From the NCBI RefSeq assembly GCF_038025025.1, contig NW_027117344.1:930001-994000 (forward strand): 64,000 nt of DNA, in the 5' to 3' direction. The notes beneath the pieces were generated by a model that did not search any database, was not told the origin of the DNA, and was given only the letters and a program-made list of their open reading frames with translations. Origin of the DNA: Phyllosticta citribraziliensis (taxonomy: Eukaryota). Both the position numbers and the translations under genes were made by a program. Shown here one piece after another: positions 1 through 64,000 of the stretch; position 1 is the stretch's first letter; the number at the start of each line of letters is the position of its first letter.

Positions 1-1674
<1,674 letters not shown>

Positions 1675-2268
1675 GCGGAGTGGTTCTTTTGAGGAATAGG
1701 TTTCAAACGTTGGGGGGTTTTGTGTTTTTACGGCATCATGGCATCTCTCTGCAGCATCGAACTGCATATATGAATAAAAGCGATTTTACTGTATCAAACT
1801 GTTGTCATGCCACCACTCTGGAGCTCCGTATCGAGTAACGCATAGCCTGGGTGAAATATTAGATATTTGCCCACTTTCTTTGAATCCTAACTTGAAATTA
1901 AACCTGTAGAGAAATCAATTCGAACTTCAAAAGCACTATTGCAAACAGATGTGATATTGGTTCTCTGCATTTGTCGTCGTTGGAGAGAGCAGACCGTGCG
2001 CTTGATGACGAAACCGACATCTGATGGTCCCTGCCGGGTACAAGCTCAGGTCGGTGCGCGTCCAGTAGACGTCGCATCGCAAACGTGCCGCAGCTCCAAT
2101 CCCAACACCTCTATTCAGGGCAGATCCCACCAACTCGCAGAACATCATCCTGCACACCGGCAAGCAAGAGAAGGTGAAATACCGTCAATCGACCTCAGCA
2201 GCCCAGTCCTGCCACATCTTTCGCCCACCTACGATTGACCGCAACCCGACCTCCACCACACCTCGAAC

Positions 2269-3299
2269 ATGACCAGCACAACGCCGCAACCGCCGTACTC
2301 GCCATCGCCCTCGTCGCACCTGCGCACCAGCAGCATACCAACGACAGCGGCATCGCCCTACCCCGCCGCCGCGAACAACAACACCTCATTCAACTACCCG
2401 CCACACTACAGCTTCCCGCCCTTCTTCACGCTGCAGCCCGTGCTCAGCACGCGCACGTCGCAGCTGGCGTCGTGGTCGGCCTTCATCCAGTCGTACTGCC
2501 GGCACCAGCGGCGCTTCGTGCTGTCGCTCGTCGACGCGCTCGACTCGGACCTGTTCTGGAACCGCCGCATCGGCAAGCGGCTCAGCGCCCAGGACGCCCG
2601 CGCCGTCCTCTCGTACATGGCCAGCGCCGAGGGCGGATACAGGGCCGAGTGGGTCGACGGCGCCGCGGATGGCGGCGGCGGTGGGGGTGGAGCTGGTGCG
2701 GCGGCGGCGTCGCTGGTTGGGGGGTTGGGCGGCGCTGCGGGGAGGGGGTCGGCCGTGGCGGGTGAGGGCAATGCGTCGGGGAGGATGTGGATATACTGGC
2801 GCAGGCCGGAGGAGTGGGCGGGTGTGTTGGAGGGCTGGGTAAGTTGGTCTGTTTTATTTCGTTGTGGGACAAGAAATTGCTCTCCAAGGGGTTGCTGCTG
2901 GGGGTGGTGCTTTGGAGGGGGCTGTCTGATGTCCTTCTTGCTCTTCCCGTTCTTCCTAGGTCTTCTATGTTGGGATTTTACGCTGATATCATGGCGCTGC
3001 AGGTCGACGCAACAGGCCAGAAGAACACGGTCCTCACCCTCTACGAGCTCACCGAGAGCGACGCGACGGCATCGCAAGGTAAACCATCCTCCATCTCCTC
3101 TGTCCCTCACTTCCTTCCCTCCAAACCCGCTGATCCCCCGACTTCCACACTCGCCGCCGCCATGGCTAACTCATCGCCCCACGCAGAATTCCACGGCATG
3201 GACGCCTCGCTCCTCCAGAAATCGCTGCAGGTGCTGGTCAAGCGCGGCAAGGCGCAAATCTTTGGTAGCGACGACTCGCTGGGCGTCAAGTTCTTCTGA
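2269..3299 (+). CDS. vps25: ESCRT-II subunit Vps25; introns 2839-3002, 3079-3186
   Basis: N-terminal YPPHYSFPPFFTLQP, IYWRRPEEW, NTVLTLYEL, EFHGMD and C-terminal GVKFF after splicing at GT-AG sites. Confidence 0.95.
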
Positions 3300-5680
3300 T
3301 CCTAGCTGGTACCGTACATGTTCGGCAGCACACGTGGCGTTTTGTTCTGATCTTTCTTGCTTCTTTGAGATACCCCTCCCCAAACGATACACATTTGTGT
3401 GAGGAGATTGATGTGCGGTTGTAGAGTCGAGTAGGGCGAGTGAGTGAGTAAGTGAGTGAGGAGAAGACTTTGTCCTTATTGTGGCTTGCTGTCTCTGGCG
3501 ATAGTTTGCGGTTGCGGGGAGAAAAAGACGTGCAGTCTTTCGGCGGCGGCGCTCCCTACCTACACCAAGAGCAACAACAGCACATGGAGAAAAAGCAAAA
3601 AGAACAAACCAAGCTCTATGATAATTGCGCCTCTGCTTATCCAAGCTACCAGACAGCCGCTGCGTCGTGGCGCATTAATTCGTCCATCACTGCCGTACCC
3701 GTGACTGTATTGCAGTACGATCAGCACGCTCTACGCTCCATTTTCCCCTTTTCCTTGCGCGTCCACCTCCTCTTCTCCGTCTTTTGTCTGTTCCAGTCTC
3801 GTTCCACAACAACCACCTTTTTCGGCCGTCATGCCAGCAACATGTTTGTATCTACATACATAAGTTCCGCCGAAACGAGACGGAACGAGTCACTGTCAAC
3901 AACGCGATGGAGCCCGTGCATAGAGCATAGCGCATGGGTAGTGTGTGTAGTGGCGCGTAGAGAACAGTTGAGTGTGAATGAGCAGCCGCGAACGAGACAG
4001 GCAGGCCAGCTGGGGGCGATGTGGGTAAAGGGGCTAAGGCAAGGTCAAGTAAGACGGTACCAAGTGAACAACAACAACAGCAACAACAAGAGCAGGAGAG
4101 AAAGACAGCAGGGCTATCGGTAAGTCGCGCCAATTCCACGCACTGACCAATCTTTGCAGCTGGAAAGGAATCTAGGTATCTGGGCCGGTGACTTGTCTGT
4201 CTGGGTGCCGAGCTCTCAGAGGACACTCACTCATTCACTACTTACTTACTGGTCGAGCAACCAGATACAAAAAGGTGGCAATTTGGTCAGAACAATACAA
4301 AATAGCCATCTATGGCTATGTACACCAGGGCTGGCTGACCAACCATCACCACACATGCCCATCTATGCCTCTGCATGTCATCCAAGTCAACGTGCGGCGA
4401 ACGGCATAAAGCAGCCCCCACTCACTCATCTACGCGCATGGGGAAAACGGCCAGAGGCGGGCACATACATTCCTACGCGCCTACCCACCTCGCCTGTCCC
4501 TAGCAAAGACACGCGGGGGCGGTGGAGGGGAAGGGAGAAATGGCGGATAGGCTGCAGGCAGATTCCAACAACAGCAACAACATCGCGAAGACGCCGAAGA
4601 AGGCGAAGGAAGGGCGGAAACGGCGGAAACGCGCGCAGGCGATACGCACGCAAGGCAAGGCGATGGAAAAGGGCGCGGAAAAGAGCGAGCGAGCGAGACA
4701 GACGACGGGGTGCCGGTCGGGTCGGGTCAGGTCCGCCATCAGCCGTCCTCCTCTCGACTGTTTTCGCTGCTCGTCATGCGTGGGTTGGGTTCGTCAATCG
4801 TTCAGTGAGTGGTCAGCACGCATAGGGCGGGGTAAGAAGGGCAATGAGGACACGAGACAAGGTGCGCCATGTACACAAGTTGCGTCGAAGTCTTGTCGTC
4901 TGCTGCTGCTAGGTCGGGTATCTAGGCAGCAGGCTGGGTGGTGGGTTTTGGCTTGGGACGTGTATGTATCATGAGATGGATTGGGGGCGGCGATGTGTGC
5001 CGGGAGCCAGGTGTATGGCTGGCAGGCAGAGCCGATGGGCCAGACGCCGGGTAGACGGGGAAGCATGGGGGCAGGTGACTCGATGCGAGGCGAATCGGAT
5101 CAGCTCGCTCTGTCTCTCTCGCCTGCGGACAGAGTTACTCTTTCAGATCAAGGAACAGAGGAGCGAATGACCTCGGGATGATGGGAACACAATCGGCTGC
5201 ATTCGTGACAGGACATGACATTATTCGTGGTTTGGTATTATTTATGCCAATGGCTTCGAGAGTATTTTGGTACACGGAACAGACCAACAGCTCTTGTCTT
5301 TGCGAAGACCCAGGGAAGATGTGGTGGTGGTGCGGCGCGATGTGAATAGGGAAAACCAAGCTGTCATTCGCCGACACAATGAGAATTGGTATACGTTGTA
5401 TCCAGATGAAGAAAACGGTCGTGGATGGGTGGACGGGCAGGCAAGCGGGGTCAGTCGGGTCGGAGAGTCAGTGTCAGATCAAGTGTTTGGTTTGGTGTGT
5501 GGGGTGCATGCATTGAGCAGCTGGTGCCTCATTCGAAAAAAGCAAGTCTGGGCCGAGGTGTTGATCAAGTCAAATGCTCCTCTCGCAATTGGACCCTTGC
5601 CATGTGCGCCCAGGGTTGGCGCAGGGACAGAGTGGGATGATTTTTTGTTTTTGTTTTTGCGGAGATTGTCGGCCCACAAC

Positions 5681-6813
5681 TCATGGCTGCTGAATCTGTT
5701 GGTTTTGAGCCACGGCAGCGGCAAGACCTTCGGGGGCCTGGCGGAAGAGGACGATTTCCGATTGCTTGAAATAGCGGCGCGCGTCTGCTCGGCGTCAGTA
5801 CAGGCCAGGCATCGAGCTGGGGTTGCTTGCCTTCGTCTATCAAGACCAAGCTGAGATAGTAGCGTGTCGAGTATTTCTTGTTGACTTCGCGGAATGTGGG
5901 GGTCAAGTCGAAGCCGCCCAGGAAGAGTCTAATGGGAATCGTCTCGCCTTGGACATGTCAGCCAGAGTCGCGTCAGTGGCGCCGACAAGCTTACCTCGGG
6001 ATGGAGAACCGTCCATGATCTGTAGTCTAAATCAGCGCATGTGTAGAAGGCGGTGAGGGTTGTACAAACCTCGAAGCGCACCAACGTCTCGCTCTCGTTG
6101 TACTGATTGGGCGGGGCTCCTGTTGTCTCGCGGCGAATGATGGACAGCTCCATGTGTTTTATCTTTAACCGCACAAGCAGGAAGTAGATTCTCCCTACAA
6201 TGACATCCTTGAGATGGTACTTTGATTTGGAGTACTCGAATTCAATGTGGAGGCAGTCTTCAATGCCGACGTCCATCTTGATGGAGCTGTTTGTCTCGGG
6301 GGGTATGCGATAGGAGTAGACCCAAATGTCCTTTTCCCGCACGACATCAGCCATTCTCCGCGACACGGTGACGCGCACAAAGTAGCGCAGGCGGACGTTG
6401 ATGCCATTGTATGACTCGTACTGCTTCTCGACGTTTTTGAAGTTGAAGTCGTAAGTCTGGGGGTGCTGGAGGTCGCCCGGGGCGGCAAGCTCTTGGCCGA
6501 GCGAGAGGAACTCGTAGTGGTTTCCGCGGTCAAAGAACATTTCTTGGGGGACGGGTCAGCAGAGCACCAGGTGACGCAGAGGCAGGCGGGACAGACCTAT
6601 GGTGCCAATGAACTGGACCTTGATGCCCATGTGCTCCAGGCGCTTGCCATCTTTGGGACGAATGGTGACCTGACCCTTGACAGATTCTCCATCCATGTAC
6701 AGAGGGACCTTTTCCCTGCGGTTCTTGTCCAGCTTGACGTCGACGGTGGCGCGCTCATCGCTGTCCTCGAGGACAATGTCAATGTCGACGGGGGTGGAGA
6801 AGAAGAGGGACAT
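5681..6813 (-). CDS. vps26: Retromer subunit Vps26 (Pep8); 4 introns, last one GC-AG (5785-5830)
   Basis: KRLEHMGIKVQFIG, KQYESYNGINVRLRY, SIKMDVGIEDCLHIEFEY, IMDGSPSRGETIPIRLFL, LIDEDARRYFKQSEI. Confidence 0.97.
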
Positions 6814-7897
6814 GGTGGGGGTGGACTCGTGCGGAGGGCGGAGGGGCGGTCAGAGAGGGAGGACGTGATTAAGCGCGTCGGAGCGCGTCGGTTCGAGGTA
6901 TTGGCGGAGGAGCAGAGGTTGGAGGGCCAGTTTGGTGCGCGTGGAGCGTAGCTCGAACGTCAGGCAGCGGAGCTGGGTGCATGGCGGCGGGCGGGAGCAC
7001 AGCTCAGGAGCTGGGGACGGGGCGGACGGGGTGTGGCTGACGGGGGGACTGTTTATCCGGGGCTGGCGGTGCAGTCGAGTGGCGCAGGCAGTCCTGGCGT
7101 CGTGTCTGTTTCCTTTGTGTTTCTAGAAGTCTCAGCCTTACCTACGGTACCCAACTGTACGAGACCCGACGGTGCACAGTGTGAGCAGCGACCGGACCAC
7201 GTCCCACGGCCCACGGCCCACGGCACAACCCACTCATTTGCCCAGACGCGCGCGAAATGCGACACATGGTTTGTTTACCAGCGCTGGAGGCTCCGGATGA
7301 GGCCACAGCCAGGGCAGCGGCAGCGGCAGCGGCAGCGGCGGCCGCTACGCAGCGCTAGGTGCGGTCCCAACCTACTGTACTACCGTACGACAAGGGACGG
7401 GAATCCGGTTGCCGATGCCCTGGCTGCCTGTACCCCCACGCGGCATCCCACGGGCAGTTCAAGCATTCAAAACAGCAAAAGACTTCTTCCATCCATCCAT
7501 GTCGCGGCCAGCGCACAGCACAGCAGAGCAGACCCGAGGCCAGAGCGTTCCGCTTCCGCCAAAGTTAGTTTGCCCAATGCAACTCAGGACCGCGCAACAG
7601 ATCTGCCTGCGCTCCCCACGCCAAGACAGATGCCCTCTTCAAACGCCGATGGCCTCCTATTCGCCCTGACCCCCCCGGCTTACGGTTCCCGCCCAGGCCA
7701 GTGATGTCAAGCGCCCTTGCGGCTGGCTGCACTGCCCTGGGCGAGCCCAAGGATGCCTCTGCCTTCATAATGCGAATCCGCGTCCGCTCCCACTTTAACC
7801 CCAAACCTCTCCCCTTCCTCTCAACTCTTCTCGTTTGATCCTCCAGCCCACCGCGTCCTGCCTTATCTTCCCTCGCCTCCTGCATTTCGCCCTCAAC

Positions 7898-8636
7898 ATG
7901 TTGACTTACGACAAGACCCCGAGCATCTATGGCTCGGCCCCGACAAACAACACCATGTCTCCTGCCCTTCCCACCACAAACGGCGTGCGCCCGCCTCCCC
8001 ACCACCGCCACATCTGGATCATCACTGGCCCCGCGGGCTGTGGAAAGAGCACCGTGGCCAAGTACCTGGCTGGCCAGCTCCAGCTGCCCTACATTGAGGG
8101 CGACGAGGTGGGTCTTGCTTGCGCTTGCCGACTCCATGCGCCGCACCGCACCGCTGACTCATCCCCCCCCCCCCCCCCCACAGTTCCACCCAAAGACCAA
8201 CATCGACAAAATGGCCGCCGGCATCCCACTCACCGACGCCGACAGGTGGGATTGGCTCATCCAGCTCCGCGAGGAGGCTGTCAAGCACCTCAATGTTGGC
8301 GCCTCGGGGGTTGTCGTCACTTGCAGCGCCCTCAAGAAGAAATACCGCGACGTTATCCGCGTCGCATCCTACAACAACGCCAATGTCGTCGTCCACTTCG
8401 TCTACCTCAAGGCCCCCAAGGAGTTGCTGCTCCAGAGAGTGCGCTCACGCGCCGGCCACTACATGAAGGACAACATGGTCAACAGCCAATTCGAAAGTCT
8501 CGAGGAGCCGAACGACGAGGAGCTGTCGCGAGACGTCCTGAGCGTCGACGTTAGCGGGGCCATGAGCGAGGTGCAAACGCTGGCCCTGAGAGTTGTCACC
8601 GAGGTGCTGAAGCGAGACACTCTGGTCTCGCCATGA
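7898..8636 (+). CDS. Gluconokinase (GntK/IdnK family); intron 8108-8183
   Basis: P-loop ITGPAGCGKST, EGDEFHP..NIDKM..GIPLTDADRWDWL, CSALKKKYRD, HYMKDNMVNSQFESLEEP. Confidence 0.93.
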
Positions 8637-9128
8637 CGGACGCATTTTCCTGTCTCGTTGTAATTCTGTTTGATATTTTCCTTGTCTCACTTGGCGAGCA
8701 TTGAGCGATGGCATCAAGGGCGCACTCAAAAGCGACAGCTTTGGTTAGGATCATGGAAGGCGTTGGAATCCCCGGTTTACCAGCATAGTACGTATCTAAA
8801 TTTACGTCGACACTTGTCTCTGCAAATCGAGCATCGGGCTTTGTTGTCGATGTCATCAGCCAAGGCCAAAGGGGTTTCTGGAGCCAGACAGGGACAGGCC
8901 AACGGGATCCATGCCATGGCACCTGGGCATCGATCTGATTCCGTCCGCCTGCTGACTCACCCCGCACTACTACCCCAGTCCCAGGCCCAATCCCCGCCCC
9001 AGCTCCAGCTCCAGCTCCTCCGCACTCCGCGCCCCGCTTACCGTCGGCTTTGTTGATGCATTCAACATCCCACCACAACTGGGATATATCCATCAGCCGC
9101 GCTGTCTTTTCATGAGTAACTCTTCACC

Positions 9129-10746
9129 ATGAGGCACTTCTTCACCGGCGTCGTCCGTCCTGCATCGAGACCATCCCTCCTGCTGAGCCCCCTCCGCGCT
9201 GCGACGCCTCCCTGCCATTGCCCCGCGCACCTGTTCCACGCATCGGCCAGACGCACAGTGGTCAAGCCGTACCTTTTGGCCGACATTGGCGAAGGTTTTT
9301 CCCCCTCCTCCCACATTTCCGGTCGCCTGCAGGGGCTAACGAAAATAGGCATCACCGAATGTCAAGTCATCCAATGGTTTGTTCGCCCGGGCGCCCGAGT
9401 CGAGCAATTCGACAAGATCTGCGAGGTCCAGTCGGATAAGGCCACTGTCGAAGTAACCGCCCATACTTTGCCGGACCCAGACATCATGTGCCAACCACTC
9501 AGCAGATTACATCTCGATTCGACGGCGTCATAAAGAAGTTGCACTATGAGGCAGATGAGGTGGCCAAGGTCGGCAAGGTTAGTTGCCAGGGCAGCAATGC
9601 ATCCACCATGCGGTTGACTGACTGCAGCCGTAGCCGTTGGTCGATATCGACATACAAGGCGAAATTTCCGCTGCAGACGCGGCAATCGTAGAGTCACCAG
9701 ACGTAGAGGCGCCCGCGCAACCCGGCCAAACATTACCGACGTCATCGGGGCAACCTTCAAAAGCAAGCGCTCCAGATGCGTCGACAGGGGAAACGCCCAT
9801 CCGTCCCAATCAGTCCTCGGAAAAGGCTATTCGTGGCAAATATGCCAATCTGGCCACACCCGCCGTTCGGCATATGCTCAAGCAGCTCAACGTCGAGATA
9901 ACCGACGTGCAAGGAACTGGAAAAGATGGGCGGGTACTCAAGGAGGACGTGCAAAGATTCGCTGCATCCAAGGTCAATCCACCACATCCAAGCGTTGCGG
10001 GCGCACCTCCAGCTCAGCTACCAGAGGATCTTACAGTCCCCCTGACGCCCATACAACGGCAAATGTTCAAGACCATGACCAAGTCCCTTTCAATCCCACA
10101 CTTTCTCTACACGGACAGCATTGACTTCACACCCCTCAACGACCTCCGCCGCAAACTCAACTCTACCAGCAACCTTCTCGCACCAACCCCTTGCCCCAAA
10201 CTCTCCGCACTCCCTTTCATCCTCAAAGCTGTGTCCCACGCCCTAACGCGCTTTCCCTCCCTCAACGCGCACCTCGACGATTCATCGCCCTCGTCGCCCA
10301 AGCTCATCCACAGGGCCTCGCACGACATCGGCATTGCCGTCGACTCGCCCTCGGGTCTGCTCGTCCCCGTTGTCCGCGCCGTTCAAGCGCACACCATCCA
10401 CAGCCTGGCAACCGAATTAGCACGCCTGTCAGCCCTCGCACGCGACGGCAAACTCGCCTCCGCTGACCTCGCCGGGCCCTCTTTTACCGTGAGCAATATT
10501 GGCAGCATTGGTGGAGGTGCTGTTGCTCCCGTCATTGTGCCTCCACAGGTCGGCATCCTCGGCGTCGGCCGCGCTCGCGCTGTCCCGGCCTTTGCACCCG
10601 ATGGCAGTGTTGTGAGGAGAGACGAGGCAGTGTTGAGCTGGGCGGCGGATCATCGCGTCGTTGATGGCGCCATGGTGGCAAGGTGCGCCGAGGTGGTGAG
10701 GGCGTGTCTAGAGGATCCGGCTGCGTGGCTGGTTGTCATGAAGTAG
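9129..10746 (+). CDS. Branched-chain alpha-keto acid dehydrogenase E2 (dihydrolipoamide branched-chain transacylase), mitochondrial; 3 introns in lipoyl domain
   Basis: LADIGEGITEC, lipoyl motif CEVQSDKATVEITSRFDG, E3-binding ATPAVRH...GTGKDGRVLKEDV, catalytic ADHRVVDGA; Arg-rich presequence. Confidence 0.95.
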
Positions 10747-12630
10747 CGTCGTTGTGCTACATGGCTGCTGTATGGCATCGGTGTTTATGTGTTGTTTCAT
10801 CTGTGCAATTCCTTTGTTGCATCTTGCATCATTCATTGCATTTGCATTGCATTTGCATTGCATAAAGAAAAGGAGACATACTTGGAAAAAGAGGGAAATG
10901 CAATTCTAGACCATTCTTCCACCAGCTGCTCGACTTTCTTCTCTTATTCTCTGTCAAGCTTTCTTCCACCGCTGACTGTTCGTTTCTCCCTATTTTCTCT
11001 CTCAATGCTCACAATCAATCTAGTCACGCGACACCACATACCACTCCCCGGGATCTCCCAACCTACATGCACCTACTCACCAAGCGACCCCTTCCCGGAG
11101 CGCACATACACACACAGTGTACCTTGGCCGTGCTGTGGTGCTTCCTCTCTCCTAATACCACACTTCACCGCACAGTCAGCAGTACGGCAAGCAAGCCTTG
11201 ACCGGCCGACGCAATGCGGCGGCAGGCGACGGTGGTGGCGGCGGCGGCAAGCAGCGGAAAAGCGGGCGACGCGGGCGGTTGTGGCGGTTGGCTTCGGCTA
11301 GAAGAGGTCGCTTCCAGGAGCTTCGCTGTTGTTTTGTGGGTGAGAGGCACGGGGGAACGGGGGTTGTCTCTGTGTTTGTCTCTGTGTTTGTCCCTCACTG
11401 TCTTGTCTGGCTTGGGTTGTTGCGAGGCGAGCAGGGAGGAAGACCGACGGTATGAGCTGCGGGACTTGTGTGTGCGTATGGGCAGTGTAGCCTTCATTGG
11501 GTGATGGAAGGGGCTTTCTCTTTGGTTACTTGTCAGTTTCTTCTAGTCATCATCGTGAGAGGATGAAATAGGTGTTGGATGCCAAAGACACTGTAGATAC
11601 AACGTGTAAACCCGCGAACCAAGTCGCGCCTTCACTAGTCAAACACTTATGGCTCTGCGAAGCTCTTCAAGCTATACTTCACAAACAGTTTTCAGTGACG
11701 CCCCGCCCGCCATACACAGAAACGTCCAACTTGCCTACTGCCCCAAGCGGCTAAGCTTTTCCGCACGACCCGCGGCGCCGGTTAAGCTTACTTAGCTCCT
11801 CTCGCGAAGACAGTTGCCTCTTTGGGCGTCGGGGCTCCTTCCTTTCTTTGTCAACAGCAGCAGCTGTATATCTGCGGCTGTGTCGGCGCGCTCTTGTTGC
11901 GATTGAGAGGCTACGGTAGGTGTCGAGACTAGACAGACTGTCATGAAGGCTAATTGAGAAGATTGAGAAGCATTTTTTGCTGCGTACGCCATGGAACTGT
12001 CTCTTCGTGGTAGGACAAGGTATGGTAGCTGTCTTCGCACAGCTATCCAAATCCGACTTACACACATCTCATCCATTCTTCCAAGCCGGCAGCCCGGCAC
12101 AGCGGATCTCGGCACCCACCACCAGACGAAATCCATCCATATGTAATCAGACGGGGAGACGGCTCACGGCAGCCAGAACCAGGAAACGACACCTTCTCGC
12201 CATACTCGTTGCAGCACAGGTTGCGCAAGAATCACCACAGGCGGATGCGCTTCCGCGTCGTGCGGTTGGCACGGAGCATTTTGGACGCCGTCGCTGCCGC
12301 TCGCCCAAGGGCACACCATGTACATGCAAGCGCGTAGCGGGAGCAGCAGCGCGGCTCCCGACTGGCGCGGTCGGATTTAAAGGGGGGTTTGGACATAGGG
12401 TCTGCCTTGGGTCCGATGTTCAAATAGTGCTGAATTTGTGTAGGCTGGACTTCGCTTCCCGGCTGTCTCTTTATCCTTTGATTTTGCTCCGCTGCTCGTC
12501 GTCGCCCGGTTATTTAACTTTGGTTGCCAACGCTGCCGTTTAAGAAGACGTGAATTACACCTGACAGACACCTCCGGTCTTCACGGCGGACAGAGTTGGA
12601 AAAGACGTTGCGCAAGAGGAGGAAGCAAAA

Positions 12631-14211
12631 ATGGCAGACCTGGACGCCCACGAGAATGCGAGCACCTTGGCATCTCCTCTGACCTTGGAGAGCGCCTACT
12701 CTGAAGGTAAGACGGATCCAGTCCACTCTGCACCGCCGTAGAGTAGACCACGACAACGAGCAAAGAGCAACAAGCCGAAAACAATTCTAACACACGGGTT
12801 ACGTTGTCGGAACAGAGCCGCCTTCGTACTACTACGAAAAAGACATAGACTCAGAGCGCCTCAAGCAAACCGACGCATACGAAATCCTGATCAAGCACAG
12901 CGGAATCCCAGAGCAAGACGTTCTGAAGCACGTCAAGGAGCAGGTGAGTCGCCGTCATCGGCCAGCAGCATAGCAGCACAGCAACACTGCCGAGCGTTAA
13001 CATATAACCTTGACGAATTGCCCATCTTTTCGGAGGTGGGGCGCTTGGGCGTGATGATTTTCCAAGTTGGAGTTGGTGGACTTGGAAAGTCATCACCCCC
13101 AAGCGCCCTTCCTCTTTTTTTGTTCTTTCCACTTTTTCTACCCCAAAAGAGCATGTGGTTGTGCGTCTGTTCGAGTCGGGCTTGGCGCTCACGTCTTTAT
13201 CATCTCTCTCCTGTCCTTTTTTGTTTTGTTCGTCCTACCTGTCCGATTTTCCGAAAGAGCCGAGAGAGGGAAACCAGCACGCTGACATGACATGTCGCTT
13301 GCACAGAGAGACAAGGCGTGGAAAATCTGGCCGTACCCGTGCATCGGAAAATGGCAGTTTCTCGACTGCGGCATCAGCAGCTCCGTCGCGTACTCCGAGG
13401 TCCTCGAGCGCGTCAAAAATGGCCAAATGTACCTCGAGGCTGGCTGCGCCTTTGGCCAGGATCTTCGCAAATTGGTCAGTGAGGCTCTCAACCAGAACAC
13501 TTGAAACCGCTCGACTTGGCAGCACTTCTCCTGCAGTCTATCGGGATGTATTCAAGTGGACTGCTCGTTCTCATTGTCAACCCATTGCCATCTGACGCAT
13601 AGAACAAGGTCAGCGACGGCGCACCGCCCGCCAACCTCATCGCCACCGACCTCTCCGACGACTTCTGGCAAGTCGGCTTCTCGCTCTTCAAAGACGAATC
13701 TCGACTCGGCGTGCGCTTCATCGCCGCCGACGTGACAGCCGCATCGAGCCCACTCACCGCGCCGCCGCCCGCTGGCATCGCCGGCTCCGTCGACATCATC
13801 CACGCGTCTTACTACTTCCACCTCTTCACGCGCGCCGAGCAGCTCGAAGTCGGCCAGCGCCTCGTCGGCGTGCTGCGGCCTGTGCCGGGGGTCTTGCTGG
13901 TCGGTCGCCACGTCGGCAACAGGTTTCCCGATGAGTATGTGAAAAAGTCTCCGCACAAGGACGGGAAGAGTGGGAAAACGGCGTTTCGTCACAATGAAGA
14001 AACATGGAGAGCGTTGTGGGATGAGATTGGACAGCGGACGGGGTCTAAGTGGGAGGTTGAGTACAAAGACTTTGATCTTGAGCCCAAGTGGGTGCCATTT
14101 GAGGCAAAGGGTTGTATCGTGCAATTTTGGGTGGTGAGGCGCGTAAGCAAAGAATCGTCTTTAGCTGCTTTCCTTGACTATGAAGGAGACAATGATCTTA
14201 TTCTTGCATGA
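12631..14211 (+). CDS. SAM-dependent methyltransferase (fungal AusD/Trt5-like family); introns 12707-12815, 12944-13306, 13475-13608
   Basis: Manual splicing gives ...KHSGIPEQDVLKHVKEQ|RDKAWKIWPYPCIGKWQFLD...YLEAGCAFGQDLRKL|VSDGAPPANLIATDL...DIIHASYYFHLF...LRPVPGVLLVGRHVG, matching this family; exact C-terminus less sure. Confidence 0.85.
13032..13115. repeat. Intronic inverted repeat forming a ~30-37 bp hairpin with a 10-nt loop
   Basis: 13039-13068 GGGCGCTTGGGCGTGATGATTTTCCAAGTT pairs with 13079-13108 GACTTGGAAAGTCATCACCCCCAAGCGCCC (one C-C mismatch, two G-U). Confidence 0.9.
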
Positions 14212-14369
14212 TATGTCTCAGATATTGTCGACCTACAGACACCATCTCAGGAATGAAATTCGCCCGATACCTGCCAATTCATACAGATCAGGTCGATCAT
14301 GCTTTGCGGGAAGGAGCCAGTAATGTGAAAATGCGGCCATTTCAATCGGAAAAACGCCCTGCGCAAACT

Positions 14370-16045
14370 CTATCCCGACTTTCTGGGACGCAAAACTGTG
14401 TGAACCCCTTTTTGAATGACAAACCACCTGTGGCGATGATCAGTATCATGTCGGCCGACCAAACACACAGCGGATTTCAGATTGGTCTCATGGAGACAGC
14501 TTGACTTACCGGCAGTCCTCAGTCCACTCAGCTTCTGGGTCCACAAGCTGCAAATCGTAGCGCATAAAGAGTGTCGGCACCAACTACCAAGTGTCAGAGG
14601 AATATCCGATTAAAGGGGGAAAAAAGTACCTTGGACATTTCCATCCAACTAATGTCTGAAATCTGTCAGCTGTAATCTCATGTTCTGATTGCACTCAATT
14701 TACTTCGTCCAATGCAAGTCCTCGCTCCTGACCCAAAGGCGAAAAAGAAGCGATGCATGTCGTCGCTCTTCTTCTCCAACCATCTCTCAGGGCGGAAAGC
14801 TTCAACATCTTGGCCGTAGACCTGCTCGTTCCGGTGGACGACCCAGGGGTTGACGCCAACGATGGTTCCAACAGGAATATATGTGCCATCGATCTCTGTC
14901 CCTCCAGGAGGCACGACACGGGGAAGACTCATTCCAACTGCAGGGTGCATTCGCAGTGCTTCGTACATGACCGCTTGGAGGTATGGCATGCTGTCGGCTT
15001 CAGCAAGGGTGAGAGGGTCGCTGATTTTACCCTGGCTGTAAAAATCGTCAATCTCGGCTACGAGCTTGCGCTTTACTTGCGGATTCTTGAGTACGTAGTA
15101 GATGATGGCGCGAGTTGAGATGGCCGTTGTATCACTTCCGGCGAAAATGTTGGACGAAGCCATGGAGACAAGGTCGTTATAGTCAAACTGCAGGGGCTTC
15201 TCCTTGTGGACGGTAAAGAGCTTGCTGAGAATATCCTTGCGGTCTGTTCCTCTGTCTTTGCGGCCTTCGGTTTCTCGCAGAGCAAATTGTCGAAGAGATC
15301 CATTGCGTGCAGTCAAGGCCAGGTGATTTCCAATCACGGGCTGCAGATAGTCGTGGAGCCAGAAGAGCCAAGGCACCTGTCCGACCCACGAAGCGGATTG
15401 AAGTGCGTTTTCAATGGCTTGGAACGAGCCGTCGTCGGCACCCACCTCCATGAACCCAAACGCTTTTGAAAAGGTGATTTCGCCAATGATGTCAAAGGCA
15501 AACAGTTGGACCCAGTTCCCCATGTCCACCGCTCTTCCCTGCCGCTCTTCCATTTTTCTCATGAACAATCCAATCGATTCGTTGACATATGGCTCGAGGT
15601 CCTTGAGTGCTTCCATGGAGTAAGCCCTGGCGACAAGGCGGCGATGCTGGCCATGAATGCCTTCATCTCGGCCAGCGAAAAGATCAAACTTGCGACGACC
15701 CTGCCAAACGCTGTACCAATCGCTCTTTTGGAATTTGGTCCCCGCGCCATAGATTTTCTTTATGGAGTTGAGATCCGCAACGCTGACCTCGTTTGGGCCT
15801 ATTCGGACAAGACTGCCATGTTTTGCGTGGAGCGCTATCATTGTCCGATGGAGGTCGCCCGTCCATGAGTGCTTTGTGATCCAGTATCTCGAAATGCTAG
15901 CCCAGAAAGGGCCAGGGATGCTGGCAAGAGGGGAAAAGAGGCGCTGGTAGACAACCCATGCTGCAAGCGATGCAAAAGTGGCGACAAGCAAAGCCACGGT
16001 CGTGTGGTTTGCGACTGAACAGTACAATTCATAGAGGAGAGCCAT
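14370..16045 (-). CDS. Cytochrome P450, pisatin-demethylase-like group; 3 introns near the 3' end
   Basis: N-terminal TM + IPGPFWA, VRIGPNEV, I-helix AGSDTT, EALR, FRPERW, heme FGSGARTCIG; spliced tail NISWMEMSK|LVPTLFMRYD...|WFVIQKG...SG*. Confidence 0.95.
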
Positions 16046-16814
16046 GTCTGGAGTTGGTTGTGAATGCGCAACTCTCAAGAACGAGCGCCAGTGTCCAATG
16101 TGTACGTCTCGGCATGTTCGAGATGTGGTCGTTAAGGTGAGGGGTCAAGACATGCAAGCTTCTCGTGTGCGGATATATCCACAGCGCCGGGATTATGCAG
16201 AAATCTGGGGTAGCTCGACGCTATCGACCAGTGGTTGCTGAGAAATGGCGGATTGTGGATTTGACGGCCATGACAAAGGCTGGGGGGGTGTGGGTTCGGT
16301 GGATTCGCTGCAATGGACGACGTTCGGTGGCCGAGGTAGTGCTTGGTAGGTTGACCTGTGGCTGATGCATGGCGAAACAAGGCGAGTGTGATTGGCCGAC
16401 GGGACGAGACGCAGCCCGATGAAGATGGGTGTTGTGGCTGGAGTGGTGGTCGAGTTGCCGTGTCCGCATTCCGCTATGGCTGACATGCCGACTCCAGAAT
16501 CCGGAGGACCCGTATGACGCCTGTGCGCCCCTTGCTCCCCGCACCATTCTCCCACAACTCGTTCGCGGCTACCGTTTCGGGTCCATCGTTTGCTACAGCG
16601 TCAATGGCCGATTTTTGTACCCCTACCTGCGCCACTTTGCCGAGCTTCCTTCGCTATGACGGCCTCATCACGTCCGCCTGCTGCCCTCCATCTGCCTTTT
16701 CCAGTTGCCGTGAGATAGTCCAAATATCGCATATTAAGCCTTTTCCCCTAACGCCTGTCTGTTCCTATACTCCTCCGCCGTCCTCCTTCCCCCCTCCCCT
16801 ACGGATAGCCCAAG
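16046..16814. promoter_or_regulatory. Bidirectional promoter between P450 and FAD monooxygenase with candidate Zn2Cys6 sites
   Basis: Head-to-head starts 769 bp apart; CGG-N3-CCG at 16325-16333 and 16566-16574, CGG-N5-CCG at 16502-16512, CCGAGG at 16331-16336. Confidence 0.5.
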
Positions 16815-18752
16815 ATGGAAAAGTACGACATTGTCATCGTCGGCGCTGGTCCCGTTGGACTGATGCTCGGATGCCAACTCCAGCGATGGGGCTACAAGAT
16901 CAAGCACATAGACAACCGGCCAGAGCCGACGCCCACAGGGCGTGCCGACGGCATTCAGCCTCGCTCACTGGACCTGCTCCGAAACATGGGGCTCAAGCGC
17001 AAGATAATGTCCCATGACCCGGCAAAGGTCTACGAAGTCGCATTTTGGGATCCCGGCGCGAATGGTATCCTCAGAACTGGGACGTGGGCAAGTTGTCCCG
17101 ACTTCATCGACGCTCGGTACCCTTTCACGACGCTGCTGCACCAAGGGTTGATCGAGCGAGCGTTCATTGAAGACATTGAGAAGAATGGCGGCCAGATCCA
17201 AAGACCATGGACCATCACCGCTTTTGAAAATGACGGTAAAGATCCAGAGTACCCGGTTTCTGTCAGCATAGCCCACGTCGATGGTGGAGCAAAGGAAGAC
17301 GTGCGAGCAAAATATCTCTTCAGCGGAGAAGGTGCAAGAAGTTTTATCCGAAATCAGCTAGGCGTGGAAATCCGGCACAAGGATCCAATCGCGCACGTAT
17401 GGGGCGTGATGGACGGCGTTGTCCAGACTGATTTCCCGGACATCAAGGTAATAGTCTCCTCGAAATCTTCGTAGCGGGGCTGACCTGTGCAGATGAAATG
17501 CACCATCCACTCCGATGCTGGATCAATCATGGTCATTCCTCGAGAAGACAACATGGTCCGCCTGTACATTCAGATTGCTTCGTCGACAGATCCGGACTGG
17601 AATCCACGGAAAACCGCGAGCGAAGAGGACGTCCAGAATGCGGCCAGGAAGATCATGACGCCCTACAACATCAAGTGGGATCGAGTCGAGTGGTACTCCG
17701 TCTATCCAATCGGCCAGGGCCTTGCAGATCGCTACACACTCGACGAGCGAGTCTTCATGGGCGGCGATTGCTGCCATACGCACAGTCCCAAAGCTGGCCA
17801 GGGAATGAATACGGCTTTCCTCGATGCGGCCAACTTGGCCTGGAAGATTCACTATGTCGAGTCCGGCGTTGCAAAGCGGGATACTTTGAAGACGTACGAA
17901 TCCGAGCGCCGCCTTATTGCGGAGAATCTCCTCAACTTTGATTCCAAATATGCCAAGCTCTTTTCATCGCGCATCCCCTCGAGCCACGAGGTCGGCGCTG
18001 CCAGCGCGCAGGCAAAGGGCCACAGTGCCGAAGAGAACGAGTTCGTCAAGACCTTCAAGGAGTCGTGTGAGTTCACTTCGGGATACGGCGTTGCGTACAA
18101 CTCCAACATCTTCAACTGGTCAAGCTCACACCCAGCGCGCTCGCCGCTGTTCCTCTCATACCAAAACGGCACGAAGCTTCGCACAGGTCGCATCCTCCAT
18201 AACGCGACCGTAACTCGCGTTGTCGACGCAAATGTGGTCCACCTGGAGCAGCAGATTCCGCTCAACGGTTCGTTCCGCATCTTCGTCTTTGGCGGCAAAC
18301 CGCAGCGCACAAAGGAAGCGCTGGCCGATTTCGCCGCCGCCCTCAACAAACGCAACAGCTTCCTGTCCGTGTTTGAGCGCAAGGACAAGGACTCGGTCTC
18401 GTACCACGAGCGCTACAACCCGCACTCGCACTTCTTCACCTTTGCCACCGTCTTTGCGGCACGAAGGAGCGAGATTGAAATCCTGGAGCTGCTGCCCGCC
18501 CTGCTGGCGCGCTACAAGGACTTGGTGTTTGCCGACGACATTACAGACGCGCGAGAGCCAACCGCAATCGCGGCGGCTCATGCAAAGATGGGGTTGAGCG
18601 ACGAGACGGGTGGTGTAGTCGTCGTCCGGCCGGATGGCTATGTTGGCGCGGTTGTCAAGCTGGTGGAAGGATCGGGCACTGTCGACGCCCTCAATGAGTA
18701 CTTTGACTCCTTTGTGGATAAACCGGTTGGAGGCGAGAGGGCGCAGCTGTAG
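16815..18752 (+). CDS. FAD-dependent phenol 2-monooxygenase family hydroxylase (resembles fungal p-hydroxybenzoate m-hydroxylase); intron 17448-17492
   Basis: GAGPVG FAD motif, [34 protein letters not shown]-terminal [10 protein letters not shown] dimerisation domain. Confidence 0.93.
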
Positions 18753-19268
18753 ATTTGTAGCGTGACGTGGGGGAGTTGAAGCAGTTGCATATTGGCGCGT
18801 TTTTAGCGGAATGTAAATCTTTCAAACGAGTTGTTTGTTGATGTTGCGACTGTCGAGAGAACGCTCATGTAGAGCGGGACGTGATGGTCATACGCATCGT
18901 GCTCTTGTTGCGAGACCTCTTCGCAGCTGGAGAATTCGCGATAAGCCATCATCGCCGCTGCTTCTTCATTTGCAGAGAAAATTTTGTCGGAAGCCAGCTG
19001 TGTGCGTCTCAGCCTGTGAAATCAGCTGGCATTTCTTCTTCTTCGGCAAACCCGTCTTCGATTCTGCTGAAAACATGGATAAAGTTGGAGACATTCGCTA
19101 GTAGGTAGGGCGGAAGAAAGATTTGGATGGTTGTGGCACCACCGAAAAACAGCACCCAAGCACCTCACGCAGCATGCCTTACGTCATCCATCGCTCTATC
19201 ATCCATGCCGCTTCAGCACAGACAAACACAATCACTCGACACCAAACGCTCTTCTATAGCCCCTGTTG

Positions 19269-20004
19269 ATGACATCCTTCGTCCGTTCCGCAGGGCCGCC
19301 CTCGCTGTGCGTAAAGCGCTTGATTCCGCTCGCACCGCGCGCAGCTCCAACTCCGTGTCCCGGCAGTCGCGGGGGCCCCAACTTCTTCAGCGCCAGCAGC
19401 CAATCGCGCCGCGCATACCGCAGCAGCAGCATCCAGATGGCGCCCAAATTCGCGCCAGGCTCCGACGAGAGCCTGTTGACGCAGCAGACGCAGCAGCTCG
19501 TGCAGGAGCGCGGGTGGGAGTTGGATCAGGAGGAGATGGGGCTGCGCAAGACGTTTGATTTCAAGACGTATACTAAGGCTTTGGTATGTGTTTTGTTATG
19601 CTCTGATCCGCCTGTAGGCCGCATGGCTCTGCGTTGTCTGTCCGAGGTGTCCTGACTTTCGGGTTGCGCTATGTAGGACTTTCTGAACATAATCGGCGTG
19701 AGGAGTAAATCTAGAAGCCACCATGCTACCATGACCATTGTAAGTCTGCACCTATCTAACACCTTCACCACCTCTCCTGCTATCTGAGTGGATGTGGCAA
19801 CATACGAAATCTTATCAGCAATCAAACTGATGCGAAAAGAAACCCTCCACCGTCGACGTGCACTGGACAACCCACGTGCCGCGCGGTCTCTCGTCCAAGG
19901 ACGTCGACATGGCGCGGTATTGCGACGAGCAGGCGGCGGAGATTGGCACCATTGATAAGGGCCAGGGCATGAATTGTCGAACAGGCAAAGCTTCTACTTC
20001 TTGA
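19269..20004 (+). CDS. Pterin-4-alpha-carbinolamine dehydratase/DCoH-family protein, probable mitochondrial presequence; introns 19584-19676, 19740-19839
   Basis: GWEL...GLRKTFDFKTYTKAL|DFLNIIG...HHATMTI|KPSTVDVHWTTHVPRGLSSKDVDMARYCD; alternative ATG at 19437. Confidence 0.8.
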
Positions 20005-20960
20005 TCAAATGGATGGATTCATAGTGTGCAGCTTATTCTTCAGTTGCTGCTTGGCTGTCTATCCCGAACGACGTGTTTTCCCGCATCCAACTTGACCACG
20101 GCAAAAACAACGACCAACTCCTCAGCTAAATCAGGTCCTTTCGCAAGTGCAATCCCCACCAAGCCGTCTTTCCTTCCTTCCTTCCCCCCCTTTTCCCACA
20201 ACTACATCAACTGGCCATCCCTCCGAAAGAAGCAGCCATTGACGTACGACCGGCGCGAATCGACGTCCGGCAGAAGCGGCGGTGGTGAAAGGGGGTAAAA
20301 GTCATCGTACGCATGACGTCGACGGCTTTTCACTTTTTCTTCGACAGCGACCGAGAGCCTCGTCGTCAGCTTCACGCTCTCTTTTTCTTTTGGGTCGCTT
20401 TTTGTTTTTCTTGGAGGAAAAGATCTAGAGGGAGGGTTGAGGAGCTAGATGGGTGTATTTTGCGAGTCAAGGTGCTAGGCAAACGCCTCCCGCGCCCGAG
20501 TACATTTTGGCAACGGATATGTCTGCTGAGGCGTGGGTGGTGCGTCGCGTCCCCCAGTGACGGGCGGGCCCAGAGCACCCTGCTGATTATTATCTGCCCC
20601 AGAGACGGATATGATGGAGATGAAATCTGGAAATGTGGTAGAAATTTTGGGGGGCTTGGGCACCCCCTTCATCACTTCCTCATCACGCCTGGTGAGGCGA
20701 GCGCTCCGCCACGATGCTGCGTCTGAGCAAGCAGCAGGAAGCGCACCGCCATCACGCAGGGACTCATACCGTGGACTAGATGGAGGGTGGAAATAGGTGG
20801 GCAGACACGAACGAGAACTAAGCCCGTGACTCACCCATGTCGTGGTCGTCGGCGTCTGCCTGCAAGGCGCCCGTCATGGTTTTGGCGTCGTCACGGCCAA
20901 TGTCGAGGTCCTGCTGGCTATCAGGTATCCGCGGGTTGTTCGTCTGTCGAGAAAAAGGAA

Positions 20961-22372
20961 TCAGCCATGGTGTTCAAGGGAGCATCCAAAAACCTTGCAC
21001 GTCACATCCGACGTCGGCGTGTAGTGGTGGTTGTGGTGGTGGTGCCGCACCGACAACAACTGCTTAGCCTGCTCTTTCATCCACTCCACGTAGCCGTCGA
21101 ACGCAAAGGGCGGGATGAGAGAAGGGCTTGGAGCTGTACTGACTTCTACCACCTTGTCGCCATCGACCCGCACCTCGTAGTCCCGGAGTTTCCGCATGAG
21201 GGCCAGGAAGTTGCTTTGCTGGAACTTTTCGCTTGTATCGTGCGATACGCTGTCAAGAAGCTGGCCCGCTGTCCGTGCTAGCTCTTCGTCCTCCTGGTTT
21301 GGCACGTGTTGTTGCTCCTGCTGGGCATCCTCTCTTGCATGCGTTTGCATAGCCTCCAACTCCCCAGCTACCTCCAGCTCCCTGGCCTCCAGCAAATCAG
21401 TCTCGAGTCGATATTGCTCGTTGATATTAGACGAGCTGAGGGATTTCAAAGCTCCGTCAGCATTTCTCTGGGCCTCGCTTTGTAGAAGCGCGTCGTGATC
21501 TTCCACGGTGTCTGCTGAAGCTCGGTCCAAGACTTCGCCAATCCCAAAGTCTATAGTCTCAGACGAACGAAACCCTCCAAGTGCGGCTTGCTCCTCTGTC
21601 TGCGCTCTTTCTAGTGCGTCTCTTGCTCCCAAGTCTTGGCTCTCGTGTGACGATCCAGTTTGCTCAGGTGCCCTCTGTGCTTCTTCAGCATTTAGCATAT
21701 CAGCGTGTGCTTGTTCGAATGCCTTTTCGAACGCCGCGTCATGCTGCGCCGTCTGAGCGAAGGGATCGTGCTGTTGGCCAGGTGCAGGCGAGTTCAGGCT
21801 TCCTTGCGCCGACATGAATGGTTGGTGTTGTTGTAGTGATCCATTTCCCCATCCCAGCGTCGGCGCGCCTGTGTACATGGAAGTACTTGGAGCATGCGAT
21901 ATCTGCCTCGAAGCTGGGGCCTGCGGTTGTTGCCGGAGAAAGTCGTTGCTCCATGACGTCGTGTGATTGTGGCTTGAAGCTTGAGGGTGGAAGCGATTTT
22001 GCTGGGAAATCATGGGTGGAGGCGGGGAGGAGACATGAAGTCGTTGGAAATCGGCGGCCCAGTCAGGAAGCCCAGCGGGGCCTGTGAGATTCGGCTGCGG
22101 GATGCTGTGCGGAGGCAAATGCATGCCCTCTTGCGGTCGACCCGCTTGAAAGGCTTCAAACTCGGGATCCAAGATTCCGGCATTTTGCGCAGAGTTCGAT
22201 CGGAAATTCTGGAGAAGCGTCAGCAGCGAAGGCAGAGAAGTCGGGTTGTGCGCCACACCTGCGACGGCGACGGTCGAGAGACGAGTCGGTCTTGCTGTAG
22301 AGTCCGATCTACAGAGCTGTGCTTCTGGAAGTTTTGGAGCGCATTCGACGGACCGCAAAGGGCGTCGGACAT
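20961..22372 (-). CDS. pex20: Peroxin Pex20 (PTS2 co-receptor); intron ~22210-22258; 3' end uncertain (read-through to 20961 or splice 21143-20944)
   Basis: N-terminal MSDALCGPSNALQNFQKH..DRTLQQDR (ubiquitinated Cys), WxxxF motifs (WAADF, WSNDF), Pex7-binding KFQQSNFLALMRKLRD.EV. Confidence 0.88.
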
Positions 22373-22681
22373 CGTGAGAAAAGATGACAAGATGAAGAAT
22401 GCAGGTTGGGTATCTCAGGCAGCGAAACAAAGTGAGCGTGGAGAAAGTGGTGGTTGTGAAGTAGAAACAAGCGCGGGAGGAATCCTGGTCGCTTGACCTC
22501 CGCCTAGGCCGAGGTCCATGATGCAACCCGGGCGAGGTAAACGATAACGATGCTAGTGACAACCGTCGAATCACCAACGTCCTCACTCTAATTTTGGCCT
22601 CCGACTATCACGACATGATTGCACTATGAATAAGAAGAACAGCAATTGGGAAAAATCTTTCAATTCGCTCTACTCTCTGTT

Positions 22682-24073
22682 TCACCTGAGCTCTGCAAAC
22701 CTCCTCCACTCAGGGTCCTCTCTGAGCCGATCCAACCGACTCTTTTCAACACCAACGTACACCTCCAATCCTCCGTCCGGCAGTCTTGGAAATACAGCTT
22801 CCAAGCACTGCAGCATACCCGTGACTGGAAGTCTCATGCTGTGAATCTTGCCGAGCGCGGTTCCCCAATCCAGGTCAAACACGGGGTAGTCTACCCAAGT
22901 CGTAAAGATGCAGCCAATCCCGGGCACGTTCAAGAATGCAGTCAGAGGGAGGCGGTGGACATCCTCCAGCTGTTCTACCAGCGACGCAATTTCATCGTAG
23001 TAGCTTTGTCTGCTCACATCCTGAAGGGTGCGTCTTATCGCCATGGCCAAATCCGCCAGAGATGCTTCCGTCAGCATCTTTCGAAGGTCCATGGTGGTGT
23101 GCGAAAGGGTCCAGAAGTTACCCAGCGTCTGCGGGTGTATGGGCACATGCATCCGCCTCCGCACATCCAAAGTCTCGGCCAGAATCGATTGCGGGTTGCC
23201 CTCCATGGTGTCCAGGTCGTGCTGAGCGCTCATGACGGTGCGCCAAATCAGGGCTGCCATGGCATCTGCTGTGGAGATGTATTCGGTTCGCTCCGACTTA
23301 GGGGTGATCTTTGCATTTTCAGGGGAAGCCTCCGCTTTGAGCTTTTCCACAGACTCTGGTGAAAAGTAAAACACGTCTCCGAGATGGTTGTCCGCTGCGA
23401 GGTTGGGCGGCAACTCTGTTGGCGTAAAAGGGATGTGCGTGAACTGGGGATGGTCTTCGAATTTTCCCGGATTCTTTCCTGTGCTCCTCAAGACTTTCTC
23501 TCTGTCACTCCAGTGGAGTTGGACAGGATCAGCGGTCGGGATTCCTTGGGCCCATCTGCACTCCTCGGCCCAAACCTTTGTCCATTCGTGGATGGTGGTT
23601 TGATCTGCCCAGGCGTGGAGGATGCACAAGCTCAGAATGACACCTCCGTTGATGAAATTAGGTCGGACAAAGGTCATGGGCATGCGCTCTCCTGGTGCAG
23701 GCCAGACTCCATGCGGGCAGAGGTCCTCAGCGCGGAAAGCAGAGGCCGGGAAGTGCTTGTCCTTCAGCTCCGAGAAGCTCGGAAAGTCTGCGCCGCGGAG
23801 GTCCTTGACGGTAAAATCTTCGATCTCGTCGCCATACTCACGAAGCTTCAACATGCTGCCTTGCTTGGACGACAAGTCGGGAACAGCCTCGCAGCCGAGT
23901 ATGGCGGAGCGGTTCTTGGTCGCCTGGTAGCCGCGGCGGAAGATATCTGACACGACGTCAATGTCATAGTCTTCGGCCAATTCGAAGACGTAGAAGTATC
24001 GTATCCATCCCTTGGGAAAGATTGGCTCGAGGGGAATGTTGGAAGGGGCAAAGTTCGGAGCGATTGAACCCAT
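22682..24073 (-). CDS. CoA-dependent O-acyltransferase (Tri101-like transferase family), intronless
   Basis: HxxxD motif LHAWAD after NFINGGVILSL, ISTADAMAALIWR, LGN, DFGWG-like DLDWG, PRLPDGGLEV, C-terminal L..DPEW; TATAAAAA at 24136-24143. Confidence 0.88.
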   Translation of the reverse strand: MGSIAPNFAPSNIPLEPIFPKGWIRYFYVFELAEDYDIDVVSDIFRRGYQATKNRSAILGCEAVPDLSSKQGSMLKLREYGDEIEDFTVKDLRGADFPSFSELKDKHFPASAFRAEDLCPHGVWPAPGERMPMTFVRPNFINGGVILSLCILHAWADQTTIHEWTKVWAEECRWAQGIPTADPVQLHWSDREKVLRSTGKNPGKFEDHPQFTHIPFTPTELPPNLAADNHLGDVFYFSPESVEKLKAEASPENAKITPKSERTEYISTADAMAALIWRTVMSAQHDLDTMEGNPQSILAETLDVRRRMHVPIHPQTLGNFWTLSHTTMDLRKMLTEASLADLAMAIRRTLQDVSRQSYYDEIASLVEQLEDVHRLPLTAFLNVPGIGCIFTTWVDYPVFDLDWGTALGKIHSMRLPVTGMLQCLEAVFPRLPDGGLEVYVGVEKSRLDRLREDPEWRRFAELR

Positions 24074-24817
24074 GTTGAGTGATTGAGGGCCTCGATTGAG
24101 TCGGTCGAGTTCACGACATTCCATAATAGCCCATCTTTTTATACTCGCAACTGGAAGAGGACATCCGAATGAGTTGCGAGGGCCGCGCGGAATCAAGTCA
24201 AATCTGGAAAGTCACCTCGCATATTGGGTGGGTTTAGGGGCCAAGAGTGATAGCAGCGGAAAGGGCTAAATCGCTGGCCAGTGGTAGTCGTCGGTAAGCA
24301 CATGTAGGCAGCAAGGGATCGTCCCAGCCAGCAAACGAATCAATACTTCTAGAAGCCCTTGACTGTTGAGATAAGAAGCTGTCGGTGTTTGATCAGGTTC
24401 AAGGCGTGGGCAGGGGGCGGCCGGACAGTGACTGCTGCAGAGTTCTTGAGCCATCTTCAGGGTCTCGGTAATCTGGTAATGGAAAAAGATGGTTCGGCCG
24501 AAGGGTGGAATCTTGTCAAAAGTGGGTCAGAGTGAGGGTGGTGCTTTCGCGGGCCGCCATTGCGGTTTTTTTGGGCTAACGGGCGAGGTGCCGCTGGTGG
24601 TCAAAGACATGAACAGGGCACCGCCAGTCTCGTAGATGATTCGGCCGGACGTCCGGTGGTTGATGTGTTTGCATCCAATAGAGTGGGTCAGAGGCAGTCT
24701 TCTCGCAGGCTTGCGTCGTTGTTGTTGCGAAGTCCGTCCCGTCTGGCCCGAGTGCGGCCTGAGGTGAGGTGCGGTGGGTGACTAAACATCTTGGCAAGTT
24801 TGCTCCATTTGCATCAT

Positions 24818-24846
24818 CCTGGTCCTGGTCCTGGTCCTGGTCCTGG
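24818..24846. repeat. Microsatellite (CCTGGT)n upstream of sec13
   Basis: ~5 tandem copies seen directly. Confidence 0.8.
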
Positions 24847-24915
24847 CATCCACAGCTTCCACGTTCACTGTTTGCGATTCAACACTATCCCATTTTCCGC
24901 CTCTCTTCCGCAATC

Positions 24916-26131
24916 ATGGTCAGTTCTCCTGGGTATTTCAATCTGAAGCTCTCTAACAAGTCCCAGGCGCAAGTAATTGCCAATTCCGGCCACGATGACA
25001 TGATCGTAAGCTATTCCAGTTGCTCCCGGACCCGCTGTCTCCTCCGCTGGACCTCCGCTAACCTTGTGCGCCTCTCAGCACGATGCGGTCCTCGACTACT
25101 ACGGCCGGCGGCTCGCGACATGCTCTTCGGACAAGACAATCAAGATATTCGAGGTCGAAGGCGACACACACCGCCTGACCGAGACCTTGAAGGGGTAAGA
25201 ACTGCCCATCTTCCGGGGCGCCGTGTGGTGTTATGGTACAGGTCTTGGGTTGACGCAATCGCAGCCATGAGGGCGCAGTCTGGTGTGTCTCATGGGTACG
25301 TCACTCTCCTATAAATCTGCCTGTGGTCATCATCTAACCACCAGCGTGTGTACACAGGCCCACCCCAAATACGGTAACATTCTGGCATCGGCCTCGTACG
25401 ACGGCAAGGTCTTCATTTGGCGCGAGCAAAACAACGCCTGGACAAGAGTCCACGTCTCCGAACTACACTCGGCGTCGGTGAACCTCGTCTCTTGGGCGCC
25501 CCACGACGCCGGCTGCATCCTCGCCTGTGCCAGCTCCGATGGTAACGTGTCGGTCCTCGAGTTCCGCGACGGTGCCTGGGCACACCAGATACTCCCCGCG
25601 CACAGTCTGGGCGTCAATGCCGTTTCTTGGGCCCCCAGCATCGCCCCGGGTGCCATTGCTTCGGCGCAACCCTCGCCCGGTCCGTTGAGGAGGTTCGTCA
25701 CTGGAGGTAGCGACTGCGCTGTCAGAATTTGGGAGTGGGATCCGGAAACGCAGACATATAGCAACACGAACACCCTGAGTGGGCATCAAGACTGGGTGCG
25801 CGATGTAGCGTGGAGCCCCACGGTGTTGAGCAAGGCCTACATTGCTAGCGCAAGCCAGGACAAGACGGTCAAGATTTGGACGAGCACGAACCCCAGTCTC
25901 GGTATGTCGATATTCTTGACATGATGTTGCGGAGCAGATGTCTTTGCTAACAACTCTCTGTTTACAGGCGACTGGCAGCACACCACCCTTACCTTCGACG
26001 CCGTAGCATGGCGCGCTTCGTGGAGCCTGAGCGGCAACGTCCTGGCCGTCAGCACCGGCGACAACAAGGTCAGCTTGTGGAAAGAGAAGCTAACGGGCGG
26101 ATGGGAGTGCATCAAGACGATTGACGAATGA
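24916..26131 (+). CDS. sec13: COPII/nucleoporin WD40 protein Sec13; 5 introns, first coding exon is the ATG alone
   Basis: [38 protein letters not shown]...[26 protein letters not shown]...[15 protein letters not shown]. Confidence 0.97.
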
Positions 26132-27499
26132 GCTGGCTGCAATCAGAGGAACGGAATGACATTTTTCAATTATCAAAAGCAAGCATACTGGTTTCGTTGT
26201 CGCTTCAGTCCACATTGTTTCCCATGTACCCTGCTGTGAGGACATTAGGAGAGCTTCCCTGAATACCTGGTTGTGGAAAGCTCGAGTGAGGAGGGCAGAC
26301 CGAATGTCACGTAGGCACGCACGGAGACACGAGATGGGCAGATTGGCATAGGTAGCCTCATACCCCCAACATAGACTGTTGCAGAGATCATAACCTGAAT
26401 CCCAATTTTCTACCTAAAGCTACGTGATGTGTAGCCCCGGGTTTTGTGTCTAGCAGCTACCTACGAAACCGAAACTCGCCCGAAAAGTGAATGAAGGGGG
26501 GGAAAGGACCAACCTGTTTGCGCCGGCAGACCCAAGACTCCAACGCTGGGAACTCGAACCTACAGACGCACGCTGATGCCTGAGCTAGAATGAAGTTGAA
26601 AGACTGACTGTCTAACGCTTCATGCCATGCAACGAAAGAGAAGGGGAAGAAGCACGAAAGGGAGAAAGGACGAAAGCAGAAGGTGCAGAACTTTTGCGCC
26701 CGCCTCGAGCCACTTTGCCTCGCGGACCATTGGGAGTAGGTGGACGATTGACTGCCGAGGACGGGCGATACGAAAGGGAAGAAGAAAGAGTAATGCAAGA
26801 GTGGTGTTTGGTTGTTGTTGTTTTTTTGGTCGTTTTGGGTTGTTTCCGCTGTTTTTGTGCTTTTGGTCGACCGATTGATTGATCAGTCGAGGCTGTCATG
26901 CCTTTTGCATATCGTCATTTGCCGCGTTTTTGTTGCCAAAGGAAAAGGACGTTCTCGCTCGCTTTCGGTGTTGAACGAATGGTCGAATGACAAAAGGAAG
27001 TGGGTGCGATTTTTTGGGGCGGCCGAAACAACTGGACGTCCGTCGACTCGATGGTGTTCGAATTTGTCGGTGGAGAAGATAAAAAGAAGACCAATCGAGG
27101 GACTGACCGAGGCATGTGCCAACCGCAATGTGAAGTGAACGCAGAATTTTGGGGTGTAAGAAGAGGAATGCTCGTGGGGTAATCCTCAGAAAAAGGACGA
27201 AAGGACGAAGTTGTGAAAGGCTCTCGAGTGATGTGAAGTAACGGTTGGACGACGGGCTTTGAGAAGCAATGTAAAGTGAAACTGCCATGTCGCCCGTTTG
27301 TCGCTTCGAGGGTGTGCTGAAACTTGGAAAACAAATGCTATGTTGTCGATGTCTGCCGTCAAGAACGAGGGGATTGGAGTCCAAGCGAGAAAGGTTGCAG
27401 CGTTTTGGAAGCACCAGGAAAGGCGATCGACAGAGTCGGACAGTCGGGTGGTAGTCCAAAGCTCTGAGTTGAGTTCAACACTCACCCAGTCTTGACTCT

Positions 27500-29198
27500 T
27501 CACTCTTCGTCTTTGTCTTCGTCTTCGTCTTCATCTTCATCTTCCTCTTCCGACTCGTCCACGCCGAGGAGGGGGTATTCAGACTCGTCAACGTTCCAGA
27601 AGATGAAAGGGCCAGAGTATTTCTGCAAAGGAATCGTCAGCCCATCAGTCCGCGTGTAGAAGTGAGATGAGAGGCATTCGAGCTTACCTCGTCGTCCGGG
27701 ACGCCGACCTCCGGGCTCCACCACCTGCCCAAAATGACCTGACCGCCGGGCAGCACGACTCCCTCGTAAGCCCACAGCGCGGTGGTGTCGAAACCTCCGT
27801 CGTCCTCTTCATCCTTGAAGTACTTCATCATGGTGATGCGCTGCCATCCAGGAATGCCGCGCTGCGCCGGCAGCTGGTTGACCCAGCCTGTGCCGTAGAA
27901 GTCCTCGTCGTCGAAGCCGCGCGCCTGGAACCTGTGGCTCTTGAGACCGACATTGGTAGTCCTGGAGGCCTCGCCGTCGTGATCTGTGTGGGCCCGGTGC
28001 TGCACACGCGAATGGGTGGGGGGATGAGGCAGCGTCTGCGACTCGAGGTGCTCCTCGAAGAGATCTGGCCACTCAAAGTCCATCGGTCCGTCGAAATCGA
28101 TGCGAAGAGTCTGGATTGCGCTCTCGCCATGGTCCACGTTCTTGTCCATGAACAGATTGCGGTCTATGTTGCCCCGGCGAAGCTGCGCCATCTCTTCACG
28201 ATCCAGGTAAGCATAAGTGCCCATCCAGCGGCGGCCGAGCGGCACGGGGGCATTCGTGAGCTTGCGCTTCCAGAACTGAGGCATCTGCTTGGAATCAAGC
28301 TCTGACATAGGATCCTTGAGAGTGTTGTCATCACCGACCATGTGAAACTTGAAGAAGTTGAGCATGTGCAGCAGCCATTCAAGGTTCAGCTCGACGGTGC
28401 CGTTCTTCCACATTGTCATGAGGCCATCGTTGGAGTAGACGACCTTTTGCGAGTCGGCAAAGTTGAGAGGCCTCCTGTAATCCTTGGGATTGAGAATCAA
28501 CGGGGCGAGCATCAGCTGGACTGCAACGAGGTCCTGGTCCAATCTGAAGTCAACGACCTTGCCGTTGTGGGTCATCTGGCTCCTGCCACAGAAGATGGAG
28601 TCCAGCAGGTTGGAACGCTTGGCAAAGCTGCAGATTTCCTTGAGGTTGCCGCATGAGGTGAGGCCATCAGCGTCGTCGAAAGAGCCTCCTTCGAAAGACT
28701 CTGTGAAACAGGTTAGTGACGGTAGCCATGGAAAGGCGTTGTGGTTGTCGGGCTGGACGTGAGTGAAGGGGATTCTCCCATACCTCTAATCATGTCGATG
28801 AGCACAGCGATTGCATCCCTCTCCTTCTTGGTCTTGCCCTTGGAGAAACCGACACCGTCGCGCAGCACGTCCTTGCGGACCTGGTAAGCCTTGCGCAGGG
28901 AGGTATTGATTCCAGGTCCATAGGCGAGACGGCGGTCGTGATCATAGACCATGCCGAAGCGCTTGTGCCAGAAAGAGTCTTGATCATCGATCGAGTCTCG
29001 AGCCCGTCGGCAAGAGGCGCGGAAGGATACCACGTCCTTGTCTTCGTCCAAGTAGTGAGCGATTTCCTGGTTGAGCTTCAGGTGGCTTGATTAGCCTTTT
29101 GTCTCGACAAGATGGGAGGAGAGCCGACGTACCTCGACTGGCATGATCTGGAAAGCCTTGGGAAGCGCCATATTGATGCTGCCAGACATAGGAGTCAT
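27500..29198 (-). CDS. Putative F-box domain protein with conserved fungal C-terminal domain and acidic tail; 3 introns
   Basis: F-box-like MPVE|LNQEIAHYLDEDKDVVSFRASCR; C-terminal LWAYEGVVLPGGQVILGRWWSP..YSGPFIFW; poly-E/D tail. Confidence 0.75.
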
Positions 29199-29857
29199 GA
29201 TTGCAAGCTGAGGTTGAAGCGATGCAAACGACTGCCGGAGAGCGGAGGGTTAGTCTACACAAGCGGGAGAAGATCACGCAATGCGCGATCCTGGACGTCA
29301 GGATAGGGAACATACCTCGAAGTCTTGATGGATGAAGCTTCTACGAGATGTCTGAAGAGATGAGACGAAGAGCTTGAGCGAGAGGGGTGGTGGATGAAAA
29401 GTTTTGGGTCGTGGGCCGTGGGAATTTTGCGTTTTAGCCTCAAGTTGTGTTGACCCGCCGATATAGACCGGCGCAGGTGCAGCGGCGGTCACTTCTTGGA
29501 CTTGACCGAAGTGAATTGATTTTTCAGGCCTAGAGTGTGCGGTCTTGTGATATTGCAAGGCAACCGTGACGCCGATATAGGATCTAGTAAAGCAGGTGGC
29601 ATTCGCCTTCGCAGTATTGAGAGTTGAGCATGTGAGCGTGGGAACGCAATACCAATTTTCCCAATGCAAACTCTTTTGACGGGTTGAGATGCCTGGACAC
29701 GAACATCTCAGCGGTTCTCACAGCTTGAAGACAAACGTTGCGTCACATCTGTGCCAGGGGACCAAGGAATAGGGGAGAGGCATCCTCTAAATTTCGGTAG
29801 ACCTTATGTAGAGTCACCTGTCATCCCGTGAATGAAATGACAATGCTCCGAGTAGAA

Positions 29858-31525
29858 TCAAAGGCTGGCTCGTGGGAAAAGGTCGTCATATCCGCTGCTG
29901 CCATCGACGATATTGAAGCAGGGACCTTTCTTTCCAAACATTGCCTGCAAGTCACGGACAATGTCTTCTGGACGCTCCCAGGCTGCAAAATGACCACCAC
30001 CACTATGCTCACTCTCGTGCACAACAGGTCCTTGGATGACTTCAGTCTTCTGCTTGATCTCGGCATACCGGTGAGCACTTACCAAGTGTATGAGCCCAAG
30101 AACGAGGGACCACCGTCAGCTCTTTGGGAAAATGAGCCACCCCGAGTTTCACTTTGGGAACCCAGTCGCTGAGCCTGTCTCTGTGGCCAACTACATGACG
30201 CCCGGGTTGTGTGTGGATTGCCTCGTAGTAAATCCTCACACTTGCTGCTGGGCCTGCGGTTGAAAACCAGTAGATGCTGATCCACGTAAGCACCTCGTCA
30301 TCCGTCCAAGGGTAGTTGTCGGTCCAATCATGCAGCTTTTCATAAATCCAGGCCAAACAAGCAACGGGAGAGTCGGTGAGAGCGTATCCAATGGTCTGCG
30401 GCTTTGTCCGCTGCTGCAAGTTGTAGCCAGCTCCTTCTTTGACGAACCACGCTGATCTTTCAAGGCCTTGCTTTTCTGATTTGGAGTAGGAAGCAACGCT
30501 ATGTTTGGCAGCAAGAAGAGGTTGTTTAGCGAACTTGGGAGGAAATGCTCTGACCATGTTGATGTGGCTAGCCAAGCAAGATTCCGGATACAACAATCCC
30601 ATGGCTCGAGTGATGCTGCGGTAACACCAACAAGGTCAGTGAAGATACTTCGAACGGAGGAGTTGCCTTACTAGAACCCCCAGTCTCCCCCTTGGGTGAC
30701 ATATCTCCCGTATCCAAGCTGTTTCATCAACTTGTGACAGGCCTCTGCGTACTGCTCAACAGCGAAGCCTGGTTCTTTTACCCCACTGGAGAAGCCAAAG
30801 TTTGGTAGAGATGGTGCCACGACGTGGAATGTGGGAGTAGAGTCTTTCAATTCACGGAGTATCTTGGTGACCTCGATGAAGGAGCCGGGCCCTTGAACGT
30901 ATTAGTCGACTGTTGCACTCACAAACAGCGTACAGCAAATAAGCAGACACCCGCGCGTGGACTGTAGTTGAATCGATCCCAAAGAGACCTGATCCTTGGG
31001 CGGTCGCTGAAGTCATGGCGCGGTGAAAGGAGCAGCCAACAGACGCTCGACAGATTGGCAGGGGAGCCGTTGTCAATCGGCACGACAGACCGTAAGTGCT
31101 ACATGGAGGCTTTGGAGAGGTGTTGAGGGGCATGAGGGGCAGAATAAGCGGCAAAAGTCACGCCGCTGAAGAGCGCCAGAAATTTGAGGAAAAGGGTCAA
31201 TACAGCCATGAGCGAAGAGCAACGGGATTGCGTTCGGCACGTCGCTCCTCTGGTGTATGAAATGAAGATCAATGGGTTGAAAGCCCTCGACGACGATTTC
31301 GGTCTTGAAGTTCGGTAGCTCGTTAAGCATCGCTTCAGCCTTTCTCCAGTCAAATCCATCCTTCCAATAATTGGAAAGCCTCTTGACGTCGGTGAGAGGA
31401 GCTCCATAGCGCCACTGATCTGGATCTTCGAGCTCGTCAGGAAAATCGGCCACTGTGAGTTTCGCTTGCAGGCGATCGATAGCCTCGTCTGAGACATGAA
31501 TGGAGTATGGTTTCGGAGCGGCCAT
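29858..31525 (-). CDS. Microsomal-type epoxide hydrolase (EHN + alpha/beta hydrolase); introns 30892-31203, ~30619-30671, ~30031-30082
   Basis: [19 protein letters not shown] after splicing, [11 protein letters not shown], nucleophile [22 protein letters not shown]. Confidence 0.94.
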
Positions 31526-32252
31526 GGCAGAGTTGAAGTGGATTGTCGCGTTTGCAATTGGAGCAGAATGCAGCGAAAGGGAATGGTGGTATTATTGCGG
31601 GGAGGAGCGCAGGAACCTCGCTTATGGCTGCTGCAGCTAGCAGCGCTATGACCACTTCAGCCAACAACAGATCTCAAGAAAACTTGTTTGTGCTCTATCC
31701 ATTTACACCATGATCACAGTAAAGAGAGACTCTCATCTCGAACTTGTGTTCACAACCTGTGCTTCCTGCGGAGGATCCCTTCGCGCTGTACCCAGCCCAG
31801 CCCACCCCAACCCCAACCCCGCAGGTCACTCGTCCACTCATCGGTTGGCAGCGCCCACATCTTCGGTCCCGCTGCGACACTCCAGCTCATTCGCTTTCCA
31901 GTCTTGTGCATCCAACAAACTCCTCAACGCCTCTCCGTGTGCAAGCCATTCCGCCCGGTAACCAAAAATCAATACATCCCAAGGTAACTGAGCCACTGAT
32001 CCATCAACGGCTCACACGTGTCAAAGCAGCAGCTCGCTCGTGCGGTTCTTGCCGTGCTTCTCGATCGTCAAGTCGTGGATGATGACTGTCGTCGGTAGGC
32101 CAATTTGGTGGGTGAAGGAACAACAACCGACGATGAGAAAAATCCAAGCTGTCCCGTACTCCGCCGTCATGCAAATGCCAAGGTCAAACACCAGGGTATC
32201 GGGTATCGCACAAGCCATGTGGACAAGTCTGTCCTCAACATCAAAAGAAAAT

Positions 32253-33402
32253 TCAACCGCTGGTACTGTTGAAGCAGGCAAGATTGGTGACGTCGGCGTC
32301 GGTCATCTTTCGCATGGCCTTGCGGGTAGCGACATCCATGGCCATGCAATGAATCTCGCCCAGTCTGCATTCTAGCGCAAAGGAGATGGCTCTGTTGAAG
32401 TGACTGATCAAGGAAGGTCGCGGCGGATTTCCGTTCGCATCTGGAGACTGGAGCGAGTCCAGGGCCTTCCACCCTGACCGGAGTTTCCTGAAGGACGAAT
32501 CACAGTTAGCAACATTCAAGTTGTGGCACCATGGCGCGATGGGACTCCACTCACGCCTCAGCATCCTTGTCGTGGTTGAGAATTTTCCTACGACGGTTAC
32601 GGTCAGCTAGGGTTTCTCAATGGGTGGTACTCTGCTCGGCACGACATACGAAAGGAAGTCGGGCCCGCACTGCAAGCACAAGTCTTGGAACATCAGGAGC
32701 AAGTCTCCAAGATCTCTGTCATCTGCTGGTTGATTCTCACGACGGATGATTCCAATGCCAACGTTCTGGGCCGCTCTGCAGCCATAGTGAAGCACTACAA
32801 ACACGGCAACCAGTGCATGGAGCGGCATGTCGTAAATGAAATTGGCCTTGGAGTTGTATGTGCCTGCGGATCTCGTCAGTTTCCGCAGTTGGAGCCCGTT
32901 CCTCGGGCACATCAGCTTACGGCTGGCATGGAGACGAAAAAGGAGCCTGATGCCCGCTTCAAATATGTGGCGCCAAGTGAGAAGCCAACAACATGGGCTA
33001 CTGGTCTTGATGGTGCGAGCGAGCTCCGTCACGGCTGCCGTTCGATGGAAGACGGCCGCCAGGGCGCGGTATGAGATGTCCGCTGCAACACCGCCAGCTG
33101 TGTAACACTGTCAGACTTCTGATGGTGGCATGCGGGGAATCAGACTCACACGAGGGAGATAACAGGTCTGGGGAGCGCAGAATGCCCAGGCGCAATTGGC
33201 CAGTAGCGAAAGACTTGCACACGCTGTGCTCGTAGTCGCGCATAATGCGGTAGGTCCGCTTGTCGACGCGGCGGAGGTTGCGCAACGTCTCTGGGTCGTA
33301 GTCCAAGCAACTGACTATCTCCAAGACGATCTCAGGTGGTACGGAGCTCCAGCACGAGCCCGAGGGCGACAGGGCCAAGCTGCTTGGTGTTGATGGTGCC
33401 AT
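32253..33402 (-). CDS. Putative F-box-like hypothetical protein; ~4 introns
   Basis: SVPPEIVLEIVSCLDYDPETLRNLRRVDK is F-box-like; consistent GT-AG splicing joins the ORF fragments to the stop at 32253. Confidence 0.6.
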
Positions 33403-34374
33403 GTGGTGGTATGTATGCAAGAGCAATAATGAGGAGAGCAAGTGTTGGGTGGAAAAGAGTGCAGAGAAGGCTGAGAGACTATGGATCAGCTATCGACCAC
33501 CTTGATGGATGCGAAGAAAAGGGCATTGCGACATCAGAAGCCGTGAAAGAGAAAAGATGGGCCATGACCGTGGAGGACATCACGGTACCGACAATGGATT
33601 GCAGCTGCCTCCCTTCAGACCCCGATGCCGCACCGCCACGCAAAGCCACAGGACTGTGGCGCGTGGCTCCCGGCTCCTGTCACAGGTACGTACCTCAGCT
33701 CGCAGCCAGTAGGTACTTGAGCTACAAGTCGCCAGGTCCCCTGCCGTCGTGATCATCACCACAAGCGTATTTACGCCTCGGGACCGGTCGGTACCAGCTT
33801 ACCAATTGCCAGCAAAGTCCCGGTCCCGGTCCCGGTCCCCGTTGCTTGGCCCGTTGCACGGAAGCTTACCATGTGCTGACTTGCAGGGGACTCCCTTCAT
33901 GGTGTGTTGACTGACCGACGATTTTGGGCCGACTCTGGATGGACGCTGCGAAATCATTGCAAAAGACGTTCGTCAATGATCGGTCTCCGACGCCAAGTTC
34001 AAAGCGCGAAGAATCGATTGCGATGGATGTGGTCCAGTTGACGTCGGCCATCTCGGCAGGGACCGACGGCGACGATCGAGCCAGGGCTCGTGGCCACTCA
34101 CATCGCCGCAAGGCTGAGAGACGTCATAGACGCTTTTGTGTCGCCCTCCCGTCCGCGACAGGCAACGCTTGCTCCATTGGGATCGGGGTTACTGCGTCAC
34201 TCCGAGCTCCGTTTCAGATGGCGCTGACTAGATAAACATGTATGATGCTGTGTTCCGCTGTCTTCCATCTGCCACCCGTCGACGCCAAGGGAGCACCACT
34301 CCAGTGCTTTATCAACAAGGCCTTTCCCTTGTCCAGTTCGACCGCCAACGCGCTATCTTCTTCACGCCTCCGCC

Positions 34375-36351
34375 ATGAAGTCTTTGATCCGGGATTCTGC
34401 CTTTGGTCAACTTGTCCGCCTTGTCGGTGGCACCAAGTACTTCCAATACCCAGAGGAACAGGAGCCTTCCATATGGAAAGAATTTATCGACAAAGAAAAA
34501 TCCGCCAATGTAGCCCGCTTTGGCCAACTCACTGGTCCTCCGGTCGAATCCACCCATACCTTGGAAAGCTTCAGGACCGCAAGTGAAGAAAAAGACAAAG
34601 AAACTGACGGCGCTTCACTGCGGAGCGCGTGGAGCAATCATGCTGAAGGTGTCAACGCTGCCAGTGGCGCCCCGGTGGATCCTGAGAAGGGCAAAGACCT
34701 CCACATCGTTGGATGGTGGGGTCCAAAAGACCCCGAGGTAAGTCTTTAAACCTGTCAAATCAAGTCTCGCATCTTCTGACTTGAGTATAGAATCCACAGA
34801 ATTGGTCTCAAGCTAAAAAGTTCTTCGTCACGTTCGAAATCTGTCTTCTTACTTTTAGTATCTACATCGGTTCTGCTATCTTCAGCGCTGGCGTCCAGGA
34901 CGTCATGCAAAAGTTTGGCGTCTCCGAAGTTGCGGCAGTCCTCGGACTATGTCTCTTCGTGGCAGGGTACGGAATAGGACCAGTAAGCATGTTCCCAACT
35001 TTGAGCTAGAAACCCGCTGACATGTCCCAAGATGCTGTGGGCTCCCATGTCTGAGATGCCCTTTATTGGTCGTGGACCCATCTACATTGGAACTCTCGTC
35101 GTCTTCGTCATTTTCCAGGTTCCCACTGCTTTGGCTACCAACTTTGGAATGCTACTTGCATTTCGATTCTTGACCGGCTTCTTCGGATCTCCGGTCCTGG
35201 CGACTGGTGGCGCCTCTATTGCAGACATGTACGCCCCAAAGAAGAGAGCTTATGGCATTACCGTGTGGGGCGTTGCCGCCGTTTGTGGACCAACCATGGG
35301 ACCCTTGGTTGGAGGTTTTGCCGCTCAGGCAAAAGGCTGGACTTGGACCATCTGGGAGCTCATGTGGTTGTCTGGATTTTGCCTCGTGTTCATCTTTTTC
35401 CTCCTTCCCGAGACGAGCTCGGCAAACATCTTGTACCGACGGACCCGTCGTCTTCGCAAGATCACTGGCAACGACAAGCTCAAATGCGAGCCTGAGCTGG
35501 CTTCTGAGCACATGAAGCCTTCAGACGTGCGTATTCACTGTTCACATTCTCTGGAGTCATGCTGACCACGTCCAGATTGTCATGATGGTCCTCGTCCGCC
35601 CCATCACCCTGAACTTCACCGAGCCCATGGTGTTCTTGCTCAACTTGTACATTGCATTGATCTACGGCCTCCTGTACATCTGGTTCGAGTCCTTCCCTAT
35701 CGTCTTTGTCGAGCTTCATGGCTTCAACCTTGGACAACTCGGCCTCGCTTTCCTCGGCATCTTCATCGGAGTCCTCGTCGTCATTCCACCCTTTTTCTGG
35801 TACCTGTACAAGGTACAAGAAAAGCACTTCAATGAGAACGGCGAGATTCAGCCGGAGAAGCGTCTTCCTGCCGCGTGCGTGGGAGCATTCTTCATTCCCA
35901 TCTGCTTGTTCTGGTTCGGGTGGAGTGCCCGCGAAGACATTCACTGGATCATGCCAATTATTGGCTCGTCCTTTTTCAGCATGGGAGCTATGCTCCTCTT
36001 CAATTCGGTGCTCAACTACCTCAGCGACGCTTACCCGGATTACGTGGCTAGTGTTCTCGCTGGCAATGACATCATGCGTTCTAGCTTCGGTGCTGGGTTC
36101 CCGCTCTTCGCTAGGGCCATGTACGTCAATGTAAGTCGAAACCCCCTGTACGCCCCCTGGTCAAGTCGGATCAGCGATGGAGCATTCACATCGAGCCAGT
36201 CGCTGACCATGAATATCAACAGCTCGGTACTGCGTGGGCCAGCAGCACGCTTGGCTTCCTCTCGATCGCGTTCATTCCCATTCCGTTCGTGCTCTACTAC
36301 GTCGGTGAGCGACTGCGCAAGATGAGCCGCCACGCACGGAAGGATTTCTAA
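34375..36351 (+). CDS. MFS DHA1 multidrug transporter (Caf5/Flr1/Mdr1-like); 4 introns
   Basis: IRDSAFGQLVR..YPEE, VGWWGPKDPE|NPQNWS, WAPMSEMPFIGR, RFLTGFFGSPVLATGGASIADMY, PETS, PEKRL, AGNDIMRS. Confidence 0.96.
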
Positions 36352-38941
36352 TCTCGTACCGCTATTCCTTTGCCGTCCTTACGATTTCATGACGTCACAC
36401 CCACCACACCACGCAGCCCACTTTTGCATCAACCCATTGCTTTTGGACTCTGATGATGAAGCATTAATGCCACTACGACGATAATTTTTAAGTTTCCGAG
36501 TCTATTTTTTGGGTGCATCGCGCCACAGAAGAGATCGAATGGCAAATCAGGTTGAATTCAAGCGCGGCATGATGTTTCATGCCCTTTGCATTTGGAAGCA
36601 TTGCTTTTTCCGCTTAGAGATGTCTCCAACCCGTTAGTCTAGTCTACCAGGTGGCAATCTCGAAATTTCGCAGCGAGGCTGTTTCTGGACCTTGCGCAAT
36701 CCGAGAGAAAAATTGATCAACGACTCTTCCCTCGTCAGCCTTGCAGTCACCGCTGAATGCTTCCACTTTGATGCTGTCTCGGAATCAAAATGCACGCCAA
36801 CCACAGCCAACAGCGGCCTATCTTTCTATCAATCTATCTGCACAGCCAACGTGCAGCAGGAGTGCATATGCGCTGCCAAGTCCCCGACCGCCAGTCAGTC
36901 ATGCGGATGCATGCGCTCTCCGGTTGTGTCTCCAAAGGTCAGAACTAAGTGACCGACCTAATCACTGATGGCCTCTCAACGACGACGCAGATGCAGGCTG
37001 CGAGCTGAGGTGATACCAGCCAGCCGCTCGCTTATCCTGTACAGAAGAGGCAGAAAGAGCGACCACGCACACGAACGGTGAGATGTCAAGTTCAGCTCAA
37101 CTTGCAACAAGCAAACTGACACATTTCTCGGCGCGGCTACATGGATCCGAGTGGCTGGATGAACCCTCTCAGCCTCTAGCTGGCTGCCTACTTGTTCATT
37201 CGCCATTATCACTAGAGCCAATCAGAGCGCGCGAAGGAAAACCCTACCTTCACCACCAACAACCCCTCGCTCTCGCTCTCGCGTCTATGATCTGGCTCAT
37301 CTGGTCCATCTGATCGCACAGGTGACGTAAAAAAGAAAAAGAGAACGAACTGCAAACCAATCACATCCCTAACCCCCAGCAACCTCTCAAGGGCCATCCC
37401 CAACCGGCCCGCCAGACAACCCAAAAGAAGCTCGTTCAAAAAGCTTAACTCAACACCCCCATTACTCATCTCCGCTCCACGCCATCATATCTCCGCTTCG
37501 CCTCTTGGCTGCTCGCTCTTCGCTGTCTCCACCTGTCCGAGTGACTTTTCTCCTCCTCGTGTTTGTTCCCCCGCCTTGCCCCGTTCGTCTCTGGCTTCCT
37601 ACCGCATCGTGTCGTTGGTGGAGATCCCACCCGCCCGAGCCCGGCCGCTCACAAGCGACTGGGCGCGCCCCGGGCCACCCTTTGCGCTCGTTCTCTCGGC
37701 TCTGTTTGCCTCGCGAGAAAGGAACAACCGTGAATAAACAGACGGCGGAAGTGTACGAAGGTACTTAGGCGCGAGTATCTTGCCGTACCCGCCGGGCCGC
37801 GAAGCTGGGCTGGGCTGAGCGCCATTGGTGAAGAACAAACAAACGCCTCTCAAGTGCTGTCTCGGCACATGGCAGAAGCAACGTCGCAGCAAGATGGTGC
37901 ACCGGAAGATCGCACACGGGCTGGCAGCGAGGCAGTGGGAACAGAGTGACCTTTTCACTCCTCCAGCCCATGCCGCCAGTATTCTACTCCGACGACAATT
38001 CTGTGTGGAAGAATTCGGTGCTGATATCCCTATGCGCCTTGCGCATTCTGCGCCGTCCTCGTCTTGGCCTAGTTTCTCATTTTTTTGCTCTGGTTTATGG
38101 CACGTTTGTGACATCCGGTTTCGACTGTCCGGTCACCTCAAATGCCACCAGCATCAATCAGCTGCGTCCCACAAGCACGACGTGCGGGCCAATCCATCAC
38201 CTCATCCCAGCCTCTCCCACGTGGCCCACTAAGCGGGCTGTGCGCGAAGACCGACCCTGTTCAGGGTGACGGAGAGGTCCCATGTCAGATGCGGGTGATC
38301 CCGGGCCCCAGCGCCAGAGAGCGGGGACTCGACAGGTGCTGGGTTGGCTGGTTTGAAGACGACGACGATGGTGACGATGACGAGAGAATGAGGGGTGGAG
38401 GCCAAACGCAGCGGACCAGTCAGTCCTGGCGCCTGGGTCCATAAGCTGACGGAACGTGGGGTTTTCGTGCTACGCGCCATCATCACACACCCGTGTGGCA
38501 TTTCCTTGACGGGATGCTCGGTGTGCCGCCACTCAGCGTGTGGTGTCTCGCAACCGTATGACGGTGGGTGGAGTATTGGATGCGGTGTTTGATTGGTTGT
38601 TTTGTCTCAGGGGGCTTGGGGTGCTGAATTAAGGGGGCAATCGGGTGGACGGAGTTAAGGACTCAAAGTGCAAGGATAGAAACTCAAGTCGGTAACTTCT
38701 CTGAGACAAGAGACAAGAGTTTATTCTTGATAGGGCTTCGCAGATAACGGAGAAAAGCGTCTTTGAACAGGCATCGGATATAGCAAAGGCTCACCAAAGA
38801 AGCGTAGACACGAAGCATCTGTAGGATGCTGTGAATGTCATCGAATCCTTCCCCCCCCCCCGTTTTTATTTTGCACTGATAGCGTGCTCCGGCTGATGGC
38901 CATCGACCTGACGTCTCTGAAGCCATTCGGAGTCTCACGCA

Positions 38942-40159
38942 TCAGCCTGTGGTACAGCGATCACCTCTATCACCATACCACTCGCCCCCAAACTCCAAAC
39001 TCGCCTTCTCAAATCTCTCGACGCTGACACGTTCCCAACGCCATTTACACCATCTCCACTTGTAGGTCTCTACCTCTACCTCTGCGTTGAAGCTTTCCGC
39101 ACACCAGTTCTTTCTGTGCCCATCCGCAAACGGTGCACTCAATCCAAAAAAGTCCTCCTTCTCCCCCTGAGCGCGAACGTTGATCTTGCGGCTCCACCCG
39201 CGCACTTCGATGCGAACTCTCCGAGACGCCCAGTCAATGTGCGTGCTCATGAAAGGAGAAAAGTTGAGTACCCGCATGGCGAAAGGAGGTGCGAAGGTGA
39301 GAGGCTGGTCCAGGGACGGCGGGTGATGGGAGAGGAGAAAGGCGGTAGTGCCGAGAATGTGACCACCGGCGAGACAGAAGGCGCGGACAGGGACCGAATG
39401 AGGAGGGCATGGGGAGGGGGAGGGAGAAGTGCTGGATGACCATGGAGACGATGAAGATGACGACGGGACCAATCGGTCGCTAGACGAAGGGCTGTACGAG
39501 TCTGTGGCCGTGGTTGCGGTCGAGGTGCTTGAAGATGGAGATGGTGTGACGGGAGCAGGAAGGGGACCATGAGTTGGCTCGCATGCCTGAATCCAGATGT
39601 GTGCGGAAGGGAAGCTGGAAGCCCAATTCTTCTCCTGGTGTACGAGGGCAACGCCATCTCGGTCAACAGCCGCAAAATCATACAGGTTCTCCGGTATGCT
39701 CAAGCGAAAGTTGGCAAGCGAACCCAGGGTGTGGACGTGCCAGTGAAGCGGAAGTGGGAGATGAACCAGCAGACCTTCTGGTGTCGAATCTGCTGATTCC
39801 CTATTCCACGGAACTCTTGTGCTTCCATGAACAGTCGCATCAAAGGAAAAGAACTCGCAAGAGAGCGAGTACCTGGTGGTGGAGTCGCCGATGCAAGATA
39901 CAGTGCCTAATCTTGGGATGCGTAGCTCGAATGCTTCCTGGGATCCTTTGGTTACACGCTCAATGTCTTCTACCCAAATTTCGCGCTGATAGATTTGGGA
40001 CTTGTCCGTGGGTACATAGGTGAACGACACCATATGAGGCTTTGTAGGTGCTTTTGGTACGCTACATATTATCAGTGCCAAGTAGGAGCCTGATGGTAAC
40101 TTGAACTTGGAGTAGTAGCCCTCGAAAGCCGACCTCGGATGTGGCGCGAAATGTTGCAT
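38942..40159 (-). CDS. Tocopherol cyclase-like protein (VTE1/AttH-like fold), intronless, with Ser/Pro-rich insert
   Basis: FEGYYSKF, PEG, HWHV, HQEKNWASSFPSAHIWIQA and C-terminal ASLEFGG parallel the VTE1-type motifs FEGWY, EKNWG..FP..W.W.Q and A.EVGG. Confidence 0.7.
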   Translation of the reverse strand: MQHFAPHPRSAFEGYYSKFKLPSGSYLALIICSVPKAPTKPHMVSFTYVPTDKSQIYQREIWVEDIERVTKGSQEAFELRIPRLGTVSCIGDSTTRYSLSCEFFSFDATVHGSTRVPWNRESADSTPEGLLVHLPLPLHWHVHTLGSLANFRLSIPENLYDFAAVDRDGVALVHQEKNWASSFPSAHIWIQACEPTHGPLPAPVTPSPSSSTSTATTATDSYSPSSSDRLVPSSSSSSPWSSSTSPSPSPCPPHSVPVRAFCLAGGHILGTTAFLLSHHPPSLDQPLTFAPPFAMRVLNFSPFMSTHIDWASRRVRIEVRGWSRKINVRAQGEKEDFFGLSAPFADGHRKNWCAESFNAEVEVETYKWRWCKWRWERVSVERFEKASLEFGGEWYGDRGDRCTTG

Positions 40160-40561
40160 GATGAACTCGAGTTTCGTTGAAGACTTGGCGGTGGAAACAC
40201 AAGTGACTCGTGGAACAGCGCGACCCAACTTAAATGCCTGCGTGGAAAAGCTTAGTTTGTTGAAGATCTAGCGGTCTGATCGACGTTTCACAAGGGTCCT
40301 TGGGGTTTCTTTGGATGACGTCTCCTGCAGTCAGCAAGCGCCGGACGCAATTCGGACACAGCCACAACTGACGGGAAACTTGACGGTGAACAACATCAAC
40401 GATCCGTACATTGGTAGATGACATTGCTAATTGCAAATGCTTCGTGATATGAAATAGGCGACTGCCACTTGCTGATGAAAAACATGGAAAAGAAAAGCCT
40501 CTCCTACCCATCCAACTGAAAGAAAATCGTCAATCTGAGCCGATGAGAGAAGCGGTGTGAT

Positions 40562-41968
40562 CTAGAAGCAGCGCGGCGCATTGTCGCACTGTTGGATAAA
40601 TTGGTAGATGCCATCGAAGCCTTGGTATTCCAAGGGACTCTCGGCATCCGAAAGCGCAGACTCGCGAGCGTGGCTACTATGGATGCTTTCGTATCCGGAA
40701 GGCGAGGACAGCGAGACCCACGGGTTGACTTCCTCAAGCCCCTCTAGTCCCAAGTCGGACTGGGTCGAGTAGTCGACTGTACTTGACATGTCCTCTCGAG
40801 AAAGCATCGACTGCCATTGAATTGGAGCCTGGTACATTGGACGCGTTTCGGCCGGTTTGGTGTAGAAGGAGGCCTCGGATGGAGTCTTGCTTGGAGCAAA
40901 GGGGAAGAGCAGGGCGATCTCCGTGCCGGCAAATGTGTCGAAATCTTCATCCTGTCGCACAAAGCCACCCCGCACGCCTAGCTCATCACAGAGCCTCTCG
41001 ACAGTGTCTGCGTCACAACCAGGGAAGTGAACGCACAGGGTCGAGTCTTGGTGTGTGATTGGCAAGTCACCAAGCTGGGACAGCGATTTCAGGTCGTTGA
41101 GAACCATTGCGAGCTCCTTCAAAGCCCGGGAGAAATCAGCAGAGAGGACGTCGAGCAGACCCTCGGTGTTGAGGTTGGTGGACTCGGTCTTGCGCGTAAA
41201 TCCGGCAACGGAACCCAGAGGCGTCAGGGCAGTAATGGTAGGGTTAACGCTGAATTCAATAGAGGATCCTGGGGTTGCCCTGGGCAGAGTGGCCATTTTC
41301 CGGCTAACATCCTCCTGGGTAGCGCTGACAGCCCTGAACCGCTTCTCTCCGGTCCTCGGATCGAAGCCGTCAAACTGCGCCTTCTGACCACCAATCATGA
41401 AAGCGCGCACAGCCTGAGAAACATTGTGTACGACTTGAGCAGGAGCAGCGGGGCCATGCGAGAAGTATCTCGCACCTCCAACTCTCCCACCTCCGATGGA
41501 GTAACCTCCAGCGGTGCGGCCGAGGGTGCCTCCGGTCAAGTTTGGCCGGAGGGTGGTGGCAAATGGAGCACGACCAGCGGACTGGTTGACGGCAGACCAA
41601 ACGCGCGAGGTAGGGCGGTCAGACTTGGAAGCCTGGCGGGCTTCGGTGGTAAAGCGACGGACAGTGGCGTTGATGTAGCTGTGAGTCGTGTACCAGCGGC
41701 CCTTGCTCTGCCTGAGAGCGGCAGCGCGAGAAAGCGGGTGCCTGGGTCCATTGCGAGCGTATACGGGGATGAGTTCGCCCTCTGCAGGACGTAGAGAGGG
41801 GGGTAATTTGTCTCGAATGAGCTGTTGGGTCTTCTTCCAAGCCTGCCTGTTTGTATTCGTCAGTACGGGAGCCTGGGCGGTTGGACCGGCACGGACGAGC
41901 AAGACTCACCGGAGCAGCTTGGAGTTCCGAGCCAACAGCTTGTGTAGATGCCCAGCGGACGGGGCCAT
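40562..41968 (-). CDS. Conserved fungal hypothetical protein (family often labelled 'casein kinase II beta 2', but no CK2-beta motifs visible); intron 41847-41909
   Basis: Long ORF with RAPFATTLRPNLTGG, ARYFSH..AAPAQVVHNVSQAVRAF, DFSRAL, LGDLPI, HFPGCDA; basic N-terminus. Confidence 0.75.
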
Positions 41969-42281
41969 GTTGGGTGTGTTGCGCCTCACGGAGCTGAGGG
42001 GAGAGTGTACTGATGCAGTGATGGAGGAGAGGGAGAGCGTGGGGGATGGGTTGGAAGGCGACCCGGTCAGTCACTCCACTGGGTCCGGTGCAGGTGGCGG
42101 TGCCAGTCACGTCATGTGAGGAGCCGAGGCGCCACCCGGACCCACGCCACGGGAAGTGATCTGCAGGGTCGTTCGTAACCCCGGACACGGCCCGAGAAGG
42201 GGACGGCAACGACGCGAGGGGGAGGCACCGGCTCCGCTCCACGCCCGGCTGGCCAACGTATGCAATCTGTCTGCACCTATC

Positions 42282-43582
42282 ATGTCCGACGACGAGGCAG
42301 ACCCTGAGCTCGTCTCGCTACTCAAGGCCCATCTCGGCCTTGGTCCTCCAGATCCATCTCTGCCTGCCGATACAAAGGTCATCGACCATGCCTCCTTCAT
42401 CTACAACAACAGCATCGATGTCGCCCTGGACATGAGAGGCACCCAGCGGGCTGCAGAGTCCATCTGGAAGCAGATGCAAGACAAAAACTACAGCACCAAC
42501 ACGTGGTCGGAGCATGAGCTGCACCCCAAGACCAAGGATGAGGCAACGGTCAATTTCATCTTTACCATGGACCTGCTCAACTTCTCCTTTTGGTCCGAGA
42601 AGAGTGAAGAGGAGCGCTTTGCTGTCATTTACAAGGGCAAGAAGTGGACTGGCTATTGGAGCCTGGTAGCCATTCTACAAAGGGCTCTCGATGGAGGTTT
42701 GTGCTGCCAACCCACGCCCGATCCAGTCTCTGATGTCTCCTTCAGAAATTCCAATTACAGATCCGTCTTTCTGGACCGACAACGACTTGTTTACTGAGGA
42801 GTTTCTCCGCACAGTCTTCAGCTCGGCCACTGATGAAGAGATTCCCCTTTTTCATGAACGTATGGTCTGCCTGCGGGAAGCTGGCCAGGTTCTGCGTGAG
42901 GTATACATGCTTCCAATTTTACTATTCTCCGCATTCGATGCTTATGTTCTCTCAGGATTTCGATGGTAGCGTCGTCAACCTTATTTCCGAAGCTCAAAAC
43001 TCTGCGGCGAAGCTGGTCAATCTTTTAGCCGATCACTTTCCTTGCTTTCGCGATGAGACCAAGTTCGAGGGCAAGAAAGTCCGCATCTTGAAGCGTGCGC
43101 AGATTTTCGTAGCAGATCTATGGGCCGCCTTCAACGGCGAAGGTTACGGCGAATTCCACGATATTGACAAAATAACAATGTTTGCCGGTAAGATTGTCCC
43201 CAGTGAGACATTGCCTGCGCTAATCGAGCTGCAGACTATCGAGTGCCGCAAATTCTACACACGCTTGGGTGCATATGGTACAGTCCACCATTGGAGAGTC
43301 GCATTCGGAGTCGAGAAGAAATAGAGTCCGGCCATACATGGGAAATCCAGCTACGAGGTAATTCACACGCCCGCTTTCCTTGATTGCTGCTCACTTTGGA
43401 TGGCTATAGGCTGCAGCATCTGGTGCGTTGAGCAACTCAGACGTGAGATTGTAAAGAACCATCCAGAAGCGAAGGTCAACGCGATTTTGATTGACTTCTT
43501 CCTCTACGACACCATGAAGGAGCTTGAAAAAACGGGGCTAGAACAGATACCGCACCATCGCACGAGAAGCATCTGGTACTGA
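42282..43582 (+). CDS. qng1: Queuosine 5'-phosphate N-glycosylase / queuosine salvage protein (DUF2419, C9orf64 family); 4 introns
   Basis: FTMDLLNFSFW, GYWSL, FPCFRD, KRAQIFVADLW, ITMFA|DYRVPQ, EIQLR|GCSIW, NAILIDFFLYD, PHHRTRSIWY. Confidence 0.93.
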
Positions 43583-45565
43583 GGTTGTCGAGATATCGGT
43601 AAATATTCCTGCTACTCATTGAAGCCACGTTTGAATGTGACCATCTTGTTGCTCAATTCGCAAGTTATATCGTATTGATGTCTCATGAGTAGGTAGGTCC
43701 ATTGGAATTTTGGGCGAGACATTTTTACGTCATCGTACGGTTATTCCGAAGTCTGAGTTTCATGCGGGTTCCTGAACCTACTACATCTGCGCCCAGCGCT
43801 GTGGAATTCGTGCGCTTAAAGGCACCTCTAGCATGTTGAGTCCATAGGAGCAATGGACGAGAACTGACCTGGTATTGAGTAGAGTGTTTGCAAAGGGGCC
43901 GGAGTCACCCAAAATGCCTCAGGATTTACAAGTTCGTTTGAAATCGCGGCGCCAGCGGATCGTGTTTCGAGTCTCGTTCAAGGAACACCCGTCACAGATC
44001 TGCCATGCGCTGCTCTTCGGGGCGAAACTTTGGTCCGTTGGGAAGTTTTGCCTGCTTATGCTCAACTAACAGACAGCAGGGTAGCGGCAGCTAAGCAATG
44101 AACCCAATTGAACTGCCGGCAGGTCCAAGCGCTGTACCGTCTCCAAACACTAGCAGATTCCCATTTCCATGTCAGGTCAAGAACCTTGCGTACTCAGCCA
44201 TATGACGCAGCGCTCGTTCGACATGTGCTTTTCCGTGACCTTTTCCGTCGAGAAAATCCAAGAGCAGATCAGGCTTGGCCGTCGAGATAGGCGGTCTGCG
44301 AAGAGCTCAATGCAGAGAGAGACTGGCATCCCTCCTCTCCCGTCTCCCGCCCAGCCGCCCAAGGCCAGGCATGCCCCCCGCGCGGGCTCCCGAAGCGGAT
44401 GACTCGCTACCGACTTTTGGCGACGCCGTTGGTTTTTACTTTCCGGCAGCTGGAAATCAGATCATTTTTTCTGGCCACGTCCACCGCATCCCTTCACGGC
44501 TCGTAGCCTCCGGTCAATCTTGCACCGGACGGGAAGGCGTGGCGGGTGAAGGTGTCGAGGCATCCCAGATGTTTTCTTTTTCCAAGAGACGGAATGCATT
44601 CAGCAGAAGCAGTGGGACTGGGCAAACTCTCGTGAACCATGTTCCGAGTCGGATGAGGGTCGTTCTTCGGATCTGATCTCTCGTGGGCGCATGTGAGTTG
44701 GAGTCGGTCAAGAAATCAGTGAATCAGAAGGCGCAACGTGGGACTTTTATGGCCGTGGATGCTGCGGTCGTTAAGTAGATCGTGGACTTCTCCCCGGTAC
44801 CTGTTCCGATGCCACCGAGAACTGCCGACGAAGCAGATACAGTTTTCCGTTTTGGGAAGACCACAAGGCCATGCTGTCGCATTGAGCGCACCAGGGAATT
44901 GACGGCTTCCCACCCCACCGACCCTGCAACAACGTGCCGTTGCGTCCACGCGCGTCCATGGATGGCAAACTCAGGCGTGCATGCGCATCTGGTGTCTTTC
45001 CAACTCGAACTTTTGGCTCCCAAGAACGCGCCCAGCCCCAGACGTCATCGGCCTCGGCCACAGCAAGGATAATTCTACTCGAACCAGGCGACAGATTCGA
45101 GACAAGCTTGATGCCTCTTTTTACGGCTTTGGGCAAAGAGAAGCGAACTTGGCTGCGTACAATTGGAGCAGTGGGGCGCAAAGAAAGCCGCACCCCCAGG
45201 CATGTGGCAGCTGGGTCCATCCCATTCGTCCCCACGCTAACCGCAACCTTCGCGCTAGATGCAGCAAACCTTCGACTGGGGCGTCGAAACGCAGCGCAGA
45301 CGCAACGAGCCAACTCATCCGGTTCAGATGATTGGAGCAGTCAAGTTGTCGCGTGCAACGCGCACCAAGAAGGCTTTTTTGGGGGAAGGGACAGCAGAGA
45401 CGGAAAGTCTCGAAGGAGCCGCGGGCGCCTAGCAGAGTTTAGTTACTAATACCTGCAGACCATGTTGGCAAACCTAGTGCTTGCTGCTGCTGCTGGTCTA
45501 ATTCTTCTTCTTCTCTGGCCATTGTTCCTCCAGTTCATTCTTTCGAGCACAAGGGATCGCTCGTC

Positions 45566-47369
45566 ATGGAGGAGAAAACCGCCCAGCTCGTGGCCAGGGC
45601 GGGGCCGGACAAAGCCGCACCCATTCCGGCAGGTGGTCGAATCATATCGGTGAGTACCTAGCTGGGAGCCGGTCCGAAAAGGTTACTGCTACAAGCGGCT
45701 TCGTGAGGTGGTGAGCTGACCGTGCCTTTTCCCCACAATAGATGATCTTGTCCTTGCTCACACTCTCTGTACTTTCGATCCTCATTACTCGCCGCGTACA
45801 GAAAGTGGGACGATGGCTTGCGCTGCCCTTGACCGGATGGCTACTCATCCTGATCTATCTCGATTCGTATATTTTCGTTTTTGTTACTGCCATGTTCAAA
45901 GACCTGGGCATCAACGAGGATGAGATTATTTGCGATGGCGCCATTCTACTTTGTAAGTCTGCCGTGTTGACTGGGCCATGGCCTTCCCTTATTGACGCGA
46001 CCAGGTCTCGTTTGCTACATGAGTTCCAAGATATTAATATACTGCTTCTTGGTCGAGAAAGTGGTGGGTCGAAAAATGCATCATCGCCGGTCGGACGGCG
46101 TGCTAACCGAACACCTAACAGTACATTATACGAGGTTCACGGATACCTAGGATGAGGGACCCACTGTACCTTTTCAACTGTTTCGGCATGCTGTTGCCCT
46201 ATACCGTCGTGGTCATCTTGAACTTTGTGTGGTACGTCGCGTCATGAGCCCCGTGATAAACTGTATGGGCCAAGCTGACAATTGTGTAGGAGGATTTCCT
46301 ACAAGAATGAGCAAGGCATGTGCATCATAGGCATGGAAAAGAAGGCCATGATGCCGCTCATCATCTTCGATGTCGTTGTCAACGTGAGTATAAGCTTGTT
46401 CCTTTTGCATAAATGTGATACTGACTGGTTTCTTTCAGGTCTACTTGACCTCGCTCTTCCTCCTACCCCTGAGGCGTAAGGTTGCTCTCGAAATTTCCGT
46501 AGCAGTCACTGATGATTGACAGAGCTCTACTCGTACCGAGAAAGGACGAACAAAACGCTCCGCAGGATGGCCGTCCGTACCTTCTTCGGCAGCTGCGCAA
46601 CTCTCACCTCGAGCGTCACAAACCTTACCATCCTCATGGTCCTCGTTGGCGAGCCCGGATGGATATGCCTCATGTGTTGCAACGCCGACAGTAAGTCCCG
46701 CAGCTGCACGCAATGCTCCGAAGAGCATACTGACCGTTTTGGCCAGTCCTATTCTCCGTCATAGTCCTCCACTGGGTTACTTCATTCGACAGCGCTGGCC
46801 GTCAAGGCAGCTCTCTCCAGAACAACTCGAGAGGCAGCGCGGGCGGTGCACGCGGCGCTTTCAACAACAAGCTGCACCCCCAGCCAAGCGGCGACAGGCG
46901 TAGCACGACGGTGCCCTCGAAAACGGGGCGAGATGGCGTCGATTTTGACCTGGGCGACGAAGAGGAGTTCAACAGCTCGCTGAGTCGAGTGGAAAGGGCG
47001 CACATGAGCTGGAACCGCGCGCATCCCGCGACGTCGAACCCCAACGCGAATGGCGCAACTTGCAATGGCTACGACGGCTGGAACGGCGCAAAGGCGACGG
47101 TGCACACGCAGTGCGAAGCGGTGCCCATAAATCCGGGAGAAAAGTCTCCTCACGAGGTCGTGATGGCGACTGCAGGGGACGGCGACTACCGGCTTGACAG
47201 GATTGTGGTGACGAAGGAACAGACGCGCGAAGTCGAAGTCGAAGAGGTGGATTCCGAGTCGCGGAGTGTCAGCGCTTCAGGCTCCGGACGGAGTAGCAGT
47301 GATCGAAGCCAAAGTCCTCTGAAGCGCCATCATCAAGACGGGAGCCCAGAGAAGGATGACGCTGTATGA
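45566..47369 (+). CDS. Uncharacterised 7-TM GPCR-like membrane protein; ~7 introns
   Basis: Spliced hydrophobic helices: MILSLLTLSVLSIL, WLLILIYLDSYIFVF, C..AILLCLVCYMSSKILIYCFLVEKVYII, FGMLLPYTVVVIL, C.IG..MPLIIFDVVVNVYLT.LFL.PL, RTFFGS..TL.SSVTNL, WICLMCCNADILFS..VLHWVT; disordered C-tail. Confidence 0.8.
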
Positions 47370-47933
47370 TATTTCGAGGTTCGAGGTCAAGCCCATACAT
47401 TTTCCTGAGTGTTAGGGAAGCGCAAGCTGGCCGTTGTCAGCCTACAGGCGTTTGGTGTTTGGGTACACACAAGGATCCTGCGCGAGCGATACCAAATGGA
47501 CCGGACTGTACAGTTCTCTTAGTACATATTTGCAGAATACACTGCCAATGCTCTGCTACGGCTGAAGTGCTGAAGATATGAGGGAAAGTAAGGCTGAGGC
47601 GCTTGCAGTAAACGATGGCTTTAACGAGCAGAGAAGCTATGGCGCTGAAGCGGCATGTGAGCCATGTCATTCAAATCGCACTAACGACGCTGAAATCATA
47701 CTACCCGTGGTATGTAGCAAAGGACCCATTGAACTCCTGTAGTGCACCGTCCCACCATCAAGTCGTGAGGAAGAGAAATTAGACGAGAGAAGAACGGCAA
47801 TGCCCATCTCAGAAAATGAATAGCGACCAGACCCTCAAAGGCTCCCCCGGGCCCACCACTGTAGCGGTCTTGTCGTGAATAAAGACGACGGGTACCTAAC
47901 GGTGAGAGGAACCGAGAGGATCAGCATCCCTCT

Positions 47934-48530
47934 CTACGCCTTGAGCTTCTTGGAGACGGGCTTGGCGGGAGCCTCCTCGTCGTCTTCGTCGTCGTCTTCG
48001 TCGTCCTCGGAAGCCCTCTTGAAACCGGCAGCAGCGCCCTTCTGAACCATTTCGAGGAACTCGGCCTCGGTTACGGTGTCGATGTCCATCTTGGCAATCT
48101 GATCCAGCTTCTTTTGGCCGGGCTTGCTCCCGATGACGACGATGGTGCAGTCCTTGTTGACTCCAGACGGGGTCGTGGCACCGGCAGCTTGGGCCAGGTC
48201 TTGAGCTTCCTTGCGAGTCATCAAGAGAAGCGTGCCGGTGAAGGCAACAACCTCGTCCTTGAGGGCATTCTTGGTAGCTTCAGGAACCGTGGGAGCGTCG
48301 TCCTCGTCTTCGCCGTCGGCAGTACCCTTGGTCTTGGTGGACTTCTTGGCCCTGGCGGCAGCCTTTGGCTTGGAAACTGTGATGGTGCCGCCGACGATTT
48401 GGTACTCATCAACGCGGACACTTTCCTCGGAGGATTTGGCGCATTCATCGGCGCAGGCCTTGGATGCACATACGTCGATGACGGACGAGTCTTCCTCGGA
48501 CACGACGACGTAGACCTTGGTGGAGGGCAT
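47934..48530 (-). CDS. Small stand-alone BRCT-domain protein (RFC1/DNA-ligase-type BRCT), intronless
   Basis: LKDEVVAFTGTL...RKEAQDLAQAAGA....VNKDCTIVVIGSKPGQKKL..I...DI..VTEAEFLEMV; acidic stretch and KKLK tail; strong C/G-ending codon bias. Confidence 0.85.
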   Translation of the reverse strand: MPSTKVYVVVSEEDSSVIDVCASKACADECAKSSEESVRVDEYQIVGGTITVSKPKAAARAKKSTKTKGTADGEDEDDAPTVPEATKNALKDEVVAFTGTLLLMTRKEAQDLAQAAGATTPSGVNKDCTIVVIGSKPGQKKLDQIAKMDIDTVTEAEFLEMVQKGAAAGFKRASEDDEDDDEDDEEAPAKPVSKKLKA

Positions 48531-50121
48531 TTTGACAGCTTGAGTTGAGGATTTGTAGTTTGAGGGGTGTGGATTTGGTATCAGTCTTGGTCGAGCTTGA
48601 GGAGAATTGGAAGGCTGGTCTGCTGAAGTCTGTTGAGCATTAGTTCCAGCCGTGCAGCAGAAGCACATGGAGCTGACGAACCTCGTGTGAAGGTGACCGG
48701 ATTGGAGGGTAGGGTGGAAGAGAGGAGTCTGGTGGTGATGGTCGTGGAAGAGGACGACAGAAGGTCAGGTTTTAAGTAGGAAACACGTCTTGGTGAAGGA
48801 GACGCGCTGAAGGAGCATACAGCAGGCAGCAGACCCGAAACGGACTAGCCTCAGGCTGCAAGACGCGATCGCGTCGGCACTTTCAGAGCGCCAAGGCACG
48901 TGCACCCTCTGGATGAAGAGGTCCGTGCACGGCCTGGGTGTCTGTGGCCGTCTGGGCTGTCTGTCTTCTGCTCGCTGTGGGTCGGGTTGCTCGAGACAGC
49001 AATCCAACCATACGACCTCCCAAACCTCGTCTTCTCGAGCGCACGGCAGCCTGCCTCGGAGATTCCGATCGCGTCTGCAGACTGCACTCACCCGCTCGTC
49101 ACACCCTGCTCAGCCATGTCTGAAAGCGATCATCTTGACCTCGTTGCAGCTGTACGCGCTCGCTCCTGTTCCCGTGTAAGCACACCTGAAATTACAAGCC
49201 GTCTGACGCCTCTTAGCTGCTTACAAACCTACGCAATGCCAAAGCCACCCTGGGAGAAGACAGCCCTCGCTATCGGGAACTCAAAGCCATGGTTGACGAT
49301 CACATTGCCAACGCCGCCATTGCTTCCTCGGAACCCAAGTCGACAGAGCAGTCGACCCCTGACCAGAACCAGCAAACCAACTCGTTCAATCTCGCCTTTC
49401 GACCCCGCCGCCAGGGCTCGGGCTTTGGTCAATGATGTCTTTTATCAATTACGAGTATTGGCCGCCGTGCACAGCGGAAACTAAGGAGTAGTCCAGCGTA
49501 GTCCTTCGACGTGCCCTCAAGGCACCAGGGGGAAAGCAGAAGCTCGAAAGCATCGTAGAATGAAGTCGTTCGAGACCGCACATCGTCTCCGGGTCGAACG
49601 CGGTTCAAAACCAAGCCCGCCGTTGGCACAGGCAGGGAAACCAGACCAAGAAGAAAAATGAAGCTGGCGGCGGGACGGAAGAAGAAATTTACACTTGAAC
49701 TCCGTGCAATGCTGGTATCCCCCGAAAGCAATCAGAAGGCAGTCCTCCAACCAAGCGCCACGACAGAGAGCCCGCTGGATCCACTCCCTCATCCGTGGCT
49801 AGCTCCCTTGCAGCCACGCGTGGTCCTCGGTTGCTCAGCTCTTTATCAAAACCCAACATGGCATTTTTTATGACGCCGCTTCTCCAATCCCAAGCCCAAC
49901 TGGCCCACCCCCTGATTTAGAAAGATGACAAGAATTCATGCACTCGTCCGTTTGTCTCTTGAACGACATTAGGAAGCCACGCCTCGGCTTTGTTCGTAGA
50001 ATCTTTACTTTCGTGTCCTCGCGTCTTTACTTTGCCGTCGTATCCACAGTCGCTAAATTACGCATTCAAACGTCGTCGAGGAGTTGGTTTGAGTTTGCTC
50101 GTTTCCACGCAAAACGGGCAT

Positions 50122-51475
50122 TCAGTCGATGAGCGGCTTCGTAGCACCTCCGACTATAGCCATGCCCAGGGCGGCGAGGCCGTTTGGTTCACTAGCTCTG
50201 ACCACATGTGCCGCAGGAAGCATAGGGTTGTCTGGGCTGACGTGCGCAGCGTCCTTGGCTGCTTGCTCGATGGCCTCCATCTCTTGCTTACACCCGGCGT
50301 GGTCGAACGGGCAAACAACAATTGGTTGCCGCAGCAGAATGTCTTTGGCCGATGACATGGTTGCCTTTGTTCGTCAGTACCGCCCATCTGCTACCAAAAC
50401 GTCAAAACCTCGACTTACTTTCACCGTGAGATAATACTCAATCTTGTAGAGAGTTCCAGTCGTCGTGAATCCGCTGACGGCGTATCTGGGAAATCTCGAG
50501 TTTCCTCGTGGCAAGATGCCCTCGTTGTCTCTGTAGTCTTTTGCCGGAAACATGAGGCCCAGGTTTGTGAAGTAGCCGGCCTCGGGCATCCGCACGCCAA
50601 CCGCCTGGGTGGTCTTTGTTAGGCACTTAACCTTCCTGGTGGGCTCGTCCCCCTCGTGGTTGTACACAATCTCTTCGTCTATTCCCACCGTGATTTTCTG
50701 AATCGTGACCTTTCTTGCCTTGGCCATCCAATCTGGATTGGGCGACAGTTTGATATATACGCTGACCGGGTCGAGGGGACCGTATGACCATCGCGGTAAT
50801 GAGATTCCAAGAGTCACCAAGTGATCCGAGACGCGCTCGGCAGACTCTGGCCTGTTGTACATGCCAAACGTTGAAAGAGTGTCGTAACGTTGGATTGGGA
50901 CGGGAAACGGGTACTTTCGCTGCTCCTGTGCACCTTGTTGGACAGTGACGACCAGCTCGTAAAAGGTCTCGGCGGTTCGACTGGGCAACTGTAGACTCGC
51001 GGGTGGTACTCGACGGGCGATTTCTTCACCTCCACGTCCGTATGGGATGAAGATGACAAAGGGCAAGTCCATTGCGAATATTTCTACCGCTTCGCGACCG
51101 AGTGGAGCTCGATACAGAAGCATTTCTTTCCCCACAATGTCGGTAATCTCCTTGCGCGGGGCTGCGAGGTGCTTCTTGGTCACCGAATCGGCGGCGGGGT
51201 GTATGCTCTCGCGACGCTGCAGAGCGATGGTGACGAGCGATATGGTAAGGGGCTTGGTGATGCCTAGAGCAGGTCTGATCTCGACTTTGCCCTCTATTCG
51301 CGGCTGTTGAGCACATGGTTAGCTGGCGAGGTACACTCATTGTAGCACAGCTTTCCCGCACACGCCAGAAAGCTTGTGACGCTGGGCGTCGACATACCAA
51401 TGTCGCCGAGATGCCTGGATAGCCGACCAAGAAATTGCTGTTTGGCGGGCCAGACACGCGCACGAGAGCCGACAT
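50122..51475 (-). CDS. Arrestin-like fold protein, conserved in Pezizomycotina; 2 introns
   Basis: MSALVRVSGPPNSNFLVGYPGISATL|PRIEGKVEIRP, DLPFVIFIP, PPASL, ETFYELVV, YDTLSTF, FTTTGTLYKIEYYLTVK|A..SSAKDILLRQPIVV. Confidence 0.75.
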
Positions 51476-52231
51476 GGCTGCGGTCTAGTTGTCAGTGGTC
51501 GGGCGCTGGCCAGCGGTGGGAGCCGCATGGGGAGACGGCTCTGCGCGCGACAGCAGCCCAAGCTCCAAGGCCGACAAACGAAGGCTTCTGTGGGTGGGAG
51601 GGGCCGCGGGCAGGCAGCAAGGCAGGCGCAGCGGGACGAGGCAACGGCGGGGGATGGAGCAAAAGCCGACGGAAGCGAGGCTGGAGATGGGAAATGAAGA
51701 GATTCGGCAGGCGAGGGCGAGCGGCGGCGGCGGTGGAGAGGTGGTGGTTGGTGGGTGGTGGTAGGGTAGCGGAGCGGAGCGGTGCGGTGCGGTGCGGCAG
51801 GCTGCGGCGGCACCGCGTCGGGTGGTAGTGGTGAGGTGGTGGTAGGAGTGGACGGAGGGCGAGGTGACGATGAGGTGGGAGGAGGGAGTGGTGGTGTTTG
51901 AGCTGCGGACAGCGGTTTCAAGGACGTCCAGGTTGTGGTTCGGGAGCGGAGGTGAGCATATGTGGCGTCTGACGGCGTCCAACCTTGAGCACTCCCTCAG
52001 CACCGCAGCAAGTGGAAAGGAAGCGGAGCGGGTTGCTTGGGGACGGGTGCAGGGACTGCCTGACAGCACGAGGGACCAAGAGAGCCACCGACCCGGCGAC
52101 CAGACACTGCCTGCTCCGCTGCACAGGCAGGGCGCGCCGCCCGCTGCCCCGTGGGCGAGAATGCCACGGACTGGACTCCCCCACGGCAGTCTCTCTCTCC
52201 CAGCCCGACGTCACCTCTCCCTCCCTCTACC

Positions 52232-52861
52232 ATGTCCGTTACAGTGAGTCGACCACCTCGGTCCCTGTTGCGTCTTGGTCTTCACTTGTACTGACGCGTC
52301 CAGCTTCACACCGACCGCGGCGACCTCAAAATCGAGGTCTTTTGCGAAAGCGTCCCCAAGACCGCCGAAGTACGTACCTACCTTCTCACCTTGCCTTTGA
52401 CCCCATTCGACGCGCATGCCATGCTGACGCCTGTTCCGCAGAATTTTCTCGCGCTTTGCGCTTCTGGCCAGTATGACGGCTCGCCCTTCCATCGCCTGAT
52501 CCCCTCCTTCATGATCCAGACCGGCAGTCCTGCATCAGACCCCAAGTCCAAGTCCTCCCTCTCCATCTACACCACCCCGGACCGTCTCTTTGAAGATGAA
52601 ATCAAACCTGCACTGCGCCACAACTCGCGCGGTATCGTGAGCATGGCGAACAAGGGCCCCGATACCAATGGCAGCCAATTCTTCATATGCCTGGCCCCGG
52701 CGCCGCACCTCGATGGCAAAAATACCGTCTTTGGACGAGTCATCCATGGCGACGACGTCCTGGATGAGCTGGAAGCCCTGGAAGTAGACAAGAAACACCG
52801 ACCCAAGGATAAGGTGGTCATCAAAAATGTCACGATCCACGCCAATCCTCTGGCCAGCTAG
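52232..52861 (+). CDS. cyp10: Cyclophilin-type PPIase, PPIL3/Cyp10; introns 52244-52303, 52370-52441
   Basis: MSVT|LHTDRGDLKIEVFCESVPKTAE|NFLALCASG.YD...FHR...FMIQTG, SMANKGPDTNGSQFFI, HLDGKNTVFGRV, VTIHANPLA. Confidence 0.95.
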
Positions 52862-53486
52862 AAAAAATGTCTCGCGCCTTGTGAGGCAATGGCACGGATC
52901 GTCGTGCAACAGCCCGACTGCAAAAACATCTCTTGTACTAGCCACGGCAGGATGCTGAGGTCAAGACTATCGTCTGAGTGGGCGAGCGTTTGCAATATTC
53001 TGGCTTGTCCCTTGTAGAGCCGCCTCAAAAGTACGGACAACCCACGCTAGTTGCGACAGGGCCACGCAATCGAGGCCCAAAGCAAGAAAAGAGAGAGCAT
53101 TCACCTGGTCTCCGTCTTCTGCTTAGAAGCAGCCCTGCAATGAGGCTCAGCGGCTACCCTGTATAGCACACGTCTCAGTTGCGGCGACTACTCTAGCCAG
53201 GTTCTCCGCCACTGACCGCGTCGGGCTGTCTGACACCCAAGGCACCGTGAAACACTGCGTCGAAACAATTCCACACGCTACAGAGCTGCTGTTGCCGGGC
53301 CAAGGTCCTTGGGCACCTGCCAGCCAGGCTGATCGGTAGACACAGAAAAGGCACGGAGTTGGGCCTCTGGCATATGGATACAAGGTCTAATCTATCTACT
53401 ATCGTCTGTCAACGCCATTATGGTCAATGCAAAGCTTCAGTTCGACACTTATTATCTAGCAGTGAGTATTATGTCCGTCCTGGTCT

Positions 53487-54871
53487 TTAGGTCTCGCTCG
53501 GTTTCGCCTTGCGGGACTTGGATTTCTTCCCTTTCGAAGCTTGCTCTTCCTTCTCCAGATCTTTCGCTGCCTTGGCTTTCCGGACGAGATCCTCTAGAGC
53601 CGCAAGCTCCTCCTTCTGCTTCTTCGCCTTGTCCTGTTCCTCTCCTCGCTTCTTGCCCTGCGCCCGTTTCAAAGCACCCTGCGCCTCGAGTTCCTCTATC
53701 GTCTTTTCGCTGGCCTTCCAGAGCCCCTGCTGCACTTGCTCATCGTCAATCTCACTCCTCATGTACTTGATCTCCCTGCATTCCTTCAGGTACTTTCCTC
53801 CCGAATCGCGACCCAGCATATCGTCCATGGCAGCCCACAAGTACGTTTGAGCGCCTTGCTCGGGGCTCTTAAGAACCAACCACCACATTGGCCAGGTAAT
53901 CAGGTAGAGCGCCAGCCCCCATAGGGTCCCGAAAGTCAAGTATCTCCGCATGCCCGGTGTCCTTGTGAATCCCGGGTCGATTACGAATACGCGTGCGGAC
54001 ATAGGAAATTGATCCGGCCTTTTCCACGAAGACAGGTGCTTCTGGAAGGCGGACGCGAATGTCATGAGTGCGAGCTTCGAAGTGGCGTCGGCGGAAGTTG
54101 CTTCAAAAGCCACAGTCTCCTTGGGCTTGCCCTTCCTTGACTTGCTCTTTCCGGTTTTCTTGTCTCCCTCGGCATCGCGCTTAAAGTCTGGAAGTTGTCC
54201 GCCCATATAGTTGCTGCAAGTGCTAAACATTATCCGAATGTCCCGGTCTGGGGGTTGAGAACGCAAAGCGGGGCTGAGGATGCTGAGGAGGTGGAAGTTT
54301 GCCAGGTAGTTGACGCCCCAGCTTTCCTCCAGGCCATCCTCAGTCACTTTGACCCGAGCACCCTTGGGCGTGAACGTGTTGGCGCAGAAGATGATCATGT
54401 CCAATCGGCGCGCGGGTATATTGTCGATCCATTTCGTGGCAAACTTGCGAACACTGTGGAGAGAGGCAAGGTCGACGTGTTCGGCAGTAATGAGTTGGTT
54501 GTTCGTCTGCTCGCGCAAATCCTCGATGTAATCCACCAAGAACGGATCGGAAAGCTCGTGCTGGGTCAACAAGACTAGGTGGGCTCCACGGAGGGCGAGT
54601 TCACGGGCAACTTGTGCTCCTATTCCAGATGTTCCGCCCTGGAACTCCGAATTAGCACGCTTGGGACCACTTTGTGAGTTAGGGCGTGACCTACCGTCAA
54701 CAAGACGACTTTCGCATGCATCTTCCGCTCAGAGGTGTTCACACTTCCACCAAAGTACCTCTTGAGCGCGTACAAGACGAGCAGCCATGGTAGGAGTTTG
54801 ATGGCGGTCCATGCGTACGGTATGCTGCCAATGCCATCGAAAACGACCTGAGTGGCGATAGGAACAGGCAT
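53487..54871 (-). CDS. Membrane-anchored short-chain dehydrogenase/reductase, Pbr1(YNL181W)-like; intron 54639-54694
   Basis: K.YFGG..N..ERKMHAKVVLLT|GGTSGIG, DLASLHSVRKFATKWIDN.P.RRLDM, VNYLANFHLLSILSP, DPGFTRTPGMRR. Confidence 0.9.
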
Positions 54872-55396
54872 TGCTGCTGAGAAAAGGTGATGGTGCCCCA
54901 GACGAGTGGCTCACGCCGAAGAGCACATACGCACGCCAAGGGGTTCCTGGGGCTAAACCGGAAAAGGAACGCTCCAACGGCCTCGCGCTCAACTGAAGGT
55001 GGTTGGTCCAACCGTGACTGCACGAGATTGGATGAGATGGAAGCCTTGTCAACCGAAGCACGGGCTAGAGGATATTCAACGGAACCAATAGCTGGCCAAC
55101 AACTCTGCTCAATTGGGCTGCTTGGTTCTCTCCGCTGCGAGGTCCGTTCATCACCTCCACCGCAGTCGTTCTGCCGGCAGATCTTATCTCGGGACGATCT
55201 TGATCTTGACCGCCCTGAGGTGGAGCTCTGACTCTCCACCCACTGACCCCCGGGCCGTCCAGAAGCCACCCTCCGCTCCGGCTTGCTGGCGTCATCGGAT
55301 TGCTCTACCGTACTTCATCAACACCACAGTCCCGCCTCTCTTCCGCGCAACCTTTTCATCGCAACTTTCATCTCAATTGCACGTACGACTTCTAAG

Positions 55397-56476
55397 ATGG
55401 TGCTGGAGGAAGCTTCCTCGGGCGGAATGCCCGAAGGCTCAGACACCTCGGAACAAGCAGGCAATCCTCCTCAAGGCCGTTACAACCTCGACCCCAGCAA
55501 GTTCCCTAAGCCCATGGACCTTTTCCCTTTCCGTTCATCCACGGAACCGTGGCTGAACAAGACGGCGCACGATATCCAATTGTACACGGCACACTGGGCA
55601 GGGCTCCTCGGTCGACCACCCACACAAACAGAGATGGAGGCTTACTCCTACCACCTCGCGGACAAGAATCGAATCGCGATGAACGGCACACAACTGGGTG
55701 TTTATTGGGGCTTCTGGCGCACATGGGCCACGCGCAAAGAGTGCAACTGGCCATTTATCCAACCGTACAAGAAGTATCCCGATTTCAACCCAAACAAATT
55801 CTGGTGGCTTGAAGGACAACAAGCACTCCTTACTCGCCATTTTTTTCGTCTCGCAGCATGGAGTTTATGGGGATCGGTCCTGGGCTGGTTCCTCTTCGAC
55901 AACTACGGCTCCGTCCGCGCCGTCAGGGCAATGTTGCGGGATGATCGGTTAAAGGCCTTCGAAGAGGCACGGGAGCGAAATAGGAAGCTTCAAGCGCAAA
56001 AGCAGGCGGCCAGTGGTCCTCGCCCTTCACCGGCGGCGGTCAATGTGCGGGGACAGGGAGACGACGGGTCCTATGGGTCTTCGACTGGCGAAGGCTGGTC
56101 ATTCTCCGGTTCGGGTGGCTTCAGTGGAGAAGGCCAAGCTTCGACGCGTCAGGCTAGCCAGTGGTCTACGAGTCCCGCTCCGGACCCTGTTCCTCAAGAC
56201 GATGCCTCGCCGACTGGGGGCTTGGGTCTGTGGGACGACAGCAGTCAGTCAGCATCTACGGGGTCCTCATGGGATCGGGTCAGACAGCAGTCGGCGCCCA
56301 CGAGACCGACAGCTCAGCCTCCGAAGTCGACATCTTCAGAGAGCGACTGGATTTCTCCAGAGGCATCATCACAGCAGCCGCAGCAGAAATTGGGAGCATG
56401 GGATAAAATCCGACAGCAAAATCAACAAGAGACAGCACCGCAGCAGAAGAATGACGATGACAGTTGGTGGAAATAG
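55397..56476 (+). CDS. Conserved hypothetical protein with ~2 hydrophobic segments and a disordered tail
   Basis: Intronless 359-codon ORF; LGRPPTQTE, WPF, two aromatic/hydrophobic stretches, DDRL, DDASPTGG, repeated WDxxR. Confidence 0.75.
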   Translation: MVLEEASSGGMPEGSDTSEQAGNPPQGRYNLDPSKFPKPMDLFPFRSSTEPWLNKTAHDIQLYTAHWAGLLGRPPTQTEMEAYSYHLADKNRIAMNGTQLGVYWGFWRTWATRKECNWPFIQPYKKYPDFNPNKFWWLEGQQALLTRHFFRLAAWSLWGSVLGWFLFDNYGSVRAVRAMLRDDRLKAFEEARERNRKLQAQKQAASGPRPSPAAVNVRGQGDDGSYGSSTGEGWSFSGSGGFSGEGQASTRQASQWSTSPAPDPVPQDDASPTGGLGLWDDSSQSASTGSSWDRVRQQSAPTRPTAQPPKSTSSESDWISPEASSQQPQQKLGAWDKIRQQNQQETAPQQKNDDDSWWK

Positions 56477-56902
56477 TCGAGATGGCATGTTTGGCAGTGT
56501 CCATCCACAAGGCGGCGAGCGAGCAGCACCAAAGGTATGGTAGTAAGCTATGTACGTCGGTAGTGATGGTGGTGATGGTGGCGGGCTCGGGACGGAGCGG
56601 GAGGCACAGCGGAGGAGGGATTGGAACGGAGCAACTGGCATGGACCCTGGTCGACAAGGTGGTGGACGAAGTCTTGTACAGCAAAGGCGCGCGCGATCTA
56701 AAAAGCAAGTGCGGTCAGATCGACGGCGAGGCAGAGATAAGGTTGCGGAGAATACGACGGGCGATGCGATGTGATGGGCCGCAATGTCTTGGTTGTGTCG
56801 TGTGAGGGTTGAGATCAATGGTGGTTTCGACTTGGGGCGCGGCCGTGGCTAGCGCAGAGGAGAGGTGAGGTGACAGCCAGGGACCAGACTAAAATAGGGT
56901 CT

Positions 56903-56930
56903 GGCTGGTTGGTTGGTTGGTTGGTTGGTT
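56903..56930. repeat. Microsatellite (TGGT)n
   Basis: ~6-7 tandem copies seen directly. Confidence 0.8.
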
Positions 56931-57110
56931 GTATGGTTGCATGGCGGCTGAAGCTGTACATACGGTACTGAACAATGCAGTCCAACCCGACGCGTACCTG
57001 ATGATGGATGGTTGCAGGGGCCGTGGTTGGCCGGCGACTCGAGTGAAACAAACGGACCGCACCGAACGACCAAGAGAAGGGCGCTGGTGTTGTACATACT
57101 GTACTCGTCC

Positions 57111-57136
57111 CTGCTCTGCTCTGCTCTGCTCTGCTC
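57111..57136. repeat. Microsatellite (CTGCT)n
   Basis: ~5 tandem copies seen directly. Confidence 0.8.
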
Positions 57137-57776
57137 GTCTTTGTTATTCTGGTCATTATTCCTCGTCACCGCCATGACCACCCGACCTCAGACTGACTGC
57201 CGTGGAGGCGCAATTTCCCACGCCCGTCCCGGCCAATGGGCGAGCGCGCGGCCTTGGGCCTGTTCCTGTGCTTAGCCGTCCGACAAAGAGTGTTCAGGCC
57301 CTCACGTCGCCTCTCCTCCTCGTCCCAACTCACGTCAACCTTGCTTGCTTGTCACAAGGCTGCTCCCGTCCATCGCTTCCTCACTCACAGTATTTTCCTT
57401 TACTCTGCCGCCCCAGGCGTCTCGTCTCGCCTCGGCGCATCCTGTCCTGTCTTGTCCTTCTCCTCCGCTCTCTTCTCTCCCGGTCTTCCTTCCTCTCTCT
57501 GCACTCTGCCTTCCTTCGGCTCCTTCCAACCTTAGCAAACGCCTCCCGACACCCCCATCACCATAACAACAACCCGTCCTTCTTTTCTACCCGAAACTCA
57601 ACTCCACTTCTACTCGACAACCCCCGCGGCATGGATCTTTGAGACCCCCACTGTCCCTCCGTTTGCTCGACCATTGATCGACCTGCTCGGCCCAGCAACT
57701 CGCTCCGCTCCACCTCCTGTGCCAATTGCTGCTGCGCGTCGCCAACCGGCGCTGCCAGCCACGAGAGGCCAGCGCC

Positions 57777-59637
57777 ATGTCGCCGCCTTTGAAGACGGCC
57801 CTCGCCCTCCTTCTGGCCCTCGCCGCGATCTTGTTGCCTTCCGTCTCCGCCGCAGACTCGTGCATATCACTGGCCGGGTCGACCCAATGCTCAGCTTTCA
57901 GTTCGGCACACATATCAACTGATTCCACCTTGACCGGCCTCTTGTCAGTTGCTACCTCTCGTCCCGTCTCTCTCAGCGCTGACCCTCAATCAGCCCATTT
58001 CTCAGCTACGTATCCGACAGGGCCTCGTTCGACCGCTACCTGTCTTCTTACGTCAATTCTAGTTTCGTCGAGCAGAGGTACCGACCGTTTGTCACCTATG
58101 CTCAATCGCCAAGATGCTGACCGACTCGTAGATATGTCAACCTGTTGGGTTGCACCAAAGTTAATCTTGATAACACAACAGACCTTTACGCGAGGTACAC
58201 GACTAGCGTATTGTGCAATGCCATAGTACAGAATTCTCTCACGCCCTGCAATTTGACTTCTCAGCAGTCGCGTCCGCTGTGCGCCGATACCTGCGTTTGT
58301 CCCCCTGCCAAGACCCTCATCTGGCCCCCAAGTTCCTAACTGGTCGCAGGCCGATTATGCCATCAGCGAACAGGAGATTGTCGCGACTCCTCAGATATGC
58401 TCGTCCAACAGCTCCGAAGTCAATAGCCAGATCCGCGCCGATTTCACCAATTGCGCCCTGCCAGCCGACTCCTTGAGTGGTTCGTGTATTTCCGGTGTGG
58501 AGAATGAGCCGGACGACTGCGGATATTCCAGCAATCTTGAGGGATTGTGTGGTTTTTGCGCGACGAGCTCTCCAAACGCGACCGACTCCTGTTGTGTCAA
58601 CTCTGACGTAAACAATCGCTGCAAAAACGTCCGCCTGCCCACAACGACTTCGCTTCCGCCTCTTTTCACGACCACAGCAACTGCGAGTCCAACCGCCGGA
58701 GCCCACAATGCTACGAGTGACGGAAGCGGGCTATCTGGAGGGAAGATTGCCGGCATAGTCATTGGATCGGTTGTCGGAGCTGCGGTCCTCGTTGGTCTCG
58801 TCATCTTTGCATGTGTGTACATGAGGCGGAGACGAGATGCGAGCCAGACCAGCAGCGTTTTCAATCTGCCAGCTCCTTCCCGATCAGCCGTCGCCGGTCC
58901 CGCCATGTCCTACACCGATGGGGCGCCATCAGCGGTCCCTGTCCCCCCTCCCACCGGGCGCGTCGCTCGCATGTCTGCCCTCGAAACCAGATCCAATACG
59001 GAGCCTTACACAAGTAGCGACCACGGAGCCGCTGCGTACAATTATGAATCCAACACGAGCAGTCCCCAGTCAATGGTCGCGGCCGGTCGGCTTCCCAAAC
59101 GCCGGGGTTCCCTCTCCAGTTCATCGAGGCTCGGCATTGCGGAAGAGGCTCAGTCCCCGGATCAAAGAGATGCTGGTGGCGAGCCATCGTCCCCCGAGTA
59201 CGACAGCGGCCAATCGGAGCAGTTGGCCTTCTTCAAAGACTATTACTCGCAGGACGAGATTCGACCTGGTGATTTGGTCGCCGTGCTTTGGGCCTATCAA
59301 CCTCGCGCCAACGACGAGTTCGAGCTTGAACGGGGTGAAATGATCAAAATCATTGGCATTTGGGATGATGGCTGGGCGACAGGCTTGAAGGTCGCCGACA
59401 GCGCAGAAGACTGGGACTCGCGAAGGAAAATGCAAAGGGACAGCGGCATGTCAAGCGGAACTCAGCAGAGACCGCTGAACACCGTTGGTGATGTCAAGGC
59501 TTTCCCTGTATGTTCACTCTCGCGGTTGAATAGCAGAGGCTGGAATTTGCTAACCCGGACAATAGCTTGTATGTGTTTGCTTGCCTCAGCACTGGCGCAG
59601 AACCATCGATGGTGAAGACGGAGCCTCCGCTCCGTAA
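57777..59637 (+). CDS. Single-pass membrane protein: signal peptide, Cys-rich ectodomain, TM, cytosolic SH3; 4 introns
   Basis: Signal MSPPLKTALALLLALAAILL; CISLAGSTQC..., RPLCADTC, CISGVENEPDDCGY; TM GLSGGKIAGIVIGSVVG..RRRR; SH3 VLWAYQPRANDEFELERG..WDDGWATG..AFP|LVCV. Confidence 0.9.
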
Positions 59638-61510
59638 CTCCTTTGATTTCCACCTTCGGGTTACCTTGCATCTCAGGCGGAATAATATGATGCGGTAACG
59701 ATGAAGTCTTACGCCGATTCGGATTTTCTCGACGCAGACCATGGCCACCAACGAGCCGCACTACGGACAGGTTTGTATGTTGGTATTTCAAAGACGCCAT
59801 CGATCCATCTCGTTTGCGCTCTCTGCTCTTTGGCTTTCTCTCTTTCCGTTGTTTGTTCGATACCCCACGTTGCTGCCCGAATTCGATTCAGTCCTGTTGT
59901 TCAGGCGTCGCATGGCGCATGATTTTTTCTCTTGACCACTTGCATTTTTGCCTCTTTGTTTCATGGGAATGATGCATTCCTGGGATTGGCATATAGAAGC
60001 ATCCCCGTTAATGCTAGCAACCTGGTTAGCGCTCCGCCATCCTGCGCGGTTACGCGCTCGCAACACGAAACACGTGCCGACTTTTTTCCCTTTTTTTTTC
60101 CCCCCCTTGTCGTCACGGACGATTTTTATTCCGCCTGTTGGACAAAACAAATTCGACGGCTTCGTCCGAGTACTGCTGGGATGAACACAGCTTTGTTGGT
60201 TGCCTGTTTGTCAAGATGCCGTCTCAGCCATCTTGTTTGCCACATCATCAGCGCGGGCCGCGCCACTGCGATTGGCTGCCGGGCTGGAGATTTTCCTGCA
60301 ATTCTTTTTTTGACGTCTTGAGCTGGACACATGGATGCATCGGGGAAGCATTGGTACGTGCGAGCTAAGCGTTGACCGTTTCCTTGTCAGAAGACGGCTT
60401 TGGTGTCGATCAAGTTTGAGGATGGACGGATGGGTGCACAGTTGCAATGCTCTGGTCGCGCGCCTTTCAGACGGCGTCGCTGCGAAGCGAATGTTAAGAT
60501 AGCTTGGAGACTGGAATTGTACAGAAGTCCAAAAGAAAGAGCATCTCCTTGGCGGGTCGACGCGCATTCTTGGTCGGCGGCTGAGTGGTAGCTGAATAGG
60601 ACTGCTAAAATAAGACTACTGTTTACGAGCTGGAGCCGTCGGACCAAAGTTGCTTTCGCTCGCGATCTCCGTGTCGAAGTTTTCCCTACTAATCTTGTCG
60701 TGGCGCACGGCGGGTCAGCCAGCGACGTCACTGAGCGGGAGGTGCTCTCATGCATCTATTACGACGCGTTGTCTTTCGCGTCGCGTAGCACATTGCCTTG
60801 CGTCGCTCGCGCCCCACACCGTCTCGGCCTCCCTGCCTGGTGTCTCCTCAAACTCTTGTCCTTGCTTGCTCAGGAAAGTGCGTGTGGCTCCTTGGTAAAC
60901 CAAACAAGTCTTCGACTATGTCTGCCAGTTCGAGGGCATTAATGAGTTCCGGGGCAGGGTGCATATTCTCCATCAGACACGAGTTACTCAATCCAGCAGC
61001 GCACGAGGTGAAATACTAACAGCTCTTGCTCTATGGCAGCTATTTCTTGTATCAGAGAGGAGATGGGTCTATCCCGGGTATATTACAGACAAATGCCGTT
61101 TGAAAGAGAAAAAAGAACAAAAAAAAAAGGCAATCCTGCTCCGCAGCAACTGGGAGAGAAAAGACCCCTCGCAGGCCAGCCGCTTCAAGACAGGGGTTTG
61201 TCTTCTTTTTAAAAACGAGGAAATCCGATCGCAGATGACGAAGATACCCCGGGACCAAGTTGTCGCTGCGAAAGCATGCGACGGTACACGCCAAAACGCC
61301 GGCGCTGGACACAAACGCCGTATACAGCGACTTGAGGTAGTCGTCCTGATCCTCCGTCTTGTTATACAAATGAAAAACCCCGACCGACCTAGTCCGAGAG
61401 TTGGAGCATTTGCCCGGTCTGTCTCAACCGGGCCAGAGACGCCGCTTCGCAGTGACTGTTGAAACAGGAAAAACGTAGAGACTGAAGTGAAATGGAGTCG
61501 GTAAACGGCT

Positions 61511-64000
61511 TTAAGCGGGGCTCGTCTCGGTGCCCTCGCTACCGCCGTTCACAAGTTCCTTGATCTTGCTTGCGACTGCCGTAGGGTATCCGCGCGAAAG
61601 TCCCTCCTTGACAACATCCATGGCACCCGAACGGTCTTGTACTGCCAACAAGGCTTTGGTCATGGCCTCGTAAGTGCTCGGCTCGCGCTTCTCCATTGGC
61701 ACGGAGGAGTAAATCTTTCGGGCCTTGTCGATGTCCTGGGTCATTGCCCAACCGTGAATCAGAGAGTTTGCGATGTAGGGAGTCAACTCTACGTTGCGCC
61801 GTTTCATGTCCTCGAGATACTCTTCAGTGGCTTGGATGTTGTGATTGGCAACCATAGCCTCATACAACGCCTGGTAGAGACAGGCCTGTGGAGCGACCTT
61901 CCGCTCGGCAATTGCGCTGTCGAACAAGCCTTTCGCCCCTTCCATGTCGTGAAGAACGCAACCTTTGGCGTGGATCAAGGAGGCGTAGTGCACCGCTTCG
62001 GGTTGCTGGCCAGCTGCATGAATCTGATTCAAGACAGCCTCGGCGGCTTCCATGTTCACGGGCTCCAGAGTAGCGTGGGTGTCGACAAGAAGCTTGTATG
62101 TGTGCGCAGTAGGCTCAATTCCCTTGGAGCGCATTCGCTCATAGTAGTTGAGCACCTTGCTGCGATCGCGCTTGGTTGCGAGGAAAAATTGCATCATGCT
62201 GTGGTACGGGGCGGGTCGAGGCTTGTAGTTTGGCATGCTCTCCATCTCTTCGAAGAGCTCCTCCGCAAACCTCTCGTCACTCACTCGGCACAGAGCGTTG
62301 ACAACAGTACCGTAAGTGACGCTGGTGGGCCTGATACCAAGGTTGCGCATCTCCTGGAAGAAAAAGAGGCAGTCGTCGATCCTTCGCGCCTTACCAAGCT
62401 TTCCGATCAACGCATTGTACAAGAAGGACGATGGCTCAACTCCCTCGGACTTGGCACGATGGAAAATCTTCACAGCCTCAGATGCCTCGTCGAAGGTCTT
62501 GGTCGACTCCTTGAGCGTGGTGATGTACAATCCAAAAGTGTTTGCCGATGGAGCCGCTCCCATGTCTAGCAGCTCTTGGTGGAACCGTTCGGCCATGTGT
62601 CGGTCGCCGGTTTGAAGACAAGCTGCAACCATGGCATCGAGAATCGTGATCCAGCCGTGCTTGACGATGCGGTGTTGCGGCTGGAAGGGTACATCCTGTC
62701 TTGCAGCATTGAGGACTTCTTGAGCGACACGCATGCGTCCATCCTTGGCCGCAGCGGCAATCAGCTTGGAGTAAGTAAAATAGCGGGGATGTCTGCCAAC
62801 GCGGCGCATGTTCTTGAACTTCACCAACGCTTCGTTGAGGCGAGACGCTGATCGGCCGGCGGGCTTGTCCAGAAGATCCGTAATGGCGACAGATCCCTTA
62901 TTGTCAGTGTTCGCAGCGTAGGGGTCGTAGTTGTCCTCGTAGGCAGACATTGGCGTCATTGGAGCAGGGGCGTAGCTCGGGAAGACAGCCGGCTGGAACA
63001 TCATGGTCGGGTAGCGGTACGTCTGCCAGCGTTGAGCCAAATCGGGACGCTCAAGCTTCAGGAGAACCTTTTCGACCAAGTGGGTGTACTTGTCAAGAGG
63101 GATACCGTAGGACATCAAGACCTCGAGAATGTGAGAGAAACGGGCTTGGTTCGCAACATCGGGCGCCGAGGTACGAAGAATCATACCAGCCTGAACTTGC
63201 ATCAAAAGTTGTAAGTCTTCCCATCCGAGTTGCGCCACACCTTCAGGACCAATGCCAGCGAGCAGGTGAGTTGCCACCGATGGGACAAGACCACCATTCT
63301 CGACCATGGTCCAGAGCAGGTCCATACTTGGCTTGGCAGCAACGGCGATGCCCCTCTTGATCATGAAGTGGCCCATAACCTCGATAGATTCGTCAATCTG
63401 TTCCACAATCTCCGTGCTCGCCGGGCTGGATCCACTGAAGGAGTCGCGGATCCGCGCAAACATCGCACGGCTCTGTGAGATGCCACGCTCGGCAAGTCCG
63501 CTTCCAATGAGAGCTACTGCGTACATGGTGGCAGGCTCGATAAGCGATGGCGTCGCGGGTGCTGTCTCGACGATTTCCCAAAACTGCTGAGCGGCCTCTG
63601 TGTTCCCGTTGCGAACATGCATGGCAACCATGGCAATTGCGGGGATCGTCGTATCTGTGGACTGTGGAATGCTTTCCCATGCTTCGGTTGCAATGTCGGT
63701 CTTGTTCTGATCCGCAGCTCTGACGCAAATAGCAGCCATGGCAATTATCCGTGCGGTTTTGCTCAGCTCGCCGCGGGCATGGGCGACTGCGACTTCGAAG
63801 GAGCCATTGTTCAGCCAAACGGGGATGAAGGCCTTCAGGCCCACGAGGTCACGGAGAGAAGTAAACCGCTCGGGCGTCGCAAGAGATTCTTGGAGCTTCG
63901 AGAGGAACTTGCGGCCCCCCTCCTCACGACCACAGATGATATAGGCCTTGATGACTGCGGCGTATACATCGTCATCTTTGCGGACAAGTTGGTTGTGGCC
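61511..64000 (-). CDS. cya-5: Mitochondrial pentatricopeptide-repeat protein, Cya-5/Pet309-like COX1 translation factor; 5' end outside window
   Basis: Tandem PPR repeats (PSANTFGLYI, PSSFLYNALIGKLGKARR, PTSVTYGTVVNALCR, PTAHTYKLLVD, PEAVHYASLIHAKG); frame stays open towards window end. Confidence 0.85.
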   Translation of the reverse strand, partial: GHNQLVRKDDDVYAAVIKAYIICGREEGGRKFLSKLQESLATPERFTSLRDLVGLKAFIPVWLNNGSFEVAVAHARGELSKTARIIAMAAICVRAADQNKTDIATEAWESIPQSTDTTIPAIAMVAMHVRNGNTEAAQQFWEIVETAPATPSLIEPATMYAVALIGSGLAERGISQSRAMFARIRDSFSGSSPASTEIVEQIDESIEVMGHFMIKRGIAVAAKPSMDLLWTMVENGGLVPSVATHLLAGIGPEGVAQLGWEDLQLLMQVQAGMILRTSAPDVANQARFSHILEVLMSYGIPLDKYTHLVEKVLLKLERPDLAQRWQTYRYPTMMFQPAVFPSYAPAPMTPMSAYEDNYDPYAANTDNKGSVAITDLLDKPAGRSASRLNEALVKFKNMRRVGRHPRYFTYSKLIAAAAKDGRMRVAQEVLNAARQDVPFQPQHRIVKHGWITILDAMVAACLQTGDRHMAERFHQELLDMGAAPSANTFGLYITTLKESTKTFDEASEAVKIFHRAKSEGVEPSSFLYNALIGKLGKARRIDDCLFFFQEMRNLGIRPTSVTYGTVVNALCRVSDERFAEELFEEMESMPNYKPRPAPYHSMMQFFLATKRDRSKVLNYYERMRSKGIEPTAHTYKLLVDTHATLEPVNMEAAEAVLNQIHAAGQQPEAVHYASLIHAKGCVLHDMEGAKGLFDSAIAERKVAPQACLYQALYEAMVANHNIQATEEYLEDMKRRNVELTPYIANSLIHGWAMTQDIDKARKIYSSVPMEKREPSTYEAMTKALLAVQDRSGAMDVVKEGLSRGYPTAVASKIKELVNGGSEGTETSPA

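Follow-up and report, generated by a model that had tools for sequence, protein, structure and literature searches.

What is a long, nearly perfect RNA hairpin doing inside an intron of a fungal methyltransferase gene? The structure lies in a 64-kb stretch of Phyllosticta citribraziliensis DNA, the whole of which (hereafter the window) was analysed, and an earlier note on this DNA had offered three answers: a microRNA-like RNA (milRNA) carried by the intron, a structure that acts on splicing, or a foldback or MITE remnant. Here we report that the hairpin is real, far beyond chance. The microRNA-precursor-like shape claimed for it stood up, the definitions of a mirtron and of a yeast zipper stem did not fit it and, with no target-site duplication at its ends, the evidence sits most easily with the plain foldback part of the third answer. 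Our tentative reading, to which we give a little less than an even chance, is that a single-locus, fairly young and locally generated foldback occupies intron 2, folds in the pre-mRNA and leaves with the intron, without a selected function.

The intron was placed from contigs that cross its joints (Table 1). Runs X2, X3 and X5 hold spliced contigs although none of them is on record as RNA, and the introns that gain RNA support in this way are the three of the host gene. In run X3, stretches of 109, 363 and 134 nt with GT..AG ends are missing from a contig of 3,117 nt (depth 1336.9), the first and last being introns 1 (12707–12815) and 3 (13475–13608), and the same three joints recur in contigs of run X5, which stems from a different organism (organism C). 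The coordinates that had been proposed for the 363-nt intron are therefore exact. Because this intron is precisely removed in two organisms, the hairpin does not block splicing. At 2.7–3.3 times the length of the gene's other introns, intron 2 is long, and it is also about three times the mean intron length of 116 bp reported for a relative in the same order (PMC7325678); the hairpin makes up only 82 of its 363 nt.

The four exons, joined and translated, are identical to P0001 (324 amino acids), which the source names an uncharacterized protein of Phyllosticta citribraziliensis and which carries precomputed Pfam assignments to PF13649 (Methyltransf_25) and PF27593, bearing out the identification of the host as a methyltransferase gene. 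Through its Methyltransf_25 domain the full-length product is predicted to be a class I SAM-dependent methyltransferase. Searches with parts of it gave little: single exons found nothing in Pfam or sub-threshold matches only (exon 4 alone, 15.9 bits versus a threshold of 27), a search of PDB sequences with exon 4 returned nothing relevant, and a metagenome scan with the exon-4 protein produced 200 pattern matches and 0 relatives. Orthologues from two other Phyllosticta species align without a gap across the seam between exons 2 and 3.

Table 1. Features of the host gene, its second intron and the hairpin (window positions)
Feature	Position	Strand	Basis
Host gene, Methyltransf_25-type methyltransferase; exons 12631–12706, 12816–12943, 13307–13474 and 13609–14211	12631–14211	+	Contig joints; translation equals P0001
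Intron 2, 363 nt, GTGAGT...CAG, phase 0	12944–13306	+	Joint that skips 363 nt with GT..AG ends in one X3 contig (depth 1336.9) and one X5 contig (depth 46.8)
Hairpin, 5′ arm	13033–13067	+	Inverted-repeat search; pair probabilities 0.94–1.00 (491-nt pre-mRNA context) except at two mismatch positions
Hairpin, apical loop; arms spaced by 12 nt, of which the minimum-free-energy (MFE) fold leaves 10 nt unpaired	13068–13079	+	Sequence; fold
Hairpin, 3′ arm	13080–13114	+	Inverted-repeat search; 3 mismatches in 30 against the reverse complement of the 5′ arm core
T7 (U-rich) run directly 3′ of the stem, followed by more pyrimidine-rich intron	13115–13121	+	Sequence
Predicted pairing partner, within the intron, of the 5′ splice site (12944–12954)	13183–13192	+	Pair probabilities 0.72–0.79; present in the intron MFE fold
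CTGAC, likely the branch-point motif, with its branch A at 13285 and 21 nt upstream of the 3′ splice site	13282–13286	+	Sole CTRAY in the last 60 nt of the intron
Intron-only X2 contig of 206 nt (depth 5.7) with no differences from the window, starting 2 nt before the stem base	13031–13236	+	Contig; weak hint

The hairpin is an inverted repeat with 35-nt arms that are 89% complementary across a spacing of 12 nt, 82 nt in total. The sense-strand RNA from 13020 to 13130 folds at −64.4 kcal/mol (z −9.40), whereas dinucleotide shuffles of it average −32.4 ± 3.4 kcal/mol, with 0 of 200 as stable. The stem consists of helices of 5, 12 and 18 pairs (13032–13036/13111–13115, 13038–13049/13098–13109 and 13051–13068/13079–13096), with mismatches between them at 13037/13110 (U-U) and 13050/13097 (C-C), and two of the pairs are G-U (13038/13109 and 13058/13089). 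This 35-bp stem matches the extendable 30-bp stem with one C-C mismatch, two G-U pairs and a 10-nt loop from which the question arose; the U-rich tract said to follow it is the T7 run. In a 491-nt pre-mRNA context the pairs have predicted probabilities of 0.94–1.00, the exception being the outermost wobble (13032/13115, 0.25).

Among 8,520 segments of 111 nt taken from both strands of the 64 kb, the lowest MFE belongs to the hairpin (−65.2 kcal/mol against a mean of −28.7, s.d. 7.9), and five of the eight best-folding segments overlap it. It is also the sole long, well-matched, short-loop member of the four short-range inverted repeats found in the 64 kb, the other three having 18–20 nt and 75–79% complementarity. 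The description of the hairpin as the strongest non-coding signal in the window thus holds as far as folding energy goes. The minus strand folds more weakly, at −55.9 kcal/mol, which leaves the transcribed strand ahead by 8.5 kcal/mol and agrees with the expectation that the wobble pairs work on the plus strand. This advantage arises because the two transition differences between the arms both give G-U pairs on the plus strand, and the chance that both would favour one given strand is about 0.25.

A mobile origin would leave traces beyond the hairpin itself. MITEs and other foldback elements of fungal nuclear genomes are small and have terminal inverted arms, and the present feature resembles them in both respects, the whole of it being two inverted arms and a short loop in an intron about three times as long as its neighbours. 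If a small mobile foldback had inserted here, there would be other copies in the genome. Differing from such elements, however, the hairpin has no target-site duplication (left flank ...TTTTCG, right flank TTTTTTTG...), and its flanks CCCATCTTTTCG and TTTTTTTGTTCT hold no adjacent direct repeat of at least 2 nt. It is also single-copy in the 64 kb: with up to 3 mismatches allowed, only the two arms themselves match. The best matches beyond the arms that blastn-short found in the window are 11-nt exact words (E = 0.88). Matches to the arm core in metagenomes numbered 35, and 0 of the 35 extend into the flanks or have a partner arm; with flank identities of 10–23 of 60 and best partner-arm matches of 10–12 of 19, all are attributable to chance.

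One further sequence bears on mobility. A contig of run X4, from another organism (1,912 nt, depth 269.9), matches the apical 40 nt of the hairpin (13054–13093), with 1 gap and 7 mismatches, beyond which it runs into another inverted repeat that is AT-rich (..ATAAAAT / ATTTTAT..), as a dispersed element might. This match cannot be told from chance, however, because it is short and symmetric about the centre of the palindrome, and it probably comes from an AT-rich, organelle-like contig; it may itself be a hairpin element of organelle type. We accordingly rate insertion of a MITE-like element as quite unlikely. Another contig of run X4, 230 nt long, aligns to exon 4 over 229 nt without a difference.

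The shape of the hairpin invites comparison with several classes of structured RNA, most of which it does not enter. Mirtrons, reportedly described by Ruby et al. in 2007, are likewise hairpins carried by spliceosomal introns of protein-coding genes, and the ends of a mirtron hairpin are set by splicing; here 89 nt separate the base of the stem from the 5′ splice site and 192 nt from the 3′ one. The ends of the hairpin are thus not at the splice sites, and it is no mirtron. The snoRNA classes are defined by box C/D or H/ACA consensus sequences. A box-C-like GTGATGA occurs at 13051, but the sole CTGA of the intron is that of the branch-site motif at 13282, so there is no box D, and Rfam gave no snoRNA-type match on the sense strand (one chance-level row lies elsewhere, on the opposite strand, at E = 7.9). 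In yeast Rnt1 substrates an AGNN tetraloop caps the stem; the AGUU at 13071–13074 sits inside the 10–12-nt loop and forms no closed AGNN tetraloop, which sets aside a substrate of that type.

A broader proposal is that a Dicer-like or other RNase III enzyme cuts the hairpin, in the pre-mRNA or in the excised intron, into small RNAs that are either milRNA-like or hairpin siRNAs. Known fungal microRNA-like precursors include the milRs of Neurospora. The present hairpin shares with a microRNA or milRNA precursor a stable stem-loop on the transcribed strand, in an intron transcribed with its host; with only two mismatches in 35 bp, a loop of 10–12 nt and the sense-strand advantage, it would make a plausible substrate. 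The depth of the X3 contig implies that the methyltransferase gene is very strongly expressed in that run. Botryosphaeria dothidea, a fungus of the same order, is reported to have 2 Dicers, 4 Argonautes and 3 RNA-dependent RNA polymerases, and its predicted milRNA precursors (the Bd-milRNA candidates) span 67–356 nt and −21.4 to −136.4 kcal/mol (PMC7325678); as a stem-loop of about 80 nt on a transcribed strand, the hairpin falls inside both ranges.

Other results count against processing. Fungal microRNAs and milRNAs wholly inside an intron, as this one would be, were found 'very rarely' in a re-analysis of fungal hairpin small RNAs (PMC9757828). Membership of a curated family is not found: Rfam returns no family at its gathering score, the best being mir-657 (28.3 bits versus 69), and although 12 of the 13 matches at E ≤ 10 fall on the hairpin, they are generic matches to the shape of a microRNA, far below their gathering scores. 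A 21-mer scan of the 64-kb window for antisense targets gave 4 matches, against a mean of 1.75 and a range of 0–14 in 20 shuffles, so that the window offers no target above the shuffled level. By title, no small-RNA study of Phyllosticta was among the literature matches listed. We regard a Dicer-like or RNase III substrate as possible but unlikely, and its narrower version, a true regulatory milRNA, as decidedly improbable.

Another proposal is that the hairpin and a second, predicted helix together shape the long intron and slow or adjust its removal. In the 491-nt context, where the hairpin is predicted to form with a probability of about 1, the 5′ splice site is predicted to pair with the intron segment listed in Table 1; this helix (12944–12954/13183–13192) would mask the splice site and close off a domain, about 250 nt long, with the hairpin inside it. 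The pairing joins GUGAG(U)CGCCG at the 5′ splice site to a sequence containing GGCGCUCAC, about 240 nt downstream. If the intron were retained, translation would end at an in-frame stop 9 codons into it (12971–12973; open reading frame 12791–12973).

Contigs hint weakly at some retention. Run X5 holds an unspliced contig across the border of exon 2 and intron 2, at depth 5 beside 46.8 for the spliced contig, and run X2 holds the intron-2 contig, but contig depth is a poor guide to how much of the intron is retained. Both X5 contigs contain the final 30 nt of exon 2, as expected where an assembly graph branches. Stems in introns do affect splicing in yeast, where, in one account, zipper stems and other long stems share with the present hairpin a stable helix, a shorter effective intron and a feature that sets the pre-mRNA apart from the mRNA (PMC12350175). 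The geometry differs, however: in that account zipper stems have linkers to the 5′ splice site and to the branch point that total 42–85 nt, whereas here they come to 89 + 170 = 259 nt around a structure that is predicted, and this fails the definition. The long-range helix, too, belongs to a predicted MFE fold of the intron whose frequency in the ensemble is 0.0013. Weighing these points, we think a role in splicing or retention rather improbable.

The intron-only contig of run X2 suggests another fate. After splicing and debranching, the stem might stall a 5′-to-3′ exonuclease and so act as a cap that leaves a stable fragment running from the stem base. The contig begins just before that base, and its depth of 5.7 is close to the 6.9 of the contig joining exons 1 and 2 in the same run, although contigs show neither the ends nor the levels of RNAs. 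Coverage by the X2 contigs leaves out 12944–13030, 13237–13306, exon 3 and introns 1 and 3, and the X3 contigs cover none of the introns. Against such a cap, the X5 intron contig is continuous from exon 2 through the hairpin and so looks like pre-mRNA, and the proposal draws on a single after-the-fact observation. We hold it to be very improbable.

Comparison with organism C bears on the age of the stem. Of 1,091 aligned exon letters, 78 (7.1%) are different in organism C, and the intron has diverged by about 17%. In the unspliced contig, which covers 12914–13259, there are 55 substitutions and 8 indel events that amount to 11 gap letters. The interval 13033–13113, where about 2 of these events would be expected, contains none (P = 0.094 under a uniform model), and the indel-free stretch extends over 13019–13113; a single indel deletes the final base of the 3′ arm (13114), and of the remaining seven, six cluster in the 37 nt that precede the hairpin or the 16 nt that follow it. 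The pattern hints weakly that stem length has been kept in organism C. In the window's own sequence the arms differ at 4 of 35 positions. A repeat that dated from the split from organism C and evolved neutrally would have gathered about 5.8 hit pairs, and since the probability of 4 or fewer is 0.285, the stem is no better kept than drift allows. Its state could result from neutral decay if the repeat originated around that split or later.

For the neutral foldback that we tentatively prefer, the course of events could have been as follows. A local inverted duplication, most plausibly a template switch during replication, would have created the foldback, and a later slippage of 6 nt would have altered its loop. 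Transcribed within the pre-mRNA, the sense strand is predicted to fold into the 35-bp hairpin and would thereby loop out 82 of the 363 nt; the spliceosome tolerates it and takes it out along with the intron, at canonical GT..AG sites, as the spliced contigs record. Its effects would be by-products: the intron would be more compact, and splicing, or decay of the intron once excised, might be slower. The slippage step is suggested by the top of the hairpin, where AGTTGG, read from the sequence, occurs twice in tandem (13065–13076), so that slippage may have duplicated 6 nt of the arm end and thereby lengthened the loop to 12 nt; such a tandem fits local replication errors.

That the foldback arose by template switching and that it serves no function are what we infer. 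Template-switch mutations are reported to create whole hairpins in one event and to be enriched in introns of expressed genes (PMC10710096). The hairpins described there resemble the present one in being near-perfect inverted repeats (stem about 35 bp, loop at least 10 nt) that are intronic and expressed with their host; they differ in that the cited work concerns primates and in that the event is here a reconstruction.

Several observations run against the neutral foldback. A stem of 35 bp and a loop of at least 10 nt also match the design preferred in primary microRNA transcripts, as given in the same study (PMC10710096). Both transition differences between the arms give G-U pairs on the sense strand, the host gene can be very highly expressed (depth 1336.9 in X3), and the X2 intron-only contig starts 2 nt before the stem base; the absence of indels from the stem in organism C points the same way, weakly. 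On the alternative reading, selection would have acted on an intron-hosted RNA element, either a milRNA precursor processed by Dicer or a cap that makes a stable intron-derived RNA from about 13031. This broader reading stays open because of three weak hints, namely the indel-free stem in the relative, the sense-favouring wobbles and the start of the X2 contig, and we allow it a slim chance.

Intronic inverted repeats shaped like a pre-miRNA are a known kind of feature, to which this hairpin adds another case, and there is nothing in it to surprise a specialist unless small RNAs or covariation are found. As a tolerated foldback, it would be an ordinary case of local replication errors placing a pre-miRNA-shaped hairpin in an expressed intron. 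Should small RNAs arise from it, it would matter more, since well-supported, wholly intronic fungal milRNAs are rare (PMC9757828); if processed by Dicer, it would be a clean, wholly intronic milRNA of a filamentous ascomycete, made together with the transcript of a secondary-metabolism methyltransferase. Genomes of sister species of Phyllosticta are public, among them those of P. citrichinaensis, P. citriasiana, P. citricarpa, P. paracitricarpa and P. capitalensis (PMC9073689), and with an RNA-verified intron and a host that can be highly expressed, the question of small RNAs is therefore cheap to settle.

The neighbours of the host gene are a cytochrome P450 gene (14678–16144, minus strand), an FAD phenol hydroxylase gene (17484–18752, plus strand) and a Transferase/TRI-like acyltransferase gene (22682–24211, minus strand), so the methyltransferase sits among enzymes of tailoring type, and the stretch from 14678 to 24211 looks like a neighbourhood of secondary-metabolite tailoring genes. 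No core synthase was identified among the 22 open reading frames scanned against Pfam. Upstream of 12500 the long X3 contig continues for about 1.1 kb; in the other direction it runs about 0.8 kb beyond 14300, where it enters the convergent P450 gene at its 3′ end, and the methyltransferase transcript may overlap that of its neighbour. At the protein level, the C-terminal tail of the methyltransferase (window 14150–14211) is about 20 residues longer than in the two Phyllosticta orthologues, with 324 amino acids in all against 304 and 300.
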